Shown in pieces: positions 1 to 64,000 of a stretch of 64,000 nt of DNA. A program made the translations under genes and the position numbers. How positions within the stretch are numbered: the first letter of the stretch is position 1; every line of letters begins with the position of its first letter. The DNA is from Zancudomyces culisetae HAW-14-8 (lineage: Eukaryota > Fungi > Kickxellomycota), in contig JBNJNM010000012.1 in assembly GCA_052426225.1 (NCBI GenBank), positions 2,356,001-2,420,000 of the forward strand, read 5' to 3'. Under the pieces are notes generated by a model. The model searched no databases and was not told the origin of the DNA. It saw only the letters and a list, made by a program, of their open reading frames with translations.

Positions 1-681
1 CTGTTTGCTTTTATGGCAGAAAGTCGGGGCAGCTGAAGTTCAATATCTCACCCATGGCGGAATCCCAGACTCCGCTTGCCGGGCTTTCCAGATTTTCCTC
101 TGTATCTTATATTGTACATCCATTTCTGCCGATATTTCTGAGCACTTTACATACCCAAAACCAAGTAAACGCGAATTTGTTTAACATACATTTCCACCAG
201 TAACTAAGCCACGTGCATGTGTTTTTTTACTCAATAAACGGTGTTTATTATACTTTATCATTATTTATAATAGTATTATTACCACTATAATCACTGTTAT
301 CAATATTAATACTATTACTATTACTATTACTATTATTAATAATATCTCGATTGTCATTTAAACGCCAAGAAAAGATAGATGTGTATATTTACATCTCACT
401 TACTCTTGGCAAAAAGAAGTGATTGTAGCTATTTGACACTTTGACTTTATCCCAAAGTTGCCTTTCTGAACATTTAGTGATTTGGCTAACAAAGACGCAA
501 TAATATTGAACTGTAACATCATTAGCTTTCATCACATAGATTTTTGTATAATGACACGTTTTATCATTGTCATACCTACAAGACGTATCATCGTTTGCAT
601 TGCCTTCCGTTTCCAATTTATTTCTGTTAATTTGTTTCCGTTAATCTGTTTTCCGGAAACAGGAATATCATCTCCAGCCAT
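1..681 (-). CDS. Possible small spliced gene of unknown function, may run off the left edge
   Basis: An ATG at 681 gives MAGDDIPVSGKQ...MIRLV. A GTATGA...ctaat...tacag intron joins it in frame to VQYYCVFVSQ...HFFLPR, followed by a GTAAGT donor near 402. A further open stretch (MDVQYKIQRKIWKARQAESGIPPW) lies at about 50-125. No family recognised. Confidence 0.3.
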
Positions 682-1341
682 TTACTCGTCTTTTAAATTA
701 GCCCCCATTGGGGTAATATTCTAAATCCATTAATTGGCTATGAACGATTATTGGACAGCTTGGTTTGCACATTTATGAGCATTGAAAAAGCCTAGTGTTA
801 TTGCGGATAGGGTTTTTTTTTTTTTTGCTAAATTTGCAAATTAAACTCAAGCCAATGTATCATCGGTTTTATTAATTCAGTTGTCTTTCGCTTGCGTAAT
901 ACTTGCTTGTTGACTTGAAAATTTTTTTTTGAGGGCTGTTTGTTTTTTGGTGGCATATTTCTTTTTTTTTTGAAGGCTTATTATGTTTGAAAAAAATGCG
1001 AGAAAATTAAATTGCCTTTATAAAGCACATGTAATCAGATAACAAGAATAAATCCATTATTCTCAAACAAGTTCAAACAACTATATTAATTTTACAATAT
1101 CAAGGTATTTGTAGATAGGCTTCTATTGTAAGAATACCGTTTCTAGTCTATTCTTTATGTTTATAGTTGAAGAGTCGAATACCTCATCTATACTACCTAC
1201 TATTCTATTACTACCAAGCAACAAGGAAAACCACCACAAAGTATAAAACACAAAACACAAAACATTTTATATTTTATATACAGTACAGAATAAAACAATA
1301 AAGATATCATAAACAACCACAACAACAACTATTACAAAAAA

Positions 1342-2271
1342 ATGACACACATTCCAAGCAGTATGGATTTTATGAAAGCGACAAACGATGCAATAAAACA
1401 ACTTCATAGAGTCAGCGAAAACATCTTACGGTGCTCAGAAAGAATAGAAAAGGATCCGAAACCTTTCCAGGATGCGCTCTCAATATTATACAAAGTCAAC
1501 AAAACTCCAGGCTCCAAAGTCGTGATAACTGGTGTAGGAAAATCCGCAAAGATAGGTGAAAAGATGGCTGCCACACTGACTAGCACGGGAACAATAGCTG
1601 TTATGATGCACTCAACCGAAGCCTACCATGGTGACCTGGGTCTTATTAGGCCGGGCGATTGTGTTATCGCTATAAGTAATTCAGGAAAGACTGAAGAATT
1701 GCTTGGCGTTGTCCACGCAATAAAAAGGAGCTATTTATCTTCTACGCTTGATGGATTCTGCGAGAATAGGCTTTCAGACTCAGACCCATGCAAGAGCCCT
1801 CATTTAAATATGACTAACAACTATGATAGTGGCACCACCTCGGAGACATTAGAATGTATAGAATGTCAAAATAAAGACATTGTCGAGTGTGCACCCCCAG
1901 CTTGTTCTGAACCCACATTTGGTTGTTCGGTCAAAATAATTGCACTTTGTGGAGACGGAAATTCGCCACTGGTTCAATTTTCCGACGTTTGGATCGACGT
2001 TTCTGTTGATTCTGAGTTTTCAGATACTGTTCCTGCTCCAACAAACTCTACTACGCTAACTATGGCTGTATGTGATGCGATTTCCATCAACTTGATGCAT
2101 TTGACAGGATTCACCCAACTTGATTTTTTCAAGTTCCATCCTGGCGGAAGCCTTGGCCAATCAATGTACAACAAGAAAAGGATATCAGATAACAACTCCA
2201 AACTAGTCAGGTCTAGAGAGGTCGTTACCAAGTGGGTGGAAAACAAATCCTGCGCCTCCCCATATAGCTAA
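1342..2271 (+). CDS. KpsF/GutQ-family SIS-domain sugar-phosphate isomerase (arabinose-5-phosphate isomerase-like), no CBS domains
   Basis: Family motifs VVITGVGKSAKIGEKMAATLTSTGT, EAYHGDLG, ISNSGKTEEL, APTNSTT...DAI and FHPGGSLG. Intronless, 309 aa. Confidence 0.9.
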   Translation: MTHIPSSMDFMKATNDAIKQLHRVSENILRCSERIEKDPKPFQDALSILYKVNKTPGSKVVITGVGKSAKIGEKMAATLTSTGTIAVMMHSTEAYHGDLGLIRPGDCVIAISNSGKTEELLGVVHAIKRSYLSSTLDGFCENRLSDSDPCKSPHLNMTNNYDSGTTSETLECIECQNKDIVECAPPACSEPTFGCSVKIIALCGDGNSPLVQFSDVWIDVSVDSEFSDTVPAPTNSTTLTMAVCDAISINLMHLTGFTQLDFFKFHPGGSLGQSMYNKKRISDNNSKLVRSREVVTKWVENKSCASPYS

Positions 2272-3412
2272 GTCCGTCAAGAGGTTTTTGAACGTTTATG
2301 TGGTTTTATATGTTTTTTTGTTAGTTTTTGTAAAGCTGACTTTCTTTCCCAAGTCGATGGATGTTGGCATCTTTTTAGCTATTTTGGTGGGGATTTATAG
2401 ACTCTGTTTATATGCTCATATAATGTTTGTTTTTTTTTTTCATGATGTTTTTTTTTCAATACTAGACAAATCTCATCTTAATTGAATAACAAGTTACGTG
2501 ATTAGTGCACAGCTATAGTAGTTGGAAAATATACTTGCTTTTTTTCTTTCACAAACTAATGGGGACAAACGACAGACCCAGCAACATATTCAGGGTTGGT
2601 GGCTACGTGTGCCTATCCACGCTCAGATAACTTCTATTATTACAAATGTGTCATACACCTGACGCTAGGCCATCTGAGAGCACAAAAAGTGCTTGCTTTG
2701 ATCAGGATACTACTAATCAAGCATCTCTATTCGCGCCAAGTAGAGCTTGTGATGCGTTTTACTATATACATCCAAAACGGATTCTTTTTCTTTGGATACT
2801 TCCACCCGCCTTGCCAACTACATTGATACTCACCCCCAACAAAAAAGCAATGTTTAATAATAGAACATGATTTGTAACTTTAATCTAATTTGTAATATAT
2901 TATGTTTGCTATTATAAATTCTAGGACTATTTTGCCACTGAAAAGCATTTTTATCAATGTCATGTGTAAGAAGTTATCAATAGGCACAGAGAAAGTGTTC
3001 ATTTCTCTGCTTCTCTTGGCTGTTGTGGATGGGATTGTACCATTATTTGCAAAAAATACAGGCATGACATGATCATAAATTCCCATTTATGATATGGGAG
3101 ATGCCTTCGGTCATTATCAGGTAGCTAATAGTTTATGTAACTAGCAGCCTCTGGTAATTTTTTGATTTCTATTTACTTTTTTGGAAGTTGGGTGAGTGTA
3201 ATTAAATGCCCAAGATTTAAAAAATAAATAAAACAGTATATATAAAAGAACAGATGGCAATTTTGTTTCTGTTTCTGTTTTTGTTTTTTCATTTTAATGG
3301 TTTTCTTTATTTAAAACATATCACCCCTTCCTCCATCCTCTTCAAAACACAATAACGAACAGGTAGACGATTTATCTTCTCAGATATACATTTTAAGGTA
3401 ACTTGGTACATC

Positions 3413-4582
3413 ATGGCTCGCGTTGTAAGTTTTAACGGGCTTGGAGAAAATACGCTGTCAAGAATATTCACGTATTCCCAGAATCCTCACTTTTCAGTGC
3501 TCAATAGAACAACGTATTTGGTATCTCATGCACCCTTTTCTATTATCAGGTATATTGTACGTCAAATAAGCGTTTTGAGGAGCACAGGTATGCCTTTGTT
3601 CCATGTAATAGATAGAATATTCAAAAACCACCCCTTGGTTGTGCAAAACGAAGATATTATGGAATGTGTGCTTTACAAAGTTCGAGATATTGACTATGTT
3701 TATTTGTTGGAAACGGCTATTCGGTTCGGATGGACAAGGATATTTTCAAGACTAATACAGTTCTTTGCAGTTTTGGACTCAAGCAAAACAAAAATTCTGC
3801 ACTTGGACACGCGACTTTCAGCCAATAAAAGTATGGATATAACCACCAAAAATTTGATGGGCGAAGGTGAAGAATATTACAATCTCGTTGACATTGAGCT
3901 TGGCGAGTATTATATCAGGCCTTTATACTGCTCTAGTAGCAAATCAAATGCGCTTATAGATATACTAAGCGAAAAGAGTGACCAGAAAATATTAGAAATG
4001 CTGTTACAACTCGGCCAACAGCAGCTAAAGATAAATCTCAAGGAGTTTTCAGGCGATGATAAAACAGCAGACACGGATCTAGAGTTTTATCTATCCAACA
4101 ATGTAGTATACGGAGTCTTTATAATCATTGCTGCAGCAAAACTTTGCGAAAAGTCCGACACATGTATTATTAGCAAGCTACTTAGCATCGATTATGGCTT
4201 TGATCTACTCAAAAAAAGCGACTTACACTATCCACTTAACTATATTACAGACGAACTGCTTAATCGCTTGATAAGGATAATTAACAGGAGAGTTAACAAA
4301 GAAGCCGGGGTCAAAATGATGATTTACGGAATTGTTTATTACTATACCATATGCAACAAGAATTTGAAACTACTCGAGTACATCTTGGAGAGAAGCGAAG
4401 ATAGCGAAAAACAGCTTTTGTTTGAGATATCGTTGTTTCTTAACGAAAATACGTTTGCACTCAGAGCTTACAGCGGGCTTGATGATAAAAATGTATACCT
4501 GGCCTCCTTAAATCAATATGATTTAGAAGCGTTTAAAAATATAAAGGGGTTTCTGAATAACATCAACGTCAACAGCTTATAG
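3413..4582 (+). CDS. Hypothetical protein with F-box-like N-terminus and helical (possibly degenerate ankyrin-like) body
   Basis: Intronless 389-aa ORF. LGENTLSRIFTYSQNPHFSVLNRTTYLVS resembles an F-box-like helix pattern. TATA-like TATATAAAA near 3239. Confidence 0.55.
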   Translation: MARVVSFNGLGENTLSRIFTYSQNPHFSVLNRTTYLVSHAPFSIIRYIVRQISVLRSTGMPLFHVIDRIFKNHPLVVQNEDIMECVLYKVRDIDYVYLLETAIRFGWTRIFSRLIQFFAVLDSSKTKILHLDTRLSANKSMDITTKNLMGEGEEYYNLVDIELGEYYIRPLYCSSSKSNALIDILSEKSDQKILEMLLQLGQQQLKINLKEFSGDDKTADTDLEFYLSNNVVYGVFIIIAAAKLCEKSDTCIISKLLSIDYGFDLLKKSDLHYPLNYITDELLNRLIRIINRRVNKEAGVKMMIYGIVYYYTICNKNLKLLEYILERSEDSEKQLLFEISLFLNENTFALRAYSGLDDKNVYLASLNQYDLEAFKNIKGFLNNINVNSL

Positions 4583-5253
4583 TTTGTGACTTCAACTTGA
4601 ACATCAATGTCTGTGAAAACCTGTTTATGTGCATATATATTATTTCTGTATGGATTAGAAGTTAAAGATATTTAGATAGAAAATTGATGCTTTCGCTTTC
4701 CAAAACTCGAAAAGCATCGTTTCTTTTTTTTTTTTGTTACCGTTTTTGCAATAAACCACCAGCTCTTTGTATTTATTTGAGTCCTGAGTAATAAAGTTTA
4801 CAATGGTTTTAAAAACAGCAGAAAAGAGTTATGAACATTACAAGCCAAGTACATCGAGATAATAAACACCAGGCTCTATATAAATCACAAAAAAGAGTGA
4901 AAGCTGAAAAATGCCGGGTGGGCTCGCAGTGTGTTATCATGTCCAACCTTTGTATTACTGCACCTAATAGGTTACTCACTTTTCTGATCCTAAAAACCGT
5001 TCAAGTATGGCTATCAGCCTGTCTACAAACCCAGAGTTTATCTCCATCAGCTGATTCCATCTTCGCGCGAACCAGTATACGCTGTCAATCGATACTAAAG
5101 CTTTAGAACTTTCAACTATAGATTGCCTAATATTTAGTCATTTAAAATAAGAATTACTGATATTTTCCCTTTTATATATATAGTCATATTCCATATAAAA
5201 TAAATTAGCGTACAGTATGTGAGACTATAGTATATATCCTAGTAAATATGCTC

Positions 5254-6337
5254 TTACCTGGATAAAGTTTTATTGCCGTAGAAATTTAGAGAGCTAAATA
5301 AAGCTGAAGATTGCTTATGCTCTGTTGGTGATGCAGGACCTACTGAATTTTTCGAGCTTGATCCGTACAATATGGTATTTTGTGACATCTTTGCGTCTTG
5401 AATCTCTGGCGTTTTCATACTGCCCACAATATCATCTTTGATAGTTGTCAGCACTGAAATAAAGCTATTTCTAAAGCTGGTATGTCTTTTGATCTTCTCT
5501 TGGCTGGATCGATTATTGGAGGGACCATTACCTTCGAAAGACCGGCTATGTTGAGTGAGGATTACTCCTTGCGATTCACCCAATTGCTTGAGCAACCCTT
5601 GACACCACTTTTCCACAGCTTCCCAAAAATTAGATACATTTTGGGCAGAATTTACGGTTTTCTCCAAAAACTCTAAAACAATAGGCAGTCTATGCTGCAA
5701 TTCAGTCATATCCCTAGCTAATCCGTCTAAATTCGAAATACATACTCGGTTATAATCTTGTAGTTTGGTGGGAGGGGGGAACCAAAATATTATAGGCTAA
5801 ATTAATAAATTATATAAATGTGTGTGTGTGTGTGTGTGTGTCAAAGTTTAATAAACGGATGTGCAACTTACATGTACGTTGTTGTAAACACCTTTCGATA
5901 TTTGTTTTACATCCATCGTGAATATTTCCAAGGTCAGCATTTATCCTAGAAAATGCCTCCAGAGATTTAATTGAGTCGGCTTTAATTTTTGAAATAAGCT
6001 TGGCTGTTCGTGTAAGTAGAAGTATTGCCTCCTGTAAAGAAAAGTCGTTTTTCGAGATATATGCTACCGCTTCGATTAACTTTATTACTAGTGGCTCTAC
6101 CACTGCGTTGTTCGATCGTGCTACAACTTTGATTTCTCCGAGATATTCCGAATAGTCTAACCTCATCACCTTTATGCTTGTCTCGAGAAAAAAGTCGTAT
6201 ATTAATGTCGTTCGAATTGGAAAGATTGCATCTCGAAAGCAGTGTAGGGTCGCCGAGAGGTTCAAAACATAGTTGCTATAATCTGGAAACTTTTCATGCT
6301 CAAGCTCTTGGAGTGGCTTTATTTCTGAGCTACTCAT
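5254..6337 (-). CDS. Two-exon hypothetical helical protein
   Basis: ORFs 5810-6337 and 5254-5709 join in frame using a GTAAGT donor at 5871 and a caag acceptor near 5757 (phase 1). A (CA)n microsatellite lies in the intron. Confidence 0.6.
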
Positions 6338-8194
6338 TATACTGTGTATTTATAAATATTAGAATGTCCGTGTTTCTCTGATTATACAATTTTCTTTGTC
6401 GATGGCTTCCAATTGTCCTAGTTTTCTTGTTATTATTATTATTATTATTATAATTTACCAAGGTCACACTGGTTTGATCCAAAAGAACGTAATTTTCTTT
6501 AAATAGGGTTCGGCTATAACAACAAATACGATATGATAATAGTCATCTAAAATACATAACCTGTAGAAACTCTAAATAAGAATTGAATATTTTTATAATC
6601 TAGACATCCTCCTTTCCACAAGTATTTTTCCACAAAAGTATTTTTGCAAAAGAGTAAAGTAAAAATAGTATAAATTAACACAAAATAATATAAAACAAAA
6701 AACAACTAGTGCAACGCGAATAACTACATGATAAAAATGGTCTTGATTTTAAACAAAAAGGTGTGACAAAAAATAGCTAACATACCACCCCCCCCTCCCC
6801 ATGTATGTATTTGGTAATAATTTTTCACCTGATATTACTTGTCCTTGATATGAACATGTAAAAAGCTCAACATCGGTGCTCTAATGAATTTCTCGATGTA
6901 ATCAACAGTTAGTTACTATCACCTTTAATCGAAAAGTATAGTTTGTTTAGGTCAGCGTTTATGACTTGTGAAAAAGTTTGGTTTTTTTTTAGAAACCAGT
7001 TTTTTTAGGATTTGTTTTTCCCAATAGTTAACTAATTGTTGTTGTTTATGTTATGTTCAAATATATCCAATAATAGTACTGAAAATTTACACTTCAACTT
7101 TGGTTTCTAAAAATAGAAACTTCGAAATACATTAATTTTTTTTTTTCAAGCCTTGGTCACTTTCCCAAATCGATTATAGCACATCAAACTTGGAGAAAAA
7201 AAAAATTTTTTTTTTGATATGTCAGAATAAACCTAACCAAGACACACACCATACTCTCTTATAAGGGAGTACATAATTGCAGGATACTGGTTAAAGATTA
7301 TCCACTATAAAATAAAACAAAAAAGACTTTGAACCCTAACTATAAAGCGATACAACCTTGATGATCGAGTTCATTTACTGCAAGTTTGTAAAACGGTATA
7401 GTTGGTTAAAGTGAAAATATGAGTGAAAGATAAAAGATAAAAGATAAAAGATGGTGCAACAACAAAGTTATGTTTACTGAGTTCTATTTAAACGTGATTT
7501 TGAACAGATCAAAGCTATATGCTACGCAGTTACGCAGTTACTACTGCTACTAAAGTCTCAACAACCAATGTGTTGGTAATTTTCAATTCCATGTATTTGG
7601 GTGTCAGTATACTAGAATCCTTGAATAACTTGTTTATTGCAAAATAGAAAATTTCAAAGAAGGACAAATGTGAAAATTTCGTCAATTTTTATTCACATCA
7701 CTGATATTCCCAATGACCTTTAATTTTTTTAACTCCTGGTACAAATATGTGTGTATATTTCCGAGTATATATATGTGTTTGTTTAGGGATGAAAATCTGG
7801 TATGGGAAATTATTCAGTTTATGTGAACCGGAAAAGCAGTTTTGATCCCAAAGTGCACAAGTTTGCAAATAAAGAATTAAAGAAAATAGCAGTTATGCAC
7901 ACTTGGTAGTTAATAACTAGCAATATATTATCAATATATTATCAATAGTAGGAAGAAGAAGAAGAAGAAGAAGAAAAAAGTAGTTATTATAAAGTAACGT
8001 TCTATAAAGGAAAAAGAAAACAAAGATGTTGAAATAAAAGTATAAATATACCAGTAAAAGATGCAGACTCAATCTATTCTCCATTGATTATCCAAATATC
8101 AAGACTCTAATTGTGTCATCAACACTTCCCACTTTAACCAAATTTCAAGCTAATACTGAAAAAAAACAACAAACAAAACAAAACGCAAGAAAAG

Positions 8195-9772
8195 ATGGAA
8201 GTAACATTTGAATCTTTCAGAAAGTTTTTAAGCAGAAAGGCTGGAATGCAAATTCTAGGTGAGAATGCGATACTGGTCAGAAAAATCAAAAATGGCGATA
8301 ATACTTTAATCAACACTAGTATCATTTCCGGTAGTGGTAGTGATGAAACGTTCAAAGCCACTAATGCCACTAATGCCACTAATGCCACTAATGCCACTAA
8401 TGGTACAATCGGATCTAGTGGCAGGTGTGAAGATGAAAAGTACAACTTCAGTGCAGAATTTAGTAGAAACTCTCTCAACACGTGGTCTACAGATTACACC
8501 CATGTCTTGACAGATCCCAACGGAAACATTATCGGGTATGTCTGTAAAAGAGAAAAAGTGCCAGATACAGATGTATATTTGTTTTCAGATGCAGACAAGA
8601 TACCCAGTACATTTACTGAAAGCACTGTCAATTCCAAGAAAAAAGCAAAAGTAAGGGCGGACACAGATGCAGATGCAGATGCAGATGCAGATATAGAAGC
8701 ATGTTCAGACACTGATACTGATACTGAAACAGAAGATACTGGTACTGATACCGATACTGATACTGATACTGATACTGATACTGAATCAGAGAGCGAGGTA
8801 GAGATAGAGGCAGAGATAGATCTAGAGAATGGTATTTATTTGGATGCGGATACCATCATGAAAATTTATGCCAGATCCAGCAAAGATATTGATCCTGGGA
8901 AAAAACGTAGCACTGGAAAAAGAAATGGTTCCAAAAAACGAGCCAAGCCCATAAAAAATTGTGGTAGTAAAAAAGGAAGTGGATCCAAGAGAAAGAGTGG
9001 TGTTAAAGCTAGGGGTAACATGAGAAAAAAGTCAAGAGTTGATTTGAAAGCCAGCCTTGCTTCAAGTGATGATAATAATGAAGAAAATAAAACTGAAAAT
9101 GGGAAAACATCCAACAAAAACACGATAAATCAATATCCAAAGTACTTTGTGACAGTACTGGATAAGAACCAGGAGTATGCATTCACAGTTATCCAAACAG
9201 TGATTGACGAGAACCGACAGCAGGTAGTGATCTACAATATGGAGCAACGGGTAATGCTGGGTAAAGTGGAGTATGTGTATAAATCGACATTGGATAGAAA
9301 GAACCACATGTGTGTATATACAGAAAGTGATGGAAACGATCACACGGTATGCAGTGGAACAGGCAAAGTAGTAAATGCTGCAGTGAAGAGTTTTGGGGTA
9401 GTTTCAAAGGCCCTGTACCGAAAAAAAGTAAAACAATTCAGAGTAGCGTGTAGATACACGAATAAGGTGATGGGATGGATACGACCAATGTGGGATGCCG
9501 AATCGATCCGGTGTGGGTGTGGACAGGGATACTATTCGTGCACATTTGCACTAGATACGTGGAAAGAAAAATTTGGGGCAGAGGGAGCTGGGGCTGGAGA
9601 ATGTATGGTTTTGTATAATCCAGAGTTTGTATTGGATACAAATGGGTATGACCTGGGGCCATCCTATACAATAAAGAAATACCGGTACCGAGGATTTTCA
9701 ATAGATGAAAAAGCAGCAATTTTGGCAGTAGCATTTGTTGAAAGTATGGTATTTACTCTGGAAAAACTTTAA
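8195..9772 (+). CDS. Divergent phospholipid scramblase / Aim25-like (Tubby-C fold) protein with large low-complexity inserts
   Basis: ILGENAILVRK, YTHVLTDPNGNIIGYV and C-terminal FSIDEKAAILAVAFVESMVF resemble the scramblase pattern (y.imDpqGnhiGY ... ldqrAvmLAtavsiD). Inserts of (NAT)n, (DA)n, (DT)n and a K/S/G-rich segment. Confidence 0.55.
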   Translation: MEVTFESFRKFLSRKAGMQILGENAILVRKIKNGDNTLINTSIISGSGSDETFKATNATNATNATNATNGTIGSSGRCEDEKYNFSAEFSRNSLNTWSTDYTHVLTDPNGNIIGYVCKREKVPDTDVYLFSDADKIPSTFTESTVNSKKKAKVRADTDADADADADIEACSDTDTDTETEDTGTDTDTDTDTDTDTESESEVEIEAEIDLENGIYLDADTIMKIYARSSKDIDPGKKRSTGKRNGSKKRAKPIKNCGSKKGSGSKRKSGVKARGNMRKKSRVDLKASLASSDDNNEENKTENGKTSNKNTINQYPKYFVTVLDKNQEYAFTVIQTVIDENRQQVVIYNMEQRVMLGKVEYVYKSTLDRKNHMCVYTESDGNDHTVCSGTGKVVNAAVKSFGVVSKALYRKKVKQFRVACRYTNKVMGWIRPMWDAESIRCGCGQGYYSCTFALDTWKEKFGAEGAGAGECMVLYNPEFVLDTNGYDLGPSYTIKKYRYRGFSIDEKAAILAVAFVESMVFTLEKL

Positions 9773-10920
9773 ATACTCGTAATTGTTTTTAATTGGTGTT
9801 CAATAGATTTTTGGTTTTTGGTTTTTGGTTTTTGGTTCTTCATAATGTTAAAAGGTTCCTAATCTCTCAAGTACAACATTGTATACTTTTAACCTTGTAA
9901 TTAAAATAAAATAACGCAAATATAATAAACGAGCTAAATATACTAGAACACAAAAATAAAAAATAAAAGATTTAAACAATATTTTCGGCAATATAGTAAT
10001 TTGCACGTTCGGTATTATTACACGGTGGTTGTGAATAAAATGCTGGAATAAAAGATGCTTATATTTTATTTAGTCATCTCAGTTTCCATTTCCTAGTTCC
10101 GATATCCGATATCCGATATCCCACATCACATTTCCCACTCCTACTTTTACTTCTACTCTTATCTACAATGTTATATCCATTATTCATTATTCATTATTCA
10201 TTGTTAATTTCTCCTCACTTTTTGCTCTGTTTTGTGTATAGTTGATATGTGAGCAAGTAGAAGGATAGATAGATGGATGGATGGATGAAAAAGAAAAACC
10301 TTGGTATTACCAAGAAATCAAAAATATTACAAATGAATAAACAACGAGTTTGTACCTGTAAAACTGGGAAAGAAAAAAAAAAATTTTTTTTTAAATAAAA
10401 GGGTTTTTGTTCAATTGGAATCAAGAATTACAGTTGTGAATTGTGATTTGGTTTGATTTGGTTAATTGATTTGATTTGATTTGATTTGAATGAATTCAGG
10501 ATGAAAAATTTTTTTTTTTATTCTAAATTTATCAACCTAAAAGAAAAAAAATAAAACAAATAGATTAATTTTATTAGTAATGACAACAAAGTAATGAAAT
10601 TTTTTTAGCTATTTTTTAGTATTATTTTTTTTTTTGGCAAAAATAAAGAAAAAAAAGGGTTTAGGAAAGAGTAAATACAAGATAAAAGAGCAAATAAAAC
10701 AAAATAAAAAAGGTTTAAAGCTAAAAAAAGGAGAAAGAATTATAAATATTATAACAATAAAAAGAGAGTGTAGAGAGTAAAGAAGAAAGAAAAAAAAAAG
10801 TAGGGCAAAGTATGTAATTTAACCTTAACTATTAGGGAGGAAAAAAAAAGTCAGACAAACAGAGGAATCAATTGATAAATAAATAAACAAAGAAATTCAA
10901 AAGATTGTAAAAAGAGGCAA

Positions 10921-13900
10921 ATGGAGCAGCAAGTACAACAAGCAGGGCAGGTTATGGAGCAAATACTGCAAAGCCTGTTGTCAAGCGACAATTTAATACG
11001 AACAGAGGCAGAGCGGAAGCTAAACCAAGAGTGGGCAAAACAGCAGCCAGAACAATGTTTGCAAGGGCTGGGATATGTGATGCAGCGTGCGGAGCAACCA
11101 GAGATGCGAGGGTTTGCGGCAGTGTTGCTACGTCGAATTGGGTTCAGAGAGGAGCTGCAAGGGGAGCGTGAGGGGGTTGTGTGGAATATGGTGGGAGAGG
11201 AGACCAAACATATGGTAAAAGGGATGTTGTTGGGAGCATTGGAAGGAGAGGCAAACATAGGCGTGCGACATAAGGTGAGCGATACGGTAGCAGAGGTGGT
11301 GAATTATGGGGAGGAATGGCCAGCGTTACTGGGCGGATTGATAGGGATGAGTGGATCGGGAAATGCGCAAGTGCGGGAGTCGGCATATCGGATATTCAGT
11401 GGAAGTCCACAAGTATTGTTGGGACAAGATCTGGAGTCGGTAAAGCATGCGTTTATCAATGCGTTCCAGGATAGTGAGGCAGCAGTGCGGTTGGCGGCAT
11501 TGAAGGCAGGAGTACAAGTGATGGTGGAGTCAGGGGAGGATACAGAACGAAGAAAGCTGGAAGGGATGATTCCAGCGATGCTTGGAGTGGTGGAGAAGAT
11601 GGTACGAGTACGGGATGAGGAGGGGATGGTAGATAGCTTATCGGCAATGACGGAGCTTGCGGAGGGATATGCACGGGGATTCAAGGGGGCGGTGTTGGGA
11701 GAGCTGTTGGGGCTTGCAGAGGTAGTAGGGGGCAATCGGGAGTATGAGGACGGTAGTCGGCAAGCAGCAGTGGAATTGTTGGTGACATTGGCAGAAGCAG
11801 GGCCAGGAATGTGTCGAAGACAGAAAGATTTCTGTGGGCGGTTGGTGCCGGTGATACTGGGGATGTTGGCAGAGTTGGAGGAGAGCGAGGAGTGGGGACA
11901 GTTGGAGAACATGGATGAGGAGGACGAGGAAGGAGAGGATATGGCAGGATTTGGAGAGCAGGCACTTGACCGAGTGTCATGTGCAATGGGAGGCAAGTTG
12001 TTGCTTCCAGTGGCATTCCAAGCAATCCAAGCGATGTTGGGAAGTGGGCGATGGCAGGATAGACATGCAGGGTTGATGGGGATTTCAGCGATTGGGGAGG
12101 GTAGTTACAAGATGATGAAGAATGAGTTGGGTAGTGTAGTGCAGCTGGCGTGTCAGTTTGTGAAGGATAGCCATCCACGAGTGCGATATGCAGCATGTAA
12201 TGCGTTAGGGCAATTGTCTACAGACTTTGCACCGATAATACAGGACAAGTACCATAGCGAGGTGGTGCAGCAGCTGGTAGGGGCAATGGGAGATGTGCAG
12301 AATCCACGAGTACAGGCACATGCAGCGGCAGCGATGGTGAATTTCTGTGAGGAGGCAAGCAAGTCGGTGATAGAGCCATATTTAGATGGGTTGTTTGAGC
12401 AGCTATTGATGTTGTTGCAGTCACCAAAACGATATGTACAAGAGCAAGCGATTACAACGACAGCGACAGTGGCAGATTCAGCAAAGGAGTTGTTCCGTAA
12501 ACACTATGGAGCGATAGTGCCACAGTTGTTGAATGTGTTGCAGAATGCAGAGGGGCGAGAGTACCGATTGCTGCGGGGCAAGGCGATGGAGTGTGTGACG
12601 TTTATAGCGGTGGCGGTGGAGTGGGAGCGATTTTCGGGGGATGCAGAGCAGCTGATAGCGATACTGTTAAAGATCCAGAGCGAGATTAGCGAGGATGATG
12701 ATCCACAGATATCGTATTTGTTGGCAGCGTGGGCCAGATTGTGTAAAGTGATGAAGGAGCGATTTTTGGTGTATTTGCCACAAGTGATGCCATCGTTGTT
12801 GAAGAGTGCACGGATGCAGCCAGACTTTGCAGTGGTGGATGGAGACGACGATCCAAACGAGCAGTATGCGGCAGAGGATGGGTGGGAATTTGCAAGTGTG
12901 AGCGGACAGCAGATTGGAATCCGCACATCGGCACTGGAAGAGAAGTGTACAGCGATAGAGATGTTGTTGTGCTATGCTCGCGAATTGGGCAGTGGGTTTG
13001 GACCATATGCGGTAGAAACACTGGATTTGGTGATGCCGCTATTCAATTTTTATTTCCATGAGGGAGTTCGATTTGCCAGTGCAGCGGTGGTACCGCATTG
13101 TTTGGCGGCATTGGTAGGAAATGTCGATTCGGCAACAAGTGTGGCGGTGTTTGGGCGGGTGGTAGATGCATACCTCAAGGCAATGATTGGGGAGTCTGAC
13201 GATATGACGTTTGTGTCACAGTTGTTTATGACATTTAGTGAGTGTTTGATGGTAGCAGGGCCAGGGTGTTTGAATGGCGACCAACAACAACGAGTATATC
13301 AAGTAATGGTAGAATTGTTTGAAAAGGTATTGGCTAGCATTAATAGTCGCAATGGAAATAAATCAGCAGCAGCAGCAGCACAAGGACAAGGACAAGGACA
13401 AGGAGGTAATGAAGATGAGGAGGCTGATGTTGATGTTGAGGTAGATGATGAGATGGTGTTGGCAGAAAACGAGGCAATGGATTCAATTTCCAAATGTATT
13501 CGAACAATTGTCAAATTGCATCCAGGCTTTGTTCCTTATATTGACTCGCTGTTTCCTTACTTTATGCAGTTCTCAAATGATTCAACAGGGTATGGATTGC
13601 AGTGGAGTTTGTGTGTATATGATGACTTGATTGAGATGATGGGACCTTTGTCGTTTAAATACGCTCCTTCTACTTTCTTCCCAATCTTTTCTACTGGTAT
13701 ATCCGCCATTCCAACATCTCCTGATGTCGCCCAGGCTTGTTTATACGGTGTTGGATTGATGGCACAGTATGGAGGGCAAGAGTATTATCCAGCGATTGTT
13801 TCTCAATTCCTGCCTGCTATAAAATCCATTCTTCTTCACCATCTTTCTCAAAAGAAGGCTCCTGCTGCCAATGTCGAAGATGAAGAAGGTTATATTTTTG

Positions 13901-14403
13901 CTATTGAAAACGCTACGTCTTCATTACTCAAAATTGTCCTTAATCTGCACGATTACTTGGTTTCTTCCAACATTTCCGTTCCTGATTTGCTTCTTTTGTG
14001 GTTCAATTCTATGCCTATCTTGCAAGACGATGAAGAAGCCACTCTTAACTACCAATTCTTGCTTTCTCTTCTCACCTCATCCTCATCCTCACCCTCATCC
14101 CCTTCCCCTTCCTCTTTGAGTTTTACTTCACAAATTGCTTCTAAATATCCTCTTGCATCTCTCCTCTCCCTAATTCCAAACAATCCTACTCCCGCTGCTA
14201 TTGATTCTCTAGTCCATCTTTCTACCATGGTTGTAGATTCTCTAGTTCTCGACTTTTTGCCTCGTGACTTGGGTTCTCAGCTACTGGCTGGACTCAACTC
14301 TTTTATTTCTTCTTATTCATCATCTCAAGATGTAAAGTCTCAAGTTTGGAGTCGTATTCCTCTTGACAAACAACTATCTCTTCATAAACTTGGCTACATT
14401 TAA
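10921..14403 (+). CDS. PSE1: Importin beta-3 / karyopherin Kap121 (IPO5 orthologue)
   Basis: HEAT-repeat importin motifs LLSSDNLIRTEAE, WQDRHAGLMGISAIGEG, HPRVRYAACNALGQLSTDFAP, RVQAHAAAAMVNFCE, IGIRTSALEEK and FYFHEGVR. Confidence 0.95.
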   Translation: MEQQVQQAGQVMEQILQSLLSSDNLIRTEAERKLNQEWAKQQPEQCLQGLGYVMQRAEQPEMRGFAAVLLRRIGFREELQGEREGVVWNMVGEETKHMVKGMLLGALEGEANIGVRHKVSDTVAEVVNYGEEWPALLGGLIGMSGSGNAQVRESAYRIFSGSPQVLLGQDLESVKHAFINAFQDSEAAVRLAALKAGVQVMVESGEDTERRKLEGMIPAMLGVVEKMVRVRDEEGMVDSLSAMTELAEGYARGFKGAVLGELLGLAEVVGGNREYEDGSRQAAVELLVTLAEAGPGMCRRQKDFCGRLVPVILGMLAELEESEEWGQLENMDEEDEEGEDMAGFGEQALDRVSCAMGGKLLLPVAFQAIQAMLGSGRWQDRHAGLMGISAIGEGSYKMMKNELGSVVQLACQFVKDSHPRVRYAACNALGQLSTDFAPIIQDKYHSEVVQQLVGAMGDVQNPRVQAHAAAAMVNFCEEASKSVIEPYLDGLFEQLLMLLQSPKRYVQEQAITTTATVADSAKELFRKHYGAIVPQLLNVLQNAEGREYRLLRGKAMECVTFIAVAVEWERFSGDAEQLIAILLKIQSEISEDDDPQISYLLAAWARLCKVMKERFLVYLPQVMPSLLKSARMQPDFAVVDGDDDPNEQYAAEDGWEFASVSGQQIGIRTSALEEKCTAIEMLLCYARELGSGFGPYAVETLDLVMPLFNFYFHEGVRFASAAVVPHCLAALVGNVDSATSVAVFGRVVDAYLKAMIGESDDMTFVSQLFMTFSECLMVAGPGCLNGDQQQRVYQVMVELFEKVLASINSRNGNKSAAAAAQGQGQGQGGNEDEEADVDVEVDDEMVLAENEAMDSISKCIRTIVKLHPGFVPYIDSLFPYFMQFSNDSTGYGLQWSLCVYDDLIEMMGPLSFKYAPSTFFPIFSTGISAIPTSPDVAQACLYGVGLMAQYGGQEYYPAIVSQFLPAIKSILLHHLSQKKAPAANVEDEEGYIFAIENATSSLLKIVLNLHDYLVSSNISVPDLLLLWFNSMPILQDDEEATLNYQFLLSLLTSSSSSPSSPSPSSLSFTSQIASKYPLASLLSLIPNNPTPAAIDSLVHLSTMVVDSLVLDFLPRDLGSQLLAGLNSFISSYSSSQDVKSQVWSRIPLDKQLSLHKLGYI

Positions 14404-15107
14404 TTGTTTCTTTCCTCTCTATCTCTCTCTCTTTTCCACTTAATTTTTATTATTATTTAGATTTTAAATACTATAATATAATATAATATAATATACTATA
14501 ATTATTTTACATGAAATTGTTATTTTTCTATTGGATTACATGGAATATACCAGTAATAAGAATAAGAATAATAATAAAATTTGATAAATTAATTAATTAA
14601 TTAATTGATTGATATCTTTTTATTTAATTCATATATATGTATAATTTATGCAATTAATACAAGTAACCCTTATTTTTATTTTTATTTTTATTTTGTTTTG
14701 TTTTGTTTCCATATTTAAATGTTTTTTGACTTTTTATTTTTATTCACTAGGTTATTACTTGAAAATAAAAAATAAAAAAATTAAAATAAAAGAATTAATA
14801 TATGAATATAATTATACAAAAAAAAATTTTTTTATTGAATAATAATAAAAATAAAGAATTTACTTTTAATCACGTAAAATGCAAGGAATTAACATTAATC
14901 ATGGTCTATTTATACCATACTAATTATTAAACACATGTTACAATACAAGAAATAAAAAAATTAAAAAAAATAAAATTGAATAAAATGTATTAACTTGAAA
15001 AATAATAATAACAATAATATATATATATAAATAATAAAATATAAAGACAAAGACAAAGGAATATTGATAGATGAACAAGTAAAAAAAAATAAAAGGGACT
15101 CGGCGAA

Positions 15108-18100
15108 ATGAACAATAATAGTAAACTTAATTATAAACCAAAACTCAAACATAGGGAGCAGCGGTACAGCAAATACTTTGAACAACCACCTACCTTCATC
15201 CCCACAGGGGTTTCCGAACCCAATTCTTCCGACAATCTAGGTTCAAGTCTCAATGTAAATTTAAATTTAAATGTAAATGTAAACGGAAATTCAAACGAAC
15301 AAACAACAATGAATACGATGGATAGATCTGAAGTTTCAAACAATCATGTCGAGCAAAAAACCACAATGGATTTTTTTAATCAAAACAACACAATCAATCA
15401 ACTCGAGTTTAGTAGTACCAGTGGTCTTGAAAAAAAGAGTGAGTACTTGGAAACTGATCATTTACAAGATGTCTTTGAATTGGCAAAGAGCATAGCTGAC
15501 GGATTAGTTGTTGCACCTGAACAACAACAACAACAAAAAAAGCAACAACAGCAACAAAAACAACAAAAACAACAACAGCAACAACAGCAACAACAGCAAC
15601 AACAGCAACAACAGCAACTACAGGATAGTACCCAAGATAGATTAGAAACCAATGTCGGTGTAAGTACATCTAGCCATGGTACAGTAAGTAATAAACGGTC
15701 TTCTGTTAGTGCGCTCTTTTCCATGGCAGTTGAGCAAGATGAAGAGATTAATGACGAGCTGGCGCTTATGCAACGTAAATTGCGGTTATTAAAGTACCAG
15801 ATCTCAACACAGTCCAAAGCCAATTTCCTACTGGAACGTGATGTACGGTTTCTTGATAACCGAATTGCTTTATTGATTCAAAATCGAATGGCGGCTGAGG
15901 ATGTAAAGGTAAGTTTAAAGTGAATGATAAAATTAGACAATATTAAATTAAATTATTGATTATAATAAAATAAAATAAATGTATAATAAAATAAATGTAT
16001 AATAGGATTTGGCTTCACATCTAGAATATTCAGGAGCAAATGCTGGGAATGTAGCAAATACACGACCTAAACATAAAGTTCCCGACGAATCCACACTCAA
16101 CAAATACGGAAACCTGTTTTTCTTGTTACAAACCGAACCAATATATATAGCCAAGTTATTACTTCATGTATCGATATCAGAAATCGATACATTACTGCAG
16201 ACGGTGATGTTTACATTATACGGCAACCAGTACGAATCGCGAGAGGAGAATTTGTTGCTAGCAATGTTTCAAATGGTGCTAGCGGCACAGTTTGAGACGG
16301 CGTCAGATTCATCGAGTTTGTTACGAGCAAACACGCCGATTCTGCGGCTTATGACGACATATACACGGCGAGGACCGGGACAGGCGTATCTCAAGGCAGT
16401 GGTAGCACCAGAAATCAACCATATTATTGAAGTATACAGTACGATTGATCTGGAAATCAATCCACTGATGGTACAGGATGAACTGGCCAGCCGCAGTGGC
16501 GGAGATGAAAAAGTACAGGTGTCAGAAGAAGCATTGATGGCGGTGATTCGGCCGCGGGTGGTTAAACTAACGACGCTGGCGGGGCGTATGATAGATGCAA
16601 TAATCAACAATCTTGACAAGACACCATATGGTATCCGGTGGATCTGCAAACAAATCCGGTCGCTGATGCGGCGGCGGTTTCCAGCATCAGGCGAGCGGGC
16701 AGTGTCGTCGTTGATAGGAGCGTTCTTTTTCTTGCGGTTTATCAATCCAGTGATAGTTACACCGCAAGCATACATGCTGGTGACTAGCGATCCAACCAAG
16801 TATCCACGGCGGGCACTGACGCTGGTGGCCAAGCTGGTGCAGAACCTGGCCAACCAGGCGACGTATTCAAAGGAAGCATACATGGCTGAGTGTCGGCCGT
16901 TTGTCGATGCCAATGCCGACCGCGTCAACAAGTTTCTGGACGAGCTGTGTGAAGTCACTGATTTCTACGACTCGCTGGAAATGGACCAGTACCTTGCTCT
17001 GACCAAAAAACGCATTACCTTGTCCATTACCCTGAACGAAGTCTTTTCAACCCATGCGCTGCTGCGTGACCGGATCGACGTGCTTGCTCCCGAACCCACG
17101 TCGCGGCTACGGCTGCTGCTCGACGATCTGGGCACGCCGCCGCCGCTGGTCAGCCGGAGCGAGAATGCCGCCGTCGAGCTCAATCTGTATTCGATCTGGG
17201 AAACCCCCATCCATGCTGCCGGGCTCGATGCCATTTCTGCCGGCAGTGTTGGCCAGGACGATTTGTCCATGCACGATATTATGTACATGCAGGCCAAGTC
17301 GCTTCTGGTCCAGATCCTGCGCAACATGCCGCAGCTCGGTGCTGTCGCTGCCGATGGAACCCGCCTGCTGCCCTCGCAACTGACTGTCCGCCGTACCACA
17401 TATGGCAGTCTTGATCTGTCTTATATTGCCCAGCAGGCTGCTCTTTCGCGCGACTCGTTGCTTGTGCGTAACGGCATCAAGGCTCGTGACTTGCTGAGTG
17501 AGCTGGAAGCTGCCAACATCATTACGACGGCTGATGGATACGCAACCTTATCCAACGAAGTTTGTATGGAGCTTGATCATTTGGGAAGTCTTCGTGATTC
17601 CTTGGCTGTTGAGTTTGAGAGTTTGACCAATGTATACAAATCCATAGTTGAGCATAACAGTTATCTGACTTCTCAACTGCAGACTTATCGGGCATATCTC
17701 GAAAATGCTCGTTTACAACTTGGTGGATTATATACTTCAACAACTAGTGGAAGTGGAAATAATAATGGTAATGGTGGAAGTGGAAATGGAAGTGGAAATG
17801 GAAATGGAAATGGAAATGATTCAAGGAATTTGAATTTATTTCAACAAGCTGTATCCTCTGCTTCTGAAAAACGGTCTCTTATTAAAAAGACTTTACCCAA
17901 TTTAGGTTTTTCATCATCATCATCTCGAAATCCTCCTCCTGCAATTACAAATACAAATAATAATAATAACATCAACTACATTGACAATAACAACAACAAC
18001 AATAACAACAACAATAATAATAATCAATGTCCTGCTTTACCCTCTCAACACTTTTCTCCTCTATCTTCTCCTAGTTCTGCATCTGTATCTGTATCTCCAC

Positions 18101-18285
18101 CTGTATCTGGTACTTATACTCCTGTTAATATCAATATTGTAACATCTCCTCTTCATAATTCTTTTTCAAAATCGAACAAGAAAAAGACCAAACCCAATAT
18201 TTCCCGTTTTTCTCTAGATCGTGAAAGAGATAAAGAAAAAGAAAAGAAACGAGTTTCGTTTGCCGAAAATCATTATTCTTCTTTC

Positions 18286-18316
<31 letters not shown>

Positions 18317-18720
18317 CATCTGAAAAACCACTTACTTCTATTTCTACTGGTCTAGGTTACACTGGTGTTGGTGGTGCTGTTACTTGTATATCCAAATACA
18401 CTCATAGCGAACTTGAAAAGTTGGGTGTTATAACAGTTTCTCAAATTCCTGAATCGCGGCGGTCCGGTTTGATTTTTAAAATTACGTGTATTGGCGCAGC
18501 ACCACATGTATCGCGTATCCAACCTGCCTTACAAACTCCTGTCAATTACACTCTCGAGTTGTGTTATAAAGGTCGTGATAAGCCTTTGTTACATATGAGT
18601 ATGAATCTGGATGATTTGTTTGAACAACAACGTGATAATGTAGAGTCTTTGGATATTGAGTATGTGCATTTAAATGTTGATAAACTTGTGTTATTATTAT
18701 TGAGTTCTACTAGTAATTAA
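15108..18720 (+). CDS. Ras GTPase-activating protein (S. pombe Gap1/Sar1-like; RasGAP plus RasGAP_C). Exons 15108-15908 and 16006-18720
   Basis: LERDVRFLDNRIALLIQNRM, MFTLYGNQYESREE, SLLRANT, TPYGIRWICKQI, FFFLRFINPVIVTP and LVAKLVQNLAN. A phase-0 GTAAGT...aatag intron at 15909-16005 joins the two ORFs in frame. Confidence 0.92.
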
Positions 18721-19019
18721 TCAATCTATTCTTTATATACTTTTAAAAAGAAACAAATGAAACAAATGAAGAAAAAAAACACATTTACTTTACTTTTTAT
18801 ATTTAAACTCGTATACTATACTATACTATACTATATTATATTATATCTTTTACTTTATGTTTTATTTATAATGAATTGCTAAAATCTTTTTCTTTTTTTG
18901 TTTAAACAAAAAAAAAAACTATACCAAACTAAAAGAATGAAAATGAAATCTGAAAGAGGAAATTGGGAAATTGGGAAATGGGGGAAATGGGAAATGGAAA
19001 AGGGGGGAAAGTGAATAAA

Positions 19020-19662
19020 TCATGAAAATATTTGGTTTTTCTTGTTCCAAATCTGTTGTACTTCACCTTGCTTATCCTTTGGTGCACCAGGAATTGTCTT
19101 TTGCCACCCAAGCGAAGTAAAGATGCATTCGTTAAATGTACGTTCCTGAGGTCTACATGATTTGTACTCTTGATTGTTGAGATCGAGACATTTCCAGTGG
19201 CTGGCAAAGGAGTCGGCACAATGTTGCTTGACCTTGTTTACTCTATCGTTTAGATTTAGATTTAGATTTAGGTTTAGATTTAGGTTTAGATTTAGGTTTA
19301 GATTTATTATATTATATTACATTTGAACATATAACAAATCCACCACAACATTAACAAGATTTAAAACAATAAAAGAAGGGGGGAGAGAGGGGAGGAACTT
19401 ACACTTCAATTCCACAATCTGTAACCTGTTTACCCTGACTCAAACATGCCTTGGGATCGTTATTATCTTGTTTGCACAACATAAAGTCGTCCGTCTTATC
19501 TTTACACACTGCGCCGAGGAAAAAGGCGACGGATTTCAATGGTGCGCTGGTCAAGCCAAGTTCCGGGGTGTTGGGGTCGATATGTGGATCGTCTGCCGGT
19601 AGTGGTGTTGGATCGACCCATTCGGTTGCGGGCATGTATGAATTTCTTCGTGTCGATGCCAT
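19020..19662 (-). CDS. NDUFA8: Complex I accessory subunit NDUFA8 (20.8 kDa, CX9C). Exons 19662-19403 and 19242-19020
   Basis: ELGLTSAPLKSVAFFLGAVC-x9-C...DPKAC-x9-C. Exon 2 reads VNKVKQHCADSFASHWKCLDLNNQEYKSCRPQERTFNECIF, giving four CX9C pairs. Phase-2 GT-AG intron. Confidence 0.92.
19249..19306. repeat. (TTTAGA/TTTAGG)n hexamer microsatellite in the NDUFA8 intron
   Basis: About nine tandem TTTAGR units read directly. Confidence 0.8.
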
Positions 19663-19988
19663 TTTTATCTTTTACCTTTTTCCTTTATTTTATTTTATTT
19701 TATTATTGTTATTATTATTAATATAGTTTTTCTTTATAAACTTTTGCAACTTTGATAACTTGATAAAATTGTACTAGAATTTTTATTTTATTTTTTTGTT
19801 TGATGTTTCTTTTTTCTTTATTTGTTTTATTTTTTTTTTGTTTTTAGATTGTGTTTGAATTATTTAATTTTATTTTTTTAAATTTTGCAAAATAAAAATT
19901 TATCCTTATTCCATCATCCTCCCTATACTCTCTTGCCACCTTGATTATCTTTCCCCATAACATATATATCGTACCAACTCGACACTCC

Positions 19989-19994
19989 TATAAA
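19989..19994 (+). promoter_or_regulatory. TATA box of the tRNA-Sec gene
   Basis: TATAAA located 26-31 nt upstream of the tRNA 5' G at 20020, as in TATA-dependent eukaryotic tRNA-Sec promoters. Confidence 0.65.
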
Positions 19995-20019
19995 TTGCCA
20001 ATTTCAACAAAGCATCTTT

Positions 20020-20108
20020 GCACTGATGAGATCGATCGGTTTATCGGTGGCAGGCTTCAAACCTGTCGGTCGTTAATTCGGCAGTGGTTCGACTCCACCT
20101 TCGGTGCG
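20020..20108 (+). tRNA. tRNA-Sec (selenocysteine tRNA, anticodon TCA at 20057-20059)
   Basis: Folds by hand into a 9-bp acceptor stem GCACTGATG/CTTCGGTGC (one U-U, one G-U), a 6-bp D stem ATCGAT/ATCGGT, a 6-bp anticodon stem GGCAGG/CCTGTC with loop CTTCAAA, a variable arm GTCG-TTAATT-CGGC, and a 4-bp T stem GTGG/CCAC with loop TTCGACT. Discriminator base is G. GCAGGCTTCAAACCTGT matches the vertebrate tRNA-Sec anticodon arm as I recall it. Confidence 0.96.
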
Positions 20109-20115
20109 TTTTTTT
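20109..20115 (+). terminator. RNA polymerase III oligo-T terminator of tRNA-Sec
   Basis: A T7 run immediately follows the discriminator base. Confidence 0.85.
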
Positions 20116-20534
20116 CCTCCCCATCCTCACCTCTTAAAGCTTCATTAACATTATTCCATCGTTTTTTGTTGCTCTTTTTTAATTATTGAAATATTTTCGA
20201 TTCAATTTTCTGTTTTTAAACAAGATGAAAATGAAAATGATATTTATGCGTATGAAATTAGTACTTTATAATTTTGGCTTGTTTTAAAAATTGGAAATAA
20301 TCGACAACAAAGCCTGATATAATCAAACTTGCACTTTAATAATACATCTTTATTTTCATATATCTACAAATCAAGTCAAATCTAGTCAATTCCATTCACC
20401 ATATTCTTTTTTTTTAAATTTTTTCTTCTTGTATTCTCAAACTACTATTATACTAGAAAAGAAAAGGAAAGGAAAGGAAAGATAAATATAATACAATAAA
20501 AATAAAAAGAATCGAGTTGAATTGAATTGAATAA

Positions 20535-22407
20535 ATGAATTTTAATTTACGACCCCCGGGGCAACCTCAACCTCAATCTCAACAACAACCTCAACAATCT
20601 TCGAATCCTCCAAATCCTTCGAATCCTCCTCACATGCTATTCAATATGGGAAGACCTGGTGGTCCCCCAGTAATCCAAAATAATGCTGGAATGCTCCGTC
20701 CTCCTTCTTCCATTCCACCAGGCCAACCCCCACTTTCATATCCACACCCACACCCACACCCACATCCACTTCCGCGTCCCCATTCGATGCCACATCCAAT
20801 TCCAATTCCACATCCACATGCGCACCCAATTCCACATGCACACCCACACCCACACCCAATTCCTGCTCCACACCCTATCCTCCACTCTCCCGTACCACCC
20901 CTAGAAACGACACCCGTATCCCTGTTTGTCGGTGGAATCCCCCAAGGTATTCCCGATGAATTTATCACCTCGCTACTCAGTGCCTGTGGCGAATTAAAGA
21001 GCTGGAAACGAATGGTCGATGCCAACGGTACACCCAAAGGCTTTGGTTTCTGCGAGTACACATCGCTAAATAATACTCTTAGAGCCCTCCGTGTCTTGGC
21101 CGGCGGAATTGGCAGTGATTCTCCAAAGATCCTACTTACCTCACCCCAAGATGATTGTAAGTCCTCTCCTTCTCCCTCGTTCTCCTCCTCTTCTTTCCTT
21201 TTTTTTATGTTTATCTAATTGTATAATTATCTGTGTGTATAGCTACTTCACGAGAAAAAAAGGCATTGATGGTGAAAGCCGATGATAACGCCCAGTTGAT
21301 TCTCAACAATTACCTGAGACTGAAACCAGTTACCAATGTAAGTTTAGCCCTAACACACCATACACATACATATTCCTCCCTCTCTTTATTTTTTTTTTGT
21401 TTTGTTTACTCTATTTATACACAAATTTGTAATAATAGGACGATATAGAAAAAGATAAACAAGCAGAAACACAAGTAAAAACTCTGGTTCAATCATTAAC
21501 AAACGATGATGGGTCCGCCCCAGAAACCGGTTCGGCCAGCCAACTTACTGCGCGACAAAACTCCGACATAGAGCGCCAGAAACAACTGGCTGAAGAAGAA
21601 AAGCGCGAAGAGCGGTACGAAGAACGACGGAAATTAGATAACCTCGACGAATTCAAGCGCTTTGAACGCCGCCATCTCGACGACGAAGCCGAATTGCACC
21701 GCCGGCTAGACCGGCTGCTCAAGCGCGAGGCCGACTACGCCGAAACACGGCCTGCCCGCGCACGCGAAATGGACGAGCGTCTGGCCGCGTGGGATGACGC
21801 CGATGTCGAGCGGGCGGGATCTGAAGAGTACTACCGCAACCGCGAACGTTGGTGGCGCCGCCGACAGTATGTACTCGAGCGTGAGCAACAGGCAGATGAT
21901 AAGGACCGCAGTGAGGAGGCACGCGAGATGCAGGCTGTGCTTGAGGAGGAACGCCGAGCGGCACAGGTGCGGGAACGTAAATTGAAGATGCAGCAGCTTG
22001 TGGAGAGCATTCCGGTTGAACCCGACCAGTTGTTTTCGTATCCAATCAAGTGGAACAATCTGAACGATACGATTTTGGATTCCAAAATCAAACCAGTAGT
22101 GATTAGCAAGTTAAACGAGTATATTGGATTATCATCTGATAATGCTGAAGGAAACACAAACAACAAATCTAGTAATAACGGAAGTGGTGGAAATGAGAAT
22201 GAAAAGCAAAACGAAAATAAAGACGCAGAAAACGAAGAATTGTTGGAAATGGCTGACTTTGTCATTTCCCAACTCAAATCCCATGTTAAACCTGCCGACC
22301 TCGTCAGTGAGCTGGAAATGGTTTTGGATGAAGAAACCAAAATATTTGTAGCCAGACTATGGCGCGTATTGGCATTTGAAACCGAAGCTGTTGACTTGCT
22401 TTCCTGA
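20535..22407 (+). CDS. SNU71: RBM25/Snu71-like U1 snRNP protein (RRM, charged coiled coil, PWI). Exons 20535-21156, 21243-21337 and 21439-22407
   Basis: RRM LFVGGIP...CGELKSWKRMVDANGTPKGFGFCEY; WDD motif; PWI domain IPVEPDQLFSYPIKW...LEMVLDEETKIFVARLWRVLAFE. Two GT-AG introns preserve the frame. N-terminal (PH)n repeat. Confidence 0.88.
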
Positions 22408-22460
22408 TAATACTGAGTCAACTCCTGTTTCTCCTTCTCTACTTTTTTGTTTTTTTTTTT

Positions 22461-24434
22461 TTACTTGTGATTTAGATTTATCTTTTCTCTTAATTCCTTG
22501 ATGATTTCACTCAATCCTTTGCCTCCGTCACTACTATTACCTCTCTCTACATTTTTTTTGTAATTATTATTATTTTGAATATACACTGCCGCCTGTGGAT
22601 CTGTAGTAATGAATGCGTTCATCTCCTCCAGTAATGCAACTATGACCCCTTTTATTTCCGCATTGCCGCCAGAAATGTTATCTACCGCATGTTTGGTAAT
22701 AAAGTTGTACAGTTCAGGGTCCACTCGTACCTCTACTGATCCGTTTTCCCGCCTTGAAATATCAATAACCTTGCTTAAGTTCAGGCTTTGAGTAGCACTA
22801 CCTACTCCTTTCTCTTGCTCTTGCTCTTCATTTTTTCCATATTTATTGTACTCCAAAACTCTTGTTTTGACCGCATTGAAAATCATGCTCAGTACAGAAT
22901 AACAAAATGCAAAAAATTCCTTTTCTTCACGAGCTTTAGTAGTTGCACTTGAACTTGCACTCTGAGGCTGATTTTCCCCTGTTCTTTTCAGTACTTTGGT
23001 TTTGAACACGTCTAAAGAACTGGTTATTGGTCCAATCACTCCGGTCTTTAAAAATTGATCTAGCAAAAATTGGTAAAATACCATCTGGTTCCCCAAATTC
23101 CCCCAAACTCCCTGTTGATAACTCTCGATAAACGCAGTAACACCCCCTTCCTCATCGTCACCATTAGTATTCTGTCCCCAGGAATCTCCCACATCCACCA
23201 TTTTCATCAACTCGGTATAAAATACTTGACTACCTACATAGCCACCTGTGTACTGGCTATCATCCTTTTCGGCTTTATTCTGCACCAAACTCATTAATTT
23301 GCAAAGCACTTCAATTCGTTCATTATTAGCTATTTGCTGTTCTATTTCTGCTTTTCTTATATCTGCGTATATATTGATCGCAAACAAATGTAAAACCACT
23401 GGCATTTCGCAAATCAACTCCAACCATCCTTCCTCCATCACATGAATATCATGCTTTCCACTTTCCCTGGATCGTTTCCTTCGTCGCTCCGCCTCAGTAA
23501 GTGCCTGCTCCAGCAACTCCATTTTTTTGAAATCAAGCTCCATTTCGTTTTTTCTTATTGCCGCATCAAGTGTCCAAATAGCTGTATGCATCCCGTCTCG
23601 TTCTAGTAATACCGTATTATCTCTAGCGTGTAACGCCATCAGCAATTCTAACCGAATTGTTCCTCTTTCTCCACTACCCAGTTCACGCCTGCCAATACTC
23701 TTTGTTGTCTGGAGATAACTTACTACCTTTTCATATAACTCTACATCCTCGCCAATAATCTCGACAATTTCCTCAATCGCTTCATGCTCGTTTTTTTTGC
23801 TATACAATCCTGATACGACTATTCTATTCATGTCAAACATACTCGTATCCACAGCTCGATCATTCAGAAAAGGTTCCAGACTCTTATCCAGGTACTTTTT
23901 CAAAACACGCTCATCACTATTCCACAATTTTTGTTTCAAAACCGAATTAGCTTCACCATACAATCCTTCATTTTTGAAAAACTCCTCACAAACCTTTGAA
24001 CTAAGCCTGCTATCTTCTACCGTATTCAATACCCTAAAAATTAGTCTTCTAACACTTTCGTTGTGGATTTTCCCCTTTTCCCCAACATTTTCCATAATTT
24101 TTTCTACAAAATCCTGCTTTTGTGCATCGATAGCAGTATTTACACCACCAGGTCTAGTAAATCCGTCTTCATTTGTTGTTGTCGTTGTTCTTGCCTTTTT
24201 CTCTATTTTTTCCGCGATCATCTCCATCATTTTCTCTGAAACTCGCTTGTAGAACCTGTTTTCTCGGATATTACTCATTTCCAACAACTTGTATATTTCT
24301 GAATCCATTTCTATTCGATTTTCCTGTTGTATTTTTGTAACTCCCGTGCTCAGTTTCCCACTGCTCAGCTCCTTCCTTATTGCCTCTGCAGATCCCTCTC
24401 CCAGCAGGTACTTGATTCTTTTTCTTTCACCCAT
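22461..24434 (-). CDS. NELFB: Negative elongation factor B (COBRA1-domain) homologue
   Basis: GTIRLELLMALHARDNTVLLERDGMHTAIWTLDAAIRK aligns by eye with metazoan NELF-B CTLRAELLMSLHDLDVGEICTVDPCHKFTWCLDACIRE. IVEIIGEDVELYEKVVSYLQT matches LTRMVGKNVKLYDMVLQFLRT, and VLKQKLW matches EVKRQIW, in the same order. Confidence 0.8.
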   Translation of the reverse strand: MGERKRIKYLLGEGSAEAIRKELSSGKLSTGVTKIQQENRIEMDSEIYKLLEMSNIRENRFYKRVSEKMMEMIAEKIEKKARTTTTTNEDGFTRPGGVNTAIDAQKQDFVEKIMENVGEKGKIHNESVRRLIFRVLNTVEDSRLSSKVCEEFFKNEGLYGEANSVLKQKLWNSDERVLKKYLDKSLEPFLNDRAVDTSMFDMNRIVVSGLYSKKNEHEAIEEIVEIIGEDVELYEKVVSYLQTTKSIGRRELGSGERGTIRLELLMALHARDNTVLLERDGMHTAIWTLDAAIRKNEMELDFKKMELLEQALTEAERRRKRSRESGKHDIHVMEEGWLELICEMPVVLHLFAINIYADIRKAEIEQQIANNERIEVLCKLMSLVQNKAEKDDSQYTGGYVGSQVFYTELMKMVDVGDSWGQNTNGDDEEGGVTAFIESYQQGVWGNLGNQMVFYQFLLDQFLKTGVIGPITSSLDVFKTKVLKRTGENQPQSASSSATTKAREEKEFFAFCYSVLSMIFNAVKTRVLEYNKYGKNEEQEQEKGVGSATQSLNLSKVIDISRRENGSVEVRVDPELYNFITKHAVDNISGGNAEIKGVIVALLEEMNAFITTDPQAAVYIQNNNNYKKNVERGNSSDGGKGLSEIIKELREKINLNHK

Positions 24435-25663
24435 GCTTTTAAACTACCTTTTTTTTCTCTCTCCAAACTTTTTGTACCTCTACCAGATCTTTAATAAATT
24501 GGACAAGCTACTATGTATCAAATACTATATTCTTTTTACACCCCTCTTTAAGTATTAAAATGTAATATAATAAGGTCAAGACGTGAGTAAAGACAAAAGC
24601 TTCGCCGTATCTAAATACTGTTCAAAAAAGCTGCAGAATGTTTTGGTATATACAAATTCCAACCAAAATCTGGTTCATCAGAAATTCCAAAAGCCTTTCC
24701 AAACTGTTTACAAAACTACACCCAACAAGAGTAATCAATCTATCTTTTTTTTTTCAAACCGGATTTTGGCGAGTTCTTTTCGCTATATATATAAAAAAAA
24801 GGAGCAATTTGAATACTTTTAAATTGAAACTTTTTTTTTGACTTTTGTTAATATCAGTTACTATTTGAAGTAAAAGGACCTTTGGGATCCTGATTGGTGG
24901 AGCCTCAGTGTAGATTTGATAGGACAGCGAGATAGTAGACATGACTCAAAGTGCAAAGAGTTCCCCCAATAATCAAAAGTCTTGTGTACAAAAGTATCGA
25001 TATGGAATAGGATCTTTATACAAGGAGCATCGATAAAGAGCGTCTCTGTACAAAGAACACTAACAGTCTGAAGAAACCGATCCAAGATTACATTAAATAT
25101 ATTATTTTTACAAAATAGTCTGTTGGAAGAGAAGATATATACAAGAACAAAGAACCGACGAAAACGGGAGAACGAGTTGTAAATGGAAAACTAACCTCTT
25201 TCATACTTAGCTTTACTTTCACTTGTTTTCGCAATAGGATTATTATATCTTATATTTATATTTAACCCTCGTGGTAACAAAGTTGTCTTTTTTACTACAC
25301 CATTGAGCATTTGAATTTAACAAACTATATCGCCAACAAATTCCTCCAATAAATAGAAACTTCAAAAAAGGTGGATATATCTTTACCTCTGTCTTTCTCC
25401 GTGGGGCTTTTTTACCATCAAGATATTTTTTTCTCAATCAAGTATTAGCAACTCATCAATGCCCTGCGAACATTAACTCAAAAAAAATAAAAAGTTGGAA
25501 GTGAGATGGCTACCATAAAGATATAAATACTATAAGGATATTTTTATTTTAGACATACATTGTTTTTACCCTACTAGCACAAAAAGCCTATTAATGTAGG
25601 CAGGTTTACTAAACCAAACCAGACAAAAAAAAAATACTTTAAAACCTAAAAATAATACTAAGT

Positions 25664-26263
25664 TTATTGAAGGTGGCTAGATCTGACAATAGTTACGGGG
25701 CAGGCGGCGTGTCTGCAGCAGTACTCGCTTACACTTCCCAAAAACACTCTCTTTAGTCCTGAGAGGTCACGGGTTCCGAGTACCAAAAGATCCGCGCCAA
25801 TCTCCTCGACTTTTCCACAGAGCTCAGGGCCTGGCTCTCCGACAATGGAGACTGCCTTTACGTTGTAGCCATCATCCTTAATCCTGTTTCCGTAGCTCTT
25901 CAAGAGTGAGTGACTGTCTTTCCTAAAAGAATCCTCGATGCCTTCATCACTAGTGACTACTGCACCAAATCCTGCCATTCCAACAACTGCACGCGACTTT
26001 CGTACGTGGGCCAATACAACCAAATCGCTGTCTTTCCTGACGATGTTTTGGAGACTCCAGTCCAATACCTTTTGGGTTTCTTCAGACTCCCCGACTGCTA
26101 TAAGAACTATTCTTGATGGAGGATGTGGTGCTTCTAGTCCCTCTGCATCAGATTGTAGCTTGAAATTCTTTACGGACCTGTGCTCTTCCTCCTTTGAATC
26201 AAACTTGTCAGAGGAAACAATGGTTGTTGTCTTATCAGCTGGTGTTTCTGCGTTTGCACTCAT
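25664..26263 (-). CDS. Universal stress protein (UspA domain)
   Basis: RIVLIAVGESEETQKVLDW...VVLAHV and GADLLVLGTRDLSGLKRVFLGSVSEYCCRHAACPVTIVR. Confidence 0.92.
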   Translation of the reverse strand: MSANAETPADKTTTIVSSDKFDSKEEEHRSVKNFKLQSDAEGLEAPHPPSRIVLIAVGESEETQKVLDWSLQNIVRKDSDLVVLAHVRKSRAVVGMAGFGAVVTSDEGIEDSFRKDSHSLLKSYGNRIKDDGYNVKAVSIVGEPGPELCGKVEEIGADLLVLGTRDLSGLKRVFLGSVSEYCCRHAACPVTIVRSSHLQ

Positions 26264-29200
26264 GGTTGATATATTGTTTATTTGTTTATTTATTTGATAG
26301 CTTAATATCGTTTCTGATATTTATTTTGATCAATTCGAGATACAAGATGGAAGTGGCCAAGTGCTGGGTTTATATAAGCTTTTATTTCAACAAAATTTAT
26401 TGCATCAAAAATATATTCGATAATTAGATTCCCCGCGCTATGCAACAAGGGGGAGGGGAAGCATTCACAATTCCAGCTAAATGCACACTATACATCCGTC
26501 ATACAAGTGCATGAAAAAAGGCTCTCTCCCACAAACTTTGTACTTTGTTTGGGTTTGGGTTTGGGTTTAGTCGTTTTTAGTGGGGAGGTTTTGTGCTATC
26601 AATGTCAATTGTCGACATCTGTTCTTTTATTTTCAATTTCCGCACATTTCCATTTTACACGTTCTTGCTGGTTCTTTGCATATTTCCCGTTTTTTTTTTT
26701 TTGCATATCGAATGATTTTTTATGGGCTTTTTTTATTGCCCTTTACGTTGTGTGCAATTCAGTAGTTAATCAAATCAAAAGATAATGTAATATCGAATAA
26801 TATGTTATGAATATCCAAATGAGAAAAAGCAAAAAAAAAGCATTGATCAACTTAATTGGTCTAGCAAGCCTAGGCATTATTGTTCATCAATTAATCAACG
26901 GATATATCGCAATTTCTGGTATTGCATTTGTTTTGCTACATTGGGATTGCGAACAGTGTTTCTGTTTCTGTTTCTGTCTCTCGCCGTTGTTTTTTTTTGA
27001 CGTGTATTTTACACATTGAATTGCATTCTAACTGGTTTAACCTCTCAGCACTCATTGATTTGCCTCTCATTTTTTCCCTCATTTGTTCCATTCAGCGAAC
27101 CTGCAATTATTAATTACGTAATATCTATTCAATTCTAATAAAGCTGTTCACCTAAAAAATAAAGATAAAATGATGGAAATTCAAATTCCGGCATTAACTC
27201 TGACAATTTCCAATATTTCTATTCACATAAGAGCAAAAAGATCCACCTCGTTGTCTAAAACAGCAGCCTTAGTCCATAAAAAGATGGAAGAAAAAACCTG
27301 TTGCACCGATACTGCATGGGAAGGTGCTAGACTGTTCTCGAATGTACTTTACCCTTTCTTTGCTGAAATAAGATGAATGCCTCGAATTTACACGTGTACA
27401 AAAAGAAAAAGAGTAAATTCAGTTTTGACTGGTTATTTGCCACTGTAAGTTGAGTTCATAGATAAGAAGAACAAAGGACAATGAACATGTAGGCCAATTG
27501 TCTTCCCCACGCAAGCTAGGAAAATACTGTGTGTTTTTCTTTCTGGTGCTAGACGTAAAAATGCTCCTTAACTTGCTACCTTGTTTTGGTTTTACCTGCA
27601 TCAATCATTTTACCCCCCCCCCCCACTCCCCTCCTCTCGCTTCTTTCTAGCTTTTGGGTAAGCAGAGAATGGGAGGGGTAGTAGAATGCATCGGACAAAG
27701 AGAGATACCAATGAAATATGTAGTATACCTCGTGATTTTTATAACAAACTTATCCCATAGATAAGACCAGTTTGTACATAGTATTGGATTAAAAAGAAAA
27801 AAGAAAAAGAATCAGTATTTGCCCCTTACTCCTCCCAACCACACCTGTTTCAGCCAGAATGTGATCGAGTCAAAACGTATGTTTTTTTTTTGTGTTTCTA
27901 TTTCTTGTACACTCTATTGAGCACAATCTGTAATGTTAAAGGTATAAAAATTGTAAATACACCCCCCCCCCCCCCGCCAATGGTAGAGATAACATTTGTG
28001 GTCCTAATTGAGTCACACCTGCTTGCACATCACCTGCTTTCTCAACAAAAGACTTTTTGCCAAAAAATAACGTGATTTTTATGCACTAAAGTAAGGGAAT
28101 ATCACTATCATATTAAATCCAAACATCATTTAATCATTTTATCCTATCCAAAACATGCGCGCTTTTACACACACTCATCATTTATCTTTTTTTGGATATA
28201 CTCATCAGTGAAAGAGGGTCATTTGATTAAATCTCTGTTTTACATTCGCCAACTGCAAGGTAACACTCTAAATGCATGGCAAAAACATTTAAACTCATTG
28301 GTTTGCCGTAAAATTGAAATGGCGCCATAAAATAATAATGTGTATGTGTGTGTTTTTTTTTGCATTCACGTGGAAATACCTGCTTTTAGTGTTCATAACG
28401 CTCCAACCCAACTTTGGGAGATGAACCTTAATAATTGGGTTATTTTTATAAACGGTGAACAGCAAAGTTAATCATCCGAGTTTTCTCGTGTCCACACTTT
28501 TCAAAAACATTGGGATGTTGATTTTCTGCTAGCGCACTACCAGAGCCAAGAACACATGCCGCAAATATTTCAATTTCAAAATATGTAATATGGTATATCC
28601 CGTTAGTTATACAAACCGACTTTTTTCACTACCAAGCGCTAAAGGTAAATTACATGAAATATTGAACAAATATTTGGTTGAATCTACTTGAATTTGCAAT
28701 AATTTGTGTGTGGGAGTTTGGTAGGCGGTGCTAATACCTACATCTCCGGTAATTATTCATAAATTTGGTATTTGAAATTGAATATTTGTGAGCTACAATC
28801 GACACCTCGGTAAATATGATCTACTCAGCACAGACCACTAATTACCACCAAATACCACCAACTAGCGTACTGAAAGTATGTAAAATAGAACATGGCTGTA
28901 TGCCTCACAAATTAAATATGATGAAGGCGACTCTGAGTATCAACACCAACAGGATTCTTATATTTTCAAAATTTTGCACATACTTTTATCCTTTACAAGT
29001 CTAACTAGCCATACTCACCACAGCCACCACCACCCCCCCCCCCCGAAAAGAGGTAACTAACAGCTAGAAAGCTATACTAGTGGTGCTAGATACATGTGTA
29101 CACCAACTTGATTCAAATGAAAATACAAAAATATGATCTGTCATTTTAACGCCTCTCCATATGTATTTTGTTTATACATCAATTTTAGCTACAAAGAGCT

Positions 29201-29336
29201 CTAAAGCCCAAATAATATATGGCACTAAATAGTGTGAATTACAATGAAATATTTAATAATACTAGCGACGGATACGCAACAAAACAAAGGGAATCAGGTG
29301 TAGATGAAGGTTGAAAGTGAACACGGCTGTAACACT

Positions 29337-30998
29337 CTAGATATTGTAAGGATCTGGAACATACATCTTTATCCAAGGATGTTCAAGCACATCTTCTAGC
29401 TTCATTCTCTTTGCGGGGTTGTATTGGAGAAGCTATAATATAGTTAAAACAATATTTATACAGTTATCAAAAAACGGCTCAAGCATAAAAAAAGCGTGAT
29501 AAAGCATGATTATTCCCAAGAGTTGGTTATGGTACTTACCCTTTGTATCAGATCGGCTGCTTCAGCAGAGATATTTGGAGGAATACGCAAATCAACAGTT
29601 GCTATTCTTTTATAAGTAGCCTCTGCACCACTCAGCTCTTCAAATGGTGGGATTCCGACAAGAAATTCGTATGTGAGAACACCCAAGCTCCATAAATCGA
29701 CTTCGTTAGTATGGTCCTTTCCTTCAACCATTTCTGGTGGGAGGTAGTCCAGAGTCCCACAGAGTGTTCGTCTTCGTGAGGTTGGCGCATGTACAGACCA
29801 CCCAAAATCCGAAATCTTTAGTCGTCCATCCTGGCTCATCAAAATGTTTTCGGGCTTTATATCTCTGTGGATTACATGTTTGCTGTGCAGATACCTTAGA
29901 GCGTGTGCCATTTGTGTGATATACTATGTAGTATTTTATTACCCCCCCCAAAAAAATAGCACGGTTAGATGTGAGTTTAAAATATAGTTATATGTCTTGA
30001 AAATTCAAACATACCAATGCAGCTTCGGGCTCTGAAAACGCTGTTTTTGCTTGTAGGAGTTTGTACATTTCACCTTTAGCAGCAAACTCGAGTATCAAAT
30101 ATATTCTTTTTTCATCGTGGAAATAACCATACAGCCTCAAAATATTAGGATGCCTATATATCGTTTATGATGTGGATGTTAATTAACAGAATATAAAGAA
30201 AAAGCGAAAAAGAGAAAGAACAAAGAATAGATGCTCAAGGTACCTTAGATGTGTCTGAATTTCTACCTCTCTGCGTACTTGTTTCTCTATCTTGTTTTTT
30301 CGCAGATCTTCTTTATACATAACTTTAATTGCGCATATAAACCCAGATTTTTTCTCACGTGCTAGATACGCCTGTCCAAATTTCCCCTTGCCCAGTTTTT
30401 TGCCAAAATCAAAGTCTGTGACTTTCCAACTTTTAACATCTGTTGTTTGGTGCTCATTGTTGCTACCAGAAGAGGTTGGTCGAGTCAGCTTTATATTTTG
30501 AGTCGGTGTGGTTTCAACTCTCTTTAGAGACTTTTTTGGTGTGTAAAGTGGAACCTTAAAACCCTATTTCATAGTAAAAATGTATTGTTTTTGAGATAAT
30601 GAATTATTTGCTAATGAAGGAGTAGGCGATGCAGTTTTTTATCTGAAATACTGTTGATTTCAGTGGAACAGTAAAAGTGCTAGGAAGGTAGAGGAACATG
30701 TAATAATTGAATAAATACCTGGTTATTTTGGCCTGTAAATATTACATTCGGTGTTGGCTTGAGCTATTTGAAGGTTTGGTTCACAAAAAAAAACATTAAT
30801 TGCTTGTTAACATTTCATCTTTTATACTTTGGTTATGAGTTTGATATTGTTTTAAAGAAAAGAGTTAACGCTTATGTGCTTTCAATAAAAAAGGCTAAAA
30901 ATAGTATTTTTCACACAACACGCCACAAAACTCTACCAATACTTATAACCTGTACTTACCAACATTGACTTTTGCGGTTCAAATCTATTGCCGTGCAT
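29337..30998 (-). CDS. IPL1: Aurora kinase (Ipl1/Ark1), multi-exon; 5' end approximate
   Basis: Exons encode [102 protein letters not shown] and EHPWI. Stop TAG at 29339-29337. Confidence 0.93.
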
Positions 30999-31929
30999 TG
31001 TATGTGGTATCTTTCGTATATTCGGTCTCTTGGTTGTTATGGAGATACTCGTTTTATTGCTAAAATACTATCAAAACCTTTTAATTTGGAAAAAAAGAGA
31101 GCAATGTTAATAAAAAATAAGTTAAAATTTATTTCTACAACTAATGTATGCATTAAACACTTTGAGTAAAAACACAAAAATAAAAAAGGACAGGGCAAAA
31201 ACCAACGATGTTATTGAGCACACTTGTTTTCTAGAGTGTTCGTTTCAAGACGCAAACAACTTGAATTGGTTTGCACAGTTTTGTTATTCCTAAAATTCCA
31301 TTGTTGAGTAAATTGTTGTAAACCATTTGCAAAAAACATATTAAAACGCAAAATAAATTGTTTACAAGGTTTATTGGCTGCTTGTATTTATTTATTTATT
31401 TTTGAGGAATTTATAACACAATAAAGTATATTCATCAAAAAAGGAAAAATTGTTGATAATTCATCAAGAACTATCTGTCTCTGGCAGCTAGATTGAAAAG
31501 TGCAAGGTATGTGCCCTTGAATGATTTATAGCAGAGTGTTGATTATGCAAGCGTATATATCTATTATATGTAATGTATGTCTGGGATTTAGTGTCATTCT
31601 CCTAGTCAGTGTAATACATAGCACCCGAAAAGCTGATGATAAGAGAGATAAAACGATATTTTGTATTTCTCCATCAACCTCCTGGATCCTTTTGTGTTTT
31701 ACTCTTCGCCCTTTTGGGTGAAAAAAGAGAAATTGGATGAAGGGAGAAGGAAATTAAATTCAGCAATATTTAATCTTAATCTATTGGTCATAAATTCTAC
31801 CAATTAGAAAGTAGAGATCAATTAATTTAATAGATAAAAAATTTTTTAGTATACCAATTCAATAATCACCATTAGGCTAAAAAAAAATTAAAAAAATCCA
31901 GAAATCATAAAAGATAACGGGCAATCGAG

Positions 31930-32766
31930 ATGTTTTCTGGGCTAAGATCAAGTGTCAGTATTTTAGGAAGAGCAGTAGCGAGCAAAAAGCTCAACCTCTC
32001 TCACTTCAGGGCGAACTACACTCGACTCTCCGATTTCTACGATATAACTTTAAGAGATGATTTGATGATTCTGAACTATGAACATAAATCCTCAAAATTG
32101 GACGAATACAGAGAGAAGAATGTCCCTGTTGTAACCAGAAACCCCGAAAAGAGATTAAACAAGAAAGAAGATGAATTGGTTTTGGAAAAAAACAAGGCCA
32201 GAGTTCCCGAAATCAAACCAATCAATGCTGAAAATGTACCAAGACTCGAAAAAATTACTGTGCAGATCAGAATGAAGGAGGGATTAGCGAGCAAATCAAA
32301 TATCCTCTCGGGTTTGATGGCTCTGCAATGCATAACCGGTGAAACCCCCGATGTCATACATGCAAGAAGCGATGCAGCTACATGGAAACTACGTAAAGGA
32401 ATGCCAATAGGTGCAAAGGTTGTTCTACAAGGTGATGCAATGTACGAGTTTATGGATAAGCTAGTTGAGGTTGTTTTACCACGCTTGAAAGAGTGGGATG
32501 GTCTGAAAACACGTGCTGGTGATGGATTAGGAAACTTTACATTGGGATTTTCCCCAAGTGCATTGGGTCTATTTCCAGAAATTGAAGGAATATATGACAT
32601 GTTTCCAGTAATCTACGGATTCTACGTCAATATAGGTACTACTGCTAATAGAAATATTGATGGTAGAATGTTGTTGAGTGGATTCAAGATACCGTTTGTG
32701 AAACCCAGAACTCGCATTCCACCAAGAATCAGCAGACGTAGAAAGCAGGAACTTGAGGGCAAATAA
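31930..32766 (+). CDS. MRPL7: Mitochondrial ribosomal protein uL5m
   Basis: VPRLEKITV, LQCITGETP, WKLRKGMPIGAKV, VVLPRLKEW, GDGLGNFTLG and FPEIE, with an N-terminal presequence-like segment. Probable 5'-UTR intron from GTATGT near 31507 to ttag near 31875. Confidence 0.92.
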   Translation: MFSGLRSSVSILGRAVASKKLNLSHFRANYTRLSDFYDITLRDDLMILNYEHKSSKLDEYREKNVPVVTRNPEKRLNKKEDELVLEKNKARVPEIKPINAENVPRLEKITVQIRMKEGLASKSNILSGLMALQCITGETPDVIHARSDAATWKLRKGMPIGAKVVLQGDAMYEFMDKLVEVVLPRLKEWDGLKTRAGDGLGNFTLGFSPSALGLFPEIEGIYDMFPVIYGFYVNIGTTANRNIDGRMLLSGFKIPFVKPRTRIPPRISRRRKQELEGK

Positions 32767-34486
32767 TTTTTATTTAGGGTAGTTTGCAGGCCGCCTTTGT
32801 TTTTTTGAGCTTGAAGCCTACATTTGCATTTGAAATGCAGCTGCACTTGTGTATGTAGTTTGCTAGGGGAGGCGGCGGAGAGGCTGCTTTTTTAATATAT
32901 TTTTTAATAACACTTGAAACATGTTAGCTCATTTATTAATAAAACTAGACATTAATCGATTTGGGTTGGTATATGATCTTGGTCCTTTTAGGATAAAACT
33001 TTATTTATAGGTTTTGTGAGACTGTTAGATTAGATGGTTTTTGTGTTATCTTGTTTTTTTCATTCGCTTTAACCTTGTCAACAAAGCGAATTGTTATTTT
33101 TGAAATGTATTTTCTGGAGCCATGTCTTGAGTGCAGTTTCATCAGTGCCTAGATGTTTTTCAATGCTTTATGAAAATATAAAGTTTGTTTTGTAGCATTT
33201 TCAATATCATGGTGTTTATTGCTCCTTTTTTTCTTTTTTCTTTTTTTACTTGGCCTGAGCAAATAAATTTGAGGTGGTGTTCGTATCACTCTACTATTGA
33301 GCTTCCCAAGTAAATAAAATATATCCACCTTCATATAAAGACACCTAATTGGAACAAAACATGGACCTAATTCTTGCTCAGTGTGTGTTGCTCTCAGTAG
33401 CTAGAACTCCCCCCTCAAAAAGATCAGAGCTGATTTTCATTTTTATCTCTAAATTAAAATTATTAGAAACTAAAGCTGATTTGTTGGGGAAAAGATTCTG
33501 GGCGTTTCAAGAACATAAAAAAAAAGATAAACGCGCAACATGAGCAGGATGCGGCCGTAAATCAGAGGGTGTGGAGGAAGGCTAGACGAAATAGCTGAAA
33601 AAGAACAGGTCAATCTAAAAGGGGGAGAGAAAGAGCAGCAACAACTATTCGCAGATACAATAAATGCAGACAAAATAATGAGGCTCCATTTTATGCTTTT
33701 TTACTATTGCGATATATATTGGATGCATATATATGTATATCCAACTCTTTTGCCCTAGAAAGTAGTAAACTGCTGAAGCTAGAGCTAGTGGCATTGTCGA
33801 ATAGCGTATCTTTTTTATTTTGACTTGAGAACAGTGGAACCTGCTTTTGAGAAGAATATCTGGATTACAAAAAAAATAGCTCAGAAACAATAGCTATTAG
33901 AAGTATTGATGTGTTCACCTGCGGTCTAGATCGGGTTAATTAATTTAGAGCTAAAACTAAGCGTTATTAATACTGAGGAGCGTACAAAAAAATCTAGATA
34001 TAATAAGATACTAAGTACAGAGCACCTGATTACTACCTTTTTGAATCACTTGGTACAACCCTGTAACTGTTTAATTGTGGAGACACTCTAAAAAAAAAAT
34101 ATCATTGTAGTGTAAAGTGAGTATATGATAAAACTCCAAAAGAACTGACAATTTACAAGCAGGAATAAAAGTTGGAGGTATAAGGTAAGATATGTGGATG
34201 GGGTTGAAGTAGAGGTATCTGGATGCACTAGATGATATTATTTATTTTGTCTTTATAGCATTTTTCACAACACATCAGAATTACATATTTTTAAAGTTTT
34301 AAAGTAGTACCCAAATACGCTATATATGCCATTTGTATTCTACCAGCTACTACAGTTAAAGAAAACCATTCGCATTCATTAATAAGCATATTTAATACTA
34401 TTTTTTATAGCAATTCACGCGCAGTACCACAAAAAAGTTAAACCAGAATCTAATAGAAGTATTGTATAATTTTAAGTATACCAGAA

Positions 34487-36104
34487 ATGTTCACAAAGGA
34501 GATAACTTCATACCTGGCGGTATTCACTCTTCTGGCTTGTTCAAATGGATTTGAACTGTAAGTACTGACTCGATATATATTCAGTTGGTTTATATCTATA
34601 TTCGATTTGTACCAAAGCCCATAATATATTCATTCGGCTGTAATATCAGGACTTGTCACTTGGTTTCTTGTATTCTTTTATTTTTTCTTTTACAGAGAAT
34701 AAATTTAAATTTATGCGTGAATAGAGGTCATGAAGATGATATTTTAATGGGCATGGAGCAGTACCTAAAACTGGAAAATGCTATTGATAGATTTAGCACA
34801 CCTAGCGACAACAAAAGTGACTTGAAACTTGAATCATTTTCAGCAAGAGGAAATAATAAAACAGTAATCGTTCCTCTGATAAGCGATAAAAGGCTGAATT
34901 TCCACGGTGACGTTGAACTTGGAACCCCAGGACAGAAGTTCAGAGTTGTGTTTGATACAGGAAGCTCAGATTTCTGGGTACCATCTGTGCATTGTACATC
35001 GCTACCATGTATGCTACACAAAAGATTTGACCCTAAACTTTCTCCAACATTTGTAGACTTGAACAACAGGTTCACAATAAGTTATGGTACCGGAGAAATG
35101 ATTGGAAAGTTGGCCAATGATAGGCTTAAGATTGGAGATGTAGAACTACACAACCAAGATTTTGGAGTTTCAATACACGAAGGGCCATTTTTTGGAAAAA
35201 TGAATTTCGATGGTGTATTTGGATTGGGATACCCAGGGATTAGCAAGTCACAAGGTAAACAGCCATTCTACAGAATGGTAAAAGATGGCGAAATAGATAG
35301 CCCAAAGTTTTCGTTTTGGATAGACAGAGTAGTTGAACACGGAAAACAGTGCGCCGAGGTCGTCTTGGGAGGTGTAAACCCTGAAAGATTTACTGGCCCT
35401 ATAACCTATGCTCCAACACACGACAAGAGGTATTGGCGACTACCATTGGCGGATATAAAGCTTGGAAATAAGAGCATTTTTATAAATGCAAACTTGGGTA
35501 TTGTTGATACTGGAACAACACTTGTCGTTTTACCGGCTAGGGACTCTGAGACAATTAATAAATATATTGGTGCTGGAGAATTTAATGAGAGATTGGGAGT
35601 CTATTCAATTGATTGTGATCCCAGAAATCGAAAGACAGTCACTTTTTCTTTAGGGGGAGTAAAACTTAACATCAAACCTGAAAACTATATTTTCAAACTT
35701 GCATCTGGAAGATGTGTATCTGCATTCAGTTCAAGTCAGAATTCTGTAAGAAAACATAACTTTAGCTTGTTAATATATATATCTGTTATACTTTTCTAAA
35801 TCAGGGAGATGTCTTTTTTGTTTTGCTTTGGAAGCGAACAGGGAATAGTGTTAATAGAGATATGCGTGCAATACTTATAGGAAAAGACATGGGTTCTCGG
35901 CCAGGCGTTTTTGAAGGGGTGGCATACCACATTTGATATGGAAAGTCGTTCAATCGGGTTTGGTAAGTTGGTTGTGTCATTAATTGGTATATGAGGTTGT
36001 AGATAGTGGTGGCATTTTTCCACTAATATCCACCATGTCGAACATTTAATTTATTATTAACTGGAAATATCTATAACATAGCAAAACCGGTATACACTCA
36101 ATAA
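34487..36104 (+). CDS. Secreted or vacuolar A1 (pepsin/cathepsin D-like) aspartic protease, 4 exons
   Basis: Signal-peptide exon MFTKEITSYLAVFTLLACSNG; catalytic VFDTGSSDFWV and IVDTGTT; flap ISYGTG; FDGVFGLGYP. Exon 3 WVLGQAFLKGWHTTFD...IGF; last exon AKPVYTQ*. Confidence 0.9.
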
Positions 36105-37323
36105 TCCTGCTATCTATTGGAGGAGTCTTATTGATCATTTCAAATTTGGTATTTTTGAACGATAGCTAACAACCACTTTTAATCCATTTAGGGTTAAGCG
36201 ATTAATGATTGATTAACAACTATTACATTTTTGTCATTTGCATTAAAGTAAAAAAAATAAATATCACACAATTGTTGTTTTTACGTTTCAAAAAAAGTGG
36301 CGTTAATACGGAAACGAATGTGGAATAAATGAACAGAAACCCAAGATAATTGAGAACAAGGTGCTAATGAATTCCGAAGGGAGGAGTTGGTCGTAGCGTT
36401 ACACCCAGGCTTTGGTTATTGTTTTAATTTGTATGAAAGCGGGAACGGGCCGTGATTTATCTGGTTTTGTTTTGCAATGTCAATAGCCTGTATATATATT
36501 TTTTGCTGGGATTGCACAGACATTGGCTGCGATAATATATTTCTGGTTATATACAAAAAAGTGTCGTTTTTACACCTGCATGTATATGGCAGATCAAAAC
36601 ATTGAGTGCTGAAATGGTTTTAAAGTGAATGAACATGTATCCAACTTATTGAATCATTTGCATCAAGATTTGATTACTTATTGGTAAAGAATTTTTGTGT
36701 TTTTTCTTTCTCCCTCACCAAACTGGTTCTAAAATCGATAAAATTAATAAGATTTCGGAGAATTATTAATAAAACTATGACTGAATAAGCGAGTGGATTA
36801 AATGATAGAATGTCAAACGATTTTTTTTGCACTTTAATTATGTCAATGGGGAGGCATTATTTTTTTTAGTCGAATCAGTCTCCCCACACACAAAATAATA
36901 TAACTGATTCATTAGAGATTGACAGTTAGTTCAATTGAATCCCAAAGGAAGGTTACTCAGGAGGAGGGAAACGGATGGAAGAAGAAGAAAACTAGTGTCC
37001 CACTCAAGCGGGTTTGGGGTTGAGAGACTTTTACACAGTTTCCTTGAAAAAAAAATATTTTGAAATCGACCAATTACATGTGCAGTTTGATTTTGCGATG
37101 CCAACTTACACCTTCTAGCCATAGATTTCAATGAGGATCAGAAAAAAATAGTGGGTGGGGGAAGAGTGAGCTTGAAAATCCATGTGTATACATCCTTTTT
37201 TTTTCTTAGGCACAAGAAAAAAGAAAAGAAAAAAGAATTATAAATAGGTGAGGAAGGGTGCACTCAAAAAAAAAAGTTTAAGCAAAAATTCAATAAAATC
37301 AGAGTGAATAATATAATTTGAAT

Positions 37324-39064
37324 ATGGCAGGCCAAAAGTAAGAGCAAAACACATAGCATACTGTACCATCCTGACATTGTTAACCATCTAAACTGTGAAG
37401 GGGATACATGGAAAGAAGAGTGCCACGTCTTTGAAGAAACAACGCTAAAATATAGGATTGTATCAAAAAATAGGAAAATACTTTTGTTGGGTTCAGGGTT
37501 CGTAGCCGCACCTTGTGTTGAGGTGTTGGTCCGAAGACCAGAAAACATTGTTACCATAGGTATGTGATACCATAGTTTTCTGGTTTTATTTTTTGCTTTT
37601 TTCATGACACTGTGTGTAGTTAGAGATTCCAGTGTGGTGCGCCAAACCGGATGAAAAAAAGAGACACATGCAATCAACGTTATAAAATCATAATATCAAA
37701 ATAGGATGTAGAACAATCGAGAAGGCCCAAGAATTGGCAGGAAAGTTCACAGGAACCAGAGCCATGTCAGTTGACGTCAGTGATGAGGCACAACTAGATG
37801 CCGCTATCGCCGAGCATGATTTGGTCATCAGGTAAGATTATCGCATTTAATATCTGTCAAACTTGTAGAGAGGAACTGTCAATAACAAAAAAAAAAAACT
37901 AACTAACACACGCACACACAAAATAAAAATAGTTTGATTCCATACACACACCACGCTACAGTAATCAAGTCAGCAGTCAAGCACAAGAAGCATGTAGTTA
38001 CAACTAGTTACGTTTCACCAGCTATGATGGAATATGACCAACAATGCAAGGACGCAGGAGTTGTATGTCTTAATGAAGTTGGATTGGATCCAGGAATTGA
38101 TCACTTCTACGCACTCAAGACCATTGACGAAGTACACAGAGAAGGTGGAAAAATCAAGTCCTTTGTATCATTCTGTGGTGGTCTCCCAGCACCAGAGGCC
38201 AGCAACAATCCATTGGGATACAAATTCAGTTGGTCAGCAAGAGGTGTGTTGATGGCCTTGATGAATGATGCCAAGTTCTGGGAAAATGGACAGATTGTGA
38301 ACATTGCAGGAAAGGATCTGATGAAATCCGCAAAACCTATTTTTGTATACCCAGCATTTGCATTGGTAGGATATCCAAACAGAGACTCATCAATTTACAA
38401 GGAAAGATACAACATCCCAGAAGCTCAAACCGTTATTAGAGGTACTTTGAGATTCCAAGGATTCCCAGAGTTTGTTAAAGCCCTTGTAGATATTGGATTC
38501 TTGGATACTACTGAACAAGAATTCCTATCCAAGTCTTCAACAGAGCCACTCACCTGGAACGTGCTCACTGCACGCCTTGTCGGTGCAAACCCAGCCAACG
38601 CAGGCGAGCTACTTGCCGCTGTATCCGCAAGAATCCAAACAAACGACCAAGAGCTCCGCGAAAGAATCATTCATGGAATTCACTGGCTCGGAATAACCTC
38701 TAGTACCATACAGGTCGCCAAGCGAGGAACATATCTAGACACACTTTGTGCTCGTTTGGAAGAGTTGATGATGTACGGCCCTGGTGAGCGCGATATGGTT
38801 ATTTTGCAACACAAGTTTGGTGTAGAAAACGCTGATGGTACCAACGAGGTGCGCACCTCAACCCTTGTTGACTACGGTTTTCCAAATGGATACACCTCAA
38901 TGGCTAGAACTGTTGGAATTCCATGTGGTATTGCCACCCAAATGATCTTGGACGGTAAGATTTCCACCGCTGGTGTTTTGGCTCCAATGACTCCAGACAT
39001 TTATGTACCAATCATGGACGCCCTAGTAGGTGAGAACATCTACTGTGTTGAAGAAAAATTCTAA
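37324..39064 (+). CDS. LYS9: Saccharopine reductase (saccharopine dehydrogenase, NADP+, L-glutamate-forming), 4 exons
   Basis: Spliced N-terminus MAGQKKILLLGSGFVAAP...HDLVISLIPY; NEVGLDPGIDH; FCGGLPAPEASNNPLGYKFSWS; GTLRFQGF; MARTVGIPCGIA. Standalone, not fused to spermidine synthase. Confidence 0.95.
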
Positions 39065-39428
39065 TTTAAGCATTTCCCCCTTTTTTCCATTAATTTTGAT
39101 GTATGTCTATTCTAATTTTGTTAAGAGTTCAACTAACACCAATAAGTTTAAATAAAGAACAAAATATTGTTGAGAATAAATAAATAAACAAATTAACACA
39201 ATGAAATTGCTGTTTTTACATGTGAATAAAGTTTAACTGGATCAATGATTTTTTTCCTTTATTCTTTTTTCTTTCAACTATATCGCTTTGTAAAATGAGC
39301 ACACTTTTAGTTTAAAACAAATAACGTCAAGCGTACGAGAAAGCACCAAGAACGCAAAAACATAAACAGAAAAACTTTTCTTCCCTGGCATTCAACCTCC
39401 AGTGTAGATATTGGCAGGGCGTAATACA

Positions 39429-42400
39429 ATGGACAATCCAGAATCAGGGAATGAAAATCTCTCTGAATTTACTCTTGCAAAAGCACTGAAATACTTTCCA
39501 TTAACTGTTCTTACACAACCGGATACAAGTAAATACCCCTTTTTTATACTGTAAATTTTACGATTTGGAGCATAATTCCAACAGCGGTTTTATTCATAAA
39601 CTTAGGTACCATTAAAGGGTTTGAGGCTGTGGAGAATCAGGAGTACGACAGCGATAAAGAGGTTAAAATTAGCGAAATAAACGAAAATGAGAGGAGGATA
39701 AATGACATATTCCAGTTCCATGATCAACCGCAGCTGGCAACGAATGTTCGAAACCGAATTCTTAATACGCTGAAAGCGAATAGGAGCAAATATCTAAATC
39801 TGTAATTCCCCTTTGATTTTATAATGCTATCGAATGTGATAATGCTATAACAGTTTATACATACTGGGTATAAGAGATACTAAATATCATAAACAACTAC
39901 GTGTAGGCAATTCAATAATGATACAGCCGTCAGAAACGAGATTTTCGACGATTGCGCGAGAAATGAGTATGGAATTGTAAGAGATTTAACAGAGATCGTA
40001 CAGAGTAATTTTATTAAAAACTCGAGCAAGCAAGAAGGTGAGTATCTTTAAAAGTGAACAGACTTATTGGTTTGAATGACCAAAATGTATGTATAAAAAG
40101 TAATCAAATAATAAATATATTATTGCAAATAAATCTGGCATTAGAATGTGCTGTTGAGGAACAAATAACAGATAGTCAGCTTGAAGACGAGAATAAAAGT
40201 CAAGAAAGAATCAATGAGGTTGTGAAAGTTTATATTACCGAAGCAGAACGATTATACGAACAAACAGAAAGCGTGAGACTAAAAATTGATCAGCAAGTAA
40301 CTGCTGAGAATACAAATGTCTTGATCGAAAAACGAAAACACTCAACTGAACATCAAGAACATGAAGAGTTGGATGATAAGGTAATTTTTATATTTTATGA
40401 ATTTGTATCAAAATAACACATTTTGGGGCACTAACATCCAAGAAACAAGGATGAGAGATTAAGTGCAATGGATTGGTATTGAAGATATCACTAAAAAAAA
40501 ATCAAACTATAAAATTATAGGAGGAAAAGAGGTACAAGAAAGCAAAGGCTGGGGTAAAAGGTAAAGCCAAAGCAATATGAGTTGATCTGATGAGGAGCAG
40601 ATGGTATTTCTGAGTGTTTAGATTCTTAAATATACAAACTAAATATGATTTTAATATTTGTACAAGTAGATGAAAAGAAAACAGATACATACGAACTTGA
40701 TGATGAAGAAGAGGAACAAGAGGTAAGTGGGTTGCATGAAAAATAGACAGATATCATATCAACTGACGAGTTTTCTTTAAATAAACTGAATGAACAATAA
40801 ATTGACCAAATAGAGTATTGAGGGAATCATAAAAAGTGTGATAGAACAGGAAGAGTACATAAAAAATGACATGCAAAACGAAGAGGAATACAAAGAAAAG
40901 TATAAGGAACGGTTTTTCACGTGGGCCGAGTGGAGTGGCAAAGGGATGGTTATGAGTTCAAAAGGTCTTAGAAAAATATGGGAACTCTTGGAACAAAGGG
41001 AATCCAATGCGATTGATGGGATAAAGCAAGATGGGCTGTTGAGGAAGTTGGGGAAAATCTTAGAACAAACGTGCTATGAGTCAGGAGAAAGTATGGGGTT
41101 AAGAAGAATGGTGTTACAGGAAACACAAAAGAGGCAAAATAAAAAACAAACTGGACGTCGGTATGCTAAACAAGATGATGATGATGATGATGATGAAGAA
41201 GAAGAAAGTAATTCACAGATGATGAAAATAAAGGAAATATTGGAAGCAAACCAACAAATGCTGGGCGCATCAATGCTCCTGTTTAAAATACTAGCATTGG
41301 AAAAGGCAACTCAGAAGGAGATATCAGAGTCGAGTATCAGACAGGCAGTAAAATTAGTTTGCAGCATATACACCGAGACTATACAGGAAATGATGGAGTA
41401 TAAAGGTGGTAAAGGGTTTGACGAAAAAACGTTGATATTAAGGACGATGCAAAGTAGATGTGTTGGTGGTAAGGAGGGGGGACTGAATCAGCATAGATTT
41501 GAGCAGCTCTATAATATGTTACGCGGTGCTATAGTCCAGTTGGTGGTACTTGTGGAGCGAAGGCTATTACCAGAGAGTTCTATTATTGCGTTGGGGTTCA
41601 TGACAATTTCAGAAGTATTCCAAAGGGAGGAACAAGCTCAAGAAAAGGAACGGAAAGGGAAAAGAGAGGGGAGTGGAAGAGGAGGAGGGAGAGGGAAAAA
41701 GAAAGGGAAAAAAAAAGGAGGGGGGAAAACAAAAGCAAATGTCAACGTAAAATCAGGGGCACAAGGGGCATATAAAGAAAAGGAAAGAATGAAAGGTCGA
41801 GTGAAAAAACATGATGGCAGCGAGGAAGATGAAGATGAAGACGAAAAAAGTACAGATATGGATGAAGATGATATGAATGATGAACAAAACGAAGACGCTG
41901 CGTCTGAATGGGTTAGTAAGCGACTGAGAGAAGGGATGTTTAGGGATTGCAAAAATCTAATGTTTGCAATATATGAAAATAGCCCACCACAACGATATTG
42001 GATGCGGCAGGAAATACTAAGCGCAATAACCAGAACGCTTACATGGAGCAAGAAGGATTTTTATCGAATGGAGGGTGTGGGAGTAGAGAGATGTGGTGGA
42101 AGAACAGGTATTGAAGTTGGTTTAGAATCAAGGAGAACAAAAAGTATTCATTTTTCGTCGTATGTGATTCTTAGACTCATACAATCGAGTTTTATTTCGT
42201 TTATGCGAGACAATACTCTAGTTGGGCAGCATGGATACATCAAAGATATAAAAGAAAGACTAAAAATGAAGGTAAAGAGTGAAAAGAATGCACAGGACAA
42301 AAAAGAAGAAGGTAAATGGATAGGAAAGTTTGAGGAAACAGCCAGAGAGGCGGAGGATAATGCAGAGCAGATAGCCCAGTTTTTGATCCAGCGATCAATG

Positions 42401-45400
42401 AAGGGTGGGGAAGCAAATAGTGTTGGTAGTGTTAATAATACGAGTGGTGGAAGTAGGGTTGGGAGAAATAAGGGTGCGAGCAATACAACTGGTGTCGAGG
42501 CAGAGTACAAAGAAATACTTGAAACAGTGGTTCAAGATGCAATAGAGACGGCTGAGTTGGTGGACTGGCCAGTATCAGCACTGTTTTTGCGCACGGTAGT
42601 GGTGCAGGTGATGGCTATCATTAATGGAGGGCAACATCACAGCAATAAGTATAATGATATGATCCCGACGTCAGCAGTAACACTTTCTGGGGTGGATGTA
42701 GGAATTAAAGGGGTTTGTATAGAGTTACTGTCACAAATAAGTAGTTTTATCTTGGTTTTGGAAAGCAAAAAAGTTCCAAAACCGGTAATTAGCAGAAAGG
42801 AGTTTATTTTACACGTACGAATGCTACAAAAAATGAAGATGCGGCATGAAACTAGAGCCAGTGCGGTGTATTTCTATGCGACACATTGGATCATTGAGCT
42901 TGAAAGAGCTAAAAACGATCGAAGGGACTTATTGAAAGACAAAAACGAGGCCACAAAGGGCAGTAGGAAGGGTAAAAAGGGAAGTCAAAAAGCTACAAAG
43001 AGTGTACATAGCATGAAAAAAAGAAGAGCAAAAGGGGGTGACCAGGGAGAGGGGGGAGAGGGGGGAGTTGAGCAGGACAAATGTGACAAAAACAAGGGGA
43101 TCAAGCAGGATGAGCTGAATGAGGTAGAACAGACGAAAGAGGTGGAAAAAATTGAAGAGGTTGAGATACAAAAATGGATAAATTTTGCAATATACGGAAC
43201 GAATGAAGATGGACCAGGCGGTATTGATATTGATATTGATGATGTAGACAATACTAACAACGGAAATCTTACAGGAATGGATGATGTGGGTAGTATTGAA
43301 ACAAAAAATTATGGACTGGAGGTGGGAAAAGGATGTGATGACAACGAAGGTACTGAAAACATAAACAAACAGATGGAGCTTTTGGCGACTGATTTCGGAC
43401 CCATGCTAAAGCTATTGATTTCGAATTTAGATTCGCCAATTGTTGCAATCCGCACCAAGACAATAAAGGGAATTGGCTTGGTAATAGCAAAAAAAACCCA
43501 ATTTATTGCAAAAGAAAAGCAGATCCAAGCTCAAAAAAGCCATAGCCATGCGACTCAAGGATAATTCACCATTGGTAAGAGAAGCAACTGTGGATTTGGT
43601 TGGCAAGTACTTGTTACAGGCCGAGAGAAATCGCCTTTTGCATGTAGGAAGTGTTGAAAAGAGTAAAAACAATGAAGAGAGTAGTGGTAAAAGCTCAGAA
43701 AATAATAGTGATGAAATAGCATTATCAACACAACGGTACTTTTTGAACCTCATAATCAACCGAATAATAGATAAGGGTGTAAATGTTCGAAAGAGGGCGA
43801 TAAAAATACTTAAACAAGTATGTGAGCTACAGAAACACAATAAGCTTGTGTTTGGTGAGATGTTCCAGGTAAGAATTGGCATTGAGCTGCTAAAGCGGTG
43901 TGTAAAAGACGAAGAAAAATCGGTTAGGGTGTTGGCGTTTAAAACGATACGCGAGCTGTGGCTAAGTGAGCCAAAGCAAGATCATTACCAGCATTATTCA
44001 CATCGGCCTGGAATGAGTGGGGGATTTTATGGGAATAGGGCTAGTATCACTTGGAGTGCAGAGATGAGTAACATTGGGTTGCAAAGGGCTGGGTCGAGTG
44101 ATAAAATAACGTATAATTATTTCAAAAACCACGTTCCAGAGACAGTAAAGCGAGTGTACCGGGAAAAAGCCAGAGTGTTTATTAGTATGTTGGAGGTCTT
44201 GAATTCCAAAAATGACGAGAGTGGTATGAACATGAATAGTGGTGATGATGATGATGATGACAATGGTGGTATTACTATTGGTAATGATGACGAAGAGGTG
44301 ATAGCAACAGATGAAATGAGCGATGAAACAGAACAAAACACGATTCTAGAGCAATTTTTCCAAGCCACTCTAACACCGAATAGACCTGGACAAAGTGGGC
44401 CTCCGGGACTAGGCGCTGAGTTCAATATGGGGATGGCTATAGGAACCAATGAACTTGAGGAATATAAAAGAACAGTTGCAATGTTGGTATTTGGAGCATT
44501 TGAGGAGTATACTGAGTTTGATGTCGCTAGAGAAGTTGAGGATGCGTACGAAAATAGTAGAGCCAGTGTAGTACAGAAAGAAAATAAGGAGACACAAGTA
44601 AAAACAGAAACGATGGTAAAAGCTGATGGTGTTGGTGTTGGCGTTGGCGTTGGCGTTGATGAGGAACGAATAAAGGTTATGAAGAGTATAAAGTTGCGAG
44701 TGAGGAGAAGACAGAGAAGAGCCTTAGAGCTCGTTCTTGTGTTATCAAAGATATGTGAAAAGCAGGTAGGAGCAATTGCAGCTCTTCTTCCTATTGTTGT
44801 TGTTGGTAACAACAGCACCAAGCTGAAAAAGGAAAGAAAAGGCCAAGAGCTGGGAAGTGGACTTGAAAATGAAGGTCGAGAACACAATTCCAGTAGCAAT
44901 CATGACGATGACAATGACAACGACGACAACCATGATGATGATGATGACGAACAAAAGCTAGAAATAACACTAAAGATATACTCCAACGTAATCAAAAGCA
45001 TGAATAATGTTGGACTAGAATTCTTTGAGCGCGCCGAGAAACAAATGATCTTGCTGATGCAGAACAGTCCACAGCGTGTACTGATGCCAGCAATCCAGCT
45101 GTTTTGTCGAATTGTCAAAGTAAAAACTCGAGCAGCCCGCAATGTAAGCAGGTTCTATAAATTGCTGAATTCATGCCTGGCCAGGCTAGTTCGGCTCCAA
45201 TCGCAATACCAGGTCCGTGTTTGTACGGATAATGATGACCGAGACACGACTACCGTGATGGTTGGCGATAGTAGACCTAGCACTATAATCAGGCTCATTA
45301 TCCTGACTAGTTTATTAGTTAAGAACTTTGAAGATATAGACGAGCAGCAGGTAGTAAATATAGCCCCGTCTTTGCCACAACCTCCACCCGAACCTGAAAA

Positions 45401-45910
45401 AAGTTCCTGTGGTGAAAGAAATGATGCTGATAACACTAAAACCAGCAACAATAGCGTGAAGAAAATGGGCAATGAAAGGGGAATAGGCATCGAATTAGTT
45501 TATCTACTCGGCGGGTTTGTGTCAAAACTTCCACACCCAACATGTAGTAGTTCAGAAGGCGATGGTATAGTTGGGATAAAAATGGCAAGTCTACAGATGA
45601 TTGGGGAGCTGCAGCTAAACCACCCACAGCTTATAATGATGGATCCAATTGTTCGTTCGTGCGTTTATGAAGAGATTCTTTGTAAACCCGATTTGGTAGG
45701 CAATGATGTTGACACCAGAGATGAGAGCAGTATTGATAACTTTGTCAAGTTAAAAATTGTGGTTCTCAAAAATATAACAAAGATATTGAGGCATTACGAC
45801 AACAAGTTGCAGCAGTTACAGAGCCAAGAGCAAAACGAATCCACAGCAAGGCTGAAGCAGATGAAATCCAAGACCCAAATGGGAGAATCACAAAGTAGTG
45901 ATCGCAATAG

Positions 45911-45945
<35 letters not shown>

Positions 45946-47648
45946 GCGGTGGTGGTGGTGATGTTAATTGTGATGGAAATACTGTTAGTGCCAAGGTGTT
46001 GGTAGGAAAGGATGATGTCAGCAACAATATAGTAGCATCGTGTGCCTCGCTGGTGCAGACTTATCTTGACAACATAATTATGGATATCCAAAGATATCAC
46101 ACCATCACTAGTATGAGTGGTACTGCAATGGGCATAGTTGCTGCGGGCCTCTTTTTCATTAGAGAAGTTATTCAACAAGGGTTAGTGCACCCATTACGCT
46201 GCACTTGTGTTTTATTGGCTATTTACGGCTATTGTCAAGGTTTGGGTAGTAGCGATCCTAGTAGTCTAAAAATTGCGAAGCTGGCCAAGGTTGTGTATTA
46301 TGAATTGGCCACAAAGTATGAATCATTTATTCATTCGAACGATTCGTCGGCAGTGTTGTATGTTTATGAATTTCTGCTGCCTTATTCACCAGTTTCTTCG
46401 ATTTCTCAATATTTAAATGCTACAAAATCTGGAAATGAACGTAGTTGCAGAGTTGGTAGAGTCAAGTTGGTAAAAGGATATTATTACAACCGTGAAAGTA
46501 ATTTATTTGAATCGCTATTGCAACCCCTTTTATCTACTCTGATCAACAGTAATAGTAACAATAATAGTGGTAACAGTGGTGGTGGTGGAGTAAACAGTGT
46601 GCAGGACTCCTCATCACGATCTAGTAACCCATACGCTCCAGCTAGAAACAGCCAAAGACAGAGCATTGGGGGATATGGTGGTAATAGCCATGATCTTGAC
46701 ACGAACCAGCTTGTGTACGGATTTATAAAGATGCTCCTGTTCAACCATTGCCATCCTCTGCTTTTACCATCATTGGAACCAACCACATATAATGATGAAG
46801 ATGGAGATGAAGACGAAAATGAAAGTGAACCTAAAGATGACTTTGAAAATATTGGAATTTACGACGAGTACTATAATAAGGTGCAGTTTATCAGGTTTAT
46901 TTGTGAGAACATGCTGTTTTTCAAATACTCCAATCTGGATCAGGTCTTGTTTACTATTTCCATGTTGACAAAATTGGTGGTGGATTTTGGATATCCGATT
47001 CTTGCAAAATTTGAAACTGCATCGACATTTAAACTCCAAAAGACAAGTTCAAATGAACACAAGAACAAAAACAAAAACAAAAACAAAAACAAAAACAACT
47101 ATCTAGACTCAAATTTACAACAAATGGTGGCAGATAATAATGATCTTGGGGAAGCAATTGATTGCCATGATATTTTTTGCTCGGTTTGTGTTGGAATCTT
47201 TTTATTGACTAGAGAAACACTAAAGAGTGTATACAAGATTCCCGAAAATAAATGTGCACAACTCAGTTCGCTGAATACGTTTGATTATGGTAGTAGTGGT
47301 GGTGGTGGTGCTTGGGCTTCAGGAGTATTTGGGTCTTCTATACCTAATTACAACTCATCATTTGTTAACATCCACTCTTTAATCCGTTACAATTCAAATT
47401 TCAACAGTGCTGGTGGGAAAACCAACTATTCTGATGACGAAAGTGACGAGAATTCTCATGAAAACCCAAACAAAAATGAAAATACAGTCAAGGATGATAA
47501 AGACAAAAACAATTGTAGATATTACCTGGGATGGAACGATCTCTGGCCATTTGCAATTGCTCCAATTGTCAATAATGCCGATGGCACCAAACAGCGCAGT
47601 CTATTTATTCAGCTATTTTCTGATCTCTCTTTATTCTTATATAACTAG
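39429..47648 (+). CDS. SCC2: Cohesin loader Scc2/NIPBL; several 5' introns and an apparent +1 frame break at 43489-43496
   Basis: N-terminal ALKYFPLTVLT; DWPVSALFLR; LDSPIVAIRTKTIKGI; RLKDNSPLVREATVDLVGKY; DKGVNVRKRAIKIL; DEEKSVRVLA; QGLVHPLRC; ATKYESFIH. Very long low-complexity inserts. Confidence 0.88.
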
Positions 47649-47772
47649 GGTCCAACTTTTTTTTTTCGCCACTAATCTATAACAATGATTAAATGTTTAA
47701 ATAATAGAATTTGTTTGTGAGTTGAGGAGGAACAAAATAAGTCAAACGAAAACTAAGCTAAATTAAGCTAAA

Positions 47773-50700
47773 CTAAACTAGATCAGACACGTTTCCATTA
47801 GTATTTGCAGCAGTTGACTTGCTATTACTGCTTATAAACAAAAGCGAATCTTCAAACAAACCATCGTGCTGCGACAACAACCTATATTCTTCCTCGTCGC
47901 CATTCCAATATCTCCAACAGTTTGTTAAAATGCCCAAATCATACGGATTATTTTTGAAATCCTCTTCATCCCCACCAAAACGCTGGAAATGGTCAGCGTT
48001 GGACATGCCCATTCTTTGGTACTTGTATCCTCTATACCCGCTGCTGTCACTTCTATTACCATTGTTTTTACTGTTACTGCCGTTGAACTGCCTTGTCAAT
48101 AAAGGGAAAAGCCTGCTGAACGCACTACCACCTCTTTGGCGCTCGCTCCTTATTCTTCTGTTATCATCATCGCCATCACCATCACCACCCTCATTATCGT
48201 TGTCAAAGTTGGCATTTACATTGAGACCAGTATCAACTTTCGAGTAAAGGTTGGATTTATTGGTTGTAGTGGCAAATTTACTGGTTAGGTACTTAGGAAT
48301 CAATCTATTTTTTCTGTTTTGAACATTTTTGTCGCGATGGATTTGTTCTGCACTAGTCATATTAATTGCAATTTGATAGAGTTGTACAAACAACAAAATA
48401 ATCACCCAGCTAAGCATAATGGTTGTCCAGATGGTCGTGTATATCATCCAACTAGCCGCATAGTCTTGAAACAACCCGCACACGTATTTGCCCCACAAAT
48501 AACAATACCCTTCAGATGCAAAACCAACATTTTCGTCATGTCTATCACTGTTGGCGGACACCATTCCCATCATTGATCCTCCTGGTACTTCATAAACCAC
48601 ATCATACATTCGACCCAGATAGTATGATGTCGCAAAGACAAATCCCCAGCCACACAACAATATCCCCACCACAAAAAACATGAATACCCGCGAATTGTTA
48701 TATCCAATACACCCACAAGTCCATGGACAATGATGATCGAGCTTCACTATACACCGGTCACAGATCTTGCAATGTTTAGATCGTAGTGGTCGTATAATCA
48801 AGCAAGTCTTACAGAAATTGGACGCGTTGTACATTCCATGGTCTATCAACTTGTTTATTCGATTTTCTACTATCTGGTGAAGTTGTTGCCTGGTAATAAC
48901 ATCGACATTTATGTTTCGACTACCAATGTTACTGTTGCTAGCACCCATACCACCACTGTTGGTATTGCCACTGATATTTTCATAATTGCTGTTGTTAGTT
49001 GTGTCGGTGATGGGAGTGTTGCTGCCTAGCTGAATCTTGGGCAAATACCCAGGATCACCAAAATACACCAACTTGCTGTATGTATATCCAGTCACTACTA
49101 CTGCAACCGCAATCACTAAATTAGCTATGCGCATAACCATCACATCTGTTGTAGTTCCACCAACACTAATATATTTCCCCAGTACTATATACCTGATCCA
49201 TGTATACACATCCATAAAATATGAAACTACAAATATGCTCGCATAAAATGGACTTTTCAGCATTTCTATGTTGCTACCAGCTCCACCACCAGCTCCAAGC
49301 CCCGATACTCCCTCATCCATCCCCATATCTGACTGCGGCTGTAGTGGAGGAATCCCGGCCTTTGTCTTGAGCGAATTAGAATAATCTACCTTCAAAATAT
49401 ATCTGGTCACCAATATCACCATTGCAGCATTAATCGCAGAAAACATCACCAAACCAATGTACCACGGATACACAGATAGCGCCTTTATAGCTAGCGGAAC
49501 AAATACCATTGGTGTTAGTGTTGTAAGTACTTTTCTCTTTGACACACTCATCGACATAAACGCAGGAATGTGTATCCGTCTATCAGCTGATGAGTGTATG
49601 AGCCCAGAGGTAAGCCTGGATCTGGATAGACTCACAAATGCTTTTCTCAAAGTCCCGAATATTTGAACTTTGTCCTTGGCCATTTCTCGCACCCGCTTTT
49701 CAACACTTGTTACTTGTTTGATTATTCCAAAGTCTACTGCTACTTGTCTCGCCGTTTTACCTCGAATGCCCACGTGTGCGTTACCACCAACACTTCCATC
49801 TTCCACTGGCAATACAGAATACTCTGGAATGTCTAAATTACCACCATTGGTAAGTAACAGGCCTATAACGCCCATATCCATTTTAACCATTCCATAATGC
49901 AATGCTGTCTTCCCAGTACTGCTATCCTGCTTGTTCACATACTTTTTGACATACTCTGGTGGTTTATATGCCCCGTAAAACCGTAATATTGTAGCTGTTA
50001 TTTCTTCACTTCCCGAATACGCCGCCCACATTAGTGGTGTAATCCCGTTATTGTCACCTTGCTCTAACAGATCCATAACCGCATGTTCGCCATACTGCGC
50101 TATCACTGCTAGTATTATGTACAAAACCATAAGGTTTGAGTTGGAATGCACACCCACGTGTAGGATTGTATACCCACCATCGTCCACAACCTTAGTTATC
50201 GCCAACTCTTCTAAAATATCGTTTTCCTTTATGTTGTATTGTTTTTCTTGTCGTTTACCCTCACCTTCTTCCTCCGTTTGTTGTTGATTATTACCTTCTT
50301 TTGGGGATTTCATAATAGTATTATCTCTTTCGCTAAAACCCGATCCTGTTTTTGTTTTCTTCATGTTTTCGGTCTTTTTAATATCAAGACTACCACTGTC
50401 CTTACTGTATAGCTCAAAAAAATATTTAAACACCCCAAATTGCAACTGCCTGCAAGCCCAAAATATAGGCGGTGCTTTCATTTCTCCTCCTCTCTCGTAA
50501 TACTTGACATTGTACTTTTCAATCAGTAATTTCACCACATTCAGGTGTCCGTTAATACTAGCCCAATGCAGCGGTGTACAATTCCCCTCATCTCTACTGT
50601 TTGCTACTATTTTCACCCCACCCTTTTGTCCATATTTTATGTTATGTTCGATTGCAAATATATCACCGACCTGCGCTGCTCGCCAGATATCCATTGTACC

Positions 50701-51108
50701 AGCTGTCACTGCACTGTACGTCATTTTCACTGGATCCTGACTGCTTTCCCCGTCAGCTCGCGCATTCATAGATTCTTGTTCCCTTTCCTTACCAGTATTC
50801 CTATCCAATTTCTGCAACTCTATGTGTGATTCCTTTCCTGTTATCTCTTTACTACCACTACCACTACCAGTGTTGTTGTCATTACGGGTATTCATCCCAC
50901 CAATGTTGGTATCTGATCGAGCACTCGCTGAATCGTTGTTTAGAATGTTTATATTTCTGTTGATTTTGAGGCGCCCAATTAATTTATCTGCAGCCTCGCT
51001 CTGCTTATTTCTTGTAATTTTATTATTTATACTATTTTTGTTGTTTCTGCTACTCTCCTTACTAATTGAAAAAACGTCTAGTTTTGTTGTTTCAGCTATA
51101 CTCTTCAT
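47773..51108 (-). CDS. AKR1: Ankyrin-repeat DHHC palmitoyltransferase (Akr1/ZDHHC17-like)
   Basis: Ankyrin repeats (TPLHWASINGH, TPLMWAAYSG, TALHYG), transmembrane segments and FCKTCLIIRPLRSKHCKICDRCIVKLDHHCPW; C-terminal NPYDLG. Confidence 0.93.
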   Translation of the reverse strand: MKSIAETTKLDVFSISKESSRNNKNSINNKITRNKQSEAADKLIGRLKINRNINILNNDSASARSDTNIGGMNTRNDNNTGSGSGSKEITGKESHIELQKLDRNTGKEREQESMNARADGESSQDPVKMTYSAVTAGTMDIWRAAQVGDIFAIEHNIKYGQKGGVKIVANSRDEGNCTPLHWASINGHLNVVKLLIEKYNVKYYERGGEMKAPPIFWACRQLQFGVFKYFFELYSKDSGSLDIKKTENMKKTKTGSGFSERDNTIMKSPKEGNNQQQTEEEGEGKRQEKQYNIKENDILEELAITKVVDDGGYTILHVGVHSNSNLMVLYIILAVIAQYGEHAVMDLLEQGDNNGITPLMWAAYSGSEEITATILRFYGAYKPPEYVKKYVNKQDSSTGKTALHYGMVKMDMGVIGLLLTNGGNLDIPEYSVLPVEDGSVGGNAHVGIRGKTARQVAVDFGIIKQVTSVEKRVREMAKDKVQIFGTLRKAFVSLSRSRLTSGLIHSSADRRIHIPAFMSMSVSKRKVLTTLTPMVFVPLAIKALSVYPWYIGLVMFSAINAAMVILVTRYILKVDYSNSLKTKAGIPPLQPQSDMGMDEGVSGLGAGGGAGSNIEMLKSPFYASIFVVSYFMDVYTWIRYIVLGKYISVGGTTTDVMVMRIANLVIAVAVVVTGYTYSKLVYFGDPGYLPKIQLGSNTPITDTTNNSNYENISGNTNSGGMGASNSNIGSRNINVDVITRQQLHQIVENRINKLIDHGMYNASNFCKTCLIIRPLRSKHCKICDRCIVKLDHHCPWTCGCIGYNNSRVFMFFVVGILLCGWGFVFATSYYLGRMYDVVYEVPGGSMMGMVSANSDRHDENVGFASEGYCYLWGKYVCGLFQDYAASWMIYTTIWTTIMLSWVIILLFVQLYQIAINMTSAEQIHRDKNVQNRKNRLIPKYLTSKFATTTNKSNLYSKVDTGLNVNANFDNDNEGGDGDGDDDNRRIRSERQRGGSAFSRLFPLLTRQFNGSNSKNNGNRSDSSGYRGYKYQRMGMSNADHFQRFGGDEEDFKNNPYDLGILTNCWRYWNGDEEEYRLLSQHDGLFEDSLLFISSNSKSTAANTNGNVSDLV

Positions 51109-51359
51109 GCTATAAATTTCGCTATTTTTTTCTATTGTTTAGATTTTTTTGGCTTCATTTTTTTCATTTAACAAAAAAAAATAATGTAATTGAAAATACA
51201 AGTAAACAAGTTAATTGATTCTTTGATTAAAAACGCAAATATAGCAAAATATGTCTACAGTATTAATGTATATAAATAAGAATTAAGTAAAAAACAGTAT
51301 GTAAAAAGTAATAGTTAACTCTATCATTAAAAAAAAAAGTTATCAAAATATGTTAATTA

Positions 51360-51716
51360 TTATCGTCTCATTGCAATATTAACTATTATAGCGTTTGCTG
51401 CACTCAATGCAACAAATAGAATTATTAACGATTTCCAGTGTCTTGGGATAATGTACTGCGTTTTATTTCGACAACATGTTAGAAATACGGCAACGGATAT
51501 AAATATAACAGAGTAACCCACCTCCACCATAAGAATAACCAATGCAACAGATCTGAATTGAACATTGTCAGTAATGTAATAGATGATGACACATAATATT
51601 CCTATCAAATTGATACCTATCGGAACGAGAAAACCCAGTATGCTGAGAGGTGAAAGCAGACCATGATATTTTATCTCGTTCTGCTGTGGTAGTTGAAGAT
51701 CTCCAGTATTATCCAT
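51360..51716 (-). CDS. Small three-TM membrane protein, tandem paralogue 1
   Basis: 118 aa with three hydrophobic segments; colinear with 52338-52694 (IKYHGLL, LIILMVEVxYSV-type segment, PxHWK). Confidence 0.8.
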   Translation of the reverse strand: MDNTGDLQLPQQNEIKYHGLLSPLSILGFLVPIGINLIGILCVIIYYITDNVQFRSVALVILMVEVGYSVIFISVAVFLTCCRNKTQYIIPRHWKSLIILFVALSAANAIIVNIAMRR

Positions 51717-52111
51717 TATTTATTAGTTGTATTTTGATATATTATTTAATTATGTGTTATGTATATCATTTAACTCTATCTATTCATAGTTACTGGGTCC
51801 GTGTGTAAGGCATATTTGACCGTTTATATATAAACGTTGTAAAAAACCATCGTCTTTAACACAAACATTGGTATATAAAATATGAAATATATTTGATTGA
51901 TTATATAATTCACATGCATTTAAAACTATGGCAATAGCATCAATCTCTTTGGAAATGAATCTTGGTTGGTCTTGGCCTTTTCCCAATGCACAATAAAAAT
52001 GTAAACGATTTTATAAATTTTCGGTATTATTTCAATATTTCCATCAATCTCTCCATCTATAACCTCCCCAATCTCATAAATACAAAACGTCAACAGACTC
52101 GCAAAATAGAT

Positions 52112-52152
52112 TTTGTATCTTAGAATAAGCACGAGTTATTCTAAGATACAAA
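52112..52152. repeat. Perfect 17-bp inverted repeat with 7-nt spacer
   Basis: TTTGTATCTTAGAATAA-gcacgag-TTATTCTAAGATACAAA. Confidence 0.9.
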
Positions 52153-52337
52153 CCTTATGAGCAGAATCCCTACGTAGTTACATTTAGTAGAACTAGTATC
52201 TCTTTCCATTTGATTTATTTTGATTGAGGTGTTAAGTGAACATTTAATAAAAAATAAAAAGTCAAAAGTAACTAAAAAATAAAAGATTTTAACTGATTCA
52301 AATTAAATACATATGTTACATAAAATATATTAATATA

Positions 52338-52694
52338 CTATTTTCTAAATGCAATCCTTACTAATAGAGCGTTTACTCCAGCCAATATAGCCAATATAAG
52401 CAATAGTATTTTCCAGTGACTTGGCATAGTATAATACCTTTTACCTCGACAAAAAGCTAGAAATATGATGATGGATAAATATGTAACGCTGTAAGCCACT
52501 TCCACCATAAGAATAATCAATGCAGCGAGTTGAAGGCCATAACTGTAGGTAATGAGAAATATGGTAGCACATATTACTCCTGCTGAGCTGAGACCTATCG
52601 GAATGAGAAAAGTGAATATACAGATAGGTAAAAGTAAACCATGATATTTTATCCCAGTTTGCTGCAATGGTTGTACTCCCTTGGTATTATTCAT
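52338..52694 (-). CDS. Small three-TM membrane protein, tandem paralogue 2
   Basis: 118 aa, same length and colinear with 51360-51716; upstream region also duplicated. Confidence 0.8.
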   Translation of the reverse strand: MNNTKGVQPLQQTGIKYHGLLLPICIFTFLIPIGLSSAGVICATIFLITYSYGLQLAALIILMVEVAYSVTYLSIIIFLAFCRGKRYYTMPSHWKILLLILAILAGVNALLVRIAFRK

Positions 52695-53251
52695 TATTTA
52701 TTATTCATTGTTCATTATTCATTATTCATTTTATTATTATTTATTATTATTTATTAATTGTATTTCGGTATATCATTTAATTATATCTATTCATAGTTAA
52801 TGGATCTGTGTGTGAGGCAGTCTCAACTGATTGTATAAATGCTGTAAAAATTATCGTCTTGATTGACACAAACACTGGTATATAAACCTACGCAATAACA
52901 ACAATATCTTAGGAAAATGGCCCCTGGTTGGCCTTGGTTGGCCTTGGCTTTTCTCCATGAAAAGTTGAATTATAGTAGAATTAGAAAATCATTACATTTT
53001 TTTCGTAATTGGTTTAGAAAATATATTTTGATTTTATTAAAACGTGTATAACAAAGAGATTAACCCTTGAAGTCATATACCCATTTAGACTTTTCGGTCA
53101 TCTTATTGGCAACTAATACTCGCGTGATTCGCACTAGGAATATTATGGGTGCCGTAGGAACTTCACATATATATCTCTTAGGGATGAGTATCTGTATTGG
53201 CGTGGTTTCATGATACAATTTCTGTGAGGCTATTGGTTTATGTTTTGGCAT

Positions 53252-53349
53252 TAGTTTTAGTTTTGATTTTGGTTTTAGTTTTGGTTTTGATTTTGGTTTT
53301 AGTTTTAGTTTTGGTTTTGGTTTTGGTTTTAGTTGCAGTTTTAGTTTTT
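53252..53349. repeat. Degenerate (TTTTAG/TTTTGG/TTTTGA)n hexamer microsatellite
   Basis: About 15 tandem TTTTRR units read directly. Confidence 0.85.
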
Positions 53350-54168
53350 GTGATTCTTTGACTTTTCCATCTTTTAAATATGTGCAATCGTTCCAAAACT
53401 TTTACCATGTTAACACAAATTAACTCGCTTTATTTTGTCATTATATTTGGTCAATATTATTATCATAGTTGGTTTACCAAAATGCAAAAACATGATAATG
53501 TGACAATTTCCAATCAAAATAAAATAAAACCCAGGAACCTGAGAACCAAGGATTGGGCAATGAAAGTCAACCCTAGGGATTCATATGCGGATGTTATTGT
53601 TCATCTTTCAGCCTAACAACTCTTTCCAAGCTATACATCGAGTACGGGTATGGTATATGGAAATGACCCTCTCACCTATAACATACCATTCTTCAGTATC
53701 CATACAACTAAGACAAAATGAAGCAAAATGAGGAGGAGTGGAGAGCGGGCGGTTGAAGGGCAGCGACCCCAACAGTTTAACTAAGGGCTATTTGCTCTCA
53801 AAATCAGAATGCCCCGAATTTTCTTTCACACTTGTCCAACAGTTAAATCACATAAATATATCAATGACATTGGGGTGTTCAGCCATTCCAGAATTCACTT
53901 TTGATTCCCCCTTTAATGTCTCTTATAAACCAACACAATTAGTTTCCAACTAAACCTGTTTTTTTTTGTACTTGAACTACTCTTTATATACCAAAATCTT
54001 AACGAGTGTTCCAACCATGTATAGATTCTTGCGACATCTCCTAGAAACATGTTATCATTTGATAATAAACATTTAAAACAGAGCTAGATTTAAAATAATA
54101 AAGCTAGTAAACCAAATGGCAGAAAAATAAAAGGAGTTTATCCCTTCTAATTTCCAAACAGGTTATCT

Positions 54169-55035
54169 TTACTGAGTGTTGGCGCTATTTCTGGAGTTCC
54201 AGAGTCTCTTGACATATGCTGTGATTCCAACATCCTTGGTGTTAATTATGTAGCATCCGTATAGTGCCAAGGCAGCTCCGATCTTCAACATCCATGTGAA
54301 CAAGAAGTGGAGTTTTGGATATCTGTCTGCTCTTACGTAGTCACCAATAGGTTGGCATATACCAAAGTATGCGTGGATTGGGAAGGCTATTCCTAGCAAG
54401 AAATCATTGATTGGTTGTGGTCCGTAAAACACAGATACACCAATAAGAGGAATCAAACTGATTGTGACGTATGTGTCCAGGTTCTCGTGTACTACAGCGC
54501 TTTTATCTGATGGAAGTTTGGCAATAGCTATATCATACATTTATTGTGTGTTAAACAAAAGAATCCCATCAATACTTGGTATGTTAACTATAACTATGAT
54601 CGTTTTTTCTTTTGCTGTGTTAATGAGAAGAAAAAACCACAGCTGTTTTTGGGTTTGTACTTACTGTCTGGGTTTGGGAATGGCTTTCCAATACTAACGA
54701 CTCTTGCTATTTACATTTTATATGGAAAAAGTTAGCATGTTTTTCTTCTCTGCCTTTCTCTTACAATCTTTATATTAAATATCAATCCACTGAATTGCCA
54801 TCAACAACAAAACCAAAAAACTAAAAAAAAAAAACATAATGAAGAGCAAAGAACACACAAAATTTACATAAAGAAAATACTACTTACAGGTGTGGAGCAT
54901 TGAGACTCTGTCTCTAATTGAAAGTCCTGAGGCTCTGGTCATTGGGCTAACGGCAAGAGCGGCACCGACTCTGGTTGCTCTCATTGGTAGTTGTCTACCA
55001 AGAACTCTAAAGGATGTTGCTGTTACTCCGAACAT
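54169..55035 (-). CDS. SDH4: Succinate dehydrogenase membrane anchor CybS (Sdh4/Tim18 family), 3 exons
   Basis: Arg-rich mitochondrial presequence exon MFGVTATSFRVLGRQLPMRATR...; short exon 2; exon 3 with HAYFG...IGDYV and YGCYIINTKDVGITAYVKRLW. GTAAGT donors with compatible phases. Confidence 0.85.
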
Positions 55036-57106
55036 TTTTCTATTTAATTAGGCAAAGATTGTTTTATTTTTAGTGCGGGTTAGAATTGAATTAGCGAGGC
55101 GTTCTTTGCGGGATTGGAGAAACAGCTGTGTTTTTGCTAGTAGTTCCAGAAATGTGGGTTGTAATTTGTATCGGGCACTTACTTTTTTTTTTAGAAACAA
55201 ACAAAAACAATATAACAAACAATAGTATTTATTATTCAAGTTAATATTTCATACAAGAGAAAGTTTTATGTGTTGATATTTTTGTTTATCATGTAGATAT
55301 TGAAAAAACAAAAAAAAATAAAGTAAAAAAAACTGATAAATACAAATAGCGTGTTTATTCCAATTTGGTTATCATAAAAGCACCATTTTTTTTTTTGCTA
55401 TTACGATTATTATTATCCGAAAGAATGGCTTTTGTTATTATTTATCATGCTTAGATTAAATTAACACTGAAAAAAAATTAAAAAATTGTGCTATATTTTT
55501 TTAATTGTATACAAATGATAAAAACAGCAGACATATAGTTAGAAAGAAAATCAAAGCATTTATCAACAATATCGTACTATTTGCCACCAACTTTGTTTTT
55601 TATTTTTCTCTGAGGTTACTAGCCAGTTTACAATAATCTTTTGGGGTTTATCAAGATAAAAAATCAGTCGCTTCATGTAATAATCCCATCCACCATGATC
55701 TTGCTCTAGTATCAGTTTATGGAGTTAAAAATGAAAAGTCTGATTTTCAAAACTGAAGAACCAGCAATTATCGTAGTTTTTCTCTTTTACGCTTTTCAAA
55801 ATTGAGATGTTAAATATCTCCCTAAAAAAAAAAGGTGATATTTTCGTATTTTGTTCTTGTTTTATTGGGGGAGATGTAGAAGGTGAGAGAAAGAGTATAT
55901 GGTGATAAGCTTCATCACAAACATCACAAAGAAAAAAAAAAGAAAAAGAAAAACAGAAAGCTCTATGGTACGAGAGTGATATTGGTCAGTACTTGTTTCT
56001 AAAATATCATTGTATACCTCTTGTATGAAGGGGGAAGGGTGTTTTCTTGTTTTATGACTCCACTGGTTTGTTGAGTAGATTTTTATATATTTCTTTTCCA
56101 AACTACCATCAATCCTAGCATTGAGCGAAAAGTTGGTATTTTCAATAACTGATAGCCATTTAATATCAAATATTGAATATAATATATCTCGTAAAGTAGG
56201 AATTATAATATCAACACATTGAATATAAATGGTGGTTGGTGTTATTTCTGTTCAAGTATTTTGAGATGCTAGTTTCTTGATCACCAGAGTGTGGTAAGAG
56301 TAAAAAACATGGTGGTTTTAATAAAATAGGAATTTAACCAGCAAAAAAAACGGTCTGGATGTATATGTAGAGAGGATGAAAGAGTGTAGATGTGTATCAA
56401 AGTGAATGATAGAAATGTGATATAAAAAGTCAAGTCGGTATATTCGATATCACTGTGGACCGAGTTGAGGCTACATCACTCTAGTTCCGATGTTGTATTT
56501 TAGAAAGATGAAAATTGTATAGTTGTATTAAGGTTTAAAAGTATCCTAGAAGTTGCAAAAAAAAATTTTTTTTATTTGGGTGGATGAGAAAAAGGCAGAG
56601 AGATGGAGGGGGAGAGGAAGGGGAGAGGAAGGAAAAAATAAGGGGAGAGTTGCTTAAAAATAATTAAATCAATATGCAAATATCGGGTGGTAAAAATTAT
56701 AACTAATATACCAGAGTTAAATGTAAATAATACTTTTTGTGAGGAAACTTAAGGTTTGAAAAGGAGTGTAGCACATATATTTATATTAACTTCAATCTAT
56801 GTGTATCTATTGGAGAATCTGAAGGAAAAAAAATAAAATCAAAAGAAAATTGGGGATTCGATAATTAGCCCAAGGTTGGAAATATAGGTGGGTAAAAAGG
56901 AAAATAAAACAAAATCGACACGTTTGTAGATTAAAAAACGTAAAAGGTCCGGCTTAGTGAAGAATAAAGAGCAAGAGAAACGAAAAGAGTTCGAAATTCG
57001 AAATTTCAATTATCACTTTTTTCTTCTGGATTTAGGTGATTGAGTCAATTTATTATACAACAGGAAAAACAATAGAAAAGAAAAAGAGAGAGCGAGAAAA
57101 TAAGAT

Positions 57107-59533
57107 ATGGAACAGGATATTATAGAAAGAACAACGGGATTAAAAATAAGTTCCAAAAAGCAGAAAAGTAAGAACCGATTGAGTGGGCCGATCATCGGAG
57201 GACATGGAAAATCATATGAAGAAAAATGGATAGGAAGTCCGAAGCAAGTGTATAATACAGAACAGAACCGAAGTGGGCCACAATCGAGTAGAAGTGGAGG
57301 AAGTTTTGGGGGTGGTGGAATTAGTCCATCAATAGGTTCATTACTGGGAGCAAGTGGAAGGCCAGCAAGCTTGGAGAATAAAAAGAAAATGGCAACAACA
57401 CCAACGGGAACACAAAGTGGAATGAGAAAAAGTAAGGACAAAGGCTCTGCAGGAATAAATGCAGAGGTTAAAATTGCGGGGGGAAAAGGAATCGGTGGCG
57501 ATGTCGACAAGGATAATGCAAGCAAAAACAAGAGCGGTGGCAGCCAATCTATGTTGGGTCAGCTTTTGGGAAAAGGAAATACACAGGGCGAGGAGCCAGT
57601 ACAGCAGGAAAAGACTAAAGCCGAATTAAAGGCTGAACGGGCCAGACAGCATCAGGAACGATTGGCAAAGCAAGGAATACCAACAAGCAAAAGTCAATCA
57701 CAAAAGAACATGACTAAGCAAGAGCGAAGAGCTCTACAAGAGGCTCAGCGGGAGGCCAAGTTGCAAAAGGACAAAGGAGGAGTTAAAATGGACGGAAGAG
57801 CAGGGGGGGATAGAGGAGCAGGAGTAGGACAGGGAGGAAAACTGTTTTCACCATCTGGAACAGGGGTAGCAGCAATGGGAGCGGATACGGGGGCAGGTTT
57901 GGGGGCAGGATCAGGAATAGCAACAGGAGGAGGCGGTGGAAGTGGTGATGTGGGAGTAGGAGCAGATGAGTCAGGTCGAGGACTCAGCAGCTACCAAATA
58001 TTCAAGCAGGAGGAGAGTAGAATACTTGCAGAAAAGAAAATAGGAATGTTTGAACACATAAAAGAGCCAATCGGAAGGCCAGTGACGGAACAAATAGGTG
58101 CTCGACAACGAACACACATAACAGGAGGAATAGGAGGAATAGGAGCAGGAATGGGGGGAGGAATGACAGGACAGCAAGTAGCAGGTGGGCCAGGAATGGC
58201 AGGAGTAAAGAAGGTGGCAAAAGCACGGCCAAATATTCATCCAGCCATCAAAACAGTGGGGCTACGGATAGCTGCGCGCGAAATCGAAGAGACAAATGAA
58301 AAGACAGTGGCGGTGTTGCAGGCATGTATGGAGCTGGTAAAGAGTTACCGTACACCGCCGCGGCAGACGATGGCACGTGACCTACAGGTAGTATTCAACC
58401 ACAATATAGCGTTTCTAGTAGGACAGCAGCAACTGACTACGGGACTGGGCAACTGTATTCGATGGGTGAAGGAGAAGATCTCGGTGATGGATATTGACCA
58501 GGATGAGAGCAGCAACAAGGAGGAACTGCTAGCGGGAATGGCAGGGTTTATCAGTGAACGTATTACGGCTGCTGAATTATCAGTTGGCCAAACTGGAGCA
58601 CGCAAAATCAGCAGTGGCGATGTAGTGTTGACGTATGGATACTCCAGCTCGGTGTTCCAAATTCTGCATCATGCCCACGTGGATTTGGGGCTGAGATTCC
58701 GAGTTGTGGTGGTTGATTCGCGGCTCGATTTTGGCGGCCAGCGTATGGTTCGTCGGCTGACGAATATTGGAGTGCCGCCATGTGATATCTGTTACGGCTT
58801 GGTGTCTTCGGCTGGATATCTGATGAAGCAAGCCACTAAGCTTCTTGTGGGAGCCGAAGCAGTAGCCAGCAATGGGGCAGTAGTTGCTCGTGCTGGTACG
58901 GCACTTGTGGCACTTGCTGCACATACCCACAACGTGCCAGTGTTGGTGGCTTGCGAGACTTACAAGTTCTTTGATGATGTACGGCTTGATTCGGTTGTCA
59001 ACAATGTGTTGGGTAAGGCCCACGATTTGGTCATGTTGCCATCACATCCTGATGCCTCTAGTAATGGACTGGAGGCCATGCAGTATGCAGCCAATCCTGT
59101 AAATGCTCATACAGCCTGGCCTGCACTCAACAATACTCGAACAGCTTCTGATTCAATCAGCTTTACATCTATCCCCGACCTTGCAGACGAACCAACAGAG
59201 CCCCGCTTCTTTTCACACACCCGAATTCTGACCCGCCGCCACGCCCTGGATCTTCTGACTGGTCGACATACCGTGCTTGGCGCTGATGCTGCTTCGACAC
59301 CTGGCTCCCAACGCGCTGAACATTCTGCCCTGGATGCTACATCTGCTGCTCGTGTGTGGACTGACTTTGAAGATGCAAATCCACTGGCTGCATGGCGTGA
59401 AATCGACAATCTCAAAGTATTGAATCTAGCCTATGACGTCACACCGTCCAGCTTTATCAGTGTTGTCATTACCGAGCTGGGATTGATTCCAACTACTTCT
59501 GTTCCTGTTGTCTTGCGTGAATATAAGATTTAA
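57107..59533 (+). CDS. GCD2: Translation initiation factor eIF2B delta subunit
   Basis: TKQERRALQEAQR, IHPAIKTVGL, GNCIRWVK, GDVVLTYGYSS, FRVVVVDSR, SNGAVVARAGTALVAL, VPVLVACETYKF and LAYDVTP...VITELGLIPTTSVPVVLRE. Confidence 0.93.
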   Translation: MEQDIIERTTGLKISSKKQKSKNRLSGPIIGGHGKSYEEKWIGSPKQVYNTEQNRSGPQSSRSGGSFGGGGISPSIGSLLGASGRPASLENKKKMATTPTGTQSGMRKSKDKGSAGINAEVKIAGGKGIGGDVDKDNASKNKSGGSQSMLGQLLGKGNTQGEEPVQQEKTKAELKAERARQHQERLAKQGIPTSKSQSQKNMTKQERRALQEAQREAKLQKDKGGVKMDGRAGGDRGAGVGQGGKLFSPSGTGVAAMGADTGAGLGAGSGIATGGGGGSGDVGVGADESGRGLSSYQIFKQEESRILAEKKIGMFEHIKEPIGRPVTEQIGARQRTHITGGIGGIGAGMGGGMTGQQVAGGPGMAGVKKVAKARPNIHPAIKTVGLRIAAREIEETNEKTVAVLQACMELVKSYRTPPRQTMARDLQVVFNHNIAFLVGQQQLTTGLGNCIRWVKEKISVMDIDQDESSNKEELLAGMAGFISERITAAELSVGQTGARKISSGDVVLTYGYSSSVFQILHHAHVDLGLRFRVVVVDSRLDFGGQRMVRRLTNIGVPPCDICYGLVSSAGYLMKQATKLLVGAEAVASNGAVVARAGTALVALAAHTHNVPVLVACETYKFFDDVRLDSVVNNVLGKAHDLVMLPSHPDASSNGLEAMQYAANPVNAHTAWPALNNTRTASDSISFTSIPDLADEPTEPRFFSHTRILTRRHALDLLTGRHTVLGADAASTPGSQRAEHSALDATSAARVWTDFEDANPLAAWREIDNLKVLNLAYDVTPSSFISVVITELGLIPTTSVPVVLREYKI

Positions 59534-59683
59534 TTTTTATTATTTTGACTAATTTCCCAATATTTCGTATATTATATAATATATATTTATATTATTTATA
59601 TTATTTATATTATTTATATTATTTATATAAACAATCATACTAAGAAAGTTTGCAGGTTAAAGAAATATAAAATAATAGAATAA

Positions 59684-61281
59684 TCAAAGTGCTTTTGCCT
59701 TTTCAAACAAACTATCAATCACTTTATTCATACTAGCCACCACTCCCAAACTATCCTCGTACAACTCATCCTTCTCTTCACGCTCAAACAATACCAGACA
59801 TCCATACTCATGGTCCAAAATCCCTTGCAACTCATTATCCAAAATCATCTGACTCAACTTGTTCTCCACCAATCCTACTGGCAAATTCACCAACTGGCTG
59901 ACTTGCTGGATTTCCACCCGTGAAAATGGCTCCACTACCCGCTGCAAATTCTGCCCCAACAATGTATCATACAACAATCCCAGGTGTTTCTTAACCAACT
60001 TGTTGTCCGTCTCCATAAACTCGCTATTGTATCTGTTCAAAACTTCCTCAAATTGCCTCAATGACCGATTCTGCTGTGCCTTTGCCACCTCCATCATCGC
60101 TTCAATCCGTCGCTCTCCCCGGAATCGCCCTGCTGTCTTGCCCTCTCCTAACTGTACGCTCACCTGCTCTGGCTTCAACTGCATAATCTTGCTCAGCATC
60201 ATATACATTAGTGCGGCTCGTTGCATTTGGTATATCTCCTGCTCCTCTTCTTGCTCTCTTTCTTCATAAAGTATCATATTCATCTTCTCCTCTTGTCCTC
60301 CTCCTCTCTCCTCTTCCTTCCCTTCTTTCTCCTTTTGCTTTGGCTTCGCTCCTGCCTTTCCGTATATCAATCCGAGCCCTTCCAACGCCTCATAGAAATA
60401 CGAGTACGCCGTATTGTAGTCTCTTTCTTCACAGTGTATTATTCCCGAATACAAATCCAAACTTCCCTGAAGCATCGGTGGTGTGTATATACTGTTTGCC
60501 ACTGTTCTTGCATTGGTCAGTCCAGCTTTTGCCTTGGGCAGGTTATTCACTTCCAGGTATATCTTGGCCTCCAACAAATGCACCTGCACCAACTCGAGTT
60601 TGTCATCTATCTTTTTCAACTCTCCCAACAACGACTGTACTAATTCTAGCGACTTTGAATATCTACGATCCTCGTAGTACAAACCTGCTAATTTCTTTTC
60701 TAACCCTTGCTTCAAGTACGCTCTCTTTTCTCGTTTTGCCCACTCAATACTTTCCAAACATACTTGTATTTGCACTCCACGGCTGTTATTTATTTTCGTA
60801 AACCTGTCTACCATTACCTGGACTATTTCGTTCACATTTTGTATTTTATTATTTTACTCTTTTCAGCAATCTTGTATACATTTACATATCCATTTATATC
60901 CACATTCACAAACATCCTTCCTCCCCCAAATTTTTCCTTTTTCTTACCTAGTTTTGACGATTTCGCCTTTGGTAGGTTCACCAAAAACTCTCGATTGTTC
61001 CTAAACAGTTCTGCCAACCTCTCCGCATCTTGAGTCAACTCGCAAATCTTGGTCAAACCCATAATTGCCTGCTCTTTGTTGCTGGTAACCTTACTTGAAT
61101 TTTGCTGCCCGCTACCGCTTGTTGATCCTGATGAAGCTACCTCCATACTTGAAGACTGCCCTGCTACCTGTGCCTTGGTTTTGGCACCATTGTCAGCTTC
61201 TAGAACTCTTGTGAATATTTCTGTGGCTTCGGCTGGATTGGTTTTAATCAATCTCGTGGCTTTTAGTATCTCGCTATCCAT
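59684..61281 (-). CDS. RPN6: 26S proteasome lid subunit Rpn6/PSMD11. Exons 61281-60948 and 60822-59684
   Basis: LPKAKSSKL|VQVMVDRF across a phase-1 intron at 60947-60823; EWAKREKRAYLKQ, ELKKIDDK, KAKAGLTNART, TAYSYFYEA and VENKLSQMILD. Confidence 0.95.
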
Positions 61282-61659
61282 TTCTCTTTCTCTTTTTTTT
61301 TACCTCTTATTTATTGAAATAAAACTGATATTTCAAGCTTTTACACCAAATATTTTTAGCCTTGTTTACAATAACTAATTATTTTGCTTTTTAAAATATT
61401 TTAATGTAAACGTAATCACTAATTTTCCTCTCTTTTTTCTCCTCCCCGCCAACCCCGCCCCCCCCGCCTCTCTCACTCGCTCCAATTTTTGCAACTCCCC
61501 ACTTTTTTTAATTTTTTTTATTACGCTTTCATTTATTTACTAAATTATTTTGTTATATTTATTTTTTGCTGGGTTTATTTTTATAACAGTATTATTTTCA
61601 TACATTTTGAAAATTAAAAAACAATATTCAAAACTACACATTCTAAATAATTACTAGAG
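61282..61659. promoter_or_regulatory. Bidirectional promoter between RPN6 and RPN7, with three CCCCGCC boxes at 61444-61468
   Basis: 378-bp divergent intergenic region containing a C-rich core flanked by AT-rich and poly-T tracts. Confidence 0.6.
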
Positions 61660-62973
61660 ATGGATGAAAATACTTCAATGGAAGCCATTTCGGTTCCAAA
61701 CCTCGAATTGGCACAACACCAAAGTGTATTAGTAAATGGCCCAGACGAACTCAAACTAGACGCACAACAACGGCTCGATCAGGCAATTACCCAAAGGTCC
61801 CTAACCGGTCTCTACAAACAAACCTGCGCCAAACTCAATATTCTTCCCAATCCCGATCAGCTTGCCAAGATGGAAGCCGAAAACGCACGTGTCATAAGCG
61901 AATTGGACGACAAGCTCGCTCGCGCCAAAGAAGAACTAGGCGAATTGGAGCAAAACAATGCCAAGATTGAAAAGGCAAAGTACTACGCCGAAATCTGTGA
62001 GTTTGAACAAGCCTCTGCCTGCTACAACGAGGTATTCAATTCCTCCTCCGTCACACTTAATCAAAAGCTTGATATTACCTTTGGTCTGCTACAACTTGGC
62101 TTTTTTTCAATGAACGTTAGCCTTGTATCCAAACAATTCGAAACCGCAAAGCAATTGGTCGATAAAGGTGGAGATTGGGAACGTCGTAACCGTCTCAAGG
62201 CATATGAATGTATATGGTGGGCTTCGCAACGTGACTTTGACAAGGCTTCGCAGCTGTTCCTTGACTGTCTTTCGACTTTTGCCAGCCCTGAACTTATGCC
62301 CTTTTCCGAATTTGTCAAAATTGGATGTGTTTCTGCCGCGCTCTCACTGAATCGTGCTGATCTCAAGAAAAAAGTTACTGCGGCTCCTGAAGTCATTGAA
62401 GCTCTTTCACTGATTGAATCTGAACCAGAGCCAACACCAACAACAAACCCAAGTGCAACAGCAGAATCCAAGTCTGGATCAACCTCTACTTCTACTGCTG
62501 CTGCTTCTGCTTCTGCTGCGACACAAGCTGCATCTCAATTGACTACAGGTCCTTCTAACACCTATATATCCGATCTGCTATCCAGCCTTTATGACTGCCA
62601 GTACAGCAAGCTTTTTTATACTCTGCCAAAGCTTGAACAACAGTTCCTAAAACCAAATAGGTACCTCTACAAACACCGTAACTTTTACATTCGCGAAATG
62701 AAGATCAAGGCTTATTCCCAACTACTCCAATCGTACCGTTCACTGACTCTTACCTCCATGGCCAATTCATTTGGTGTTACTGAAGAATTTATTGATCGCG
62801 ATCTGTCCAAATATATTGCTTCTGGTAGACTCCATTGTGTTATCGATAAGGTTGCCAAAATTGTTGAAACCAACCGTCCCGACAACAAGAACGCTCAGTT
62901 CCAATCTGTCATTAAAAAGGGCGATCTTTTGCTAAACAGAATTCAAAAGCTCTCTCGTGTCATCAACATTTAA
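61660..62973 (+). CDS. RPN7: 26S proteasome lid subunit Rpn7/PSMD6
   Basis: GGDWERRNRLKAYE, YIREMKIKAYSQLLQSYRSLTL, SFGVTEEFIDRDLS and VETNRPDNKNAQFQSVIKKGDLLLNRIQKLSRVI. Confidence 0.96.
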   Translation: MDENTSMEAISVPNLELAQHQSVLVNGPDELKLDAQQRLDQAITQRSLTGLYKQTCAKLNILPNPDQLAKMEAENARVISELDDKLARAKEELGELEQNNAKIEKAKYYAEICEFEQASACYNEVFNSSSVTLNQKLDITFGLLQLGFFSMNVSLVSKQFETAKQLVDKGGDWERRNRLKAYECIWWASQRDFDKASQLFLDCLSTFASPELMPFSEFVKIGCVSAALSLNRADLKKKVTAAPEVIEALSLIESEPEPTPTTNPSATAESKSGSTSTSTAAASASAATQAASQLTTGPSNTYISDLLSSLYDCQYSKLFYTLPKLEQQFLKPNRYLYKHRNFYIREMKIKAYSQLLQSYRSLTLTSMANSFGVTEEFIDRDLSKYIASGRLHCVIDKVAKIVETNRPDNKNAQFQSVIKKGDLLLNRIQKLSRVINI

Positions 62974-63258
62974 TCTCTCCTCTCTTCTCTTTTTTTTTAA
63001 TATTTTCCATATTTTTATTATTACTCGATTGCCATATATATACTTTTATATTTGTCTATACACACAAAAGAATAAACACTATTTTTATCTGTCTTTCCTT
63101 TCTCCTGTTTTCTCAAAGTGTAAAATGAAAATAAAGAAGAGTGAACGTTTCTTTTTTATTCAACAAAGAGATTTTTATTCAAAAAATATATATATCAAAT
63201 CCATTCAAACAACAAAAAAAAAACAAAGGAGAGAGAAAATTGGCTAAAAGTTCATGTC

Positions 63259-64000
63259 TTATACAACTCCTCGTGCCTTAAAGATGGATGTAACATAGTA
63301 AACTTGCCATGCACACACTGTTATCAATGATAGAGATTGGATTACTGCCCACCAGAATACTCTTGATTGCAGACTCATCAATACTATTTTTATGTTTATT
63401 GCATTTAATATTTGTTCCTATTTCTCCTCTTGTAATAATGGGGATAAAGTAATACTTACTGGTTTCATTTTCAACTGTTCTTGACTGCATAAAACTAAAG
63501 TGATCTACTACATCTTCAATATTGTGTGACAGTTCTCTGATCGATTTGTCGATTCCGTCATCAGATACTATTTTGTTATTATTAGTATAGTTGTTAGAAC
63601 CCTGTTCTTTGTGGGTCAAAATTCCATCTTAAATATCAAACTTACTGATTTTGGTCAAGAATAGCTCCTCCTCGGGACTGTGAGGATTAAAGTTGACAAC
63701 CAAACCATAGTTATTTTGATTATCAAAGCAGTATTCGTATGGTCCGTTATCCAAGGCTGTTGTCCCAAAGTTTCCTTCTGTGGAATCCGCTCGTCGAAGA
63801 ATTTCTATTCTCTTGCTATTTCTCATCTATTTTTAATATTTATTGTTTATTGTTTATTTTTTTACTCGTTTACAATTGTGTACTGCTAAATGATATCAAT
63901 AAGAACAAGTAGTCTACTCTGCTCTTGTTATCTGTTGTGGGTAGTGAAATGACATCTAGTATTTACGTAAAAGGAACTTACAACAAAGGTGATTGGTTTC
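63259..64000 (-). CDS. p24/emp24 (TMED2-like) GOLD-domain cargo receptor, multi-exon, 5' end beyond the window
   Basis: GOLD segment GPYEYCFDNQ; coiled coil IRELSHNIEDV; last exon SRVFWWAVIQSLSLITVCAWQVYYVTSIFKARGVV*. Confidence 0.85.

Follow-up and report, generated by a model that had tools for sequence, protein, structure and literature searches.

Use of selenocysteine (Sec) by fungi came as a surprise in 2018-2019. Mariotti et al. (bioRxiv 10.1101/314781; journal version, Nat Microbiol 2019) selected genomes by their tRNA-Sec, counted Zancudomyces culisetae among the users of Sec, its selenoproteins being SPS and SelH, and presented trees that support vertical descent. A HiFi assembly of strain HAW-14-8 then recovered the SecS that had been missing earlier, and expression was reported (PMC12611240). 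The tRNA-Sec of Z. culisetae and its use of Sec are already known, and because the species itself was named as Sec-using (bioRxiv 10.1101/314781), our core finding is a rediscovery. The interpretation in the initial annotation of the locus, which had cited Sec use in a few early-branching fungi including Harpellales, is supported. What is added here is the CCCCATAAC plus TATA promoter of tRNA-Sec and a possible third selenoprotein.

Two kinds of RNA polymerase III (Pol III) promoter are relevant to this locus. Vertebrate tRNA-Sec and U6 have a type 3 promoter, in which a PSE and a TATA box are used together with SNAPc and Brf2-TFIIIB (PMC4671959). In the yeasts studied, U6 and tRNA promoters consist of a TATA box, an A box and a B box with TFIIIC, and in S. 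cerevisiae a PSE-like sequence is dispensable (PMC5855946).

Identity and flanks of the tRNA-Sec gene

We analyzed a 64-kb stretch of the HAW-14-8 HiFi assembly, hereafter the window. A saccharopine dehydrogenase encoded in it is 100% identical to a Z. culisetae protein, the next matches being to Smittium and Furculomyces. The sole Rfam hit across it was to the tRNA-Sec model RF01852, at 20020-20107 on the forward strand (57.9 bits, above the gathering score, which is 47; E = 4e-9), and ARAGORN called the locus as tRNA-SeC(tca). The intact 89-nt tRNA-Sec gene proposed in the initial annotation was thus confirmed, by the covariance model as well as by ARAGORN. Features of the locus are listed in Table 1.

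Table 1. Features of the tRNA-Sec locus (window positions) and of the candidate selenoprotein gene
Feature	Position	Strand	Evidence
NDUFA8 exon 1 (subunit of complex I; gene divergent from tRNA)	19438..19662	-	PDB match E 2e-10, obtained with this exon in older assembly
PSE-like element CCCCATAAC at -67, common to U1, U2, U4, U5 and U6 snRNA genes	19953..19961	+	Exact 9-mer match
TATA box (TATAAA from 19989) at -31, 36 nt after start of PSE-like element	19989..19995	+	Sequence; identical in older assembly
Intronless 89-nt tRNA-Sec gene with eukaryotic 9/4 fold; CCA not encoded	20020..20108	+	Rfam, ARAGORN, pair-by-pair check, free fold
D arm, 6-bp stem and 6-nt loop (4 usual)	20031..20048	+	Rfam model, pair-by-pair check, PMC5330540
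Anticodon TCA, reads UGA	20057..20059	+	ARAGORN, pair-by-pair check
Long variable arm, 16 nt, 4-bp stem	20068..20083	+	Pair-by-pair check
Discriminator G73	20108..20108	+	Pair-by-pair check; seryl-tRNA synthetase identity role per PMC5330540
T7 run directly after G73	20109..20115	+	Sequence
RRM+PWI gene (SNU71/RBM25-like), downstream, same strand as tRNA	20535..22407	+	Domain matches
Unannotated two-exon SelK/SelS-shaped ORF, candidate selenoprotein	C11:4824645-4825251 (L014:912-1518)		Codon pattern

The acceptor stem has nine positions, made up of eight standard pairs and one U-U at the eighth pair, and is joined by a 2-nt linker to a 6-bp D stem. The anticodon stem is also 6 bp long, with the loop CUUCAAA, and the 4-bp T stem completes a 13-bp acceptor plus T helix in the 9/4 arrangement, the nine including the U-U. 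The 9/4 register of the initial annotation therefore stood, but its fully paired acceptor did not; the 6-bp D and anticodon stems, long variable arm, TCA anticodon and discriminator G that it had claimed were all seen pair by pair, as were the TATAAA near -30 and the T7 terminator at the positions given in Table 1. The human tRNA-Sec acceptor stem also has a U-U pair (U6-U67). The T7 run 3' of tRNA-Sec would serve as an RNA polymerase III terminator. When the 8/5 register was tried, pairs were broken in both stems, and the unconstrained minimum-energy fold was the same cloverleaf (-31.6 kcal/mol, z -2.2). The gene fits the features of eukaryotic tRNA-Sec described in PMC5330540, where the D-loop is normally 4 nt; the 6-nt loop here, a 2-nt insertion relative to the Rfam model, departs from a length that is typical, not absolute. 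Genome-wide, a covariance search gave a single tRNA-Sec copy above the gathering score, with 20 other weaker matches below the cut-off; those that were checked were tRNA-Ser genes.

As the TCA anticodon reads UGA, an opal suppressor tRNA-Ser or tRNA-Trp, or a general reassignment of UGA, could be considered. However, the 13-bp acceptor plus T helix and the 6-bp D stem are specific to tRNA-Sec and distinguish the gene from the tRNA-Ser of this genome, and dedicated Sec enzymes are encoded. This explanation is largely refuted by structure, and we regard it as exceedingly improbable. By contrast, it is very likely that window 20020-20108 is the one functional tRNA-Sec gene in the nuclear genome of Z. 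culisetae and that it was vertically inherited.

The gene lies between NDUFA8 and a downstream RRM+PWI gene, the latter consistent with SNU71, in agreement with the flanks claimed initially. The older Z. culisetae assembly (GCA_001969505.1) has the same gene order, with 98.4% identity over 11.8 kb. In strain COL-18-3, tRNA-Sec, CCCCATAAC and the TATA box are identical, and the flanks carry substitutions and indels; conservation between the two strains is not strong evidence, because at 98.4% they are too close.

Aedes mosquitoes use Sec, which bears on a possible ancient host origin of tRNA-Sec. Contamination is worth weighing, as is recent acquisition from bacteria or the insect host, since Z. 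culisetae lives as a gut symbiont and is known to carry a gene derived from its host (PMC12611240), and some fungal assemblies are contaminated by bacterial tRNA-Sec (bioRxiv 10.1101/314781). However, the fold is 9/4, not 8/5, the gene bears this genome's own snRNA element, and it sits among fungal genes on a multi-megabase contig and also in an independent assembly; published protein trees favor vertical descent (bioRxiv 10.1101/314781). The fungal flanks and the identical locus in the second strain's assembly rule out contamination, upholding the earlier argument from fold and flanks against a bacterial source, and we give next to no credence to contamination or recent transfer as the origin of the gene.

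No match was obtained when the tRNA-Sec was looked for in metagenomes, and following synteny into Smittium and Furculomyces failed to lead to the tRNA-Sec gene of either. Importin-5 and saccharopine dehydrogenase lie near each other here (window 10921-39064) and in contigs of two relatives (L077 and L078, fetched via a Furculomyces protein); the intervening genes differ between the relatives and the window, so that this is loose macrosynteny only. The window also contains a homologue of NELF-B/COBRA1 in a fungus (22461-24434, reverse strand; Pfam E 1e-12), which was already annotated as NELF-B in the older assembly and is otherwise without a match.

Upstream elements common to tRNA-Sec and the snRNA genes

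The 9-mer CCCCATAAC occurs only once in the window (0.35 copies expected), upstream of tRNA-Sec, and had been missed in the initial annotation. Exact copies are also found 5' of U2, U4 and U5, between -68 and -81 relative to where the models start, and 77 nt before U1, the genome-wide list of sites having preceded the locating of U1. The distance from CCCCATAAC to the TATA box, measured start to start, is 36 nt at tRNA-Sec versus 35 nt at U6, whose transcription start we placed 9 nt upstream of the model start on the basis of its 5' hairpin. Across the genome there are 60 copies on both strands (control, 156), and therefore the probability of a chance copy is about 3e-5 per 30-nt upstream window; six of the 60 lie at tRNA-Sec and the five major snRNA genes (U1, U2, U4, U5 and U6). 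At nine tRNA-Ser genes, the best upstream sites have at least three mismatches to CCCCATAAC and none is an exact copy. Because these nine genes lack its upstream layout, tRNA-Sec was compared with U6. Exact CCCCATAAC was absent near the MRP RNA, U3 and SRP RNA genes.

No known RNA gene is linked to the remaining 54 copies, of which 14 have a longer 12-mer; the majority may have arisen by chance, and some may mark unknown small RNA genes, for which CCCCATAAC would offer a handle. The U6 snRNA has a short additional hairpin 5' of its T run (L071:1490-1520, reverse strand). In ARAGORN output, a tRNA-Ser(TGA) is followed within 1-3 nt by a tRNA-Gly(GCC), with no terminator between them (L063:1500-1657), and this dicistronic pair is apparently repeated at five places with the same downstream letters (L063, L064, L065, L066 and L068).

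SNAPC3, the one SNAPc subunit examined, maps to C11 (194 bits; E 1e-35 against the structure of the human subunit). Since CCCCATAAC and the TATA box are common to the snRNA genes and SNAPC3 is present, the sequences suggest that tRNA-Sec probably uses an animal-like, snRNA-type (PSE plus TATA) Pol III promoter. More broadly, it is quite likely, judging from these shared motifs, that Z. culisetae retains an ancestral SNAPc/PSE system by which tRNA-Sec and all the major spliceosomal snRNAs are transcribed. Our literature search, whose coverage is incomplete, found no description of such a promoter at a fungal tRNA-Sec.

A functional tRNA-Sec could instead be transcribed from internal boxes like an ordinary tRNA, with the upstream 9-mer being incidental or serving the divergent NDUFA8. 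Its T loop does resemble a B box, CCCCATAAC is located some 290 nt from the start of NDUFA8 in the intergenic region that the two genes share, and binding of SNAPc to the element is predicted from motif sharing. However, the element has the same strand and distance as at U6, with similar TATA spacing, and occurs at all five major snRNA genes versus none of the nine tRNA-Ser genes. Moreover, the genome holds only 60 copies, and vertebrate tRNA-Sec itself uses PSE plus TATA (PMC4671959). We consider transcription from internal boxes unlikely.

With an snRNA-type promoter, Pol III would be recruited mainly from upstream, by SNAPc bound to the PSE-like element and by TBP/TFIIIB on the TATA box. 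tRNA-Sec would then be transcribed like U6 and vertebrate tRNA-Sec, rather than via the internal A box of ordinary tRNAs. The transcription start would probably coincide with the mature 5' G or lie very close to it, because this G is the first purine after five pyrimidines and the TATA spacing is U6-like (-31 versus about -29 in U6); transcription would end at the T7 run.

Sec machinery, recoding signals and a candidate third selenoprotein

To locate the Sec machinery, spliced genes were searched exon by exon, not as joined sequence. SepSecS was found on C14 (220 bits) and eEFSec on C6 (E 1e-18 to human eEFSec structures). A PSTK-like kinase is encoded on C21 by an intact 439-aa P-loop ORF, for which the best NCBIfam models are both PSTK (E 2e-8 and 4e-6); its score of 34 bits is far below the curated cut-off of 382, and the kinase is reported as PSTK in the assembly paper (PMC12611240). 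None of these three matches contains internal stops. The initial annotation had predicted a full set of Sec factors: SepSecS, eEFSec, SPS, SelH and the PSTK-like kinase were found, but SBP2 was not located by our genome-wide L7Ae and pattern searches, which gave SNU13, RPS12, L30, NHP2, L7a and chance hits. SBP2 of Z. culisetae is reported in PMC12611240. RPS12 and RNase P-like hits occur on both C19 and C21, NHP2 twice on C7 and U3 three times on C15; these identical or near-identical copies are segmental duplicates or haplotigs.

SPS, on C21, has an in-frame TGA at the Sec position (motif KG-TGA-GC), and SelH, on C11, has one in its CxxU motif (IEHCTR-TGA-RVF). A Pfam Rdx search of the genome gave no match, and SelH was found instead by codon pattern, in searches that also gave many chance hits; it was assigned by the CxxU motif and the published annotation. 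Both reading frames run on beyond the TGA. SPS apparently starts with an exon coding the ATG alone, followed by an intron (L004:2861-2863, reverse strand), an arrangement that, along with the in-frame TGA, would lead standard annotation astray. With translation from the first ATG, SelH would have about 155 low-complexity residues, lysine-rich and then acid-rich, before the CxxU (L044:550-1038).

By analogy with the known eukaryotic pathway, seryl-tRNA synthetase would load serine on tRNA-Sec by recognizing G73 and the long variable arm, PSTK would phosphorylate the Ser-charged tRNA, and SepSecS would convert the phosphorylated form into Sec with selenophosphate from SPS. eEFSec and SBP2 would then bring Sec-tRNA to the UGA of a few mRNAs, namely SPS, SelH and perhaps a SelK/SelS-like protein.

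Canonical SECIS elements were not detected: RF00031 had no genome-wide hit above the cut-off, and none was present near SPS, SelH or the third candidate described below. A lone SECIS_1 hit lies within the coding sequence of acetyl-CoA carboxylase and was dismissed as chance. Hairpins around the UGA of SPS (z -0.7) and SelH (z -0.4) were not above shuffles, and a SECIS-like reading of the SelH 3' UTR was rejected as weak (z -1.6, no proper G-A quartet). The initial annotation had held that its reading would be refuted by a genome lacking eEFSec, PSTK and SepSecS and any SECIS-bearing gene. SepSecS, eEFSec and a PSTK-like kinase were found, but canonical SECIS was not; its absence is not a valid refutation here, because most fungal selenoprotein genes lack a detectable SECIS, which was found in 5 of 16 such genes (bioRxiv 10.1101/314781). 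Our best guess is that SBP2 recognizes divergent stem-loops in the 3' UTR and that UGA is recoded in this way; support for any particular structure is weak.

These results also bear on whether tRNA-Sec is a relic, left with an intact sequence by a pathway on its way to being lost, in which the UGAs of SPS and SelH now act as stops. Such a reading would accord with the missing canonical SECIS, the weak PSTK score, an SBP2 not found in our searches, and the many losses of Sec among fungi (bioRxiv 10.1101/314781). However, all tRNA arms, the terminator and the promoter elements are intact and identical in two strains, the SepSecS, eEFSec and PSTK matches are uninterrupted, and the SPS and SelH frames extend past the TGA. 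RNA-seq expression of the machinery and selenoproteins has also been reported (PMC12611240). A relic is thus very unlikely, and a functional tRNA-Sec is the preferred reading.

SelK and SelS are characterized by a single hydrophobic helix, a Gly-rich tail and Sec within the last few residues. In a codon-pattern search, we found a reading frame ending GGGG-TGA-G-TAA at C11:4825234. Because the GGG-TGA-G pattern was no commoner than its control, the pattern alone is no evidence. Exon 1 of this candidate (Table 1) has an ATG, 106 codons, one hydrophobic helix (hydropathy 1.8, residues 17-35) and a GT donor after L014:1229; possible in-frame acceptors of the intron, near 1326 or 1353, are AAG, not the usual YAG. 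The protein would have a mass of about 17-18 kDa. In both exons the proposed frame outscores the next-best one, by 17 and 20 bits, the score of exon 1 not being above background in absolute terms, and in the stretch between the exons the proposed frame is not favored. The 180 nt after the candidate form a long hairpin that has no SECIS quartet (z -3.5 versus dinucleotide shuffles and -3.0 versus block shuffles); its stability exceeds that of 13 control regions downstream of stop codons. A Pfam SelK_SelG search of the genome found nothing, and no homologues were detected with Pfam SelK, Pfam SelS or database proteins, in searches of low power in which the short, low-complexity exons were queried apart. 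The TGA could be an ordinary stop; that this ORF encodes a third, unreported selenoprotein is a proposal we make tentatively. More doubtful still is the combined reading, in which an ancestral SNAPc/PSE system serves tRNA-Sec and the snRNAs, and this tRNA-Sec decodes a third, SelK/SelS-type membrane selenoprotein whose 180-nt 3' UTR hairpin replaces SECIS. If true, a third selenoprotein with such a hairpin would suggest that Sec insertion in Harpellales relies on another kind of signal.

Comparison with known systems

With its tiny selenoproteome and no recognizable SECIS, Z. culisetae offers a compact system for UGA recoding without the canonical element, and a third target gene would supply a third UTR for comparison. 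The shared CCCCATAAC plus TATA promoter suggests that snRNA-type transcription of tRNA-Sec predates animals and survives in a culturable fungus, and could provide a native U6 promoter for genetic tools.

The fungal tRNA-Sec of Mariotti et al. is the closest described case: the species is the same, the gene is identical in GCA_001969505.1, SPS and SelH are the same, and there is likewise no canonical SECIS. The tRNA promoter, the D-loop and a SelK/SelS family member in fungi are, by contrast, not described in that preprint (bioRxiv 10.1101/314781). The candidate resembles SelK/SelS-type ER membrane selenoproteins in its short N-terminus, one hydrophobic helix, charged and then Gly/Ser-rich disordered tail, and TGA as the second-to-last codon after GGGG, but lacks a sequence match to Pfam SelK or SelS and has no SECIS.

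Yeast-type U6 and tRNA promoters share the TATA box and the oligo-T terminator with the locus described here. In Z. culisetae, by contrast, SNAPC3 is encoded, and snRNA genes of the Pol II and Pol III classes have a fixed PSE-like element in common. Vertebrate tRNA-Sec (TRU-TCA1) is similar to the Z. culisetae gene in its 9/4 fold, 6-bp D and anticodon stems, G73 and single copy, and in having an snRNA-shared upstream element plus a TATA box near -30. It differs in that the D-loop here is 6 nt, not 4, and the variable arm is shorter; moreover, unlike in human, the MRP RNA gene has no exact CCCCATAAC. As Brf2 is described as vertebrate-only, a Brf1-type factor would be expected to take its place in Z. 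culisetae.
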